A stretch of DNA of 64,000 nucleotides from Trichosphaerium sp. ATCC 40318. Lineage: Eukaryota > Protista > Tubulinea. The notes beneath the pieces are model-generated. The model saw only the letters and a list, made by a program, of their open reading frames with translations. It was not told the origin of the DNA and did no database searches. Shown piece by piece: positions 1 to 64,000 of this stretch. Where the stretch lies: positions 74,675 through 138,674 of the forward strand of contig JALMLS010000285.1 in NCBI GenBank assembly GCA_038496445.1, given 5' to 3'. The position numbers were made by a program, and so were the translations under genes. Within the stretch, counting starts at the first letter, position 1. Every line of letters starts with the position of its first letter.

Positions 1-1475
1 TTCAAGTACGTGTTATTTTTAGTACAAATGTACCATTCCATTAAACGTTTAGGCAAGTACCACGTGGGTATTGGGATTCTGTTCAAAATCAAAGAGATGC
101 AATGGATGTTATTGGCCGCGAACTAGGAGTTAAAGATATGGCTGGGTGGTATAATATTAGGTACAATGATGTCACCAAAATATCAGGAGGCATTAGTCAC
201 AAGTAAGACAATACAATAAAAAGACCCAACCTTACCTTGTTTGCTTGTAGGTATGCACATTCTATTTCAAAACTACTACGAGACGTTTATCCTAAGTACA
301 AATGGCGACAATCCAAGTTCATGTAAGCCTCTCTATTAATAAGCCAACTGGGTATTAAATAATACTATGTAGGCAGACACCTATGAGTAAATTGACGTTC
401 ATGCCGAAGATATCTACAAAGAATTATAAGCACAAACAACCAGAGATTTCAGAGTATGGTACCGTATCACCTCCGGAATACTAATCTAATTGTCATCTTA
501 AAACAAAAGGTATGATGAAAACTTTTTCGCTGCTCCTGCATCTGAATATAGAAGACTTAGACGAAAGAAACTTGGACCACTTAATTTAGTACAAGGTTCA
601 AAACGTTATAAAAGAATTGTTGCTAAAGTACAAGAAATGACAAAGTCCTTGAATATTGTAAACCCGGAGTCTTGGTACCTCTTTTACCCACATGGTGTGA
701 AGTATTCTCGGCCTCTAACACATAATCTAGGTATCGTATGTCTCCGGATATAATCAAGAAAGCTGGGGGTGCAGGAATACTTCGGTATTGGCCACAAGCA
801 CTTCAATACTCAGAACCTCATTTTGCTTGGAACTGGAGGAAATTTTCTTATTCGATAAAAAAGGCAAAACAGAGGTACACTATGCTCACTACATATATTG
901 TTATCTTAGGGTTTTATTTAGTTGGCTTCTTGAGTGTATGCGTGTAATATTCCCAGATATTGCTGTGGAGGAAGAACGAAGCATAGGATTCAGAGAAAAT
1001 GGCACTCCGCTGACAATTGACGTTTTTGTTCCAAAGTATAACATTGCCATTGAATATCAAGGTACCTCTGAATGTATTTTACACTACTAACTGTATCACA
1101 GGAGAACAACACTACCAGGACGTCTTACCTTATCACCATGCATCAGCACAAAAGCGGCGAGATTATGAAAAGTTCCAACAATGTGAGGCAAATGGTATTC
1201 ATTTGGTGCCTTTACCTTACTGGTGGGATTTACGTGTTGGATCCCTTCGTGCAACTATCAAACATTTTATACCACACGTGCCTCTGAAATCGTCATCAAG
1301 GATACATAAACCAGTATTGGATGTAGATCAATATAAGGCACTTGACGTTGATAATCTCAAGTGTAAGGTTTTACAACAACCTGGAGAAGTCATTACTTTT
1401 GGATTATTTGATGAACACAGACTTCGAAATGATCAATATAACGCTTCAAATAGTAGGAGACGCTCACCACAATAA
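1..1475 (+). CDS. Trp-rich helical-repeat protein with C-terminal PD-(D/E)XK (RAP/Vsr/DUF559-like) nuclease domain; 5' end outside window
   Basis: Spliced exons give PRGYWDSVQNQRDAMDVIGRELGVKDMAGWY...YPKYKW..KF repeats, then IFPD..EEE...LTIDVFVPKYNIAIEYQGEQHY...RRDYEK...CEANGIHLVPLPYWWD. Paralogous to 24035-26598. Confidence 0.85.
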
Positions 1476-1834
1476 CACAAAGATCCCGTATAGCAAAACT
1501 AGGAGTATTAACCTACGTTGAAGTCACTTTCTCATCTTGTACTGATTAAACTGTAAATAAGCATCTATACGCCTAAAGAAAAAGGTTTAAAACATAAGCG
1601 CACCATTTCTTAACTTTCCTGTCGGAGTTTGCTATCTTGATCATTGATATTAACAGTGCAATGCATTACTGACGCCTCGATTGACGTGTCAACACCAAAA
1701 GAAATCAATAACAAGTACTATTGTACATTTTAGGAAAATACGCGAAAAAAACCGTTCTTTTTTGTTTTTCCGACACTATACTAAAAAAATGTTCGTTTAC
1801 TAGTGTTACAATGTACATGAGGGTTATTTCTAAT

Positions 1835-2110
1835 CTAAACAGAGAAGGATAGTTTTCTAGAAACCCTAATCTTCTCAAAAACAAGTGGTGTGGGCAAACA
1901 AAGCGGCCCCATAGGTTTTAGGGCTGCTATGGGTATATCTGCTTGCTCTGAAAGCGGTTTTGTCTTCATCCAATTTGACGGCCTGTAGTTACGTGGTGAT
2001 AGAGGTTTCTTCATTAGGTTTTGTAGAGCCAGCTTTGTTCCTGATTTCAATCCATCACAGCTTTCAGAACGCTGAATTACATTTAAATTCGGCCATTCAG
2101 CATTAGACAT
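1835..2110 (-). CDS. small intronless hypothetical protein (91 aa)
   Basis: ATG-started ORF in an otherwise empty gap; no recognisable motif. Confidence 0.3.
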   Translation of the reverse strand: MSNAEWPNLNVIQRSESCDGLKSGTKLALQNLMKKPLSPRNYRPSNWMKTKPLSEQADIPIAALKPMGPLCLPTPLVFEKIRVSRKLSFSV

Positions 2111-2514
2111 TGTATAGACGTGCTTCGTAATGTTTGTAGACTTGGCGTGCGTAAAAACTGTCAGTTTTCCAAATGCTTTTTATGGAAGTTGTGCGTTTAC
2201 ATCCTCTATAGCTATTCGAGAAAGCAAGTGTGATACATTAAATTATGTACACTATCAGTTAACAAAAGTACTAAAATGATTGGAACACAACCTATCTGAC
2301 GTGAGGTTTAACAACAAAACGTTAAACTTGGCTAGCAAACGCGAGATTTTAACAACTACAAAAAAAAAGATTCTTCTTCTATTATATTAATCCCACTACA
2401 ACAATGATTTACATCATTTTAATACCCCCAACGCTATTTACAGTCATCTCAGACAAAGTACCGTTTTGGGATTTCGTCATCCAAAAAAAAAGTGTAACAT
2501 AACCGTGTTATCGG

Positions 2515-4139
2515 TTAAAGGCCTAACTTGCCATGTTTCTTTTGCCAATAAGTGATTACGCGCTTTAACGCCAAAATAAATTTTCTTTGGCCTTCATCAT
2601 TAAGAACATGCGCAATATTATACGCAAAGATCTTTTCACGAGCAGAACGCTACAAAAAGTTGTGTTAACAGAAATAAAAAATGAACAATGCACTCCAAAT
2701 GCAAAAAGCAGAAGGGGCACTGCAACAGAAAAAAATGGGATGACGCGTACCTCATGAATACCCACCATGGTCACACCCATTGGCCATGGCGCATTACCAA
2801 CAGATAAGCGGTAGTAGTGATCGTTTGCTTTAACTAGAAATAAAATGGTAAGCAAGCGAAAAGAACAACATTTTTTGATGAAAGGTTTACAAACAAACAG
2901 TAAAACTAGTGGCAAAAACTTATTTCAAGCAACAGATCTCCTTAGGCACACTTACAAGTACCACTAAACGCTTGAAAAATAAAATACAATCACAAAAATC
3001 CGTTAAACTCTGTACGGGTGCCAAGTGTCACATTTTGTAGTGAAACTTAAAAAAGGATGTAATGAAGGGACGTACCGAATTGTTGGTTCATCATTGCTTC
3101 TATTATTTTGTATACTGGTGTTTTTATTTCTTTATGTAGTTGTCCTGTCCACATTAACCCCAAAAGAGGTCGTATATCTTTTTTTGTATTTATCAAAAGT
3201 GCAATTTGTTCACGACCAGTTTGTGTCTTCCTCTTTGGTTTAGGAATTGCGCGAATGTCATCAGTCCAAGATTTAAGTACTTTACGTAAAAAGAATAGTA
3301 TTTTTTCATCATGATTTTCAGGTTCGCGATCTTCTACTATGAATATAATGTCTTGCTCAGAGATGTCTTTTTTCTATTTTTTTTGGTTAAAAAAAGACGG
3401 TAAAAGAATTTTAAGACATTTGTCTTTATGACACCTCAACGTACTTTTGGTACATCCTCATCTCTTTCTTGTTCTTCTTTTAATTTTTTCATTGTCTCTT
3501 GATGAGTATTCAATGATATATCAGCCCAACTGTCAAATGTCATTAAAAATCTTTTGTTTCATCAAATAGTTACTCCGTACGCGTCCTTAATGTATTCCAT
3601 AGGCTCTTTCTGTTCTACTTCGTGCAATCTCTGTGCTCTTGCGTCATCATCTTCACCAAACATTGTGATAGGAAGGCCTGAAAGGAATTTAAGAAATTAT
3701 CAATGAAACGGCATTGCTGATTTTTTTAGATGAGTTTAAAGCATACCACGCGATAGTAGACGCCTTATAATCTCTTCTCGAGGTATTTGCTTGAAATCAT
3801 CGTCTGTCTTTTTTGTCTTTTGCTGTTTAATTTTTTCTTTTCGCGCAATCTTCTCCTTTAGCTCCTTGAGTTTAGCTTCTTCCTTCTAAACAAAATCTGT
3901 GGTTAGAAAAAATAAAATTAACTTGGAGAAGGTCTACAATATGAGCATTCATGTACTGTAACATAATATCGTACCTCCTTGCGTTTCTTGTTTAACTTTT
4001 CTTGTTCAGCGCGGTATTTCTCTTCCTTTGCACGGTTTAACTCCCCACGCTTGACGAACCTCTTCTTCTTTTTAGCTGGTCCACCTGCCTGGGCAAGTTT
4101 ACGCTTTTTTGCCTCAATTGCAGCTTGAACTAAGTCCAT
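2515..4139 (-). CDS. PRP18: pre-mRNA splicing factor 18
   Basis: N-terminus [23 protein letters not shown]; SFM/PRP4-like motif [25 protein letters not shown]; Prp18 signature [43 protein letters not shown]. Confidence 0.95.
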
Positions 4140-4282
4140 GACTGTGACGCGTAATAACGGCTTCGTATTTGATCACTAAGACAACAAAATGTATGTTGTG
4201 TGAGATTTACACGTAATTTACTGTTGATTACTGCTGAGCATCGAAAATTGAACGGACAAATACACTTTATCACCACGCACGC

Positions 4283-6614
4283 ATGGAGCGGTTACCCAAC
4301 GCGGTTCTAATGCATTTATGCTCATTTTTGGGGCCTAATCAGCTAGGCTTATTAGAATGCGTATCTAAGCGCATGAGAGACGCTCTACAAGTACATAATT
4401 GTTCAATAATTCTGTTATTTATTACCAATCTATGTAGGTAGATTCTACGTCGCTGGAAAGTGTATGTTGGAGGCGACTTGTCAGTGTCGAGGCTAAGGAT
4501 GCCAACAGCAAGAGATTTTTAGATGCTCGCATTTTCGCGTTTTCAGAGTCCGATAAAATGCTTAATTGGAAAGAAACGTACCTGTACGACCAACCATTGC
4601 GTATTCCGACAACCTCACAAAACGAAGACATTTGACAGTTTACGCATTGCCATCAACAATAAAGAAGTTGCAAACAACCCCTAAAGACGTACAGAAGCTT
4701 CATTTCCTCTCAAAAATTGGTCAAAGATGTGCTCACAACCCAAGTGTACGAGCAGTAGCAGCTGATGGGGTATTGAGCTTCCTTAAAGAACAACAGGTAA
4801 GTGTTAACAGCAATTTAAAATTCAACAAAACCACCTCGTCACACCCTAAACTACCTTAGAATTATGAAGTACGTGCTTCTGCTGTAACACTATTGGGTGA
4901 TATCATTATGGTATCTATACCAGGTAATTAAATATACTTGAAAGGCGTCAACAGACTGTTAAACTTTAGGAACAACAAAAATTATACTGAGCCTTAAAAT
5001 TCTAAATGCGTTGCTCGATATCGCTCTAACAGATGAAACCCCGGCTATACGGAAAAAGGTAATCCCAAAATGACCCATTTTTTTATTTGTGTACACAGTC
5101 ACGTGATACTTTTTTTTTTTAGATAACGAGGTGCTTCGGAAAACAATACTGGAGTTTATCAGCTCAAAATGCTCCAGTATCAACAAAAATTTTATTAAAC
5201 GCTTTAAAAAAAATTGCAAAATACGATGACGATAGAATTGTGAGACGTAGTGAGTACCTAGTTGATTAAATGATCCATAAATTTATACTTTTTTTTTAAT
5301 ACTCAACCAAATTTCTTGTTATTCACACGTCTTAGCGGCTCGTAAATACTTGCCAGGAATAGTTGCAGAGCGTGTGTTACGTTACAGGTATATGAAGAAA
5401 TCTCAAGTATCACCTATGCAACGTGTGATTGTAGGTGCAGTACGTCAAGCTTTTTTAACTCGAAAAACGAATTAAACCTAATATTGTTTTCTAGATATTT
5501 GGCATATTCGTTGGGGCTACACTCAGTATATGTTTCAACTTTAGGAAGAACTCTATAATAACGCTGTTAGTAACAGTTTTATCAGCATTTTGGATGAACA
5601 CTCTGTATTCTAAAGTAAGTCCCTTTAAGTCCTTTCAACATTAAAAAAAAAGTCGCCATGTTGGTTTCTTCTATCGTATTGACATGTATTTCAGGGACCA
5701 ATTACGTTTTTAAGCAATACAATGTTACCTTCAATCACGGGAGCTGTTGTTTCTATAATGTCAGTTAGAAGTGTGGACGCAACTGTGAACTATGTTTATA
5801 TCAAGTCTTCAACACTTCTACAAGAATTACCTCCAGATTTTTCAATTTATGCACCACCTTTGGCTCTTGCAACCCTAACATTGTTTGTACTATCATACGC
5901 TGTTGAGTTAAGCATGTTTCATGCTTCCATTCTATCAATCTTAATGGCTGGACTTGGTATGCTTCCATTTATTGATAGCTTATATATTACTTCTTTATTG
6001 GTATCTTTGATGATTGGTTGGATTGTTGCACTCATTTTTACACGGTATGCATACGCTATGAATATACAGGATGAAATGAGAGGGTTTTTTGATATGATGA
6101 CAAAGCAGCCTACAGATATAGGGTACGATCTTTGGGTTTTTTTTGTAAAAGTTTGTTTACATTGTCTGATTGTTTTCAGGAGTTATCTTCACACAGCGAG
6201 GCTTATGATGCCGTATGTTGTTAAGTTTGGTATTTTGTTACAATTCTGTCTACTTTGCGTTACTATGAACTTGAAGTATCACGCTGTGCTTGGTGTCTTT
6301 TTAGGTACATAACAATTTTCTTTTCAATTTTTTCCTACCTAAAACTTCAACATCTTGGTTTTCCTAAGTGTATGCAGATGGGTTTTTTGGTGTTTCCTTG
6401 CTTCTTGTTAACTTTCAAATTAGGTCAATTGTTTTATCTTGCTTCAACGCAATGGGCTTCACTACAACGTGTTGTATCAACAGGTGGCATTGATACATAT
6501 GTTTTATACTCTATGGCTCTGTGTGTCATTACAAGCTTCTTTACAGTGATTGCAACGAACACTTACTTGAGAATATCACAATCATCTATTGTGACTGCAA
6601 TATTTAGCCGCTGA
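4283..6614 (+). CDS. F-box + HEAT-like repeats + polytopic membrane region
   Basis: Exon 1 MERLPNAVLMHLCSFLGPNQLGLLECVSKRMR is an F-box. HEAT-like segments NPSVRAVAA, YEVRASAVTLLG, ETPAIRK follow. Splices continue in frame into many hydrophobic helices (5495-6614). Confidence 0.75.
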
Positions 6615-6842
6615 AGACTTCAGTTTTTTCAAAACTGCATCATTGTAAACTTGTAACTTTTGTAGAATGAAGGTTAATTAACCTCTATGTAATAATCCCT
6701 TCCAGTGCTATTCTTTCACATTGATGTGAAACAATGCATAAATAAATACGGCCCTCCTGACCACTTATCGTTGATAAAATTGCTTGAAGCCAAGGCATCA
6801 ATATTGTTTTTTTTATAAAGTCTAATTTCTTTTGATTTGGTT

Positions 6843-9800
6843 TTAATAAAGTACAGTTAGGTTATACATTCTTAGGTAAGCGGTGACTACTTGATCCTTT
6901 TATTGGCTCAAGTCGCTGTGACCCTGTTCGTTGTCTTTGTGGTATAAGAAAACCTACAAGAAACGTCACAAAACAGCAGGCAAAAAACAAAGAGCTTCTT
7001 TTTTTTTTTCTATGTTACCAGTGTTATTTCTTCGTAAAGGAACGCTGTGTTCTCGGATAGGTATTGTTTCACTACTTCTCACTCTCTTAAGTCGAGTCTT
7101 TTGCTCAGGTTTCCCCATACCTCTAAATGTATTAGGCGCTGATTCCGCCATGTCAACAACCCTAGTAACAAAGCTAAGCAACTTGAGGCTTCAAATCAAA
7201 AAAAAAAAAAAAACAATTTCGCGGGTGAGCATAGCGACACTGACTGCAATAGTTTGATAGTATAAATTGTGCATTAACGGTTTAGTGCCATTTACATTTT
7301 TCCAAAACGAAAAGAAAAGGGATTATCAGACAAATAACGTGTTTGTGTTCTGTATGTTTTTCTTGAAATATTCTTACCTTTTTGCTAGATAGTTGTATGA
7401 AGAATCATATGTAGACATCATTATAGGACTAGAAGTATCAGAAAATATGTCAGAGTTATTTCTTGAATGAGCACTACTTGTGCTACCATCAGAATTATCT
7501 GTAACTTGAGTATTACTTCTTGAACTCTTATGAATAATAAAGCTACTAATAAAAGCTTTCTTTGCTTGTCTTGCTTGTGAACCAATACTAGGTGTATACT
7601 TAGGTAATGATTCAAAAGTCTCAAGTCTATGTCTTCCTGCTATATGGAGCCTAGGGCTCTTTCTATTTACACCATGATGGAATTCAAAACAATTCTTTTG
7701 AGCACGCTTCTTTTTAATAGAAGCTCGATATTTTATAAGATAAACCCAGTTCTCTGCTATATGTTGTTCTCCTGCATAAACAAGAAACGTCCGTTTTGGT
7801 GTACGGACTTGTAAACAATGTCTTTTTTCAATATGATTAACAAGACGAACTCTTATGATATCTGTTAAAAATATCTCACCAGCTGCTTTCTCCTAAAGAA
7901 AAAAACAGTCAAAAAAAAAAGAGTATCAAAAAAAGTCGTGAAATCTCTGTCTATTTAACCCCACGTAATGAAAGATTCTATTAAATGTTTTTAAGAAAAA
8001 CATCACAAATTAGGTAGTGACACTAAACCTCATACTCAATGAAGATGACTTTAAGAAGAGAACCATTTACAGTTTTTCCACAAAAAAAAAAGTTTCCTTC
8101 TTGTGTACGTACGTGTTTACCTCTATAGTATGCTATCCTATCTCCAAAAAGAGTAAAATATCTTTGCTGCCAACTCTTTTGTTTATTCTTACCACCAAGC
8201 TTCTTTAATATGGTTGTTTTAACCCTTATATGCTTAAGATATAATCCATAATTTACGCTATTAATCTTAGATGGTTTTTTGTTACCAACATTAGTCATTT
8301 GTGTAAGTACACCTCCAGCTTCATCAGGACGCATAACACAAAATCTTTCAAACATTTGAGAAAGAACAAACAACCTCTTAAACTAATTTACAACATCAGA
8401 AGACCAAGGTAATAAGAAAAGAGAAATAAATATTGTACCTCTTTTAATTCTTCACTTGAAGATTCAATGAACCCTTCTCGATCGTAGTCACCATCCTCAA
8501 CATAAAAATCAAGATAACCATCCAATAGTTTCATATAGAAATTAAAAACACCATATTGAATGGTATCACAAAGCTCAGGAGTATTAAGATCTTCCATTCT
8601 ACTCCCTTAAAAAAAAAGTGTCATAAAGTGTTTCAGGTACACTTTGATTTAAACGTACGTGTTGGTGATTTGTTTGATTGAACAATATATACAGCGTTAC
8701 CAATATGAGCTAGAAGGATATTAACATCAAATACAAATAAAAATAACCATCAAATTCAGTTAAGAAGAAAACCAAAATCCAAAACGCAAAACAAAAAAAA
8801 CCACTTACCTAACAGTTGGTCAATCATTAAATTTGGTAGTAACTTAAAATCTCCATCAGATGGTTCATAGCAACACTATATAAATAATTAATAATAAAAA
8901 TACTCACATAAGAAGCCTGTGTTAGGTCCAAGACGTACATTGTCAATATCAACAATTATACACTCCTCCATTGCGCCCTTCATGTCTTCAATTTCTTGCA
9001 TGAAACTAGATAACACGCCAATCACAAAAGGGACAGGTGCGCATACAAATGTAATCATTGAAGGCGGTAGCACTGGTATAAAAATGTGCTGCCACTCAAA
9101 AGGATGGAGTATAGCTACAATAGCTTGAACGCAACTAGAGAGTACTGATATATTACTAGAAACAAAAAGAACTCGTCTCTCGCATAAAAGTGCAGCGAGT
9201 AATGCCGTGATAGTCCACGCATCCAGATGGGTATACAAAGCTTCAACATTCACCTATGGCCTTTTAGAAACCTAGTAGTAGACGTCAAAGCGCGTACGTA
9301 TTCGAGAATTGATGTTCCCTTCTTTCGAGTAAATACGAACTGTTGATCTTCGAAATGGATTGAAATGAACTTGCCAGGGTCTGGAAGTGCTGCACGGTAT
9401 AACAGATTTAAAAACTTATGAATAGTCTCTTTAGTTTTAAGAGATGCTATAGCATCCAGAATATCGCAATATATGGTGTAGCAGGGACTTGCCGTTAAGG
9501 AACGAAATATTGTAATCAAAAATGTCATTTCTTGTACTTGCGACTCAATTGAGCGCTAAAAGGATACTCTGAACTAAATATACAATAACCAACAGGCCAA
9601 CGTTTAACTGCAGAACTTGACATTTTTTGTAGATTCCATGAGCCTAGTTAATGACTAAGAGCGTGTACCACCTACAATGAGCGTTCGAGAATTACGTGCC
9701 TTCCAATTCTCTGTGACAATAGCCAAAATACTTTATACCATCGGAATCTGTCAGTACAAAGCTGTAGCGCTTATCTTTGCTGTTAAATGTTAGTTGTAAG

Positions 9801-10125
9801 CCAAAAACACTCGTAATTACCTGGGCATCAACATCTTCGGGAATTTATCTTTATCTATTCGTAGCGTACGTTATTGATAAGCCGAAACAATTATAACGCA
9901 CCAGGGAAACAAAATGCTGGTATTCCAGCTAGAAAGCTTTTGTCGGCTTTTGATGACGCTACAGGGTAACTCCAATCAAGTGTAGGCACATTACAACCAT
10001 CTGTAACAGTCCGTTTAATTAAATGCGCACAAAAGGGTATTCATACCCTTTTGTTGTAGTCTGACAACAGCCAGGTACTTAAATAACCTTCTTCCTTCTG
10101 ACGGGCATGCTTCAGATGCTAGCAT
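6843..10125 (-). CDS. DENN-domain Rab GEF with PH domain
   Basis: uDENN (AFCFP, YSFVLTDSDG), cDENN (LLCERRVLFVSSNISVLSSCVQA..HPFEWQHIFIPVLP..CAPVPFVIGV), dDENN (SQMFERF) and PH (LKKLGGKNKQKSWQQRYFTL). 3' end approximate. Confidence 0.9.
9488..9567 (-). other. U12-type (minor spliceosome) intron, GT-AG
   Basis: 5'SS GTATCCTTT, branch site TTCCTTAAC, then GGCAAG. Removal gives in-frame WPVGYCIFSSD-PCYTIYCDIL in the DENN domain. Confidence 0.9.
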
Positions 10126-10552
10126 TATCTCTTCACCTCCGCTTTAGCTGTACCAAACAGTGCGAACGCCGTTAGCTTTATTCGCCCTTTTTGTGTGGCT
10201 CTTATCAAGTTCGTAACTATCGTAGAACGAATTCTACATCTACCTCCTCGGTTGGAGGGGCAAGAAAATACAACAGAACACTAATTCCGGTTCAAGAAAG
10301 TTCACACTTAATCTGGTACTTAGTAAATCACTTATATTTTAAAAAACAAATGTAGTCAGCTAGCCACTCTGCAAGCTTCACAAGACACAAAGACTACAAA
10401 GGAGGGAAAAAAACCACAAAAAGACTAGTACATTTCTTCAACAAACGATTTTAAAGTGTTTATTGATACACCACCAGTCGAAACAAAAAGTTTGCCAAGT
10501 ATATATATCTAGTGGAAGGCAGGGGACAGTGTTGTAAATATAATTTTTTCGC

Positions 10553-12856
<2,304 letters not shown>

Positions 12857-12949
12857 TGTTCACCTTCTTCAAGTCTGCCTTAATACAAAAAAGTTGGAAA
12901 GTTTAAGGCGAGAGGAAAACAACGACACCGTGATACAAAAGGACAAAGT

Positions 12950-14311
12950 TTACATAGTTTTTCTACGCTTTACAGTACGTTCAAGGTCGCCAATACGCTC
13001 TTCAAGCAGTTTGCCATGAAGGCTGAAAAATTGGAACATCTTTTCAGCGAGGTCTCCGTGAAGCTCTACCTGTCTGTCTAGCATAGAGTGAACCTCGCAA
13101 GATGATGAGGGTAACTTAAACTGGTAGTCGCGTTTAGTGTCGTTCTGTCCGCGTATAATTCGGTCCTTTTCTGTAGTGTCTACAACAGAGTTGAACCAAT
13201 CCTTGTTGAATCCAATACTGGCTCTTGGAGGGCGCCCTCTTGGCCTAGGAACTGAAAGGTTTCGAGGAGATTTCTTTCCGTTACGCAATTTCTTTTTAGG
13301 CGGTGGGCTAGCTGTAGGGTTTACACCATTCTTTTTACGCTTTCTCCTTATCGGAGTGTAAGATTTATCAATATGAAGCTGGTAACCCGAGATATCATCC
13401 TCAAATGCGTCTACATCGCGTAGAACAAAGGTTTCCAGATCTACGTGCTTCTTGTAAATGAATCTCTGAGATTTCTTCGTTGAGCCTTTCAAAAACTTTT
13501 TGCAGTCCGGAACTTCTGTGAAATGCTTGACACAACATTTTCTAATTAGAGTAGAAGGATAATTCGCGTCTATGCTATTTGTAGCAAAAACTTCGTTATC
13601 ATCACAGTTTTCTACATATTTCTTTGTCACTTCAAGTTCTTCGTCATCAGGCGTTTCTTGTTGTTTATTTACAATTTCTGTAAGCAACTCGCCCTTCCTA
13701 AACACAATGTGAGACACTAGCGTCGCTTTACTCAAAGATTCTCCATTTTTTTTTTGTGTAAAGTAAAACTTTAATAACGTCAAAGAAGACAAAAAGACAC
13801 ATCAAAAAACAAAATTAAAAATAATAAAGAAAATCAATAAAATAGCAAAGGTAAAAAAAAAAGCTCACCGCCAAAACCATTGATATTCGAACCACCTTTT
13901 CCTGCCCATCTCGTACATACCAACAATGCGCACGATAGGGAACGGTGTAGATGGAAAATTTACTTCTAGGCAATCATAAAGTTTCAAATTCTATAACAGC
14001 AAGTTAGTAAAACCTTTTTAAATCTCGCCTGCTGTATACTCACAATCTTTTGGCGAGGTTGTCGCATCTATGAGTGATTAGAGTTGGAAGTTTTATATTA
14101 TTGACTTGCCTCATAGGTGCAATTGAGGTAATACTCTCTAGACGCAATAGTTGTATACGCATCACCCCATTTTGTGTGGCCAGAGCGAGCTAAGATGTAA
14201 TTTTGGTTCTATACGATGTTTAGCGCACTTTAATGGCGAGTAAAAGGTAAAACGAACCTTTGCTGTTCCATTGCCTTTACTCCTGCATCCTTTGCGCTTT
14301 CTCGTTGCCAT
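12950..14311 (-). CDS. BAH-domain chromatin protein with AT-hook
   Basis: Spliced YDCLEV..PIVRIVGMYE..KRWFEYQWFWRKGE...EVFATNSID..TLIRKCCV (BAH); RPRGRPPR AT-hook; NLS-like PPPKKKLR. Needs a GC-AG intron at 14068-14109. Confidence 0.75.
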
Positions 14312-14420
14312 AAGGCAGGTGATGCATTAATGTGACTATGCGCTGTGGTATGTGAATGGAAGGAAAGCCGTTGAAATAAAAAATCTAAGAAATATGCTCC
14401 ACTCATTACTACCATCAACA

Positions 14421-17400
14421 ATGGCAACGACGACTGTGACTAAGCGTATAGCGGTTATGACGAGCGGCGGTGACGCCCAGGGCATGAACGCTGCGGTTAG
14501 AGCTGTTGTAAGAAAGGGGTAATGTTCACACTTTTTACTCTGTAAAACTTTGCTCATGAAATCGTTACAGCATCGTAGAAGGCGCTGAGGTGTTTGCCAT
14601 TTATGAAGGATACTCTGGCATGGTTCGTGGTGGGGATTCTATCAAAAAACTTGCCTGGGATGACGTTGGCGGTGTTCTACAAGAGGTACATGGCGTAGTT
14701 CGTTTTTTTTTGGGTTGTACTTTACCGACACTTTACGACTATTCTTACAGTGCTCAGGGCGGTACTTTTATAGGCTCTTCGCGTTGCGCAGAGTTTAGGA
14801 CCAAGGAGGGACGTCAAACAGCAGTACTTAATCTTATTACAAACGGCATTGACAGACTCATATGCATTGGTGGCGATGGTACACTAAACGGGAAAAAATC
14901 GTTTTCCGATTTGGCGAGGCGCTAAAACCTTTAAGGTAGTTTAACTGGCGCTAACATCTTAATGAAGGAGTGGCCTACGCACGTTGAGGCGCTCTTTAAA
15001 GCGAAAAAAATTACAAAAAATACAAAAGTGCGTATTTTCCGCCGTGACGTCACGGAAACCGTGCTTATTTAGGTGCTTAGGACAACCACGCACGCTTACG
15101 TATTGTTGGCCTGGTAGGATCGATTGATAACGACATGGTTGGCACAGAGTGGACTATTGGTTGTGGTGTGTACTCGTTTTTCTTACACTTCTTCATCCAT
15201 CTTACTTCATTTCTTAAGATTCTGCTTTGACCAGAATTGTTGAAGCCATAGATGCCATTAGTAATACTGCCGCCTCTCATCAACGTACTTTCATCATTGA
15301 GGTTATGGGAAGAAACTGTGGTTGGCTGGTGAGTTATTCTTAGGTGAACTGTGTTTGTTGAGTATAATTTTAAGGCACTCATGGCAGCTATTGCTACTGG
15401 AGCAGATTGGTTTTTTATTCCTGAAATGCCTCCTCCAGACACGTGGCAAACAGAAATTGTCAAAGATTTGAAAGATGTATGTCAATAGAGCATGTAAGTG
15501 GTTCAATGTATTTAATTTCTTGTAGCGCAAAGCTCTTGGTAGAAGACAAAATCTTGTAGTACTTGCTGAAGGTGCTAAAGATAGATCCGGTAATAATATT
15601 AGCGCTGAACAGGTCCTGAGACCCTTTGACAATCTTGGATTATATTGATATTTATGTAGGTCAAAAAGTTGCTCGAAGGTGGTCTTGGTGCTTGTACGAT
15701 TGTTTCACTATACTATAAATCTGACCTGTATGTAGCTGTGCGTATTACTGTCCTTGGACACGTTCAAAGAGGAGGAAATCCATCTTGTTTTGATCGAGTT
15801 ATTGTGCGTTCCTTAACTTGCCCATATTAAAATTTAACTACTTCCAGTCAACTGTCAAAGGTATCCGTGCTGTAGAAGTAGCTTTACAAGACAGCGAGAA
15901 GGATGAAGCTTTCCTTGTTGGTATCGAAAACTTTTTACCTGTAGTGCGGCCTCTTATGGAGTTTGTCGAAAAGGTAAGCATTTACTGTGTCATCTTTTGT
16001 TAACTCTACAAGACCCAATCCGTAGCTAAACTCACAGCAACTAAACAATTCGACGAAGCTATGAAGATGAGAGGCGAAGGTTATATTTATGCTTACGAGA
16101 TGCAATGCAGAATTGCAAGAACTCCAAGCCCAGTTGTTGTTAAAAAGGTACTAGCACTAGCCGGTTTTGAGTCTATTCTTAAAAGATCCTAGAAACACGC
16201 TTTCGCCATTATGCATATTGGTGCACCAGCGCCAGGTATTAATAACGCTACGAGAGGAGCTGTTCGATGGATAATGCAAGCTGGTGCGCTTAGAATTGAT
16301 GTAAGTTTCACCTAATAGTTGCATAGGTCATGACGCTTTTGGAATTCAAGGAGGTGTAGAAGGATTGGCTAAGGGTAATCTAAAGCCTATGGGATGGATG
16401 GACGTAGATGGATGGGCGAGAAAAGGTGGATGTTATCTAGGAACTACAAGAACACAACCAGGAGATATGCTTGCTGATATGTCCAAACACTTGATCGAAA
16501 ACCAGATAAAGGTTGATTCTTTTGTGTTTTTCCTTAGTGATTATTTTGTAGGGATTGGTTATCATCGGTGGTTGGGAAGCCTATGCTGCTATGATTACAA
16601 TGTGGGAAGCTCGGTATGTTATAATAACAACTTATTGATTTAAACACGCTTACAGTAGTTGTTTAGTAAGGTACATAAGGGATTCAATATTTCACTTATT
16701 TGCGTCCCTGCTACTATTTCAAATAACTGCCCTGCGACACGAGTCTCTATTGGTTCTGATACAGCCCTAAATGTTATTGTTAGAGTACGTTGAACTTATT
16801 AGTAGTAGCATTTTAAAACTCATCAATATGTAGTCTGCGGATACAGTTAAGCAATCGGCATATGCTACGGGCAACAGAGTATTTGTGATGGAAGTCATGG
16901 GTGGCAGGTATGCTTGGTTAAACAATATTTTATTTAAAACTAATTCATCGAAGATGTGGTTACTTGGGCTTATTAGGTGCTATTGGTGGTGGTGCACAAT
17001 CAACATATTTACCTGATCCACCAAGCGGTACTCCAATCAGGCTTAGCCGTTTAGCGAGAGATATTGCAAAGTTCAAGGTACATTCCTATTTCTTTATCCT
17101 CGGCTTACTTTGTTAGTCACGTGCTACTACATACCATCGCTCAGCTAGTCTTGTTATAAATTGTGAAAAAGCAAGCTCTACTTATGATACCATTACTTTG
17201 CGTAAAATTTTTGAAGAGGAGAGTGATGGCATGTTTAGTGTAAGACATCTTGTTGTAGGACACATTCAACAGGTAACCAAAAAATCAAACTGAATAATTA
17301 TCTTATTGCATACCTAGGGTAATACACCATCTCCTCAGGATAGAATTTCAGCCGTATTTGCTACTAGAAAAGCGGCGTGCATGGCTATTGGTAACGTTGA

Positions 17401-17694
17401 CTCTCCTGTCTGTGGAGCCATATGTACGTAGCATTCCGAATCTACTGAAGTATCCCAAAACTGATTTTTTATTGCTACAGATATTTCTACAGAAGGTGCC
17501 AAGTTTGTTGACTTGAAAGACTTCAAATCTAACATGGATTTTACAAATCGCCGTCCAAAAGAACAATGGTGGCAAGAGCTTTTACAGGTTGTAGGTCAAC
17601 TTAGAAGGCGTCCAGAAAAGTATGTTAAGCCTATTGTTGTTTGTTGAACTAACACAATATCTGTAGATTTCAATGTGAAACTTGTAAAAAGTGA
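14421..17694 (+). CDS. PFK: ATP-dependent 6-phosphofructokinase (eukaryotic tandem-domain type)
   Basis: [59 protein letters not shown]; second half PATISNN, EVMGGRCGYL, GHIQQG. Confidence 0.97.
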
Positions 17695-17819
17695 GCTGGC
17701 CATAGACTATAAGGCGTGTTTCGTTTACCAAATAAAACTGTTGTGCTTGCTTATAAATGTTGTATGTTGATTCGCTCAATGGTGGTATAGACAATTAATT
17801 ATGTAACAAGAAAAACAAC

Positions 17820-20587
17820 ATGAGAAAATCGCTCTGGGGTCAATCATATTCTCCAATTCTTTTCGCAGCGAAAGCAACAGACACATCTCAATCTGACATG
17901 AAGAAGCAAACTACTCTTAATTTTAATACTGGTGGAAAAACGCAAGCAAGTTCGAAGAAGAGACCACCTCCTGAATCAAAAGACACGCCACCACGCAAAA
18001 AGGCTAAGAGAGAGGGCAAAGAAGAGAGTTCCGTAGAGGAAATTGAAAATGTACTTAATTATTGTAACGGTTTGCATTAAATGTTGTTTAGTGGTCTGAT
18101 GATGATCTACCAGTGAAACCTGGGCTTGTGGCACCAACAAAAGCAGAAAAGAAGCCAATCACTAACGCCTTTCGCCAATACGCGTCTAAAAGGGCTGCTA
18201 ATAGCCCCTCAGTACCAACATGGTACTACAACGCCGGTAAATCATGGAGCGCGTACACAACGGCTACAAGCGCCCGAATTGAAGCTGCATATAAATCACG
18301 CAAGCAGCACGTTGTCAGAGTGGACGGTTTGCGATTTGTTGATTTGTCAAAACTGATACAACGGTACGGATCCATCTCAACAACAATGGTAGTAATAACT
18401 AACTGGCGTTTACAGCCGTTATGACGATTACTTTTCCACGCGCTGTCGTAGTATAAAGCGTGAAGGTCCTGGAGGCGCAGCCAAGCCCATAGCACCTGTG
18501 ACAATAACGACACCAATCAATTTCCAGTGGGCATGGCGAAACGATAAGGGCGCTATGATACCATACGAGCCAGCTGTAAATGCTGTTTTAGAGGAAGCCT
18601 ACAAAAGGAAACACCCAAAGTGTTCCGTAGACAAGTGCGTAGACTATGCTTCTTTTCAGAAAACATTGTCTTAGTCACGTTTATAGGGAGAGGTTTGTTG
18701 AATTTAAGACAATGTCACAAAGAAGGATGGATAATCCTGGTAAATGCCGTATTGTTAAGCGTCAGCATGTAAAAGTGCCTACAACGCCAGCTAATGTTGC
18801 AGCAAATATACCAGCTGATTTAACGCCTGTATGGTCGTGGCTTAGAAATGATAACGTTTGGGTACACCATGTGCAGCATTTTTTTTTCTTCTCTGCTCTT
18901 TTTTTTTATTGTCTTTTTGTTTGAAGATTGTGGACTTGCAACCTTGTATTAAATGTTGTGTTAAGGTTCCATATGCCAAAGAAATTATAGAGAATATCGA
19001 GAGAGCTTTTATACATAAAGATGAGACTAAAGTCAGAGTTGACGATGAGCGTTATGTTGATCTAGTTAATTTTCTTCAGAGGTAACTCATTTCAGCTCTT
19101 CACTTACCAAACGTTATTGTTTTGTTTCTTTTTCTACAATTGTACTAACTTTGTTAAAAAGGAGGTATGATGGGTTTGATAGAAAGAGATATATCAAGCG
19201 GACAATACCTTTCAGAGTGAGTTACTCATTTCATTTTTTTCTTCTAACCAATCTATCTATCAAGAAAATTCAAGCTTCTGATGACCTTACGCCAGCACAA
19301 AAACAACGTGCAGAGAGGAGCCGCAAAGAAGCACTAAAGAGGTTAGCTATACTAAATGAAAAAAAGAAACAGCAAGGATTCTACTCTAAGAATAAACCGC
19401 CTGTGAAAAAAAGTCCATATTTCAACAAATCAAAAAAACCTACTGGAAAAAAAGCTATTCTATATGATGTCATGAATGATGATGACGATGATGTATTGAT
19501 ATTATCAGCGTCAGATATCCCAAAAACAGAAGACAAGGAGAACTACATAGTAGTTAACTTTGATAGCGATTCAGGTGACTTCAAAACTAAAATTATTTTT
19601 CTTTTTCTGGTTCAACTTTTTGCTAACATACTCTCAAGATGGCGAGTCTGAATCAGTTGTTGATGATCCTCTTAAAGACAAAGACGTTCTTCGCGCTGAA
19701 AGGCGTAAAAAATACAAATGTGGTGATAAATTCACAGTGCTTGCAGATGTACCAACATGGGCACAAACACTAGTTCATGTGAGTTATTATCTTTTTTCTT
19801 TTGTTGTTCAACTTTGTGCCTGTCTTACAATTCTATTACTTAGAAAAAAGCTGTTGCTGCTGAGGAACCAAAATTTGAGCCTAGCAATGAAATGAATACT
19901 ATCGTATCAATATGGAAAGGTGACATAACTTCGTTAGGTATAGTTTGTTAAAATTGCTACAGGGTTTCTTTTTTAACATAAACTTGTAGAGGTGGATGCA
20001 ATTGTTAATGCAGCCAAGCCTTCACTTTTGGGTGGTGGAGGTATTGATGGAGCTATACATAAAGCTGCAGGAAAGGGTCTTGTAAATGAATGCGCTTTAA
20101 TAGGTGGTTGTGATCCTGGGGAGGCAAAGGTACTGAAAGGACTAAAGTGAAGTTGAACCAGTTTTTTTGTTTCCACAAATCTAACTCGAAAATAGATCAC
20201 CTTGGGTTACAAACTACCTGCACTTCGCGTTATACATACTGTTGGACCTATTGGAGAAGATGCAGATACTCTACAAAAATGCTACATTAACAGGTATTTG
20301 TTTTTTCTTTCTCCAATACATGATTTTTCTCACTTTTTTCTAGTTTAAACAAAGCCAAGAAAAGGAAATTGAAGACCATTGCGTTTTGTTGTATATCAAC
20401 TGGTATTTATGGATATCCAAATAAAGAAGCTGCACATGTTGCTTTAAAGACAGTGAGAACTTGGCTTGAAGATGAAGACAACAAATCTGCTATGAAACGC
20501 ATTGTTTTTTGCGTCTTTTTGAAGAAAGATGCTATTCTGTACAGTAATTTGATGAAGAAATATTACTTCTCAGCAGTACCAGAATAA
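17820..20587 (+). CDS. three WWE domains + MacroD-type ADP-ribose hydrolase domain
   Basis: Three W.W....W..Y......IE.AY...VD..R.VD...QRR units. Macro motifs [52 protein letters not shown]. Start could be 17898. Confidence 0.9.
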
Positions 20588-20932
20588 TTTCACTGTAATA
20601 AAGTATTATTAGATAAACTCTCATATTGATGAAGTCTGCTGCAATTTTTTTTTCACGTGAACCTGGAAAACCTTCACGTGATTTTGCTTTTTGGTTGCTA
20701 CACCAAAGTCTGTTTAAAGTACCCACCACGTTCATTTGCAAAGTTTTAAGTTATTAAAATAGACTTGTGCTTTAGAGAACATCAACGTGTCAAATCAAAA
20801 CAAAATAAAAAAAAGTGTAAACATCTTTGCAAAGAATCTCCCAGTACACAAATCCATTAATATATCACTTTATTGTAAACTCTTGTACATTTACTACCAT
20901 GTCTTGGTTTCTTTTGTAACCAGCCAATTCTG

Positions 20933-22321
20933 TTATCTCTCTGTGTCAATTGTAACAATAGTACCAATTCGGCTATTGGTTTTATTATTAAGCCTATAAG
21001 GGTAAATGATATTCCGTATTTTAGGAACAAAGATCGCCACAGCCGCTACGACCACAACCAATACGATAACTATTACGACTAAAATCATAACCAAAGCGAG
21101 TGGACCACTATTCTGTTCATCTTCGTTACATGCACTTCCAATAAGTACAATCAATTGACCAACTTGATTAATTCCTACGCCATGAGTATAAGTGAAAAAA
21201 AAGTCGAAGTTTTTTATGAAAGTTCTCGAACCTTCTTTAAAGCAAGCATCTGACCTTGATAGTGTTACATTATCTAAATCTATTTCACAAGCATCCGTTG
21301 AATTTATAAGAGGTATTGTTGAAGCAGACTGTGCGAAAGAGTTAAGTTAGAAAAAGGATCAAATCAAGTCTTCTGAGACAAACGTACATCATCTTGTATG
21401 TCTATCGTTATATTCCCTTGAAAAGTGACGCAACCACCAATAGAAATACTTGATTCACCAGAAGCAGTTAGTGTTGTATTACCCAGAAATATGATATCTC
21501 CTACACGTAGAAATTGTCAGTAAGGATTATTTTATTTTGTCGTTGAAACTGAATAAACCAAAAGTACCAGGAACAATGACTGTTTCATCAATTACAGAAG
21601 CATCACCGTCAACATAGGCTGGTGGATGTTTTTCGTCACTACAAACTAAAGCTCTCGCTTTTCCACAAGGAATATCATTTAAACCTGTAAACGGTCACGT
21701 GATTAGCCTTATTTTTATTAATTTTATTCGTACCTCCACGCCTACTCTCCATACATCTCTCAGGTTCTCCGTTGTCGTCTACAAAACTTGGTTGACCAAT
21801 GAGGAAGTTTTCATTCAGAAATTGTGGAACATCGTCATCGTATGATGTGAATAGAGTGGTTTTAGTAAATGACGTGTTGTCACTTTGCCAGTAAAAAGTT
21901 GACAACGCTTCAACACATTTTGTACAGTTTCCTCCTTGTCTACAGTCACTGCATGTATTGGAAGAATAGTTCCGTGGTCCAACACGCTCTGCGTTTAGCC
22001 AATAACCTCTTGACCCAACAGCAGGAGGAAGTTTATCTTGAAACTCTCTTGTTCTGGCTTCTACAATAGTCGAGTTCCTACATGAAGTTTGTACCGTTAT
22101 GTCGATAATAAAATAAAAAAACGAACAATTAGTAACACAGACGCTAGTTATGAATTGGGTTGAGAAAAAAAGCGATTTTTAATATGTTACCACGTGTAAG
22201 CGTACCTCATAGTGCATTCATCACCCCCTTTTTTAAAATCCATTCTTTTGGTGGAAATCTCTACTGGTAACAGCAACAATAACGATATAAGTAGAAAACC
22301 TGCTTTATATAGATACGCCAT
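20933..22321 (-). CDS. type I membrane protein with C-type lectin-like domain
   Basis: Signal peptide; C..YWLNA...FYW...NFLIGQP..ERC....LNDIPC....VC C-type lectin pattern; beta-rich stalk; single TM LALVMILVVIVIVLVVVVAAVAIF. Confidence 0.8.
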
Positions 22322-22450
22322 GTCGTTTTATGATACGAAAAGTTACGAATGATCACAAGATTTTGGCTGGCAAAAGTCAACAACGAAAAGCTGTCATTGC
22401 TGATGGGTGTTACTGTGTGTTACACGCTTAAATAAATATTCATCCTCCAT

Positions 22451-23794
22451 TTAGATGATGGACTTTACAGCAAGCTGTAAGGTTCTATAAATTTGTTAAG
22501 AAGAAAGAAAAATGTAAAAGAGTAAAAGTATGTACAGTTGTTGTGATTTTTTTAACCAGGCTTTGTTAAATCTTTTCATTTCCCAAATCACATCTGGGTA
22601 CAATTGTTGTAAAGCGGCTGGGTAGTACCTATACATGTATTTTCCCCCGAGAAATTCAAGTTGTCTCGTAGAAACACGGTACCTAATCCCAATCAGACTA
22701 TAAAAATAAAAACTACAAAGTTCATAAGTTACCATTCAGAAGGCGAACTGATACCATAATGCGCTCTTACACGCTTCAAAAATTGAACCTGACTCTGCAT
22801 AGTACTCCAGCGACCATTGCGCCTTTTTTTGGGTGGAAAAAGCCGTTCAAGTGCGTTTGGTAGACTTGTGTACCTAAAAAGAAAAGAATTAATATAATTT
22901 CAGATACAAAAGAAAAGAAAGACCTTGCTAAGATTGTTTCTCCTCCAGCATCAACAATTTGATCCCTGGTGACATGATTCCAACATTCCTTCTCGTAAAC
23001 ACGTAATTGTTGTCCAATGACATTAAACATATCTCTCTGGCGAGTGAGGCTGTCCCAGTAGTCAATAGGTAAGAATCTACCAAGAATGAGGTTTTTATCG
23101 ATTATTTTTACCGCTTGGACTCACGAAAACTTCCAAGGGAGCCAATTATGTGTTGGGTATAACGCTTGCAAACACTTCGACAACGACAAATTGTACCTGT
23201 GTAAAAAGTCAACAAACCTATTATTCACTTGCACTTATCGATATGCTAGTGCACTACGGGTGTACTTACATGCGTAAAACAGCGTATCCTTCTGGTGTCT
23301 TCTCAAACACGCCCTGTGGTACTTTGTACCAACCATCAAGATTCTTGACATTTAATTTTTTGGCAGTAGTGTTAACGACTGTTTGTTGGTGTTCAATTTG
23401 AGTCCAATGGCGTTGAGGTGCTTTTCTAATGCAATGTTTAGATGTAACAATGTGTTGTGTGCCCTCGTACTTGAAGCGCCATAGTGCCCACGCATAGCGT
23501 GGATATACGTCCTGCAGAGCTTTTGAAACAGAATTACCGTATCTACAACGCGTTAGACAAAAAGAGTGCAAATTGCTGTTGTGCTGACACGCTTAGTACG
23601 CCCCCACCACCTTTGGCGTGAATTTGTCGCGCTGTAGCATTATACCAAGCTTCTAAGTGCGTTACGCCAAGTTTTTTGCCAAGTTTATCAAACGCTTTCG
23701 CTCTATTGTCTATACGCGTCCAAGTACCTCTGTATCAATTAGAAGAAGCTTTTTCTCTGCCAAGAACTTACCGACAAACTGCGTTTGTGCTCAT
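22451..23794 (-). CDS. Trp-rich helical-repeat protein (4 repeats) lacking the nuclease domain
   Basis: Repeats such as KKLGVTHLEAWY..GGGGVL..YP..W..WRF. Last repeat WYRVSTRQL..LGG..YYP matches the paralogs. Stop follows KKSQQL-TLQLAVKSII. Confidence 0.8.
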
Positions 23795-24034
23795 CACTGT
23801 CACATTGCTCTTTTGAAGTTAACGTGCTGTGGCTCTGCTTCACGTGGGCGGTTGACTTTTTTTTTATTGTGGCTTAACAGCTCGTTAGAAGTCTTGTTCG
23901 CCAGTTTTCCAGCTCCATCAGCAAGTGATTACCATTTGGTCGTGTAATTTGACATTACATCCAAACGTTGGCATACAACGCTCATGGCGATGGAATTATT
24001 ATTTATACAGTCTATACGTCAGTTGTAGTAACCA

Positions 24035-26598
24035 ATGTAAGTCTTTTAGCCTGTTCGCACCCAAACAGCTTACAATTACGCGTTAGGCGCGTCTATCACC
24101 TTCAAGTAATTAATAATGTGGCTGAACAGCTTAAACTCAAACACCTTGATGAATGGTACTCAACACCAACAAAAGACGTAGTAACACACGGCGGTGGTAG
24201 TACACTAGCGTAAGTCTTTACCACATCGGGTAAAAACGCGTAATAACGCTTTACATAAATTTTAGATACTTCCAAAACTCAGTTTCAGTATGCTTACATA
24301 CGCTGTATCCTAACCACAAATGGATTCCTTGGAAATTTGCGTACGACAGCTGTATTTCACATAAAGAAATAACTTCCAAAACAAGAAAAGTACCAAGGCA
24401 GTTTTGGAGCAGTATCAAGAACCAAAGAGCTCTATTAAACCATATTGGTAAAGAAAATAGTTTAAAGCATCTAGATGATTGGTATAAACTTGAATTTGAT
24501 CACGTGTTTAATAATGCAAGCGCACTCTTGAAGTAAGTCTTCTTCCAACCGCAAACATACACGACTACAATTACTAATGACACTTCGTAGCCACTACTAT
24601 GATGGATCGCGATTGTATTTATTGGAGAGCGTGTTTCCAAAGCATAGTTGGGATCCAAGTAGATTTATGTACGTCCCATAGTTATCACTCTTTATGCTTA
24701 CTAAAAATAACAGCAACTTGCGTGAATCGACAAAATCTAAAAGTAACGAAGGCTACATCAATACTTTAGCTCAAAGACTAAATGTTAAGTGTCTTGATGA
24801 TTGGTATGCTGTAAATAATACAGATTTATACCGTCACGGTGGAGACAGGATGAGGTTAATACTCAACACAATACAATTCTAAATATCAACATAGGAACAT
24901 TGTAAATAGCTCTTTAATGACGCTTCTCACTAGAATGTATCCGCGCCACAACTGGTCAGCAAGTAGCACGTATGTATGCTATATCTTTCTTTTACTCATC
25001 TTGTATTTGTAGAAATAACCTAAAAGACAACGATCAAAAGAAAATGATACTAGAGAAAACTGCTAAAAAGCTAAATATAAAAACATTAGATGACTGGTAT
25101 ATTGTATCTTATGATGCGTTTACCAGTCAAGGTGCAAACGGGTTTCTCATGTAAGTAATACCTATAACATATAACACTAACAAGTATCATTCAGGGATGA
25201 ATACAACGGGTCTATTATTGAATGTGTGGCTAGTGTCTATCCTGGACACGAATGGAATAAAAATCGTTTCAAGTACGTCATTGAGTTACTGACTAAACGA
25301 AACCTTAATGTTTCTTAGATCTTCTAGTTCTCTTAATAAAAATGAACGTAAAGAATTATTTGATAAGATTGCTGCAAAGCTAAAAATAAAGGAGATAGAA
25401 CAGTGGTATAGTATTGAGTTTAGCAAAGTTTTAAAAAATGGAGCAAGAAAAATAATGTCGTAAGTGAAGCTTTTCGTTTTTTTTTGTAGACTTGCTTAAC
25501 ACTTGTTCGTTGATCTTGTTATTTTAAGAAATCTATGTAATGGTGATGCATTACATTCTTTACTATCTCAAATATATCCACATCAACAGTGGTCTCCATG
25601 GAAGTTCATGTAAGAATAGTATTTGTAACGTTTTTCTTATACCACTTTTTGCAAGGTCATCACAAGGATATTGGCGTTATGTTAGCAACCAAAGAGATTT
25701 TCTACTCTCTGCTCAGAAGCATCTTGGAATTGAGGAACCTGAAGAATGGTATAGTGATTATTTTGGGTTGGCGGCCTAATATAGTGAAGGTATCGCGTTT
25801 CAACACAGCAAATACGAGACTTGGGAGGTCAAGGTATCTTGACGTATTGGCCACAAGTTCTGGTACGCGATTCCTTCAGTTGTTAAGACCTAACACGTAC
25901 AAAAGTTGCGTATCGAGCCTGAGTTTCCATGGAAATGGAAGAAGTTCTCTTATTGGCAAGGCAGACTATCAAAGCAACGGTACATTTACACAAGTTTTAG
26001 TGATGTTTGTTTGTTTATTAGAGTTGTAGGCAGCTAATTAAGTGTTTGCAAGTAATTTTCCCACGTGCGCAAGTACTTGAAGAACACGTTATAGATTTAA
26101 GTGCAAGCAACCAAGAGAGAGTCACTCTTGATGTGTACATACCGGAGTTTCATCTAGCACTTGAATATCAAGGTAAACTGACGAACCGATTTGCGTTCTT
26201 TCTGACATACGTCATTAGGAGAGCATCACTATAGGGATGGAGTATTCTTCACTGATCAATTTTCAGCCATTCAACGCACAAGGGATACAGAAAAGCTTCA
26301 AAAATGCTCAGACATAGGTATGTTTCATAGACGATACTGTTTTTACGAAAGGGATTAACCTAACGTAGGAATTTGCTTGGTTCATATCCCTTATTGGTGG
26401 GGCGGTGGTATAGACGAGATTGTCATGACACTGCGTTCAAATGCAAGTCATATTGACTTGTCAGACATAAAGTGCCAGAGTGACGCAAAACCATTAATGG
26501 CATTACCTGAAGAGACCAACGTACCCTCAAAGGGTATAAACCTAATGTTTCCGAATAGTAATCAAAACATGCATTCTCCTTTGTACGCTACTCAATAA
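24035..26598 (+). CDS. Trp-rich helical-repeat protein (6 repeats) with C-terminal PD-(D/E)XK (RAP/Vsr-like) nuclease
   Basis: Six L..WY...G...YP.H.W...F repeats; nuclease VTLDVYIPEFHLALEYQGEHHY...RDTEK..C..IGICLVHIPYWW. Start probably an AT|G split by intron 24037-24086. Confidence 0.88.
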
Positions 26599-26877
26599 AA
26601 CTACATGTACAATTAAAACCGGAGGCGGTTTTGGTAATTTTTGTGCAAAAGAAGAAAGAGCAGACAAGTTTCCGTAGTTGTAATGGTGTGAGGCTGATAT
26701 GTTTATTCTTGAAACTTGGGCCATTGTAGCTTGTCGGAAACTGTTCCACATTATTTCTTCTAAAAAGAATCTATTTTTAAATTTAGAATTTCAATGAATG
26801 ATACGAAAATAAAGTTAGACACAAATCAACAAAGCATACTTGCAACACAATAACTCAGCAACAACAAACATAAAGCT

Positions 26878-27602
26878 ATGACAGAATACAAACTAGTAAT
26901 CGTAGGTGGCGGTGGTGTTGGTAAATCCGCACTTACAATTCAACTTATCCAAAACCAATTTGTTGATGAGTACGCACCTTAACTTGACTGTTTTAAAGCG
27001 TTTTATCTTATAATAAGTAGATACGACCCAACAATTGAAGACAGTTACCGCAAACAAGTCGTCATCGATGGTGAAGTATCATTATTGGATATTCTCGATA
27101 CTGCCGGCCAAGACGAGTACTCCGCAATGAGAGATCAGGTAAAGCACCGTTTTGTACGAATTAACGTCTAATATATCGATTAGTACATGAGAACTGGCAC
27201 TGGGTTTCTCCTTACATACTCGATAACGAGTTCGAGCAGTTTCGACGAAGTAAACAGATTCAGAGAACAAATTCTAAGGTGAGTTTTTGCCCATGTTTAG
27301 TAACGCGCGGTTTTGTTCCAATTTCTCACTTTCTTTTTTTTAGAGTCAAAGATAAAGACAGAGTTCCAATGGTATTGATTGGAAACAAAGCTGATCTTGA
27401 GATCGAAAGACAAGTTACTACAACAGAAGGCGAAGCTGTCGCTAAGAACTATTGTATACCTTTTTTTGAATGCTCTGCTATGACACGACAAAATGTTGAA
27501 GAGGCTTTCTTTGAACTTGTTAGAGAAGTAAGGAAGGTAGATGCCCCTGTAAACAAAAAGGCTTCAAAGACAAAAAAATCCAAACGATGCTCAATACTTT
27601 GA
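26878..27602 (+). CDS. ras: Ras GTPase (RasG/RasD-like)
   Basis: [43 protein letters not shown]; CaaX CSIL. Confidence 0.97.
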
Positions 27603-27871
27603 ATGCCTTGCCAAAAAACTTTTACTGTACAATAAAACCTTATGTATTCTCGAAATACTCGTACTTTTTTCGATATCTAGTTTATTCAAGAAGTTGTTTT
27701 GGTATCACGCGGTTTCGTATCTGATTACTACCAACTATCCCTTTTGGTGATACTAATCAAAGCACGTTACATGAGTTTCAGTCGAGAGTAGATTGGTCCG
27801 TGTTGGTCTGGAAAAAACTACGTTGAACAAAACACATTGGACAATACATTTTATTTACAATAAGGTTGAAC

Positions 27872-30800
27872 CTAAAAAGGTTGAATATATTCGAAAAATT
27901 CTCGAAGGCCATTATAGTTTGCAGCGTGCGCCAAAGCCATAGGTGTTTTGTAAAGAGGATGTTGCTCCAACTCTTTCCACATACCTACAAACTCAATATA
28001 TGCTTCTTGATCAGCACCCTTGTCAATATCAAGCTTGCTAAACACTCTTTGTAAATCAATGGATCTTGACTTCTTGCAATGAAAGCGTATGTATACATGA
28101 ACTAGAGATATTAGATCATGACAAGGCTTGCAAACAATCGGCTTGTTTTTGATTCTATGATCCAGAACATCCAAACTTGCGAACATGATAGTTCCAGAGT
28201 ATTCCTTTAGTTTATCCAACTTGATAGCTGCACCCCAGTCTACGAGATGAGATTCACCTTCAAACGTCATGATATTGGAATCACTGACATCTCTAACGAA
28301 GAATATTAGTAACATAAAACGAGCTAAGAGTTGACCTACCTATGAATAAATCCAGCCTTATGTACGGCTTCTAGCGTAGTAACTAGCGAAGATAATGAAG
28401 GGCACTCATTTAGTGTCTCTATTCGCTTGCATATAGGGGTGGTTGCAAGGTAAGGAATACCATCTGGAGTCTTTCCATACTCAACCTTTATCAAACTAGT
28501 GAGTAATTGACAAGATGAACAAAATCAAAAAAGGTACGTACTAAGGTTGGCACACATGTTATCTTTAAGTCATTCAATTGCTTAATGACCTCCTTTTCGT
28601 GTATGGCAGTACTAGCATACTGCGTTTGAAATATTTTGACAGCCAATTTCTTGTCGTTTACATCTACTCGATAAACGGAGGCTGTTGCTCCGGTACCCAA
28701 TTGTCTCCTTGGCGCACACGCTTTCCCTTCAATCATGAGTAAGGGGTAGCTCCATCCGAGCTCCTTTGGGGTACAACTTAGAAGATGACTAATCTTTTTG
28801 CACCCAGAAGCGTTTTTGGAGTCAATCTTGTACTCCTTTGTAAAGTGGTATGTGTACGGTTGAGGAGCGTCTCTGCCGTGCCACACCAAGCGTATGAACA
28901 TAACGGTTTTTGTGTTTGATAGTACTCCCGTTATGTGTTTTCTAGGCCTTTGTGCAGCCATGATACCGGCCAATGACGCCCTAATATAAAAATAAGCAAA
29001 CAACAAAAAAAACAAGAAAAGAGTAAGACGCACATGCACTGTCCTTTGGCTGCAGAATCAAGCGGACCAATCTTAGTCTCCCAAACCATAACCACTTGCA
29101 ACAGGTCTGGTTTCTTCGTGTCTATGCGTTCAACATTAGCAGTGAAGATGAGATCAGGTCTCTGCTTTTTAATGATGCCATAGCCATCGTACATCATGGC
29201 ATCATGAGAGTTGATGACCTGAAACAGTGTTAATTGTTTTGGTCAAAACTGTTTTCTTTGTACCTTAAGAAATGGGCTTCCAGCTTTCTTGAGGAGCTTG
29301 TAAGTGTAAATCTTTAGAATATGCTCTTCATCTATTTTACGCTTATCACGTTGCTCGAGTGCTGCCAGCCCCTCCTCTTTTTCGATTTGAAGTTCGAGGT
29401 TAAGATCATTCGAGTTTTTATTGATGTAATCAAACATAGCAATCAGATCAGCAGGTTCGACCTTAGCCCAAAAGGAACTACAATTTTGCTTGTATTTGTT
29501 ATCATTAAAGCAGTTTGAATAACCTAGAAGACAAATAAGAAAAAAAAGAAGAAAAAAAAGAGAATGGCGTACAAATAATCGAAACACCTGGTAATGCCAT
29601 AAATCTATGAAATTGTAGCTCCCCTTTAATATCAGCTACGTCTCCTACTACTTTTTCAACCTTGGCAGTAGTTTCTTGTTTGTCTTTTTCCATTTCAGCC
29701 ACACTTTTTTCCAACTTCGCTATCGCTTTTTTGTCTTCTTTCATGGTTTCCATCATTTGCGTTGTCATCTGTTTGTTTTGTTCTATTGCTTCTTGCATCT
29801 TTTTCAATACTTCAGCTTTGACTTCAACTTGTTTTTTTAAGGACGTGTTGAGAGTGTCTTCCGTCTCGGCTTTTGAAGCCGTAGCGCGCTTTGGAGAACC
29901 AGAGTTTGCTTTAGTCTTAGGTCTTTTTGCACTAGATTGCGTGGATGGAGTTACACCTTTGCGCTTTACAGAAGCAAAGGCACTTTCTACACAATTATCA
30001 GATTTCTGATAAAAACAAAAAAAATTGCAACATCTTGGGGACATACTGTTGGGTGGAACGACGGGATATCGTAAGCAGAGTATACGCCAAACCCATGAAG
30101 ACTTTGTTGAGAGGTTGTCCAAGAAGCCTAGACGAGAGGCAAGTTTCTTTAAAGCGGATACAGTCTGTTTAAGCAATGCCTCTAAACAAAGAATGAGTGA
30201 CAGCTATAATGTAGCACTTGAACGCTTTTAGGCTGAAATGGAGCTAACAAACCAATGGCGCTCTTGTGACAACTTTTAAACCAACAAGAACGAAAAAAAA
30301 CGGTTAAAACGAAGAAGGCAATAAAGAACGCGTAGGGTACTAAGAACACGGGAAGAGAAGCGAAAACAACTCATATAAAACGTTTTGAAGGTTGGACACA
30401 ACAAAATACCACAATAGTGGTAAAAAACGCGTTTTACTGTATGTTTGGGCGTATTTACGTACTTGTTTCATCAAAGTCGAAGATATGTTGTACTATCGTT
30501 GGCACGTCTCCCTCAAACTTCATAGAGGACCCAAGGCTTGTAATACAGTCAGGATTGGACATACTCAAAGCTTTGAGGTGCTCCAAAAACCTTTGGCGGG
30601 ACGCCTTCTCTCGCCAGCTTAAATCTCCCTCTTCATCATTGTCCATTACTTCCCAATCGCTGCTATTGCACACCAGTTGGTAGATAAAAACGGAAACTTA
30701 ACGTTGAGCTTTATTGTCATTCTTTTTTCTTTGTTGGCTCTACATGCTGCTGTACACGTTTAAGACTAAGGAGTGGCGACTTGGCGTACAATGTCAACAG

Positions 30801-30880
30801 TTAGCGGGGAATCAGCCGCCGGAGACAATTCCACACTGCACTAATTTGGTTTTCGGTATTCGTTTTATTTTGTCTGACAT
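27872..30880 (-). CDS. Crinkler-like protein: N-terminal header/coiled coil + restriction-endonuclease-fold domain + CR/FunK1-like kinase
   Basis: RPDL...WETK..SAAKGQ...QRPRKHITGVLSN (REase fold); LGTGATASVY, AVK, IHRDVSDSNIM, VDWG, SGTIMFAS, HDLISL (kinase). 5' end uncertain. Confidence 0.8.
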
Positions 30881-31388
30881 TATAAAGTCGTGACCAATCG
30901 GTCAAGCTATGATATGGATGTTGTTGGTAGGAGAATGGATGATAGGATCTACCTTATTGTCTTAGTGATATTGAGATACATGAAGTAGTTGGGGATGTTG
31001 TTAAACAAAGAAAAGAGGAGTGGCTGAGGTGTGGCTTCGGAAATAATTTTTTACGAGTGTTCTTGTACATTTTGGTTTTATCAAACTGTTGGCAGTATTT
31101 TTTGTAATTTTTGATGCCGGTTGTTTCTTGCTTTTTTATTGAGTATCTAACAAAGCAAAACTAGCGTTACATAATGTTTGAAAACTACAAAATTCGAATA
31201 GGGTACCTCGCTTAATAATTAACATTGATCAAGATGGGCTTGTAAACAAGCCAAGGAACTACAATATGATCATATTTAAACCAACAATTCGTGCACTACG
31301 TAAGGTCACGTGACCCGAGTTCATGTCGGGTACGCGCTTATCAACAATAATTGTTTCAAACCCGACAAAGCACATGATGGCCAACAAT

Positions 31389-32988
31389 ATGATCATACTT
31401 GCTACTGTAGTATACACACTGGTTTTCTCTTGTTGTGGTGCGTTTTTTATCCACAGCGATCACTACTTTTTTTTAATGGTGCTCCTCTTGCTTACTTACA
31501 AACTTTAAAGCGATAACTACAAGTTCTTTTGACTTTGAAGACACCTATGTTATTATTGGAGGATTTAATAATTATGCTACAGAACCTGGCTTGCGATTTA
31601 GTGCTAACAAGATTGCATTGCTAAAGTTCGACATATTTGAAAGAGATGGTAAATCAAAAACTATTTCTGATTTTTTCTCGCAATGTCACTGACCAATGTT
31701 TAGGTGGGCCAATTCCAGATGGTGTTGAAATAACAGAAGCTACTTTGAGTCTACATGTAAGAAAGGGAGGATCTAATGGACTAATTTACGAAGCCGGCGC
31801 TTTTTGGGAGCCATCAACTGTAACTGGAAGAAATATTAGTACGTGTTAGCTCTGTTTGTAAAAAAACCTAAAACAAAACTGGTAGATGATTCTATTTTGA
31901 ATCCAAGCACACCTTTAGTGGCGACAATGCCATCTGTGGTTTCCAATGTACGAAATGAGTACTTTGAAATGACCGTTACATGTATGTCTTAGAGACCAAA
32001 ACTGTATTTTCTTGACTAATACTTCCACTTAAAGCCTCACTTAAAAAGCGGTTGAATGGGCAAATACAAAACAATGGATGGTCAATATTTGGAGACAGCG
32101 CTACTGAAGGTACTTCTTTATTACATGAGATAGTAGTTAATAAAAATAGTTGCATTTGACAGCAATGAAACCCCCACAGCAAACCGCCCAGTGCTCACTG
32201 TAGACTGGGCAGTGCCAATCCCAACAGAACCACCTACTACAACTTCACCTACCAATGAGCCAGGTAAATAATCTACTATCAATACGAAAGAGTAACGTAT
32301 TCTTTTTTAATGCGTAGAGGCATGTGAATCTACATTGCTCATGCTTGACGATCTAAAATGTATTGATGGTCATTGGGTGACAAATGTTCCTTTTATTGAT
32401 GGAACAGTAATCGATGTTGATTTGGTTTTTGGAAATAACGTGACATTTGGTCCAAACTTGTCCCTTCAACAAGGTGTAACATTGACTGTTGAAGGATGTA
32501 TAAGACTTTCAGGGAATATCAAGATTGTGTCAGAATCTTATAACGGATTCAATACAACTTCGATTTTGTACGAATGCAGTGAAGGATCACTTGATGACGT
32601 ACAAGGACAATCACCAACATGCAGCACAATTAAACTGCGTACTACCTTTACCAGTACAGCTCTGTTGTTCGAAAAGTCTCACGAAAAGAGCTGTTATCAA
32701 GGGATGGATACAACTGGCTTACCTACATGGAGCATAGTTCTCATTGCCTTGGTTGTATTGATCATACCAGTAAGTTGCTTAGCGAAGTTTACAATTCTGT
32801 GTTCTCCTTTGTTCTAACAAGTTTGAGTGTAGCTGACAATAGCTGTTGCAGTATTTTGGTACAAAAAGTACACATTGAATCAACAATTAAACACTATAAA
32901 GCATGTTAGAGGTGCAGAAATAATTGAGAAAGATACAACAAGAGAAGAAAAGAGCACTGATTATGAACCAATTGACGTGGGCAGTTGA
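31389..32988 (+). CDS. type I membrane protein with DNRLRE/CBM96-like N-terminal domain
   Basis: Signal peptide; EDTYV...NY......ALLKFD...ITEATLSLHV...WEPSTVT; Pro/Thr linker; Cys stalk; one TM helix. Confidence 0.7.
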
Positions 32989-33274
32989 GAACTTTTCTTT
33001 GATTAAAAGTTCGTTTAAGGATTGTTGTAAGTTAAACTGCTCACGCATTTGAACCAGCAAACTATGTAGTGTACTATTGACATCATTGAAACGACTTTTT
33101 GTACATAATAATCTTCATTGTGAACAATGAGTTGCGCTCAGTAAATGACCTCTTTTTTAATTAAGGCAACTGCCTGCTTATTGGGGTGTTACTCGAACCA
33201 TAAGCTAATATTGGCCGTCAACAAGGTTCAAACATCTCATCAATTCTAGCACTTACTGCCTCTGAACAAGGCCA

Positions 33275-35756
33275 ATGATCACTTCCATTCTTCCGTATTC
33301 AGTATTACTCATTTGTTTTGTATCCGCAACCCTTGGAATTTGCGTTCCATACGTCGTGAATGTAACAGGATCATCCAATAGGTACGGTACAGAGTGTTAT
33401 TGATAAATTAGCAAATACCTTGTTGTTGCGAGGGTCTGCCGACATTCATCTCGTAATCGAATCCTAACTAATCTGTAAGGTGCGATACCATTGTGGGAAG
33501 CGATACGCTGGTGTACCGTACTGGAAATAATACTCAAGTGAGTATACAAGCGTAAGTACTGGTTTTTAATTAGTAAGTGCAGAATTAAAGGTGAGAGTTG
33601 ACTCACTCTTGAGCGCCATTATAATTCATGAACGAGAAAATACTACAAAAAACCACGCGAAAACTTAAGTGTAACTAAATCACGTGATTTTTTTGCTCTT
33701 GCACACAACAAACAGTTCCTGTTTATGGATTAATACTAATTCATACCAGTGATATTGAACTTGCATTACTTGGAATAGATGCTCTAGATTCCGTTGGGGG
33801 ATCTAGTTGCAAGTCTTTTGTTGTTCGCTATGCTTGCCAATCAGAATTTAAACGTTGTGATGATTCGTATGAGGCCGGATTTGAGTTACCTTGTGTTGAA
33901 ACTTGTCAAAATATTGCCATTCACTGTGAACCATTCTTGGCGTTTACATCCTTAGAACTACCAGATTGTTCAAATGAAACTCTTGTATCGAGCAATTGTA
34001 ACACAACACACTTAGACAACACCACAGGTATCAATCTATTTAAATCAGAACAAACTTCTCATTTGTTAGCGACCAGCACTCTCGAGTGTCCTTCTAGATT
34101 ATTCAGAGACGTCAAAAGCACATCCATCACACCCTGTACTACTAAACGAAACATCATTTGATGTATAACAAATCGCTAGATGAGGCACCATGTTGGGCTT
34201 GTCCAGTTCCAGCGTATACAGGTATAGCGCTCCACTGTGGTTATTTTTGACATGCTCCAGATTCTGCGACAAGGGTCGTCAAGTATTTCTCTGTTGCAGT
34301 TGGTATTTGTGGAATGCTGGCATCATCATTTTGCTTCTTAGTGTTCATAGGAAGTAAACAGTACGCAGCATGAAACGAAAAAAGCTCTGAATCTTAATGA
34401 ACACAGGTTCCGAGCTTTTCAAACACAATACTTTAGCATCCTGTCTGCTGACTCTTTCATCACTGGATTATGCGTTTTTGTGACTGCTGTCGCGCAAGAA
34501 TTCTTTACATGCGAGAGCAAAGCACGTTTAGCTCAATCATGGCACGTGCCGTGCACCATCCAAGGTACTCTACTTACGCTTGTTTTCTCCTAACTCTTTT
34601 GTTGCTAGGGGTTATATTTTTGTTTGCTGCTAATCAATTGGTATTCTGCTGGCTTTTGATGGCTTTCAACAGTGCTTATATTACACTAAGAGGCATCAAA
34701 CTTGTCAGTGGTCGATATCCACGCAAGTACAAAATTGTATGATCTCGTCCTTGATTTTTGTTTCACGGATTAGTGTATTCTCTGATGTTCCAGTTTTAGA
34801 TTGTTTACAGCGTATTGTGGGGAGCACCTACAATTATGACTTGTGCGTGTTTGTTTGGTGGACTTATACGTGGAGTACCAGGATTTACATTTTGCTTCAG
34901 TAAGTCATACTTAATTTGATGGCATTGTGCTGACTTTCTTGAGTTACTGTACATTACAGATGGGCACAATGGGTATTCTTTTTTGGCACTATTGTACCTT
35001 ATTCTATTATTGGCATCGGTAGTTTTTTATACTTGATATACCACTTGTACAAAACACAACAAAAGGTATCAAGTAGTATCAAGTGAACAGTATGAATAAC
35101 CAACTTACCACAACAATAGGCTACTTCTGCAAAAGATACTAAACGTAGGCGAACCCGTAATCTTGTGCTTGTGCACGTGCTACTATATTGGTTGGTCATG
35201 ATGTACATCTTACTGTACACTTTCTTTGCTGTTTTTCTTTGGAGTGTAGAGCTTACTTTACTCTATAGGTATAGAGTCTATGTAGAAACTACACTCTTGA
35301 ATGTTGGAAATAGATACACACAATGCTTTCAAACTGCAAAAGATATTGACGAGTGCTTTCAAATCAACACTTTGAATGTGCCTGCAACGCTTATTTTCAT
35401 ATTCTGTATTGGAGGTAATATGTGACTGTTTGGACGTTTTCTTTACTACCATTAAGTGTAATTGACTAACATTAAAAAGGCAATGGCATTGTCATGTTCA
35501 TTGCATTCATGTGTATGCAGTACGTAGAAAAAAACTTACTTTAAATGCATGTAGCAGAGAGCTGTACTAACTTGCTCATAGTTCTTTTCGACGGTTAGTG
35601 GCACATTATTTCTCAATAGTGTGGCCTTACACAACAATCGAGAAGAAGGAATTATCTAAAGAAGGAACATCTGCAATGACGACATCAACTGATGGGCGAG
35701 AACTTGCAGAAAAAAATACCCAAATGCCTACTGATACTGAAATGCCAACTTCTTAG
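33275..35756 (+). CDS. Frizzled/Smoothened-like GPCR (Fz CRD + 7TM)
   Basis: Signal peptide; CRD C....RYAC..F.RC.....LPCVETC.....C; CWACP linker; PCTIQG and GFTFCF typical of Fsl receptors; multiple TM helices. Confidence 0.85.
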
Positions 35757-36503
35757 TTATAAGATAACAAGAAGGTCTGTTAAGATAGTAATAAATGCTT
35801 ACTCCTACTTAAACGCCAACAGCCTGAAAAAGGACCTGACAGTAATCGTAGTGCACGTGACTTTTTTGAAAAGTGCACATTTTGCTAAAACGTTTATGTG
35901 GTAATTAAACGATCACAAGTCACAAGTATGTTACGCGTACTTCTTGTGACTTTGGTTGTAGTAACTTACATTAAAAACCAGCGAAATAGAAAGCAAAAAA
36001 AACTTGCTTCTTCGCCATTGCACTTAAGGACTTCTCCAAAACAAATGGTTTTCAATTTTGTAGATTGATAGCAAAGTAGAACAGCAATGAAATACACAGA
36101 GTCGCTAGGGTAGAGTGCAAAGAGTGGCTTAAAAATGGTAAATTGTACAAGCACTACAATGTAGAAGTGATTAAAAGACTGGACAAACTATAGCTGCTTA
36201 GCCTCAGTGTATGTCAGGTAATTGAGACCCACATCAACACCCATTAAACACAGGTACTTTTGATTAAAAAAAAGCCTGCAGCTAGTTGTACTTTGCCAAA
36301 AAAGGACTGCACGTGTGTTTCTCAAAAGAACTTATTTCATGAAGCTAAAGTAGAAAGCAAAAGGCTGACCTCAATGGTTGCAAAAGTTGCCTTGCCTCAC
36401 AAGGCGAATATAATACTTTACACAAAACAGACTCTAAGTGTCATTCAACAGAAACAGCGTTAAGTTACTTGTGCTTCAGTTATAAAACGTTATTCCACGC
36501 CCA

Positions 36504-37794
36504 ATGACCTCTAAAGGCAGGAAATCGCCTCAAAAACGTAAGAGTAAGAAACAATTAGTTACAGATGAGAAATACGATGCCATGGTTATTGAGGAAGACG
36601 CCGTAAGACAGCGTGAGGAAGCTAATACGTTTGAAGCAAGGCCAAATACGGTTGATCAGTTCGAAAAACTATTATTTACAAATAGTAACTCCAGTTACGT
36701 GTGGATGCGGTATGTAGCGTATTTTGTGGCTCAACAGAACGTGGAACAAGCGAGGAATATTATTCGAAGGTCTTTGAAGGTTCGTACGCCTAAATACGCG
36801 TAATAGGCTACTTTCATGGTGTATTCTCAATTTCGTACGCTAAATTTCCCATAAGAAAATAGCAATGGAGCTAGACGACGAAAAACATAACATGTGGGTC
36901 TGTTTTCTCAACTTAGAACTACAATTTGGAACAGAAGACGACTTACAGGCCGCATATTTACAAGCTTTACGCTATGCAGACAGAAAACGCATTACATTAG
37001 ATCTAATCCGCATTTATATACGCGCTGATATGGTAAAGGTACGCGTACAACAATTAATCGTTGTTTCATGGCGGAATAACGTCATTTCATGGTTTTTTGA
37101 ATCTTTTTTTTTTTTTTTTGACACTTCCTTAGGAAGCAATCAAACATTATAAAGAACTGTTAAAACATGTCAGAAAGGATTTTGACATCTGGAAGTTTTA
37201 TGGGGAATTTTTATTTAAACAAAAGCGTACAGTACAAGCCCGAGATGTACTAACGAATGCACTGCGAGCTATACCTGTGCTGAAAAGTTAGTGAACATTG
37301 TAATGATTTTTTATTTATGGTTTTTATTTGTAGAAAATGAAATGAAGGTGTTTTGGGCACGTATGGAGTATAAATATGGTGATAAAGAGCGTGGTCGCAG
37401 TATGTTTGAAGATATGATATCAGCACAACCATCAAGGTTAGATGTATGGTCTTGTTTTATTGATCAAGAGCAAGCAAATGATCCTGCATACACAAGGTAC
37501 GAAACTGTTTCTTATTTTTTTCGAGTTTTCTTGCAATTTAAACGACAACCAAACCGTTTGATTTTTATTACCGTGTTAAATCGCCTTTAAATTCACAATT
37601 AACAATATTCTAGGATTCTTTTTGATCGATGCCTGAGCATGCGTATGTCAATGAAGAAAATGAAATTTATTTTCAAAAAGAACCTGGCTTTTGAGAAGCA
37701 ACATGGCACTGAAAAATCAATGACACGTGTAAAACAACGTGCTAGAGATTATGTAGAATCTAGAGTAAACCAGGAGAGAAATTACGATGAGTAA
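36504..37794 (+). CDS. Rrp5/PDCD11 C-terminal HAT/TPR module without S1 domains
   Basis: PNTVDQFEKLLFTNSNSSYVWMRYVAY..ARNII.R; EKHNMWVCFLNLELQFG; EYKYGDKERGRSMFE..P.RLDVWS; KKMKFIFKK.L.FE..HG. Confidence 0.85.
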
Positions 37795-38054
37795 TATCTA
37801 ACATGTAAATAACAATTGAAAAAATAAAGAAACAAGTAAAAATGAATCAAGTTTCACGCCTTAGTGGTATCATTTGGCGTACTGTACGCCAAAAAAATTA
37901 AACTACACAGTGCTGTATGAATTACGAGCATTCTAGTAAACAAGAACGAAATGACAGAACTACAGCTTGTTTGATGAAAATGGCAATCTTTTTTTTTTTT
38001 TTTTCAACATGATACACGCTCATGCCATTGCGCTTACCCTTTTGGATCTCAAAA

Positions 38055-38652
38055 ATTAGTTGAGCATTTTTCCTTTGAAGGCTACTTCCCACTCTTGGTA
38101 ATCTTCTTCTGTAACAACGGGCAAGGAGAACGCAAGTGGATCCATACCAAGGGACTCAATTGCGTCAAGATCGTCCTAGCAGAGATGTCATTTATGACGT
38201 GCAAACAATAAAATCGTCTAGGCTCGTTGTAGGTTTGCTCGTACCTTGAGGGAAGCGTGTACTTGTTCTGGTTTGAAGCCATAATGACTCCAGTGGTATT
38301 TGATTTCGTATAATACTGGTGTGAAGATAATTGATGCTATTTGCTTGGCTAACTTCATATCTTGGCCCCATGATCGTACTGCTTTGCATAAAGTGAGGGA
38401 AAGCTTTAAAGCTGTATTTTTGACATCAATCCCTGTTGTAGGTAGCGGTCTAACGATTTTTTCTAATTCAACAGCCACAGCTTCAATTTTTTGTTTTTCT
38501 GGCGCTTTATCTTTTAAAACTTCATTTGTAGCCACTACAAGTATTTCCTTCAAAAATCTTTCTAGTTCGTTTACATTTACAGCTTTTTTCTTGTTGTTAT
38601 TGTTGTTTGATCGGTTGTTCTTGCCTTTGCGCTTGTTACGACGTCTACTCAT
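38055..38652 (-). CDS. hypothetical helical protein (2 exons)
   Basis: 144-aa ORF splices at HASLK| to DDLDAIESLG...KMLN*; basic, Asn-rich N-terminus. Confidence 0.65.
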
Positions 38653-38746
38653 AGTGATGCAGAGATGGTCTTTTTTGTACTTGGCTTAATTGACCAGCTT
38701 AAAGACTGCCAGAAGTGTCACAATTTAACGCCAATGCGCCAACAAC

Positions 38747-39672
38747 ATGTCTTTTTTAGTTAATTGGTTTTGGGATTTATTGTACGGGCTTGGAGTATTT
38801 CAAAAGGAAGCCACAATACTTCTCTTAGGTACCATTTACCTCACGTTAACGCAAAAGCGTATTTAAAGTTTGAAACACTAATATGTAATTTGTAGGCTTG
38901 GATAACGCCGGAAAAACGACTCTACTGTATCCTTTCGTATTTTAATGGCGTCACAACAGCATTTTTCGTTAACCTGCAACGTCACAAACTAAAGTCTGGT
39001 AAAATACGCCTTTTTATACCAACACAGCGTGCGCAAGTGGAAAAAGTGACAGTTGGTAATGTAACATTTCATGCTTGGGATTTAGGAGGTCGCCTAAAAT
39101 TGATCTTATGCCACCTCACATTAACGTAGGACATGAAACAGTGCGTAATATATGGCAAGATTACTACCCAGAAGCAGATGCCATTGTATTTGTAGTTGAT
39201 AGGTGAGAATTTAATATTTCTGTCATTTTTGTTGTATTTCTGACAATGTAGCTAGCGCTGATCCTTCTCGCATGGCCGAAGCTAAAAAAGTACGTATACA
39301 TAGTCTCATTGTTGCTCTTATATAAGTCGTAGGAAATTTTTTATTTACTGGATGATGGTACGTTTGATTTATTGAACCTTTAAACACGTGCCTAAAAGTG
39401 GAGTTATCCAGAACACCTAGCAGAATGTATCTTTTTGGTTCTAGCCAATAAATCAGATAAAAGAACTGCTATGTCTCGCTTACAGGTAATCGCTTCATTG
39501 GGATTAGAAGATTTCGAGCTTGGCGATTCTCCTGGAGCTCAAGATGATATTGAAGTACTACAATCAAGCTTTCGTTTTGGGTTTACTCTAAGCACTTTAG
39601 GTGTTTCCTTGCTCACTGATAGACGGAACAGGATACCTTGATGCCTTTCGCTGGCTCAGTAAAAACCTGTAA
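38747..39672 (+). CDS. divergent Sar1-like ARF-family GTPase
   Basis: MSFLVNWFWDLL amphipathic N-terminus, LGLDNAGKTTLL, WDLGGH, AIVFVVD, ANKSD, GYLDAFRWLS. Confidence 0.9.
38927..38981 (+). other. U12-type intron with apparent GT-CG termini
   Basis: 5'SS GTATCCTTT; branch-like TTTCGTTAAC. The frame GKTTLL-HKLKSGK needs the 3' end at ...GCAACG. Confidence 0.7.
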
Positions 39673-39840
39673 CTGGAACAAGGTTATCTATTTTTTCGCC
39701 CGTCAAGGTTACCTCCAATTAAATGTATAGTATCACTTACGAAGTAAATTTTTTTCTGGAAGTACTTAGTACTTAGTTCAATAATTACCTTACTTAGCGT
39801 TGACACATTTCCTAAAACATCTAACACCCATAAAAACGCC

Positions 39841-40771
39841 ATGGTACTTCGTGTTTTTGCAGCTACGGCATTATTTTGCAAGTTTATGGGCAAGAAACCA
39901 AAAACGATTCCTCTCTTCCTTCTATCCTTTGGAGGCCTTGTAGGTATTTCATATTACTTCCTACTGCTGTACATCGATCCGCTTTGTCGAGCACATACGT
40001 ACGAAAACAGTTTTGCGCTAGTTCATACCTTTTTAATGCTATTGCGTTACCGAATAAACAATCGAATTCCTTTTTGTGTTTAACCCTCATTTAGTAAATG
40101 CCAACATCTTGCATACTCTGTCACTGCAAATGTGGGTATTTATATCTGGTTCGCTATAAACATGATTTTAATTCTAGTATCATGGTATGTGTCACCTTTT
40201 CGCCGACATTCTGACCTTAAACTTTTTTTTCGCTTATGACGTTTAGGAAAACGAGTGCACCAAAATGTAAGCTATTCACCTTGTGTTTATTTTATACCAT
40301 AAGAAAGACTTTACTTTTTTTATTCAATTTGTGAATTAACCTTGTCTTGCTGTAGTTATACGTGTAATGCTTTATGCTGTTCAATACCTCCTACTTGCTG
40401 TGTCCATTGGAGTATTTGGCGTATCTGGTAGCTTCGCAAGGTATTGCTTTGAGAATACAAAATGTTTGAGGAAAAGGTATGACGTTAACGTCAAATGTCA
40501 AAATGTTGACACATTTTGTTTTAGTTTAGGTCTATTTTGCTTAGGTGAAGCGTCATGGGGTATATTTACAATAACATTACTTATCGTTACAGCATTCTTG
40601 CTTCACCACAAAGGACCAGTTGAGCGATTTTTGAAAGGAACACCTAGAGTTGCACCAAATGGACCAAATATTATCACTACGCATAAATTCTCTCACCCGG
40701 ATATTGCTAGTGATGAAGAGACAGATATTGAAGGAGAACTGGGTATTAGCGTTGCTCTTCAAGAGATATAA
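39841..40771 (+). CDS. hypothetical multi-pass membrane protein
   Basis: Several spliced hydrophobic exons ending in an acidic tail DIASDEETDIEGEL. Confidence 0.6.
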
Positions 40772-41235
40772 GAAATTACTAAATAAGTAAAACAACGAAG
40801 AGCTCTGTAGCAATAAAGTACTTAGTTTTAATCGCGCAATAATATTTACGATTTGTTGGCTGTTAGCAAGCCACAGGCAACCTCAATGTGTTCTATCACC
40901 CTACACAGCTAAGCACTAGTGTTTGAACGATTTAGTTTGGATGTGCGGTTATGAAATTGAAACGTACTCAACTACATCCTAGAGCGACGAGCAATTAATA
41001 TAAACACTACGCAGTATACTACCTTTTTTGTAAAAAGCGAATAAAAACAAATATTGCTATTAGTTGCACGCGTTTCCGAAACGAGTTACGCGAGAGGTGT
41101 TTAATGACGCAACCCGAAACTAAAGAGGTTAAGGCTTGACTTACTAAAAAACGACTTTAATCTCAATAAGACATCACACCTTTTCTATAGTCATAGTTTT
41201 GCGCTTGGCACTACTCTCACTACTTGCCAAATAAA

Positions 41236-43666
41236 ATGCGGCTACTGGTACGTATTCTACAGTTTGTACCGAACCAATACGCGTAGGAGACTCTAGAACT
41301 GCTTCTTTTAACAATTACTGTGGTCTCAAGTTTGGAAGTAATTTTGCCGGTCAGCGAAGCAGCTAATTACACCCATGCAAACTACTGGCGTATGAAATAT
41401 CAAGGATGGTCGCGGTTTGAAGGTATTTAGTGACAGCAATAAGATTTGGTTTTTTTTTTCAATTTTGACATGTAAAAAACAGGACGACTGGTAGACGCAG
41501 ATGTTAGCTCTAGTGATATTAGTGGCAACATAGCGTTACATGAGGACAGCAACACTTTCACATCAAATATAGCGAATGATTTGATAAAGCGAGGTGCCGC
41601 TGCTATTGTATTTATTGATGACTTTTCCGGTACAGTTTTCGCTAAAACTCCGTCCGTTCGCGTTATTTACTTTGTGTACTTAGATACGCCTGGTTTGTTC
41701 GGTGAGAACTTGGGCGCTCAAATACCAATAATAGGAGTTGGTAGAAGCGTTGGCAAGATATTAAAGGTGCTTATTGTCAAGTATATTGTTTTTGTAAACT
41801 GGCGTTATCTAACTAAAACTAAAAAGGATATTATTGCTTCTAATGACTCTACATTGATTCGTGTATCACAAGATGAAGGAAAAAATGAATTCCTAGATGT
41901 TTGTAATTACACAGTATGGCTATGGGCTGCACTCGCTCTTTTTGTATACTTTGATACTTGCTTGGCGTCTTGGCGACTATACGTACGTAAAGAGATTAAA
42001 ACAGTTCCTAAAAAAGAGGAGAAGAAAAAGGAAAAAAGTCAACCAAATCTGTCTATTTTGTGTTATTGGTGACGTCGACAATGGAATGTCCTTAACCTGT
42101 CATTTAGAAATTTGTAAAGAGATTTGGTTTTGAATTTTCTGTAGCTCAGATTTGTCTATCACTCGAGATATTAGCTGGTTTTCGTACGTCTTAGAAGGTG
42201 CTTTTTATTGTTTACTTATCTTGGAGATTAGTTCGCTTCATTTTTTTTGCAATTGATCCTCCTCTGTACTGCCGAAATATTTTCCATAGATTTGCATCAC
42301 AACTGCTGTTAACTATAACAATGCCAATATCATTAGCAACAACACTACTTATAACATTCTTTTGGTACCAGATTTCAAATAATTTATTTGTTTTTACTAA
42401 CTTTTTTTTAAAAGGTTTGAATTAATGTCCAAGGCTAAGATCAGGGGGACTATGCCTATGCTTGTTCAATACAAACTTCCTTATATATTTCTAATAGCAT
42501 TTATTACTATTCTTGAGTTTGCACATAGTTTCATACGCGCATTTCAATTATCAATTCGGGTACAACTTTTTTTCTCGTTTTTTTGATAATTTTTTTTGTT
42601 TTGCAAAGACTTGATATTGTATACGGCGGCTTTTCAGTTATTTCTCTTTTCTGATATAGTTGAAGTTTTATATGCATTCTTAGTACTCACAATTTTTACT
42701 CAGATATTAGAAAACATCATAGAACGTCAACATCATGATATTTTTTTTTCCAACAAAATTCACTTTATAAAATACTAACGTAGTTATTTTTCTTAGTTGC
42801 TAGCGGTGCTACAAACAGGATTTTATTTATTAACAACACTACTGATTACAATATTCTTCTTTGTCTGTGCTATAAGGATATTTAGAAGACTGAATAAAGC
42901 AAGAAAACTGACATCAGCCAAGTCACGAAAAACTTTGTACAAAGTACGTAAAAGAATAATCTTCTTTTTTTTCATCGAATTTTCACGTCATCGTCAATTG
43001 ATTAAAACGTTTTTTATTCTGAACGATTTTTTTTATTTTCTATCAATGCAATATCCAGAAAATAAGATATTACAACATTGCAAAGCGATGTTCTATTATC
43101 AAAACGTTTTGTTGAAAACACAGCGTAAAAAGAAATCCAAGGAAATAACAACAAAAAACCTGTTACTGACACGTGTGTTAGACAACATTGCTTATATTCG
43201 GAAGTGGTATTGGTAACCTTGTATTAATATTAGCAAGCTGTTTACCACTTACACAATTTTTTACAACACCCATTGGCTTCCAAGTAACATGGTACGTAAA
43301 ACAACAACATACATATTGTTTTTCTTTATTCTCAACAAAACAAACAACAATTTCTTTTCAAATATACCCGTGTAACACATAGTAAAACTTCGTGCATTAT
43401 CTCGGACTGTGTGCCCGGAGGCAAAATCATCTTCCGGACTTACGAAAGCGAGCATAATTCCGTACTCACGTTATTATAACAGGCTTCTTATCTACGTATC
43501 TCTCACTGTTGTGAGTACTACGCAAATTCTTGCATTTTCTGTTCCACCAAAGGATAAGCGTGGTTCAATCCAAAAGAGACCAAAAACTGCAAAAACTGTA
43601 TCAGATAACTCAGGAAAAAGCTCACCGAAGGGTGTTGAACTATCAACATTGGAGGAAATGATATAA
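41236..43666 (+). CDS. PA-like ectodomain + multi-TM (TOM1/THH1-like) membrane protein
   Basis: RGAAAIVFID...IPIIGV (PA-like); RFIFFAIDP, LLITFFWFEL; about 7 TM helices; Ser/Lys-rich tail. Confidence 0.7.
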
Positions 43667-44061
43667 CTCAACAACAAGAAAAAGAAAAAAAAAAAGTACT
43701 CAACGTACTTGTACAATAACTGGAAATAATGTATGTAACTATGACAAAGGGAATATAAAAACCCGCATGTAAAACATCAACAAACGTTTTACAACCTTTT
43801 TTTTTTATTTTGACACGTGATAAGCGTAATAAAATAGTGCTTTGACAAAAAAGTACCAAAAAACCGTTGAAACATTTCGTGGTATAGCACTGTAGTTTCT
43901 GTATGCGTCTGAAGTTTCGGAACAATTACAAAAACCCGAACTAGGGATCACGTAGTGTTTAGTTAAAGTACAAATTTCGCCAACGGAGTTCAAGGGGATG
44001 ACGTCACGCTGATTGACAGCGTCTTTGAAGTGTCTTTCAAAACTCTTGAAAATTACCTAAG

Positions 44062-45155
44062 ATGCTACTAAGCCAAATTAGTTTAAAAACGCGTACCACT
44101 GTATATGTAACGACAGGGACAAGTGTATGCACCTACTGTATTCTCTCCCACTACGGCAAGTTTTTTGTAAATTCCGTTATTCATAACTGCAGTTCTGTGT
44201 GCTTTTGAGTAAAGCACGCTATATTACGGAGAGGTACACAGCTCTATGAACTTAAAACTGTTGCCTCATAAAATAACACTGTGTATTCTCTTCTACACCA
44301 CTGCAGTTGTGTAGGTTTGCCGTTGGTGTATCCCAAACAGTAGTTGAAGGAAGCGGGCTTTCTTTTTTTCTCTTCGAAAAAACGTTATTATCATTTTACA
44401 AACTTCAACAACGTGGATAGCTTGAAAAGGATGGAGTCCAGCTTTAAAGCGATATGTTCGTCATAAACTACGTGTATTTCTTTTTTGTGCCATAGAGCCA
44501 AAATGGATCAATGCACCGTGACGAGGTACTAGCTAGCGAGATTAAGCCTGTTCCAAAATCCGATTTAACTAGGTGCCGTTGTTTCAAGTCATGTGCACTT
44601 TGTCATTACAGAACTCCCACGAATGAGCACGCCTCAAAAGGGCCTCAGTCAGTACTTACTACATTTTAAAGTACCCAAGCAGGTAGGTTATATTATCTAA
44701 AAAGCGCTAACAGCACATATAGGCACTTCTGAAGAGCAAATTTAATGATGCAACCTTTAAAACATACCCACTGTTCTCAATGTTCCGCAGCAGCAATGGT
44801 AAAGGCGTAGGTACTACAGAGGTGTAAAACTTACTGGTAACCGTCACGTTTAGATAATTCTGACGCCCATGAACATCAACAGAACTTTGACGAACAGCTA
44901 GTAGAGTTCAAAGCGCTGGTTTCGCAATTATCAGTTTACAGCAAAACAAAAACATTACTCCTACAATTTGAAGCCTCTGAAACACACACACTCGTTATCA
45001 CCCCTGGTACTGAGATGCGAGTAAGCTCTAAACCTAGAAGGGCACTACAACAAATGAACAAGGTATCGTCCTATGGCGTGTCTAAGAGGAGGCCACGCCG
45101 AAAGATGCATTTAAACTATCTTATGACGACAGAAAAAAAAACAATAACAAACTAA
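44062..45155 (+). CDS. hypothetical spliced protein absent from the ORF track
   Basis: Phase-consistent exons ~44573-44682, 44723-44810 and 44854-45155 (...HFVITELP..YLLHFKVPKQ|ALLKSKF..|DNSDAHEHQQ...). Start uncertain. Confidence 0.45.
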
Positions 45156-47413
45156 AATGCTGTTCGAACACAACCTGCTTTCATTTTATTTTTCCAGGCT
45201 AGCATCACACCCTGCTCACTCTTTTCATATCTTTTTAACGTAGTAGAATCGTTACACACCAAAAAAAATGGACACCAGTTTTATCTTTTTCGTTCGAGTT
45301 TAAAAAACGACCCACGTGATTAAACCCTGATCGTTGACACGTGTGTTGGTGCTTTCCGCGGATAATCCGGAGAGTTTTCATGAAGGTAAGTGGTTGACCA
45401 AGAGAATTGAGCAAAGTTAAACGCATGTAAAAGTCACGTGTTGAGGAACGGTTAATGCATGAAACGGTTTTTTTAGGGTAAACCTGTTTATTATTTTTTT
45501 TCGCTTTTTGTTAGTGGAAGCTTAAAAAAAAATCAATGACACTTCATGCACAACTACGTAATTTATTCAAGAGTGCAACTAAAACACATTTTAGACGAAT
45601 AAACGAGAAGACCACCATTCATTACAATAGTCAATACGGCTTGAGAGCTACTTCGAGACACATTAGAAAAAAAATGGAAGAAGTAGAATAATTTCGCTAC
45701 AAACTAGTTGAACTCGTTTTGCATGGAACCTTTCAACGCTCTAAAATACCCTACGAGTGGCTACACAACGCACAGATTAGCTTCTATTCTACGAAGAGAC
45801 TTTTTTGCTTCTATAGCCAAATTATAGGTCATTAGCTTGCTCTATGTTGTACCCTCGCTGTACTGTTCTTAGGTGTACATACGAGACATAGCAAAAATGT
45901 TCCTTGAATAACTTTGTCTAGAATCAGTAAAATACGTACCGCAGCCGAGCAAAGATAAGACGTGAGGTACTTTGATTCAAATTCTGTTGTTTTAAAGTCC
46001 CTTTTACAAACATGCCTGAGATGCTCCATAATGATAGCCTTGATCTAATAAAGCTCGTACAGCGTTTGGTACAAACCAATTACGGTGTCATGAGCGAGTA
46101 ACAGTCCCTGCTTGGTAAGAATAAAAGTAGTTTTTGGTTTTATTTCAGTATCCATGCTTCACTATGCGGTCGTCATCTACGAACTTGTACGGCGAATTCA
46201 GTGTTTGTGAATGCTAAAATCTTAAAGCAAACAACTGCTTTTTTTCAATTCAAGTGCCTACTGGTTAGAAGAGACCTTTTGTTTGATAAAACAAACTTGC
46301 AAAGTAGTCAAACACTATATTTTTAATAGTCACTCTAGGTTCCCATCTTGAACCCCAGCGTTGAGAGAACGCCAAGAGTTATCAATAGATGTTTCGAATT
46401 AACACTACAACCTAAAAACAAAGTCCTTTACCTTGGCGTTAGGTACCACACAAAAACGTGATATATAAAACAAGCATTTTATCCACAGTGTTTTCATAAA
46501 TTCTAACTTCCTGCTCTGTGCACTGTGTAATATGGACAACGTATAAACACTGAAGTGTTCTACAAACATGGGATAACGTTTAACGCATCGGTCTTCTATT
46601 TGGTTGAAAACCAAGTCAACTTGTTTTATTTTTACTTATTACAGCGACACGTGACCATTTAGCGATATTTACGGCGTACCAGGTCTTGAAGGGGTCTTAA
46701 AACAAAAGTATTCATAAAAGGGTATTTTCAACTACGTGTGCGCACTGTTAGCGAAAAATCAGCGACTGCGGTAGTTGTAAGAGTATTGTGTCAAACAGTG
46801 TTTTGTCACATTTTCTATGTGTCAAAATATTACGAACAGATTTCGTGCTTGGCACGTCACCTCGCGGACATGAACAATTTGATTCGACTTGCCAACTTTT
46901 ATCCAATGATGTCACTTCATACAACTATCGATAGCCGCCCTTAATGAAACTAATCATCCATTCTCAGTGCTCCAATAAGACCGTGATAAAATTCTCTGTG
47001 ATAATCAAAGTTATCAAACCTACCTGCTTTCTCATTAATGTAGTTCCTGTTATTTCGATGAAATTAAAGTGCTTGACAAAGCCAAAGGGATAACGTAAGA
47101 AGCAAGGGAATTCCAACTAACGCCAGCCACCCACTGAGTTAATTTAGCATACCACTGCCAAAAATCGGCTGCATAACTGTTTTCGATACGTATGAGCACC
47201 ATTGATAGCCTGTTGACTCGCTAGAAAAAAGAAAAAAAAAGAAAAACGAATGTCGCTTCGTTTTGTGTTAAGTTACACTGAAATACAGTTAATTCAATAG
47301 ACGACCACTACCTATTGCATATAATTACATACCGCTAATTTGACTCGAATTTGAGGCCTTTTGACTACATATTCGTTTTCACGTGCCTAAAACCTTTGTT
47401 ATTCGCCAAGAAA

Positions 47414-48627
47414 ATGCTTAGTAAACGCCTTGGGCTATCTTTTGGTGCGTATCTGTCAGTATTTTAATTAATTAAACTAAAACGTACGTCACTTACTACA
47501 AAAAAGCCACAAAAGATAAGGAGCTAGAAAGAGCATTAAACGAAATACAAACAAATTTGGTCCACGAGAGAAACGATAAAAAACGCCAAATTACGCTGAT
47601 AGGGATAGCGGAGGTATCAACGTTTAACTATGAGCTAAACCGCTTCCGGAACATTTACTGTGACTCCATGGGTTGACGTTATATATTCACCTTTAAAGCA
47701 CTTTAACTTACTGTGAGAGAGATGTTAGGTTTGGATAGTATTAGGGACGTCTATGACTTTTATTCATCTACTATAAACCTATTGGCATTTGACTTTCCAC
47801 TGTCCAAAACGTGCGTTGTATTCGAAAGAAAAAAAAGAAGCAAAACCTTTAGCAAAAAACACAGCAGACTCCTAAGGCTTTTTTTGAACAATCACGTGAT
47901 AATGTTCAAAAAGGGTTGGTTGGAAATTTTGAGTTTTTTTATTGTTTTCGGGCGTTTTTTTGATTAATTTTTCGTTCTCGTTCGTTCGGTGACTTTTGTA
48001 GAGTTGGCTCTGTCCGTCTTATCAGAGAGAATATATCACTTTTTCATATTGCAGAAGTTGAAGCATATCTCAAAGGTTTCTCCTCATATATAAATAAAAA
48101 AAGATACACATTCTTATTTGTCTCACTCCTAACCGCCTAGATAAAAATATACATAAGGATGATATTGTTCAAGTTGATTGGTTATGCGTAGATTACGAAC
48201 ACAGACAATACAAGGCACGTGGGATTTTTTTGAAAGATGAAACGAAATAATCTTTTTTAAAATTTTTTTAGTTATCTGTATCATTTTACAAACTTATCAA
48301 ACGATACTTGGGTCTATGGAATAAGTCACACGTGATAATGTATTGTGACGAAGAGAAGATGCCTTACTTCATGTACATACTAGTGCCTGCAACAACTGCA
48401 AAAAAAAAAGCCGATAAAAATAAATACGGCAATACGCCACAGCTTTTGTTTTTGCACTTTGGATTTTTTTTTGATAGTTTTTTGTTCTTACCTTTATTGT
48501 TAGGAAGTGGACAGGTTTCAAGTTCTTAACGTTCTCTACAAGAAAGTCAAAGAAGCACAAGGAATATACAATTGGGGTTTTCCTATTCACGTTCGAAGAT
48601 GTCGATGTAGAATGGGTCGAAGATTGA
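47414..48627 (+). CDS. small PAS-like domain protein encoded by 7 short exons
   Basis: Phase-consistent GT-AG splicing gives MLSKRLG...KNIHKDDIVQLSVSFYKLI...PYFMKWTG...IGVFLFTFEDVD*. IHKDD resembles the PAS IHPDD motif. Confidence 0.6.
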
Positions 48628-51511
48628 AGATATTATTTTTCTACAACCATAAAACGTAAATCTTTTTCAAGAAGACAACTATTGTGTCCCTCCCGGAGGT
48701 TATGTGTTTATTTTTTTCGTGCTTGTTTGTAATTATAATTCACAATATAAAATTGTATATCATTGGCAATAAAATATAGTTTTATTATGTCGTAGACACT
48801 TGTTAGAAACAGTTCCGAAGATGCCGGAAAAAACAAGATTTTTTCCTTCCGAATGGTTGTATCCCAAAAACCTTCATTTCCGTTTTTTTTTTTGTATGTT
48901 TAATTACAATTAATTAATATCTTTACCTCTCATCGTTATCATTATGCATAACTAGTCAATGACGTTATGTAGTTTATAAATGAGGACATTTTACATAAAT
49001 ACCTCAAAACAGTTAAAAAAGATCACTCGAATAAACCTACACCTATCAGACTTCCTTTCAAAAAAACCTAAATTTAAACACGTGCTTTGGTGCTTTTTTT
49101 TTTCAAAGATCCAATTTTCTTCTTTTAGATCTTATCATAGACCTAAATAGCGATAAAAAACCCGACATTACACACCAAAAAACAATGTACATTTACCCGA
49201 CGTATCTTGATAAATTTGCTAAATTACAGAAAGCGTGTATGCACCACCGATTTGCATTCATTTCTATCGAATGTCATTGTTTTTTTTGAGGCTAAGATTA
49301 ATCATTAGGTTTTATGGCATCCTCGTGAAGTTTTCGTCCATCTACGATGTGTATCACCCATGTGATTGTAATAAGCTATAATCAAGTCGTTCATAGCCTA
49401 TTCTAACGACCCTGTATCTCGAAATCGTAAGAGCATTATTTCGGCAGCGGATACGGAGTTTAAGAAATCTTATAAAATCGTCAGTTAAACAAAGCAAGCA
49501 ACACAAGCACAACACTTCTAAAACACACAATGAGCAACTACAGCAAAGCACCAGTAATCTTCTATCCACGTGCTATCAAGCAACAACATGCAATGTTACC
49601 ACCACTACGATGTGTCTTAAAGCAACGTACGTTGATAACATCAAAAATGTCAAGAGAACCTGACATTAAAAAAAAAAGCCCAAAACAAAAACACTGCTAA
49701 CGCCCAACTTTTTAGTACCTTACACACGTTGGTCTGTCACTCATGTTGGTCCTCAGAAGAGAATCTATCGCGCTAAAGCAACACTAAAAAGGAAGACAAA
49801 ACCACATGTTAAGAAGTACCAGATGGAGTCTTTTAGCAAGGTTTACAATATGAACAAAGGTTCGTTCTTTGTGTATTTAAAAATACAAATGAGGCACTTA
49901 TATGGCCGTGAAAAAAAGGATTAATTTGTGACACATTGAGAAACTGACGATTTTTTAATAGCTTACAGCACAGAGCCAGATGATTTTTGGATATTTGAGT
50001 TCGGCCCTGCATGCAAAGCAGATAACGAGATTGAAAGTAAGCCAATACTGCCACAATCAAACCATTCAGCATTCCGAAGAGTTAAAAGAGGCACATGCGT
50101 TATGTAGATAAGTTTTCGGCGATTTTCGTCGGAGATAGATATCTATCAACCCTTCCTTTTGTATCATAAAAAAAACAAACCCAAAAAATCTTCAAATGAA
50201 AAAAAACGCTTCTAAAGTGAAGCGTTATCACGTGAGGAGAGAAATAATTAAAAGATGTATTTTTATATAAATAAATAACAGTTAAATCGTTGTATTTCTT
50301 GCCTTGTGTTATTCTACTACGCTACAACTACACTACTACGCTATTATTTTTTTTCTTTTTACCAAAGAGATAAAAAAAGAAACTGTTTGGGAAAAAAGTA
50401 AATTCGAAACTATTGAACTCCTACATCAACGACATAGTTTTGAATAACATGAGCGTATCCGGAGTGCGATATCTCGCTCACGGAAATCAGGAACACAAGA
50501 GCACAGGTCCGAGGTGAATTTTTCCGTCGATTATTACGACTATGTTTAACAGGAACAACTCAAAAAAAACCCCCAAAAAAAAAAAAAGACATTGGTCAGC
50601 GCACCTCCGCTACTTTTGACATCCCAATTAATATTGTACCACATGAAACATTCCTCTTTTATCGCAACAATACAGCGGTGTACCTATGGCAACAAGTTGT
50701 AAGCACCCTATGTGTACACGGAAAAAAAACCTTCTGCCCAAGATTTTTGATTATTCACGTGATCTAGCTTCGAAAAGAGGCAAAAAAAAAAAGAAAAAAA
50801 TTATTGTATTTTGAAAAGCAGGTGTCGGATACTTCTCTAAAAGGCGTGAGTCGCTTTCAGTACCTACAAATAGCTATACTAAGCAAGTTCCTCTACCTGA
50901 TAACGCTAAAACAAAAGCCATCGGAGTACTGATCAAGAAATAATACAAAATAAAATAAAAATCAGAAGAAAAGTTTAATGATACCCACACGTGATAGCGT
51001 AAAATAACTACGATGTAATCCAATTTCAGAAGTGAAGTGTCCTACGTACTAGTGAATTAATTTACAGATACGGATACCATACAAGGAATACAGCAAGTCA
51101 CTATACAATCGCACTTGATGTTCTACTTGTGGGAGGTTTGTTTTTTGTGGATAAAGCGCTTAACTTCATCTAAGGAACGAAATAACCGCGTGACATAGTA
51201 CGTTAGTAATACTCGTACGCGTCAGTAATGAGTAGAAAAAAACCAAAGACAGCCAACCATTATTTTGACCAAAACCTCCAAGATTTACCTTTACTGCACC
51301 TTCTACTGTGGCTCGCTGTAATATGTTACTTTATTTACGCACGTGCTGGCTCACAATAGCACATACTGCAAGTACGCAGGTTCTCAAAGAAAAGAGTCTG
51401 GTGTAGACTACTGGCTCATAGACTAAAACAAAAAACACAACAAAACAAAAAAACAAGAGAGCAATTGAATGGCTTATTTTACATTGTTCTTTTCTGTACA
51501 GAGTCTTAACC

Positions 51512-53814
51512 TTAACTAACGTCAACGTATCCCATAATATCAGGTGGGTTATCCTATAAAAAAAATACGAACGTCAGCAACGACAACAGACTTTAAAGGA
51601 AAAGAAGACTTTGTCAACACTAACCTGAAATATGTGCATAAATCTGCTACCAGGGCATGCTAGCGTTAACCTTCTTCCTCTAACCAGCTCTTGTAGAGAA
51701 TAAAACCCATCACCTAACCTCAGTCAGCAAGGCAAAAAAAAAAAGGTTTTATCCACAATATTTTTTAAAACGCACCATCTATTGTATACACCTCTCCAGC
51801 AGCGTGTTTAATACGTTGATGTTTAATAGTACGTGTATGTGTAATTTGAGATACAGTAAACCATCCATCACGAGAAGAAAAACGAACAAGGAAAGTACCA
51901 CCTGGTTTTCCAGATAACTTTTCTTGTGCAGCTTTAGTGTCAGTGTCACCATGGAACCAAGAATTAGATAATAAATCTGCAAGGTTGGCTATAAAATTCT
52001 TGCGTGGATCAGTAGTCATAGGGTCGTATATAGGCCCAAGCCAGTTCAAAATTTTGCCGAATTTCTCAAGGTTAACAGTTTCGGCTATTTGCCCAGTACG
52101 CGTATCACTGTGTGTACTCAATACTGCCTAAACGCTTTTAAGCTTACATATACACTAATAGTGTTATAATATGTAATCTAGAACGTACACGAAGGCATTT
52201 AAGACCTTGTAGTGTTGTGTCGGCTGTAGGATACTCGAGTTGCTGCAAATCAATGTTTTTAAGGTTCATAAACTTGACAAAATGCTAGGGAATACGTAAA
52301 CAAAACAAGAACGGTATGTAGAAGCAGTTGCAACCAAATAAAAACGAATCAAGCAAAAAAAAGTCAAAAAGAATCAAAATGTCAACAACATGTTGAATCA
52401 ATGCTTTACGCACCTGTATGAACTCATGCCAGTTTACTTCTACCTTATCTGGGAAGTATTTTTTCCAAAATTTCCTACCATACGGATCTAGGGTTGTAGC
52501 ATCAACAATTATTCCGTCAAGGCAAGTAATAATTTCCTAAGCCGATACTTAGACACCTCTAATTAAGCGAAGAAAAAAAAAAAAAGTTTACTTTAAAAGA
52601 AGGTCTCTCATCTGGCTCAGCCACCCAACACTCTTTGATAAGACGCGCAAGAGCTGGTAGAGTACCACCTGGTACAGGAGGTCGTTCGTGCTATACGAGG
52701 TTAGTTGCTATTTGGAGTAAACTACAAACTAATAAAAAAACCCGTCACAGGTCACATACTTCATAGCATACTGCACGTTTGAACTTTGAGAAGTTGGTGT
52801 GATGAGGGAACGGTTCTTTTTGAGTAAGAATCTCCCACAAGCAAATACCAAACGAGTAGATATCGCATTTTTCAGAAAACTTCTTAAACATCATCACTAA
52901 GGCCACCATTAGAGAAACCTTATCACTATAATACAAGAAAAAATAAATACAAACCTTCTGGTGCCATCCAAAGAGGTGTTCCCTAGAAAAGAGTAAAATT
53001 ATTGTTTGAAATGACAATTAGCTTATTATTCTTCGCTTTTATACTAACCTTTGCTGTTTCTGTGTCTTTTAGCTTCTCTCCTCTTGTTTTAATTTGAGAC
53101 AATCCGAAATCACAAACCTTGACATGTAAACTGTTGTCTACAAGTAGATTCGAGCATTTAAGGTCTCTGTGTATAAATTGAGGGTTAGAGCAATGCAACC
53201 AATTCATTCCAAGCGCGGCATCCTGTAAATAACGGTATAAGCGTTTACATTACCCTCAACTTCGCGTATACAATACATTGATTACGTTTTCTGACAAATA
53301 GAATAATTTCGCTAAAAACGTTTACCTTTGCCATACACATCTTTTGAAATAAGCTCAAATGCACCTTAGGATCTTTAAGAAGCTGTTGCATGTCTCCTAC
53401 AGGAATTTTAAAAAGTTGTGTTTGTTTTTGGATAAATACCAGCTCTTTTACGTACCTCTCGGCAAGAACTCGCTTACAATAAAGAATTTACCGGGTGTAG
53501 TACAAGCGCCCATGAACAAACAAATGTTTGGGTGGAAGATGGTACTAAAACCGTTTTAGCGCCGTTATTTTAATTAACCGTCGTACCTCATTATCGCCAC
53601 TTCCTTTTTAAAGGACGCTAAGGTCTTTTCATCCGTAATGGGTTTATGAAACACTTTGATCGCAACTTCCTTTCCTCTGCACTTTCCACGGATCACTCGA
53701 CCGAATGAACCGCTTCCTATGACCACTCCGGTTTCTATTTCTGAAGGGTGAATCTCTGGGGGCCCTGCTGTGTCCTAGAAACATAAGATCATTTACCAAA
53801 GACATACGCACCAT
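51512..53814 (-). CDS. shk: TKL protein kinase with C-terminal SH2 domain (Shk family)
   Basis: GPPEI, IGSGSFG, VAIK, HRDLKCSN, CDFGLS, GTPLWMAPE; SH2 WFHG...GTFLVRFS. Confidence 0.93.
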
Positions 53815-54337
53815 GGTACGATTACGTTGGCTTTAAATAAATAGCTTAAAAAACAGAATTTGATAGCCCAAATTCTTTACGCCCAAAATTGTGCCTGAAG
53901 CAAAGCTGACTGAACGAATAAGCTATGAAGGGCAAAAAAACAATGAAAGTTCATCGAGAATTTGTCATTATGTCAATTTTGAGAAGAGTAAGCCCGACAA
54001 CGCCAAAATAATGTAAAACGGTAGAAAACCGCGCGTACCGTTTCATTGAAATATTACGACAGCGCCAAAAGCACAGTATTGTTTTTCACAAGTGTACAGT
54101 GAATGTTTAGTGAATGTCAAACACACAAAAAGATATTTCAACTGTTTTTTTTTTCAAATGATTATTTATTTTACACGAGGTAGTCGTCATCTACCACCAA
54201 ATGAGTGTTACATTTTGTGTACCATACTAGCACTATAATACAAGAGCCTGGCAAGTTCACAACGTATCAAAAAATTGTACAAAAAAGGGGAATAAAACGG
54301 GTATGTAACACGTTTCTGTAAAGGTCGTTGGCAAACC

Positions 54338-56224
54338 TCATTCTGACGCAGAAGAATCATCACTATCTGAATCGTCTGAATCATCTGAATTAGTCCCTTT
54401 CTTAAGGGAGTATCCAAGTGTATTAGGTCGCTCTTTGAAGTTGCTTTCCTTGCCATACTTTTGCCTCAAGGTGTCAAGTAGGTCTTTAGAAACAAGAGCA
54501 ATATCATCATCCTCAGTAAGCAAGCTCTTTGGTAACAGTTGGCCATTTGTTCTATCATACATGAAATCTACCATTAAAACTGCTCTTGTCTTGTCACTCT
54601 TATTCCATGCTTCATGAGTAAACGTATCCTAAAACACTATTACTCCAAACACGTCAAAAAAATACATACGTCAAAAACCATGCATTTTCCTTCTTCCCAC
54701 CCTTGTATCTCCTGGTTAACTTTTAACGCACAACCATCTGGTACAACTACGCCTAAATGAGCACGTAGAATCTTTTCTGAATACTGATAGTAACCAACCT
54801 ACTCGAAGTGAGCACAAGAGAGGAAGCGAAAAAATCCAAAAACAATCCAAAAAAACGCACGTGTGGTTTTATGTGAGATTTTGGTGCAAGGACAGAAAAC
54901 ATCGCTGTGACCATACCAGGAACTTGTTCCAGAACTTTAGTAGTCTCTGGGCAAGCAGAGCAATTTTGCTCTATTTTGTTGTCAAAAGCGAACATGCCAA
55001 GTACATTCCATCCACGTTTACACAAATATTTTTCTGGCCAAGCAACCTTTGATAAAAATTTTTTATAAGTCATTACCCTTTACCAAACACAAACTACGTA
55101 CTAATTTTGCCTTTAATAAGTCTTCCCATTCCTTACGTATAACAGGCCATTTGTCTTCTAACATTTTACAAAATGGAAACTCTGAAGGGTCATAAAAAGC
55201 TTTGCCAGGTTTTTTGCTTCCTAATTTGAGAGAAAAATCAGCAAATGTTTCAAACAAGTAAAAAAAAAGGCGGATTAAAAATGGAATGGTTTGCTTGTTC
55301 ACGCACCCAGCAATATTCCTAGGTTACGCAAAATACCAAGTAACCAATCTTGTTCTTCCTCGCAGCTTGGTACGCTCATTATACTAGCTGGAAGTCAGAA
55401 ATAAACACAAAAAACTTCGCGAGAAAATTACCGTTTGCGAGCAGACAGCCATGGACCGTTTCTTTCTGTGTCTTCTGTCTTAAGGTGCTCTCGAATAGAG
55501 TCTAATAATACAGCTACAACAATCGTCAAAAAAACAAAATAAAAATATTAGTTGTACCATGTTCTGTTAGGTAATAGAACGCCTTCGTAGCGTATTGGCG
55601 TTCCAATGAAGGACCTAGACGAATAAATAAGTAACTAATGAAATAATATCAAGCGTCGTATCAGGCTCGCAATGGCTACATAGAGCGAAGTATATGGCGT
55701 GGAGATGTTTAAATTTGTTTAATATAGGTACCTGCTTTCAACACATAACGCGCAAATATCGGAATACCGTCAAATTCGAGCAATGGTACGTGCGTTTCCT
55801 CTAGCGAGCGTGTGTAAGTGAATCTATGTTAGGCAACACAACCATACCTGTTTCTGTCAGAACGGCTAACACGCACAACGCTTGCGCTCGCACGTTGTCG
55901 CCCATAGCCGTTGCGTCAAGGCTAACGTCACCGGTTGCTGCCAGGTCTAATAATCGGCGCAAAAGCGCTTTGTTATCACCTACTTCTACTTTGGCAAGGT
56001 CTGTGCACATACAGTTAGGTATTGATATTTATTGCTCAAACTGTACCTCCTGTTTCACAAAACCTCTCAAGATTATTAAGACACGCAAGGAGCTTCTTTT
56101 TATCATCGTTTGCCAGATTTGTGGCGATGTCGCCAAGCGTGTTTTCATCAACAGATTGGAAGAATTTCTGTCTTGCGAACTCTTCCAGTTCCTCTTCTAG
56201 GTTACTTTTCTCTGCTTGCATCAT
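54338..56224 (-). CDS. ARM-like repeats fused to aspartyl/asparaginyl beta-hydroxylase (2OG-Fe) domain
   Basis: In-frame splices from VRAQALCVLAVL / RQYATKAFYYL into CPETTKVL..MFSVLAPKSHIKPH..LRAHLG..WEEGKCMVFDDTFTHEAWN. Confidence 0.85.
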
Positions 56225-56358
56225 CTTTGGTGTCGGTTTTTTTTTGACAATCAAAGTTAAGGCAGCAATTTTGGTAACAATTGTATTGCCTGGATTCTAG
56301 TACATTTACCTACGCTATGCCGAGTAGCTAATAAAATAGGAAAGTAAACTGTATTTGA

Positions 56359-56456
56359 TCAGTTCCTGTTCGCCACAATGCCACGACCCGATATTGCGAT
56401 CAAACACGTTTGTCCATCGGTTGCCATGGTCACTATTTTACAGTCACAGGAACTGA
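56359..56456. repeat. ~100-nt hairpin with 11-bp perfect terminal inverted repeat
   Basis: TCAGTTCCTGT (56359-56369) / ACAGGAACTGA (56446-56456). Inner stems on the minus strand are supported by G-U pairs. Confidence 0.55.
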
Positions 56457-56790
56457 CTCGGATTATCAATGAAAACAGAATCAAAAAACACATGTAATTT
56501 CAATCTTGTCCTGTGCCATACAGACATTCTAGTTGCTAGCCGTGCTTCCCAAAGCGTTTCTACTACTTGCTTGTAGTATAAGGACAAAGTTTATGTGGTA
56601 CACTCAGGTGGGGTAGCCTCAGCAAGCTTGCAAAAACAATCGTGACTTGCGAATCAGCGAGTTGGAAGCATTGCGAATATGTTGTTATTGCCATTGAATT
56701 CTTAAGATGCATAACGAAACGTTAACATGTCATCACTGAATTATTGCTGTTTATTTCATGTAGTGTTCAAGTCGAGTCAAAACAACTACA

Positions 56791-57873
56791 ATGTCAAAGA
56801 ACTGCCACGTACTTGTTCAAAATGCAAATCTACTTACTAATGAGCGTACTATAGGTAAATACAGCTGATTCAGGGCACTCCTTCTTATTGGACCTTCCTA
56901 TTGAGCTACAGCTTGATATTATGGATTTAGATGCACAGGTGTAAAGATGCCGGATTTATACTATCTCAATTATACTGAGATTCCGTAGGCATCTCATACT
57001 AAATAAAATAGTATGAAATCTCCCGACTAAATACTTGTAATAACTGTAAGTAATAATAAACATAATTTAATAACTAAACTCGTGTTACACCTTCTCTTCA
57101 ATCACTGACTAAGTACGTCGTGATATTATACATATACTAATTAGGTAGTAAAAGTAAATAACGGACGCTTTTACACAGGTGTACAACAAATGGCCTGTAT
57201 TATCAAAATACAGTGCAAAGACAACAAGGTATGATGACAAGCTTAAAAAGCACGGAAAATGGCGTAGAGGGTATACAAACAAGGTAATGCACCACAAGTT
57301 GTATGTGAATGTTCTTGGAATCACGGACAACTACATGGAGTGTTTAAGTTATTCAATTCCAGTGGTATTCTATCTCAAGTAAACTACGTGAAAGGTAAAC
57401 AAGAAGGACAGTACAACAAGTGGCATAGAGATGGTAAGCTTTGGGAACAGATTAATTATATCAATGGTAAGCGAGAAGGTGTATACAAGAAATGGTTTAA
57501 AAATGGACAGATAATGAAGGAGTATAATTATGTTAATAACCAGAATGAAGGTGATTATAAAAAATGGCATATAAATGGTACATTGCATGAGGAATTTAGA
57601 TTGGAAAACAATAATGTAGGATCATATCAGAGATGGTATGATAATGGACAAGTTTGGGAGAAGTATGAGTATGTTAATGGTAAACGAGAAGGAGACTATA
57701 AACTTTGGCATAAAAATGGAGAGTTGTACAAAAAGAGTACATACGTTGACGGTTTTCTAGAAGGGGAGTTTTGGGTATGGTATAATAATGGAAGTGTGAT
57801 TTGTAAGGGTATTTTTGTAAAAGGTAAGGCTGTTTATGAACAAGGTGAATTGTCGATCAGGCACAGGTTTTAA
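56791..57873 (+). CDS. F-box + MORN-variant (MORN_2/YwqK-like) repeat protein; frameshift or intron near 57270
   Basis: LLDLPIELQLDIMDL..YNKW.VLSK F-box; about 7 repeats NY.NGKREG.YKKW..NG. Confidence 0.8.
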
Positions 57874-58104
57874 CCATGGGTACCACTGGTGATTGAAGAT
57901 GCACAGGTTTCTGGAATTTCTGGAATTTCAATAAGTTCTGCACCGTCTGAATTCTGGAACGTTCCAGAAACCTGTGCATCTCCATTGTGTCGTACAAGAT
58001 TCAAACTCACTCCGAAAATGAGTGTTAATACGCTTTTGGCGTAGTGGTAGACAATGGCTCCTAACATCAACCCAAATAAAAAAACAGGCACTTTTTTTCT
58101 TCAT
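57870..58104 (-). CDS. possible small signal-anchor protein
   Basis: VPVFLFGLMLGAIVYHY hydrophobic stretch. The upstream ATG is in frame only if an A-run is one base shorter. Stop overlaps the MORN stop (TTAA). Confidence 0.3.
57897..57981. repeat. 20-bp perfect inverted repeat with overlapping 18-bp palindrome
   Basis: AGATGCACAGGTTTCTGGAA / TTCCAGAAACCTGTGCATCT; TTCTGGAACGTTCCAGAA at 57952-57969. Confidence 0.9.
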
Positions 58105-58325
58105 TTTGTTTTATCCCGTGGTATTGTAGTAACCAGTTCTACTAAGTGTAACTAACATGGTTTTGATGTTTAAACGTTTAATATTCATAATATTTATTCA
58201 CATTTAAGAAACTTATGAGTCGCGTGAAGAATAGAATCATTGTATTATTGTTATTGCAAGAATTTTGTATACCTTAATGCTTCTTTCTTTGTATGTTGCT
58301 GGAAATGTTCTTTTCTTTCTATGAA

Positions 58326-60797
58326 TTATAATGATGCAGTAAATTCCGCAGGCTTGAGGGAACCTTCTATTTCTTCTGGTGTTACCCATTTGTAAAAAAC
58401 TGAATGTCCTTCTCCACGTGATAACAAGTAATTCTTATCATTTTCTTGTCCACCTTTCTTCTTGGCTTTGACCCACCATCCATCCACAGTCTCACGACCT
58501 ACAAACAAAAATAAACAAATGGCAAACTAACATTTTAAATACTTAAAAGGGAGGTACATACCTATGAAAATATCTGAAAGAGAAAACTCAATTTCTTGTC
58601 CATCCTAAGCAGTCTTTTTAGCATAAACCGGCTTGTCAAAAAACCAATACTCACGTGTAGAACGCCATGAACATAAGTCTCATTTTGAGTCTTACTATCA
58701 CCGACAATACACAACTCACTATGTGCTATGCCTTGTTGAAGTATTAGCTTAAACTTTACCATCATATTTATGTCGGGAGGTACCTCTATTATCCTTACAC
58801 TTGCTATCACTGTAGGATGTATCTGCTGAAATAACGTGAAGATCTCCAGCTTTAATTATATTTGGTGAATCACCTATTAAGTTGGTTTTAAGTAAGTCGT
58901 AGGCTCAAAGTTGCTATTTTGTCGTAATCAGGAGCTTACCAAACGGTTTATGTCCAGTGACAATACGGTTGATGCCACTCTTTTTCATATATTGTCTTAC
59001 TTGTGTACTAACAGGTGTAGGGTGACCTATAAGGTATGGTAAAGAGTTTGAAACATATACTACCTCTCTGCTGTGCGCAGAACAACTATGTTTTCCAAGG
59101 GAAATGTGAGGTACCTCCAGGTATAAAATCAATAACGATAACAGTACGTCGTAGCATAGCACGACCATAACCGTATCCCATTAGAAATGAACCACCTCTT
59201 TGTGTACGGTCATCATTCCACAAAGGTTGTGCTTTCCAAGCAGCCAAACCCTCTTTTGCAAAAGTATTTAAACGGTTTATCCACTCTTGACATGAATGTG
59301 TATCCTTTAGCTCTTGTCCTGTAATATCCTATTTATAACAGAGTATTAACTCTAGAAGGCACGTATATTTGAGAGCTTGATATTTTTCATAGCAATTGAA
59401 ACAAAAACAAACAGGTTCTTGTTACGTACTTCAAGTTTTTGAAGAGCATCTTTGTTGTTATGACTTGGTATGAATCCGATTGTTGAATCTGATACACCGC
59501 CTAGTTAAAATCAGTGTAAGCTATTATCAATTGATACGTGCTAGAAAAACCTTGAACATATGATTACGTACCATGAACAAACAAAGTGTTGCCGATAACA
59601 GCTCCAATTTGTGCATTCTCCAAATATTCTTAAAATAACACGTAAGTACATTCAAGGGCTGTGATACCACAGACATACCTCTAACTAAACCACCCTCTTG
59701 TACTGACTCAAGAACATTATCAAATACATCTTGGTCACTTATATCGCTTACAGGGCAGTTTTTAAGAGCACTTAATTCCTGGAAAGTGTCAGTTTGAAAG
59801 AAAAAAAACCTACAGCGGAACGTCTTTACCTGTCTGCGAAACTCAAAAGTATCAGGGCAACCCATAGTATGCTTAAATAAAAACTTTAACCTATTTACTG
59901 GAGTGTTATGCTTCTCATAAAGTTCTGGGCTGTAATCTCCATTGTCCTTTAGGAGAGAAAAGAACATGTTAGTTTAACCATGTTTTAAAAGCAAAATAAT
60001 GTGATGAGATACTTACTTCTTTAGGTGCATTAATCTCATCAAGTAGCTTCCGCACAAACTTTTTTGGCGTAACTCGTCGTTCTTCATCAACCTAAAAACA
60101 GTTAAAACCACCAGTAATGTTGTCGAGTATAGCAACCCAGTAAGGTCCTGGAACTTCATCGAGTGGCCTATCTGTATCTGTCTTATGTAACTCACTACTG
60201 AACTTCAGCTTGTTCAAATCTCGGTTACCTAGAATCACCTTAGTACTTACAGTTATCACTCTTTAAAGTACTAACCAATAATAAGGAAAACACGCTCAGG
60301 ATAACGTTTCTAAAGAGAGAACTGTAAGGTGACAAGAACGGAAACAAGCATTGCATTCTTATCACTAACCTTAAGTGATACAAGATCTTGAGTGACACGT
60401 AAGTCACCATTACCTTTATCGCAAACATCTCCTCCATACACTTCAAAAAACAGTAAGACACAGGTGAGCTCACTAAAGGAATTCAAAAGAGACGTACCAA
60501 AGTATTTATTGTCTCTTAAATGCAACTCTACATAATCATGTAAGAACAAGGAGGTGGTAGCAAAAGGTTTTGTTTTTTGTTTGTCTTTGTTTTCACGTGC
60601 CTTTTTTGTTCTCTTCTTTTCTGTATTCAAGGACGTTACTTAGAGCGATGTATCGATTCCAATAGTCTAAATTTCCCTTTTAAAGGCGGTAAGCATTTTT
60701 CACACTAAGTACATAGAACAAGATATAAAACACTGAATACGCTATAATATTATACCTCGACGTCTGTGACGAAACCAATTTCGAATTTATCCGTCAT
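58326..60797 (-). CDS. calcineurin-like metallophosphoesterase
   Basis: FVTDVEGN, GGDVCDKG, IGNRDLNK, FVHGG, VTGHKPFG, SADTS motifs. Confidence 0.88.
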
Positions 60798-61345
60798 TGT
60801 ACGTGAAGTATCTAAAACTGTTTATATTGAGCTTACAGAAGGCTACTTACTGCTACAATAAGCTTTAGATCTTCTAGTAGATGTTCTACGTTTTGGTATC
60901 GATTTAGGCGTGCTAAGGTAACTAGAGCGACTAAATAGGCGATATGACGTCCTACTATGGAACTTTAAAGCTAGAATCTTGATTGTACTGGACTTTATGC
61001 CGAATGTGATTTTGAAAAACTGTCAGTGAAACCTTCCGTTGACTTATTGCTTATGAACTCACTTACATCAATCTTATAGTTGTTTACTGAAGAGTATGAA
61101 CTCAAGTAATAATTCCTACGTTGAGTAAACTATGAAGGGAGGACGGAGAAAGAAAAAAAATACTCATTGTTTGTGATTGGCAAAAAACCAAAAAGTGTCT
61201 GTAAGTGAAAACACCACAAGGCAAAAAATCAACAACCTATTGCACCATAATCAAGTGGTTCCTGTTAATAATATTCGTGCATGTTCATCTAATACAACAG
61301 ACTACTAATCATTTCAAGAGATTGGCGATAATTTTATTTAATAGG

Positions 61346-63473
61346 TTTAGTGAGTATCACCTGTGTCTTATTGTTTTTTGAAGTTATGGAGGAGATGTTT
61401 GCGATAAAGGTAATGGTGACTTACGTGTCACTCAAGATTTGTCACTTAAGGTTCTGATAAGAACGCAAGCTGTTTCCGTTCTTGTCACCTTACGTTCTCT
61501 CTTTAGAAACGTTATCCTGAGCGTGTTTTCCTTATTATTGGTTAGTACTTTAAAGAGTGATAATCTGTCCAATAATTTGATTCTAGGTAACCGAGATTTG
61601 AACAAGCTGAAGTTCAGTATGAGTTACATAAGACAGATACGAGATAGGCCATGGTTGAAGTAAAGGACCTTACTGGGTTGCTATACTCGACAACATTTGG
61701 TGGTTTTAACTGTTTTTAGGTTGATGAAGAACGACGAGTTACGCCAAAAAAGTTTGTGCGGAAGCTACTTGATGAGATTAATGCACCTAAAGAAGTAAGT
61801 ATCTCATCACAATTTTGCTTTTAAAACATGGTTAAACTAACATGTTCTTTTCTCTCCTAAAGGACAATGAGATTACAGCCCAGAACTTTATGAGAAGCAT
61901 AACACTCCAGTAAATAGGTTAAAGTTTTTATTTAAGCATACTATGTTGCCCTGATACTTTTGAGTTTCAGACAGGTAAAGACGTTCCGCTGTAGGTTTTT
62001 TTTCTTTCAAACTGACACTTTCCAGGAATTAAGTTCTTAAAACTGCCCTGTAAGCGATATAAAAGTGACCAAGATGTATTTGATAATGTTCTTGATCAGT
62101 ACAAGATGGTTTAGTTAGAGGTATGTCTGTGGTATCACAGCCCTTGAATGTACTTACGTGTTATTTTAAGAATATTTGGAGAATGCACAAATTGGAGCTG
62201 TTATCGGCAACACTTTGTTTGTTCATGGTACGTAATCATATGTTCAAGGTTTTTCTAGCACGTATCAATTGATAATAGCTTACACTGATTTTTAACTAGG
62301 CGGTGTATCAGATTCAACAATCGGATCATACCAAGTCATAACAACAAAGATGCTCTTCAAAAACTTGAAGTACGTAACAAGAACCTGTTTGTTTTTGTTT
62401 CAATTGCTATGAAAAATATCAAGCTCTCAAATATACGTGCCTTCTAGAGTTAATACTCTGTTATAAATAGGATAATACAGGACAAGAGCTAAATGATACA
62501 CATTCATGTCAAGAGTGGATAAACCGTTTAAATACTTTTGCAAAAGAGGGTTTGGCTGCTTGGAAAGCACAACCTTTGTGGAATGATGACCGTACACAAA
62601 GAGGTGGTTCATTTCTAATGGGATACGGTTATGGTCGTGCTATGCTACGACGTACTGTTATCGTTATTGATTTTATACCTGGAGGTACCTCACATTTCCC
62701 TTGGAAAACATAGTTGTTCTGCGCACAGCAGAGAGGTAGTATATGTTTCAAACTCTTTACCATACCTTATAGGTCACCCTACACCTGTTAGTACACAAGT
62801 AAGACAATATATGAAAAAGAGTGGCATCAACCGTATTGTCACTGGACATAAACCGTTTGGTAAGCTCCTGATTACGACAAAATAGCAACTTTGAGCCTAC
62901 GACTTACTTAAAACCAACTTAATAGGTGATTCACCAAATATAATTAAAGCTGGAGATCTTCACGTTATTTCAGCAGATACATCCTACAGTGATAGCAAGT
63001 GTAAGGATAATAGAGGTACCTCCCGACATAAATATGATGGTAAAGTTTAAGCTAATACTTCAACAAGGCATAGCACATAGTGAGTTGTGTATTGTCGGTG
63101 ATAGTAAGACTCAAAATGAGACTTATGTTCATGGCGTTCTACACGTGAGTATTGGTTTTTTGACAAGCCGGTTTATGCTAAAAAGACTGCTTAGGATGGA
63201 CAAGAAATTGAGTTTTCTCTTTCAGATATTTTCATAGGTATGTACCTCCCTTTTAAGTATTTAAAATGTTAGTTTGCCATTTGTTTATTTTTTTTTGTAG
63301 GTCGTGAGACTGTGGATGGATGGTGGGTCAAAGCCAAGAAGAAAGGTGGACAAGAAAATGATAAGAATTACTTGTTATCACGTGGAGAAGGACATTCAGT
63401 TTTTTACAAATGGGTAACACCAGAAGAAATAGAAGGTTCCCTCAAGCCTGCGGAATTTACTGCATCATTATAA
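61346..63473 (+). pseudogene. 5'-truncated, frameshifted mirror copy of the metallophosphoesterase (likely artefact)
   Basis: Lacks the ATG/DVEG exons; many 1-3 nt deletions relative to the minus-strand copy, concentrated in 61346-62330. Confidence 0.75.
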
Positions 63474-64000
63474 TTCATAGAAAGAAAAGAACATTTCCAG
63501 CAACATACAAAGAAAGAAGCATTAAGGTATACAAAATTCTTGCAATAACAATAATACAATGATTCTATTCTTCACGCGACTCATAAGTTTCTTAAATGTG
63601 AATAAATATTATGAATATTAAACGTTTAAACATCAAAACCATGTTAGTTACACTTAGTAGAACTGGTTACTACAATACCACGGGATAAAACAAAATGAAG
63701 AAAAAAAGTGCCTGTTTTTTTATTTGGGTTGATGTTAGGAGCCATTGTCTACCACTACGCCAAAAGCGTATTAACACTCATTTTCGGAGTGAGTTTGAAT
63801 CTTGTACGACACAATGGAGATGCACAGGTTTCTGGAACGTTCCAGAATTCAGACGGTGCAGAACTTATTGAAATTCCAGAAATTCCAGAAACCTGTGCAT
63901 CTTCAATCACCAGTGGTACCCATGGTTAAAACCTGTGCCTGATCGACAATTCACCTTGTTCATAAACAGCCTTACCTTTTACAAAAATACCCTTACAAAT

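Follow-up and report, generated by a model that had tools for sequence, protein, structure and literature searches.

Helical arrays that end in a nuclease-like domain are known from the RAP systems (FASTK/FASTKD1–5, OPR-RAP and HPR-RAP), which share an architecture of an N-terminal helical array, built from helical hairpins of 35–40 aa, and a terminal restriction-endonuclease-like domain. A second group of described systems comprises the Vsr-like homing endonucleases, such as I-Bth0305I with its EDxHD residues, and the homing/HNH nucleases. These enzymes are encoded in introns or viral genomes and use zinc ribbons, NUMOD or a single HTH for binding; in the DUF723/DUF4379-nuclease proteins of phages and giant viruses, a modular binding array comes first and the nuclease lies behind it. 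Finally, the nucleic-acid-reading helical arrays (PPR, PUF and TALE) repeat a helical module in tandem, the copy number varying, on a conserved scaffold in which one helix carries a few hypervariable positions; they have been valuable both for understanding organellar gene expression and as engineering scaffolds.

We analysed a window of 64,000 nucleotides (the whole 64-kb stretch of Trichosphaerium DNA) containing a gene, here gene C, that combines features of all three. Its protein consists of six repeats, each scoring 53–76 bits with the family repeat HMM, followed by a C-terminal nuclease domain. The order is that of the RAP systems and of the viral array-nuclease proteins, and tandem modules with few hypervariable positions recall TALE, PPR and PUF. 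In contrast to these, the unit is 65–75 aa long with five predicted helices, hence twice the length of a TALE, PPR or PUF module, matches them in neither sequence nor fold, and displays no evident one-module-one-base code. The likeliest role is that of a repeat-guided nucleic-acid endonuclease or processing factor. The family to which gene C belongs is large and expressed, and has a confidently predicted fold without a solved relative; we found no paper on it, and it may represent a novel, modular means of directing a nuclease to nucleic acid.

Gene C and its paralogs

Gene C is a real, expressed amoeba gene. Its coding region (24035–26598, + strand; spliced model and RNA contigs) comprises 17 exons encoding 596 aa with zero internal stops in the spliced model, separated by 16 introns of 40–69 nt, all GT..AG. 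Spliced contigs from four public runs, belonging to three studies and aligned at ≥99% identity, confirm 11 of the 16 introns. The start codon is itself split by an RNA-confirmed intron (AT|intron 24037–24086|G), and the start at 24035 given in a preliminary description of the locus proved exact. The 5′ exon (23970–24036, +) is defined by an RNA contig from run X2 that begins at 23970 and joins 24036 to 24087; it contains a short upstream ORF (ATG 23984 to TAG 24028) and the AT of the start codon (24035–24036). In-frame stops lie immediately 5′ of the ATG in the RNA, and no organellar presequence is present on the protein according to RNA contigs and spliced model.

An alternative start at ATG 23984, requiring a weak 47-nt intron, was overruled by the RNA contigs, as was a single 88-aa exon spanning 24266–24532, within which 24341–24385 is an in-frame, RNA-confirmed intron of 45 nt. 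A splice donor at 25844 breaks the reading frame, whereas 25863 restores it, and RNA contigs read through 25844–25857 in agreement with the latter. The protein is colinear with its closest homolog, P0010, at 31% identity over ~600 aa (aligned with an earlier gene C model, the two later corrections to which were both N-terminal). The raw six-frame translation contains many stops, and the region is covered by no prokaryote-style ORF >150 aa, as would be expected if the repeat were decaying, the gene a pseudogene or the ORF pattern due to chance. However, every stop sits within a short GT..AG intron, 11 of these being spliced out in RNA contigs, and the spliced reading frame is unbroken and colinear with those of homologs, with each repeat above 50 bits. 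A non-functional feature is thus hardly credible; RNA splicing and the intact spliced model refute the pseudogene or chance-ORF reading.

The array, encoded throughout on the + strand, opens with repeat 1 (24087–24340; 63 bits; exons 24087–24209 and 24266–24340), which begins within helix 1 without the PxGFW..NQR head and is interrupted by the RNA-confirmed intron 24210–24265. Repeat 2 (24386–24668; 76 bits; exons 24386–24532 and 24591–24668) is the most canonical of gene C (VPRQFW..NQR..LDDWY), with introns 24341–24385 and 24533–24590 confirmed by RNA, and the same applies to introns 24669–24713 and 24855–24894 of repeat 3 (24714–24969; 53 bits; exons 24714–24854 and 24895–24969). For repeat 4 (25013–25272; 62 bits; exons 25013–25150 and 25195–25272), intron 24970–25012 is RNA-confirmed, while 25151–25194 was placed from homologous position and reading frame. 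Introns 25273–25318 and 25460–25528 of repeat 5 (25319–25609; 56 bits; exons 25319–25459 and 25529–25609) were likewise placed from reading frame and homology. Repeat 6, together with the linker SYWQGRLSKQR (25656–25979; 55 bits), is divergent and distributed over three exons, with introns 25610–25655 and 25749–25789 confirmed by RNA. The array is basic (pI 9.3; family median pI 9.05).

Within the window, the repeat HMM matches only 51–320 (+), 22568–23731 (−) and 24103–25755 (+), exactly the three loci previously named as paralogs. The nuclease-domain HMM matches only paralog A (920–1301) and gene C (26028–26466), not paralog B; two of the three paralogs therefore end in a nuclease, as had been proposed. 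Paralog A (1–1475, +), the 5′ part of which lies beyond the window edge, combines repeats with an intact nuclease domain (IDVFVPKYNIAIEYQG / GEQHY..RD.EK..LPYWW; HMM segments 920–1066 and 1101–1301); a feature search of the Atlas with its exon returned low scores only. Paralog B (22451–23794, −) is arranged head-to-head with gene C, the two ATGs lying 240 bp apart, and contains four canonical repeats and one divergent repeat, with no presequence. It ends ~10 residues into the first nuclease-domain helix, and the nuclease has therefore been lost.

The repeat family and its predicted fold

Sequence similarity unites the repeat with a large and uncharacterised family of protist proteins. At E≤1e-3 a repeat search recovered 3244 clusters, of which 1171 reached E≤1e-10, using a profile (A2) that included 15 intron-derived residues; the search still worked because matches fell in two blocks flanking these. 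Members are mainly from Amoebozoa and Heterolobosea, their sources being Heterolobosea, Cavostelium, Vannella, MMETSP transcriptomes and eukaryotic metagenome contigs, and in the Atlas the closest clusters belong to Evosea, Tubulinea and Discosea. Each protein contains 3–25 repeats, mostly 4–8. The consensus of 868 family repeats, VPxG[YF]Wxx..NQRxF[LFM]DxLxxxLGIxxxxDWYxV[ST]xx[DQ]IxxxGGxxLLxxYxGSLxxALxxVYPEHxWxPWKF, agrees with the motif first read from the window.

Modelling predicts the 65–75-residue unit to be all-helical, with five short helices. A three-repeat model is of high confidence (pLDDT 96, pTM 0.82), which suggests that successive repeats sit in a fixed arrangement. Variability is highest on helix 3a (HMM positions 43, 44 and 47–49), which comes after the invariant DWYxV helix in a helix-turn-helix-like manner. 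No significant PDB fold match was obtained for the three-repeat model: the best Foldseek match, at E 0.05, was to an annexin-like giardin with a TM of only 0.23, leading us to reject the annexin repeat as the fold, and VIA gave Z ≤3.9. The LWY effector repeat was also rejected, LWY structures being absent among the matches. Single repeats yield weak fold matches (Z <4) to DNA-binding HTH domains (TetR, Myb-like), an observation that speaks against RNA as the substrate.

Pfam searches of 10 full-length members and 121 three-repeat segments placed no family above threshold on the repeats, with no match to PPR, TPR, OPR, HPR, PUF, TALE or mTERF. Together with the lack of a significant PDB fold match, this upholds the original statement that the repeat is not PPR, OPR, TPR or TALE. 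Pfam searches with single window exons gave nothing meaningful, NCBIfam gave no matches, PDB sequence searches with an exon and the nuclease profile gave chance-level matches only, and word-indexed searches with P0010 and its three-repeat segment gave almost none.

The closest Pfam family is DUF4046 (PF13255), itself uncharacterised. The three-repeat model superposes over 220 residues on an Atlas cluster named DUF4046, in which 55% of members carry PF13255, with a TM of 0.78 (model) or 0.68 (match); a second cluster gives 0.67/0.49. Furthermore, a language-model search ranks DUF4046 clusters (0.89 and 0.78), and one repeat aligns to profile positions 14–87 of 90. The best score (15.6 bits, P0010:93–316) nevertheless falls below the gathering cut-off of 22.8, and 5/121 three-repeat segments match at E≤0.1. 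In the models, the repeat shares the DUF4046 fold. The earlier label of an uncharacterised repeat thus holds in that no characterised family was found, and is to be qualified by this distant, sub-threshold relative. No paper that we found mentions DUF4046, hence the match gives no functional information.

The repeat had also been proposed to embody a recognition code. Identity at the hypervariable positions was 0.13–0.19 for corresponding and 0.09–0.13 for non-corresponding repeats in protein pairs that are 38–75% identical and possibly paralogs, and no signal of a code emerged from this comparison. We regard it as unlikely that the 65–75-aa module is a new programmable recognition unit, in which each repeat would read a fixed short number of nucleotides via helix 3a, with amoebae fusing such arrays to an active Vsr-type nuclease. 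Were this true, the family would be a natural counterpart of TALENs and PPR-nucleases on a fold without a solved structure.

The nuclease domain: structure and relatives

The C-terminal domain of gene C (26030–26598, +) is a Vsr/DUF559-type PD-(D/E)XK nuclease domain, identified by the nuclease HMM, with a core at 26030–26466 and a 44-aa tail. Introns 26173–26218 and 26318–26368 are RNA-confirmed, and 25980–26029 is supported by a loose contig end. Key residues are D (LDVYIP), E-Y-Q-G, H (EHHY), RD..K and IPYWW; the D, EYQG, HY and RD..K residues first reported are all present, with the spacing corrected from x9 to D-x10-EYQG (LDVYIPEFHLALEYQG). The domain model (pLDDT 82, core >90) shows an alpha-beta-beta-beta-alpha-beta order (H5–26, E33–40, E47–54, E59–64, H80–96, E100–105). 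Its structural matches are 3hrl (DUF559, Z 9.2), I-Bth0305I (3r3p, Z 9.0), Vsr (1cw0, Z 8.8), chain 9g6k_Li of the T. gondii mitoribosome (Z 8.5) and the FAST1-FAST2-RAP module of FASTKD4 (9gek_A, Z 7.7). The T. gondii chain is not named in the entry title and is presumably a RAP-domain protein. With a confident model and neighbours among Vsr, DUF559, I-Bth0305I and RAP, modelling bears out the restriction-endonuclease fold suggested previously. Templates on which RAP domains have been modelled (1vsr, 3r3p, 6rd4/6rd6_2 and 6z1p_AS) also match the gene C nuclease (PMC8190603).

Further structural neighbours include 6z1p_AS and 6rd4_2, with Tetrahymena mitoribosome chains and a Polytomella ATP-synthase subunit among them. 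Helical repeats often serve as protein-binding modules. The T. gondii and Tetrahymena chains integral to the mitoribosome, the ATP-synthase subunit and the many family members without a nuclease are what a structural or scaffold protein would predict: an array for protein–protein or ribosome/rRNA contacts, and a nuclease-like domain that binds without cleaving, like mitoribosomal RAP proteins. We consider this role improbable, given the basic arrays and the full Vsr-type catalytic set. Across 22 diverse members, residues D51, E62, Q64, G65, H68, D87, K90 and PYWW do not vary, and such invariance at 22–33% identity argues for retained chemistry. It also sustains the earlier impression of intact residues; genes C and A both retain the family's invariant D, E, G, H, D, K and PYWW, and the gene C nuclease is apparently catalytically intact. 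Full conservation of these residues sets the family apart from RAP. The invariant D51, E62, Q64, H68 and D87 are spaced nearly like Vsr D51, position 62, H64, H69 and D97, a correspondence drawn from spacing rather than side-chain superposition, and also nearly like the EDxHD residues of I-Bth0305I (PMC3239194). On this correspondence, the set would supply the metal-binding catalytic Asp, an acidic residue, the His general base and a second Asp of Vsr-like enzymes.

In sequence, the affinity of the domain is to phage homing nucleases, a difference from RAP. Homing/HNH families of PHROG are its only significant sequence matches: the C-terminal domains of P0010 and P0011 match phrog_559, 9084, 3339 and 7140 (E 1e-11 to 1e-5), families whose annotations name homing, HNH or intron-encoded nucleases, and both halves of the paralog A nuclease match phrog_559 and phrog_9084 at E ~2e-4. 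Pfam DUF559 does not match the nuclease, and DUF2726 is sub-threshold (18.6 bits vs 24.7). The RAP profile (PF08373) gave no match at E≤10 with the C-terminal domains of P0011 and P0005 or with window exons, and FAST_1/2, OPR, HPR and PPR do not match the family either; at the sequence level, the RAP parallel drawn initially thus finds no support in Pfam. Relatives occur at 317 IMG/VR loci, and in the ORFs inspected the nuclease forms the C-terminal part, behind DUF723/DUF4379 zinc-ribbon repeats or an HTH. Viruses (Uroviricota and Nucleocytoviricota) also supply the nearest Atlas structures (TM 0.65–0.68), which are named 'DUF723', 'Homing nuclease family' and 'Treble clef zinc finger/DUF559'. 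The family and the phage and giant-virus nucleases have in common the motif pair ..D(I/V)(F/Y)(I/L)P..(I/L)A(I/F)EYQGxQH(Y/F) ... (I/V)PYW; their binding arrays differ in fold, the family having DUF4046-like helical modules where the other enzymes use zinc ribbons, NUMOD or one HTH. The giant-virus relatives mentioned in the preliminary description are therefore common, in phage as well as giant-virus contigs.

As phage homing/HNH enzymes are DNA cutters, these matches weigh against an RNA substrate. Alongside the viral relatives, the catalytic spacing and the lack of a presequence on gene C, they favour a DNA-targeting modular endonuclease, its nuclease acquired from phage or giant-virus homing-type enzymes and fused to a helical, HTH-like array. 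Such an enzyme may cleave DNA of the nucleus, of mitochondria or of invading giant viruses at array-read sites, and could serve defence, repair or recombination, or be a selfish element, with the nuclease-less paralog B a regulator or protective partner. Against this stand several features of the family. Gene C is nuclear, has 16 spliceosomal introns and forms part of a paralog pair, and lies within no intron, intein or free-standing mobile element; family members are host genes with many introns, the phases of which are conserved, and a homolog on another contig lies among actin, rhodanese and Skp1 genes, which are ordinary eukaryotic neighbours. Only 24 of 169 sampled members carry the nuclease (85% do not), and many have mitochondrial-looking N-termini. 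The repeat HMM finds no match in 80 viral loci, and the repeat model had no significant match in a BFVD fold search, so the repeat is not evidently viral. PADLOC defence profiles match none of P0010, P0011, P0005 and the paralog A exon, which leaves the proposed anti-viral option without a link to known defence systems. On balance DNA targeting is a real possibility, if a doubtful one. It would make the family a homing-type nuclease domesticated by its host, with a targeting array of a new kind, and could bear on amoeba–giant-virus conflict and genome engineering.

Targeting and proposed function

Presequences were assessed by composition (≥3 R/K and ≤1 D/E). Of the 47 members extended N-terminally by ≥15 aa, 24 are presequence-like, compared with ~12% expected (estimated from the 11.8% D+E content of the family), which recalls RAP proteins. 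In contrast, gene C itself has no targeting peptide. The absence of a presequence from gene C, paralog B and P0010, and of any extension ≥15 aa from 106 of the 153 members beginning with M, speaks against an organellar location. The organellar option raised at the outset hence has hints in its favour among homologs and none in gene C.

The explanation we put forward, tentatively, is that the basic helical array targets nucleic acid and the Vsr/DUF559-type nuclease cuts it, with a RAP-like role in organellar RNA at the family level. The six modules would bind a specific stretch of nucleic acid, with the variable helix 3a as the reading surface, and the metal-dependent nuclease would cut near the bound site. 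The family could then be the functional equivalent of helical-repeat RAP proteins (FASTK, OPR-RAP, HPR-RAP), its members serving as gene-specific factors for mitochondrial RNA processing or stabilisation where RAP proteins are undetectable. The analysis establishes how the gene is built and that it is expressed, the repeat family, the fold of the nuclease and the conservation of its active-site residues; nucleic-acid binding, RNA substrate and compartment are what we infer for the family.

In favour of a RAP-like, organellar role are the basic array, its fixed geometry, the variability of helix 3a and the match of the nuclease to RAP structures; the lack of a Pfam RAP match counts against it, and the comparison of corresponding repeats (in the same 38–75% identical, possibly paralogous pairs) lent it no support. 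As in RAP systems, the family is multi-paralog with a nuclease on only some members, and the proportion carrying it resembles that in PPR, OPR and HPR families. RAP proteins are reported to be undetectable in Amoebozoa and Excavata, lineages rich in the gene C family (PMC8190603). If the family fills this gap in Amoebozoa and Heterolobosea, it would explain mitochondrial transcript processing there. Overall, the preliminary interpretation is supported in part: for the class of repeat, the nuclease fold, the catalytic residues and the viral relatives, and not for code, defence or presequence.

Each repeat of gene C corresponds to a two-exon, phase-2 cassette, which clearly illustrates how exon duplication can enlarge an array.

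Gene model and transcripts of gene C

The window has a GC content of 32-42% (typically about 37%) and lacks long prokaryote-style ORFs, indicating eukaryotic DNA. In a six-frame translation of 23900-26750, the motifs reported in the preliminary description are spread across the three forward frames, in blocks interrupted by 40-70-nt GT...AG stretches; joining the blocks across these stretches gives a single open frame. We compared 2,801 nt of this region, which holds the helical-repeat and nuclease gene (gene C), with public sequencing runs. The spliced form is carried, at ≥99% identity, by contigs of four runs (no more than three samples and three studies), which confirm 11 introns. The notion that the locus is not a gene at all is thus excluded by the RNA evidence, and we accord it almost no weight. 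In the final model the CDS spans 24035-26598 (+), is divided into 17 exons by 16 introns of 40-69 nt, and encodes 596 aa. Introns 25151-25194, 25273-25318, 25460-25528 and 25863-25905 were placed by homology and reading frame only, as was, in part, intron 25980-26029. Independent support comes from the nearest protein, P0010, an MMETSP sequence whose ORF is annotated as complete. It is 31% identical to the gene C protein as first modelled and colinear with it for some 600 residues, a stretch that takes in both the nuclease and the divergent final repeat. A contig of run X1 starts within gene C at 26013 with a loose end, GGTATCAACGCAGAGTACGGG, that is a template-switching oligo. This start is a cDNA library artefact rather than a transcription start, and the oligo tail identifies X1 as cDNA, so the RNA evidence is at least partly derived from cDNA.

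Spliced contigs reveal a split start codon, with A and T at 24035-24036 and G at 24087 (+) separated by intron 24037-24086 (AT/GTAAGT...AG/G). An ATG is present in both unspliced and spliced RNA, with in-frame continuation only when spliced. In-frame TAG and TAA codons lie directly upstream, and the sequence of the 5' exon contains a 14-codon upstream ORF (ATG 23984, TAG 24026-24028, +). A further intron seen in the spliced contigs, 24341-24385 (+, 45 nt), is stop-free and a multiple of three; its retention would add 15 in-frame residues between repeats 1 and 2. An equivalent in-frame intron seems likely in paralog B (..WRFKYEGTQHIVTSKHCIRKAP..).

Three paralogs, two of them with a nuclease, had been proposed from the sequence. 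These loci proved to be the sole repeat HMM matches across the whole window, and nuclease HMM matches were confined to gene C and paralog A (1-1475, +). The start of paralog B (22451-23794, -) is an ATG at 23794 (-). One of its introns matches in position the gene C intron preceding the nuclease domain, and the protein ends about 10 residues further on (..KKSQQ/LTLQLAVKSII, then a stop), identifying paralog B as a truncated, nuclease-less copy. Paralogs B and C are divergent, with 240 bp between their start codons (23794-24035), and the gene C transcript begins at or before 23970; the two therefore probably have a bidirectional promoter in common.

A repeat family distantly related to DUF4046

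A repeat HMM built from 363 units of family members identifies six repeats in the gene C protein (53-76 bits each), every one flanked by phase-2 introns. Repeats 1-5 are encoded by two exons apiece, the first (123-147 nt) covering helices 0-3a up to GGxxL and the second (75-81 nt) encoding YxGSLxxxLxxxYPxHxWxxWKF. The two-exon sums for repeats 2-5 are 216-225 nt, each divisible by three, while repeat 6 has a third exon.

Searching 1.84 billion representative proteins with a profile of two window exons matched 3244 clusters at E≤1e-3, of which 1171 reached E≤1e-10 and 42 reached E≤1e-30, with 4-21 matched stretches per matching protein. Recorded sources are Heterolobosea sp. BB2, Cavostelium apophysatum, Vannella and an MMETSP transcriptome; other members lie on metagenome contigs alongside actin, rhodanese and Skp1 genes, and the closest ESM Atlas clusters belong to Evosea, Tubulinea and Discosea. 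Among 169 family proteins, 24 possess the nuclease, and repeat number is 3-13 in all but one. The exception, P0003 (2124 aa, on a 1.37 Mb ENA contig), has 25 repeats by HMM, the longest array seen.

Fold models and profile searches were run on homolog P0010 and family alignments rather than on gene C itself. No Pfam family scored above cut-off in ten full-length members or 121 three-repeat segments, with recurring weak matches to Myb_Rap1, a SAM-like domain, a CH domain and DUF4046. The AlphaFold three-repeat model (121-sequence alignment; pLDDT 96.1, pTM 0.82) consists entirely of helices, five to each unit. Foldseek returned nothing from the PDB at E≤0.001 (top match the annexin-like alpha-14 giardin, E 0.05, TM 0.23), an exhaustive VIA-align search found no chain at Z≥5, and a BFVD fold search gave nothing significant. 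The best VIA-align results (Z 3-4) place single repeats on TetR HTH domains, the Slx4 CCD, and SAM or winged-helix domains. The model does superpose on ESM Atlas clusters named DUF4046 (TM 0.78/0.68 and 0.67/0.49), and matches a 'homing endonuclease associated repeat' (PF18780) cluster weakly (TM 0.39). A literature search for DUF4046 or PF13255 found no mention. The repeat is thus distantly related to this uncharacterised Pfam family and has no solved structure.

Scaffold residues vary little among 868 repeats (W38 97%, Y39 86%, W75 96%, F80 99%, P71 89%, W13 90%), with most entropy at positions 43, 47, 63, 56, 57, 44, 16, 52 and 49. Positions 43-49 form the helix after DWYxV and a Ser/Thr cap, an arrangement that may resemble a helix-turn-helix with its recognition helix. 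A per-repeat recognition code would be hypothetical. The arrays are basic: family pI has a median of 9.05 and exceeds 8 in 81% of proteins, and in gene C it is 9.3 for the array and 5.8 for the nuclease domain.

The nuclease domain and possible targets

Alignment of 22 C-terminal domains (22-33% identity) yields the consensus ELDxFIPSLxLAFEYQGEQHY...RDxxKxxxCxxxGITLIxVPYWWD, with invariant D, P, E, G, H, D, K and PYWW; genes C and A possess every invariant residue. In the nuclease model (pLDDT 82, core >90), the elements follow one another as in the restriction-endonuclease fold, alpha-beta-beta-beta-alpha-beta. VIA-align matches it to the putative endonuclease-like protein NGO0050 (3hrl, Z 9.2), which we take to be DUF559-type, the homing endonuclease I-Bth0305I (3r3p, Z 9.0), Vsr (1cw0, Z 8.8), a T. 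gondii mitoribosome LSU chain (9g6k_Li, Z 8.5), presumably a RAP-domain protein, FASTKD4 FAST1-FAST2-RAP (9gek, Z 7.7), a Tetrahymena mitoribosome chain (6z1p_AS, Z 7.5) and a Polytomella ATP-synthase subunit (6rd4_2, Z 7.2). The top Foldseek group is the same, and these same structures have been templates for modelling RAP domains (PMC8190603). The spacing, as distinct from side-chain superposition, of invariant residues D51, E62, Q64, H68 and D87 parallels the active sites of Vsr (Asp51, position 62, His64, His69, Asp97) and I-Bth0305I (EDxHD residues; PMC3239194). With an invariant active site, a purely structural role for the protein is improbable. The helical array is basic, rigid and variable in length, and the Vsr-type nuclease joined to it is catalytically intact, an anatomy that points to an endonuclease of the nucleic-acid-guided kind.

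Pfam RAP and DUF559 did not match the C-terminal domain, and a DUF2726 match was sub-threshold. It matches phrog_559, 9084, 3339 and 7140 (E 1e-11 to 1e-5), phage families annotated as HNH, homing or intron-encoded nucleases, as does each of the two exon halves of the paralog A nuclease. Relatives occur at no fewer than 317 IMG/VR loci, and the nearest structures in the ESM Atlas come from Uroviricota and Nucleocytoviricota. In the IMG/VR ORFs inspected, the domain follows, on the C-terminal side, either zinc-ribbon repeats (DUF723/DUF4379) or an HTH. Three phage or giant-virus proteins (L006:3699-5231, L043:4518-5252 and L079:3783-5291) carry 2-6 tandem zinc-ribbon modules (..HGDKYDYS..V.I.CPKHG.F.Q....HL.G.GCP.C; called DUF723/DUF4379 by Pfam in L006 and L043) before an EYQGxQHY...IPYW nuclease. 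These proteins share the nuclease with gene C; their modular array is a second, unrelated one. That viral homing-type DNA nucleases are the only significant sequence relatives, that the Vsr catalytic set is complete and that gene C has no presequence all favour a DNA-targeting nuclease, a reading we rate as less likely than not and only slightly behind that of an organellar RNA factor.

An organellar RNA factor is a credible, if tentative, reading. The protein has the architecture and the structural neighbours of RAP proteins, paralogs without the nuclease make up most of the family, the N-termini of many members are presequence-like, and RAP proteins are reportedly undetectable in Amoebozoa and Excavata (PMC8190603). 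Among 153 Met-starting members, 47 have at least 15 residues before the first repeat, and 24 of these 47 are presequence-like (≥3 R/K and ≤1 D/E, counted over no more than the first 30 residues; e.g. MLLSRLSARRLTSISLNK.. and MTSLRQSLLFPRLVLIRTGRQF...), compared to about 12% expected by our estimate from the family D+E content of 11.8%. This excess would fit mitochondrial import of a subset of members; the extension is absent in gene C, paralog B and P0010.

Other features of the window

Just downstream of gene C, at 27279-27602 (+), lies an exon for the C-terminal half of a small GTPase of the Ras family, with a CAAX box at its end (..KSKRCSIL). ORF pieces at 27872-29039 (-) resemble protein kinases (..LAVKIF.., ..HRIKNKPIVCKPCHDLISL..) and probably constitute one intron-containing gene. 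A 177-aa ORF of MORN/YwqK-like repeats (YVNGKREGxYKKWHxNG) is located at 57340-57873 (+).

Follow-up and report, generated by a model that had tools for sequence, protein, structure and literature searches.

Gene structure and splice sites

The window, a stretch of 64,000 nucleotides from the genome of the protist Trichosphaerium sp. ATCC 40318, carries on its plus strand a gene (23984-26598) that we model with 17 exons; its 16 introns are of the GT..AG type and measure 40-69 nt. The coding sequence comprises 1830 nt or 609 codons and ends with an in-frame stop at 26596-26598. Its product consists of five helical repeats of about 75 residues, followed by a divergent terminal repeat and, at the C-terminus, a Vsr-like nuclease. 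Every one of introns 1-12 is in phase 2, and exons 2-12, with phases 2-2, all have lengths that are multiples of three. Each internal repeat is built from an 'a' exon (123-147 nt) and a 'b' exon (75-81 nt). The intron behind the 'a' exon follows a GG..L motif (A site), the one behind the 'b' exon a W...F motif (B site). Exon 1 (23984-24024, N-terminal 13 codons) starts with the sole ATG whose frame joins exon 2 in phase 2, and is followed by intron 1 (24025-24086, 62 nt, phase 2) with the donor GTAGTA. We regard exon 1, with its start codon, as tentative; neither a homologue nor a transcript backs them.

Repeat 1 (24087-24385) is defined by half-profile matches and by unique or best GT..AG solutions. 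Its exon a (24087-24209, 123 nt) is separated by the A-site intron (24210-24265, donor GTAAGT) from exon b (24266-24340, 75 nt), which precedes a stop-free B-site intron of 45 nt (24341-24385, donor GTACGA). Repeat 2 (24386-24713) has the same layout, with exons at 24386-24532 (147 nt) and 24591-24668 (78 nt) and introns at 24533-24590 (A site, GTAAGT) and 24669-24713 (B site, GTACGT). Repeat 3 (24714-25012) combines an exon a of 141 nt (24714-24854) with a divergent exon b of 75 nt (24895-24969), in which the W...F motif is degenerate; its introns lie at 24855-24894 (A site, GTTAAT) and 24970-25012 (B site, GTATGT). This b half was missed by the profile and its junctions were set by eye; the frame closes. 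Exons of 138 nt (25013-25150) and 78 nt (25195-25272) make up repeat 4 (25013-25318), together with introns at 25151-25194 (A site, GTAAGT) and 25273-25318 (B site, GTACGT). Repeat 5 (25319-25655) is composed of exons at 25319-25459 (141 nt) and 25529-25609 (81 nt) and of introns at 25460-25528 (A site, GTAAGT) and 25610-25655 (B site, GTAAGA). The B-site introns start 2 nt past the Phe codon; in repeat 3 the Phe is replaced (...WSASS|T). An earlier note on this DNA had placed a phase-2 intron after GG..L and after W...F in repeats 1-5, with mostly GTAAG donors at the first site and mostly GTACG donors at the second. All ten introns were found in phase 2, and the donor preferences (4/5 and 3/5, respectively) are right for the window gene.

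Terminal repeat and paralogues

The terminal repeat (25656-26029) is arranged differently. Its three exons (25656-25748, 25790-25862 and 25906-25979) are each followed by an intron, namely one inside a Trp codon (25749-25789, TG|G, phase 2), one in phase 0 (25863-25905) and a last one splitting CG|G (25980-26029, phase 2). The phase-0 intron is backed by a paralogue in the window, which at 726-899 reads the same 21 residues uninterrupted. Terminal repeats in general have introns of their own, in the Trp codon, and usually have no A and B introns. The donor of the Trp-codon intron comes from the conserved Trp-Tyr codons TGG-TAY.

Two paralogues lie in the window. One, without the nuclease, is arranged head-to-head with the window gene on the minus strand (22499-23734). 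It has phase-2 introns at 23588-23543, 23470-23426, 23269-23197 and 23124-23077 and a Trp-codon intron at 22732-22683. The other (45-899, plus strand) is truncated by the window start and shows an A intron in phase 2 at 203-250, a B donor at 323 (AT|GTAAGC) and a Trp-codon intron at 675-730. Thus the same intron positions recur in the paralogues (1-900 on the plus strand and the minus-strand gene), and the TG|G intron is common to the last repeat of all three genes, both as the earlier note had it. The Trp-codon intron is also found in nine arrays elsewhere; L018 is without it. The intron at 23470-23426 of the minus-strand paralogue is, like that of repeat 1, 45 nt long and stop-free. Recent intron copying between the head-to-head genes was considered and rejected, as these two 45-nt introns match at 14 of 45 bases.

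Nature of the interruptions

Neither a transcript nor an annotated protein of the window gene was found, the closest cluster representative being at most 42% identical, and the splice junctions are therefore derived by comparison. Single exons or natural intron-free homologues served as queries in all searches. A word-index protein search with an open stretch of 100 residues gave 0 candidates, and no transcript-derived fragment at 55-175 residues. The missing transcript, both among the cluster representatives and in the word-index search, would also suit a gene whose interruptions are not introns, i.e. the frameshifts and stops of a decayed pseudogene, or chance reading frames. Such a reading is scarcely credible, since all 16 interruptions share the GT..AG borders and the narrow length range, and their removal gives one single frame of 609 codons that closes on a stop. 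Moreover, their excision gives back the spacing of the family, the nuclease motif is unbroken, and a neighbouring Ras gene has short introns of like kind, one of them with a GTACGC donor.

The spacing argues the same way. After splicing, the half-profile matches are spaced by 9 nt and 15 nt; in 154 intron-free homologues they are modally spaced by 3 and 5 residues. Splicing of the window gene as modelled thus brings back the spacing of these homologues. The 45-nt intron of repeat 1 (24341-24385) is free of stop codons and does not disturb the frame. That it is an intron is shown by the repeat alignments with homologues, of which 384 of 393 have a gap at this place, its modal length being exactly 15 residues.

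Fold of the repeat unit

The repeat unit of about 75 residues is predicted to form four helices (pLDDT 89), and in structure comparison of the model one a+b unit aligns as a single domain. In this high-confidence model, where the four helices form a single unit, the A intron maps to the final turn of helix 3; neither the 'a' nor the 'b' exon is therefore a folding module. Exon 'a' would encode a linker and helices 1-3, exon 'b' helix 4 and a Trp-rich loop. One unit aligns to TetR N-terminal domains with Z up to 5.7, and for helical models such scores fall in the noise range. Scans of Pfam and NCBIfam with single exons and full homologues gave no family above threshold; of the Myb / helix-turn-helix DNA-binding domains, Myb_Rap1 totals 44 bits over the repeats of homologue P0001, where no single stretch passes. 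A sequence search of the PDB found no match, and Foldseek with a three-repeat model found nothing at E <= 0.001. We infer that the repeats bind nucleic acid or a partner and aim the nuclease.

Predicted nuclease module

The C-terminal module (26030-26598) is a predicted Vsr-like PD-(D/E)XK nuclease. It is encoded by three exons (26030-26172, 26219-26317 and 26369-26598), and the two introns between them (26173-26218 and 26318-26368) are both in phase 1. The motif LDVYIP..LALEYQG|EHHY..RD.EK..IPYWW of the window gene matches the module in 45 homologues. The fold was read from the homologue P0151, to which the exons of the window gene align one by one. The model of P0151 (pLDDT 91.5) has an alpha-beta-beta-beta-alpha-beta core, with strands at 186-196, 203-210 and 215-220, a helix at 233-253 and a strand at 257-262. 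Compared to E. coli Vsr (1vsr) by Foldseek, it reached a probability of 0.97 and a TM score of 0.53, with an rmsd of 4.0 over 125 columns; the E-values for matches to Vsr-type nucleases were 0.3-0.5. The residues D207, E218, G221, H224 and D244 show no variation among 34 homologues, and the window gene has all five (LDVYIP, EYQG, HHY, RD). At the third position of the motif stands Q; related domains have D or K there. As to curated families, the best match to Pfam, DUF2726, stays below threshold (23.6 bits for P0077 against a cut-off of 24.7), and NCBIfam gave no matches.

Intron pattern across the family

In this 70-Mb genome, 1033 candidates yielded more than 150 scored matches to the family. 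Among cluster representatives, 1887 belong to it at E <= 0.001. It is a very large, unnamed family, found in protists and in intron-free contigs which are probably viral. We sampled the window and 20 other loci of this genome, giving 26 arrays. In these arrays, 168 of 183 half-repeat junctions bear an intron at the two fixed sites, 161 of them in phase 2. Split by site, an intron is present in 89 of 95 A-to-B junctions (86 in phase 2) and in 79 of 88 B-to-A junctions (75 in phase 2). Where only a single GT..AG solution is possible, the phase is 2 without exception (50/50). Of 79 B introns, 63 start exactly 2 nt past the Phe codon, and the length of internal exons is a multiple of three in 127 of 136. 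The intron-free junctions are mostly found at the 3' end of the arrays (12/15). GTACG is the most frequent donor at both sites family-wide (27/89 at A, 26/79 at B); a split of donor types between the sites, GTAAG versus GTACG, is true in the window gene only and does not extend to the family. The flanking exon bases show no proto-splice consensus at either site in this genome.

These regularities provide a rule for annotation: two fixed phase-2 splice sites, with exons that measure about 150 nt ('a') or about 75 nt ('b'). The rule may cover a thousand repeat units in this genome, and it catches stop-free 45-nt introns that a gene finder would take as coding.

Origin of the two-exon layout

Repeats of one gene are on average 30.0% identical, those of different genes 29.1%, and the highest value is 58%. 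The best match sits in a different gene for 108 of 120 A halves, and by comparison of identities adjacent repeats are not closer to each other than to the repeats of other genes. As the repeats are about equally diverged within and between genes, the duplications are old. With equal sampling, the nearest neighbour of this genome's A halves is also from this genome in 64% of cases versus 25% expected. This excess fits an expansion specific to the lineage. Since the two intron sites are common to 168 of 183 junctions, the ancestral unit would already have had both introns, and the internal repeats of this lineage probably derive from one intron-bearing founder unit. At about 30% identity, the divergence is too great for a tree to prove a single intron-bearing founder. 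The terminal repeat has a history separate from that of the internal repeats, and its own introns, together with the usual lack of A and B introns, fit an expansion of the internal unit alone.

We therefore favour, with a probability of roughly 0.78, an inherited two-exon cassette which arose by old duplication of an intron-bearing unit and shows no sign of a role in making variants. While the family expanded in this lineage, an ancestral unit with both introns would have been copied over and over, by tandem as well as gene duplication. In this way each internal repeat would have inherited the same two introns, and the internal exons their lengths in multiples of three. The layout would then be a historical footprint rather than a device shown to make variants. 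The tandem duplication of an exon pair claimed by the earlier note is supported as far as the founder unit with both introns is concerned. It does not hold as an event of the individual gene, for the duplications are old and concern the whole family (30% versus 29% identity). The cassette pattern is real, yet an ordinary trace of old duplication. The prior chance that the two phases match (2 and 2) is about one in three.

Alternatively, the arrays could have been intron-free at first, and introns could later have arrived, by entry or by copying, at the same site in every repeat, in parallel and per lineage. Low-GC contigs and many other relatives indeed have complete arrays with no intron at all, and contigs of a eukaryote from the metagenome samples ERZ795042/3 and Ga0181858 have another recurring intron, present at about 40 of 60 A-to-B junctions. 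This intron, 52-64 nt long, interrupts the second Gly codon of GG in phase 1 and occurs in arrays from which the B-site intron is absent. Taken together, the intron-free arrays and the differing intron elsewhere leave room for independent gain in each repeat, and the donor built from TGG-TAY in the Trp codon illustrates that conserved motifs can serve as ready-made splice sites. Still, parallel gain is unlikely. Identical position and phase at 161 junctions would demand very many independent events, neither the A nor the B site of this genome has a proto-splice consensus in the flanking exon bases, and the terminal repeat has the Trp-Tyr and GG motifs yet no A or B introns. Furthermore, the units of this genome tend toward each other as nearest relatives, and introns at the same site have no common sequence (14/45 positions in the one pair compared), which gives no sign of recent copying. 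That introns spread repeat by repeat into existing arrays, guided by homology or by motifs and at a different site in each lineage, is quite improbable. A metagenome search for the motif with GTANG directly after the Phe codon gave 0 matches; the motif without the donor was found at at least 120 loci. The contrast between lineages (no introns, two phase-2 introns, or one in phase 1 within GG) makes for a natural experiment, on a small scale, in intron gain versus inheritance.

It had also been suggested that the symmetric 2-2 exons are skipped or recombined, by splicing or in evolution, producing varied arrays and varied target specificity. Leaving out any of exons 2-12 causes no frameshift; the repeat number ranges from 2 to 21 among homologues (mostly 4-7), so that whole units are gained and lost; and 22 of 168 introns are stop-free multiples of three that could be retained in frame. 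Shuffled sequences, however, lead one to expect 17.6 +/- 3.2 such introns. They are no more frequent than in shuffles, and selection for translatable introns was rejected. Intron-free relatives vary equally in repeat number, which makes introns unnecessary for such variation. Skipping of a single exon would break a domain, since the A intron lies within helix 3 of one compact unit. A and B halves follow each other in strict alternation: about 1,750 neighbouring pairs include about 140 like-half adjacencies, and in none of them is a half-repeat missing. In the proteins of the 154 homologues, 105 of 1,291 neighbouring half pairs are of like halves (100 AA, 5 BB). Four of the AA cases are split matches of one half, and the rest have gaps of 21-102 residues (mode 32). 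The DNA loci added 7 and 51 like-half adjacencies, and 4 more in which one half was reported twice; the AA gaps in the DNA of this genome measure 119 nt or more in 7 of 7. BB gaps amount to 46-59 residues in the five protein cases and to at least 49 residues in DNA. Gaps of this size correspond to a normal, diverged half, which points to a half that is present and undetected rather than missing. Likewise, a half-repeat is missing nowhere in the 87 metagenome loci. Diversification by half-repeat skipping or shuffling is not supported, and we regard it as very unlikely. Among relatives the number of repeats varied; the order of A and B halves was never altered. The cassette pattern thus gives no support to target diversification of this nuclease family by exon skipping, and the inherited, intron-bearing unit stays the preferred reading.

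Relation to known systems

In nebulin, the exon pattern is identical from one block of seven domains to the next after internal tandem duplication, and Ig and EGF repeats are further examples (PMC1553488). The window gene resembles repeats of this type in its recurring intron positions, its phase-symmetric exons and a repeat number that varies among relatives. It differs from them in that the unit is split into two exons, one boundary of which lies within the domain, the introns are very short (40-69 nt), the host is a protist and the duplications are old (about 30% identity). Moreover, the symmetric class is 2-2 and not 1-1, the class typical of shuffled animal modules.

With the HPR, OPR and FASTK organellar proteins the gene product shares a helical repeat array followed by a small domain of PD-(D/E)XK type. 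The best structural matches of the whole P0151 model are subunits of the Toxoplasma gondii mitoribosome (9i05_Xg and 9g6k_L9, Foldseek E = 0.01-0.05). Here, however, the unit is one of four helices and about 75 residues with a Trp-rich loop instead of a hairpin of 35-40 residues, and the Pfam RAP domain gave no match at E <= 1 with single exons and homologues. The predicted nuclease has in common with the very-short-patch-repair endonuclease Vsr and the Vsr-like homing endonuclease I-Bth0305I (1vsr, 1cw0, 3r3p) the core fold; its conserved acidic motif reads D...E-x-Q-G-x-x-H. Sequence identity to these enzymes is about 15%, and in contrast to them the predicted nuclease is fused to a long eukaryotic repeat array.

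The repeat gene and its introns

The window belongs to a eukaryotic source assembly of 70.3 Mb. Three-frame translation of 24000-26700 (+) reveals a run of short open stretches sharing a two-part motif, ..NQR.FL..LGI..LDDWY..(10)..GG..LL and Y.GS....L...YP.H.W.PWKF, and separated by spacers of 40-70 nt that start with GT and end with AG. In an explicit model, checked exon by exon, the gene has 17 exons separated by 16 introns, each 40-69 nt long, and its 1830 coding bases form a single frame closed by a stop codon at 26596-26598. Exon 1 (23984-24024, +) and its donor GTAGTA are tentative. In the predicted product, five internal repeats are followed by a divergent terminal repeat and then by a C-terminal module that carries the motif LDVYIP..LALEYQG|EHHY..RD.EK..IPYWW. 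No annotated protein or transcript of this gene was found: the closest representative is at most 42% identical and a word search gave no candidate. Single exons were used as queries, and natural intron-free homologues took the place of the joined product.

Each internal repeat is encoded by an 'a' and a 'b' exon. Introns 1-12 are in phase 2 throughout, and exons E2-E12 (+; 123, 75, 147, 78, 141, 75, 138, 78, 141, 81 and 93 nt) are all multiples of three. At the A site, after the GG..L segment, four of repeats 1-5 have the donor GTAAGT and one has GTTAAT. B-site introns start 2 nt past the Phe codon of the W...F segment, with the donors GTACGA, GTACGT, GTATGT, GTACGT and GTAAGA in order. The intron at 24341-24385 (+) is 45 nt long, stop-free and frame-keeping and hence reads as coding. 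When the unspliced stretch 24234-24533 (100 residues) was aligned to 154 homologous intron-free proteins, 384 of 393 repeat-level alignments opened a gap at query residues 36/37-50/51, with a modal length of exactly 15 residues, which corresponds to the predicted intron. Phase-2 introns occupy the same A and B sites in the two paralogues, one at 1-900 (+) and the other head-to-head on the minus strand (approximately 23734-22499). Positions, phases and recurrence of the introns, as described for these three genes in the earlier note, thus hold in every part.

The head-to-head paralogue has a second 45-nt stop-free intron, 23470-23426 (-), which, like 24341-24385 (+), separates repeat 1 from repeat 2. 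The two have 14 of 45 bases in common, no more; at each of them a gene finder would add 15 false codons.

The terminal repeat

All three genes had been said to carry, in their last repeat, an intron that splits the Trp codon (TG|G), and we located it at 25749-25789 (+) in the window gene, 675-730 (+) in the paralogue at 1-900 and 22732-22683 (-) in the head-to-head paralogue. It is also found in the terminal repeats of nine arrays elsewhere and is absent from one (L018, another locus of this genome). At 25746-25792 and 673-733 conserved Trp-Tyr codons (TG|GTAY) provide the donor and the downstream exon restarts with G-TAY, so that the same four bases stand at either end of the intron. Judged from these bases, an origin by small tandem duplication could fit. 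Because it has its own intron set, the terminal repeat stood outside the expansion of the internal units.

Survey of the family in this genome

Two local half profiles, A (43 positions) and B (24 positions), were built and applied to the window and 20 other loci of the same genome. Profile A has 120 matches and profile B 96, grouped in 26 arrays that follow a strict ABAB order. For each junction we enumerated all GT..AG pairs leaving both frames open. An intron is present in 89 of 95 A-to-B junctions (phase 2 in 86) and in 79 of 88 B-to-A junctions (phase 2 in 75); where only one GT..AG solution is possible, the phase is 2 in 50 of 50. In 63 of 79 cases the B intron begins exactly 2 nt beyond the Phe codon. 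Once the introns are removed, the half profiles lie 9 nt and 15 nt apart. The modal spacings in the 154 homologous proteins, an independent measure, are 3 residues (305/616) and 5 residues (381/570), which indicates that the splice sites are correctly placed. Most 'b' exons measure 72-78 nt and most 'a' exons 147-156 nt, and 127 of 136 exons are multiples of three. The two-intron pattern is shared by the family members of this genome and not special to the window gene.

Of the 15 junctions without an intron, 12 lie at the 3' end of an array, within its last one or two units (L003, L005, L007, L010, L013, L014, L015, L016, L018, L019). Either the terminal unit never had introns, or introns were lost with a 3' bias.

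Structure and relatives of the protein

The AlphaFold model of P0026, a three-repeat homologue (pLDDT 89), builds each unit from four helices and a loop rich in Trp. On this model the B intron falls in the linker that joins neighbouring units, and the A intron in the final turn of helix 3. As the A intron falls within a helix and the whole a+b unit aligns as one domain, neither an 'a' nor a 'b' exon alone is a folding module. The alignment of the single unit, as one small domain, is to TetR-type N-terminal domains and is weak (Z <= 5.7). Pfam and NCBIfam scans of the window-gene exons and homologues returned no curated family, and no sequence match was found in the PDB.

P0151, a homologue in which the C-terminal module accompanies two repeats, is modelled (pLDDT 91.5) with an alpha-beta-beta-beta-alpha-beta core. 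Foldseek with this model retrieved E. coli Vsr (probability 0.97, TM 0.53) and I-Bth0305I, as well as Toxoplasma mitoribosome helical-repeat proteins (E = 0.01). The window-gene exons align one by one to the model, with the two introns of the nuclease module, both in phase 1, at the termini of a strand and a helix, and the residues D, E, G, H and D, invariant in 34 homologues, are present in the window gene. We infer that the repeat array serves to aim a Vsr-like nuclease. The nuclease motif occurs in 45 of the 154 top homologues, most of which are repeat-only proteins; one of them (P0006), on a 1.37-Mb metagenome contig, has 2124 residues and 21 A halves.

Origin of the pattern

The simplest reading is that an ancestral internal unit already held both introns and then underwent duplication. 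The duplications are old: A-half identity is 30.0% within genes versus 29.1% between genes (maximum 58%), and the best match of an A half lies in another gene in 108 of 120 cases. Tandem duplication of an exon pair, proposed earlier for these genes, is thus supported as to origin, but its scale is different, ancient and family-wide rather than recent in the window gene. In equal-sized samples the nearest neighbour of this genome's A halves is from the same genome in 64% versus 25% expected, which fits an expansion within this lineage, though amino-acid composition may account for some of it.

Other lineages bear on the rival explanation, that introns were gained in parallel, or by guided insertion, into pre-existing arrays. 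Scanning metagenomes for the motif YP...W.PW[KR]F gave at least 120 loci, 87 of those listed containing family members. Low-GC contigs (0.24-0.31) and many others carry full arrays free of interruption. On contigs from ERZ795042/3 and Ga0181858 (GC about 0.41) some 40 of 60 A-to-B junctions are interrupted, and B-to-A junctions almost never; the intron, of 52-64 nt and in phase 1, splits the GG motif in its second Gly codon (G|GN) and sits 13-19 nt upstream of where the window family has its A site. Mostly uninterrupted contigs of Ga0154020 have four junctions whose intron is in phase 2 and shares its offset with the window family. Because presence, site and phase vary in this way, an intron recurring in each repeat is a property of the lineage, and the 2-2 phase is not one of the family. 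Such differences (none, phase-1 GG, phase-2 A and B) give some weight to parallel gain. Yet it would require 161 identical hits at A and B sites that have no proto-splice context, and it would have spared the terminal repeat although the same motifs are present there. We therefore consider it improbable and retain duplication of a unit with both introns; the window gene adds a clear case to a type of gene architecture already known.

Seven of the metagenome loci (L025, L039, L050, L065, L069, L083 and L101; ERZ795042, Ga0181858) have the different recurring intron, none after W...F and GTAYG-like donors. They belong to a eukaryote with the same repeat family.

Skipping or shuffling of half-repeats

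Matching phases had been proposed as a route to diversified specificity. Any of E2-E12 could indeed be skipped in frame, but no use of this is visible in the record of half order, and equal phases at both sites would arise a priori about one time in three. Neighbouring halves in the 154 proteins (1,291 pairs) alternate as AB or BA, save 100 AA and 5 BB. The lengths of AA gaps peak at 32 residues (3 + 24 + 5) and those of BB gaps are 46-59 residues, in both cases what an undetected diverged half would occupy. The gap of about 8 residues expected from a deleted half was never seen among the 1,291 pairs. In the DNA of this genome all seven AA gaps are at least 119 nt, and the mode in the metagenome loci is 96 nt. 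The structural model agrees with this, as neither exon of a pair folds as a module by itself. Diversification by skipping or shuffling of halves is not supported.

Intron length is a multiple of three in 72 of 168 family introns (56 expected), 22 of the 72 being stop-free. An excess of such translatable introns was considered and rejected (22 versus 17.6 +/- 3.2 in shuffles).

Splice donors and the downstream gene

The division of donors into GTAAG at A and GTACG at B is found in the window gene but does not extend to the family (L001-L020 and the window), in which GTACG is the most frequent donor at A (27/89) as well as at B (26/79), with 53 of 168 introns overall. Directly downstream, an intact Ras GTPase gene (26877-27600, +) has three short introns, two in phase 2 and one in phase 0. 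The first (26970-27030), short like those of the repeat gene, has the donor GA|GTACGC. From these sites, GTAYG and not GTAAG seems to be the donor consensus in this organism.
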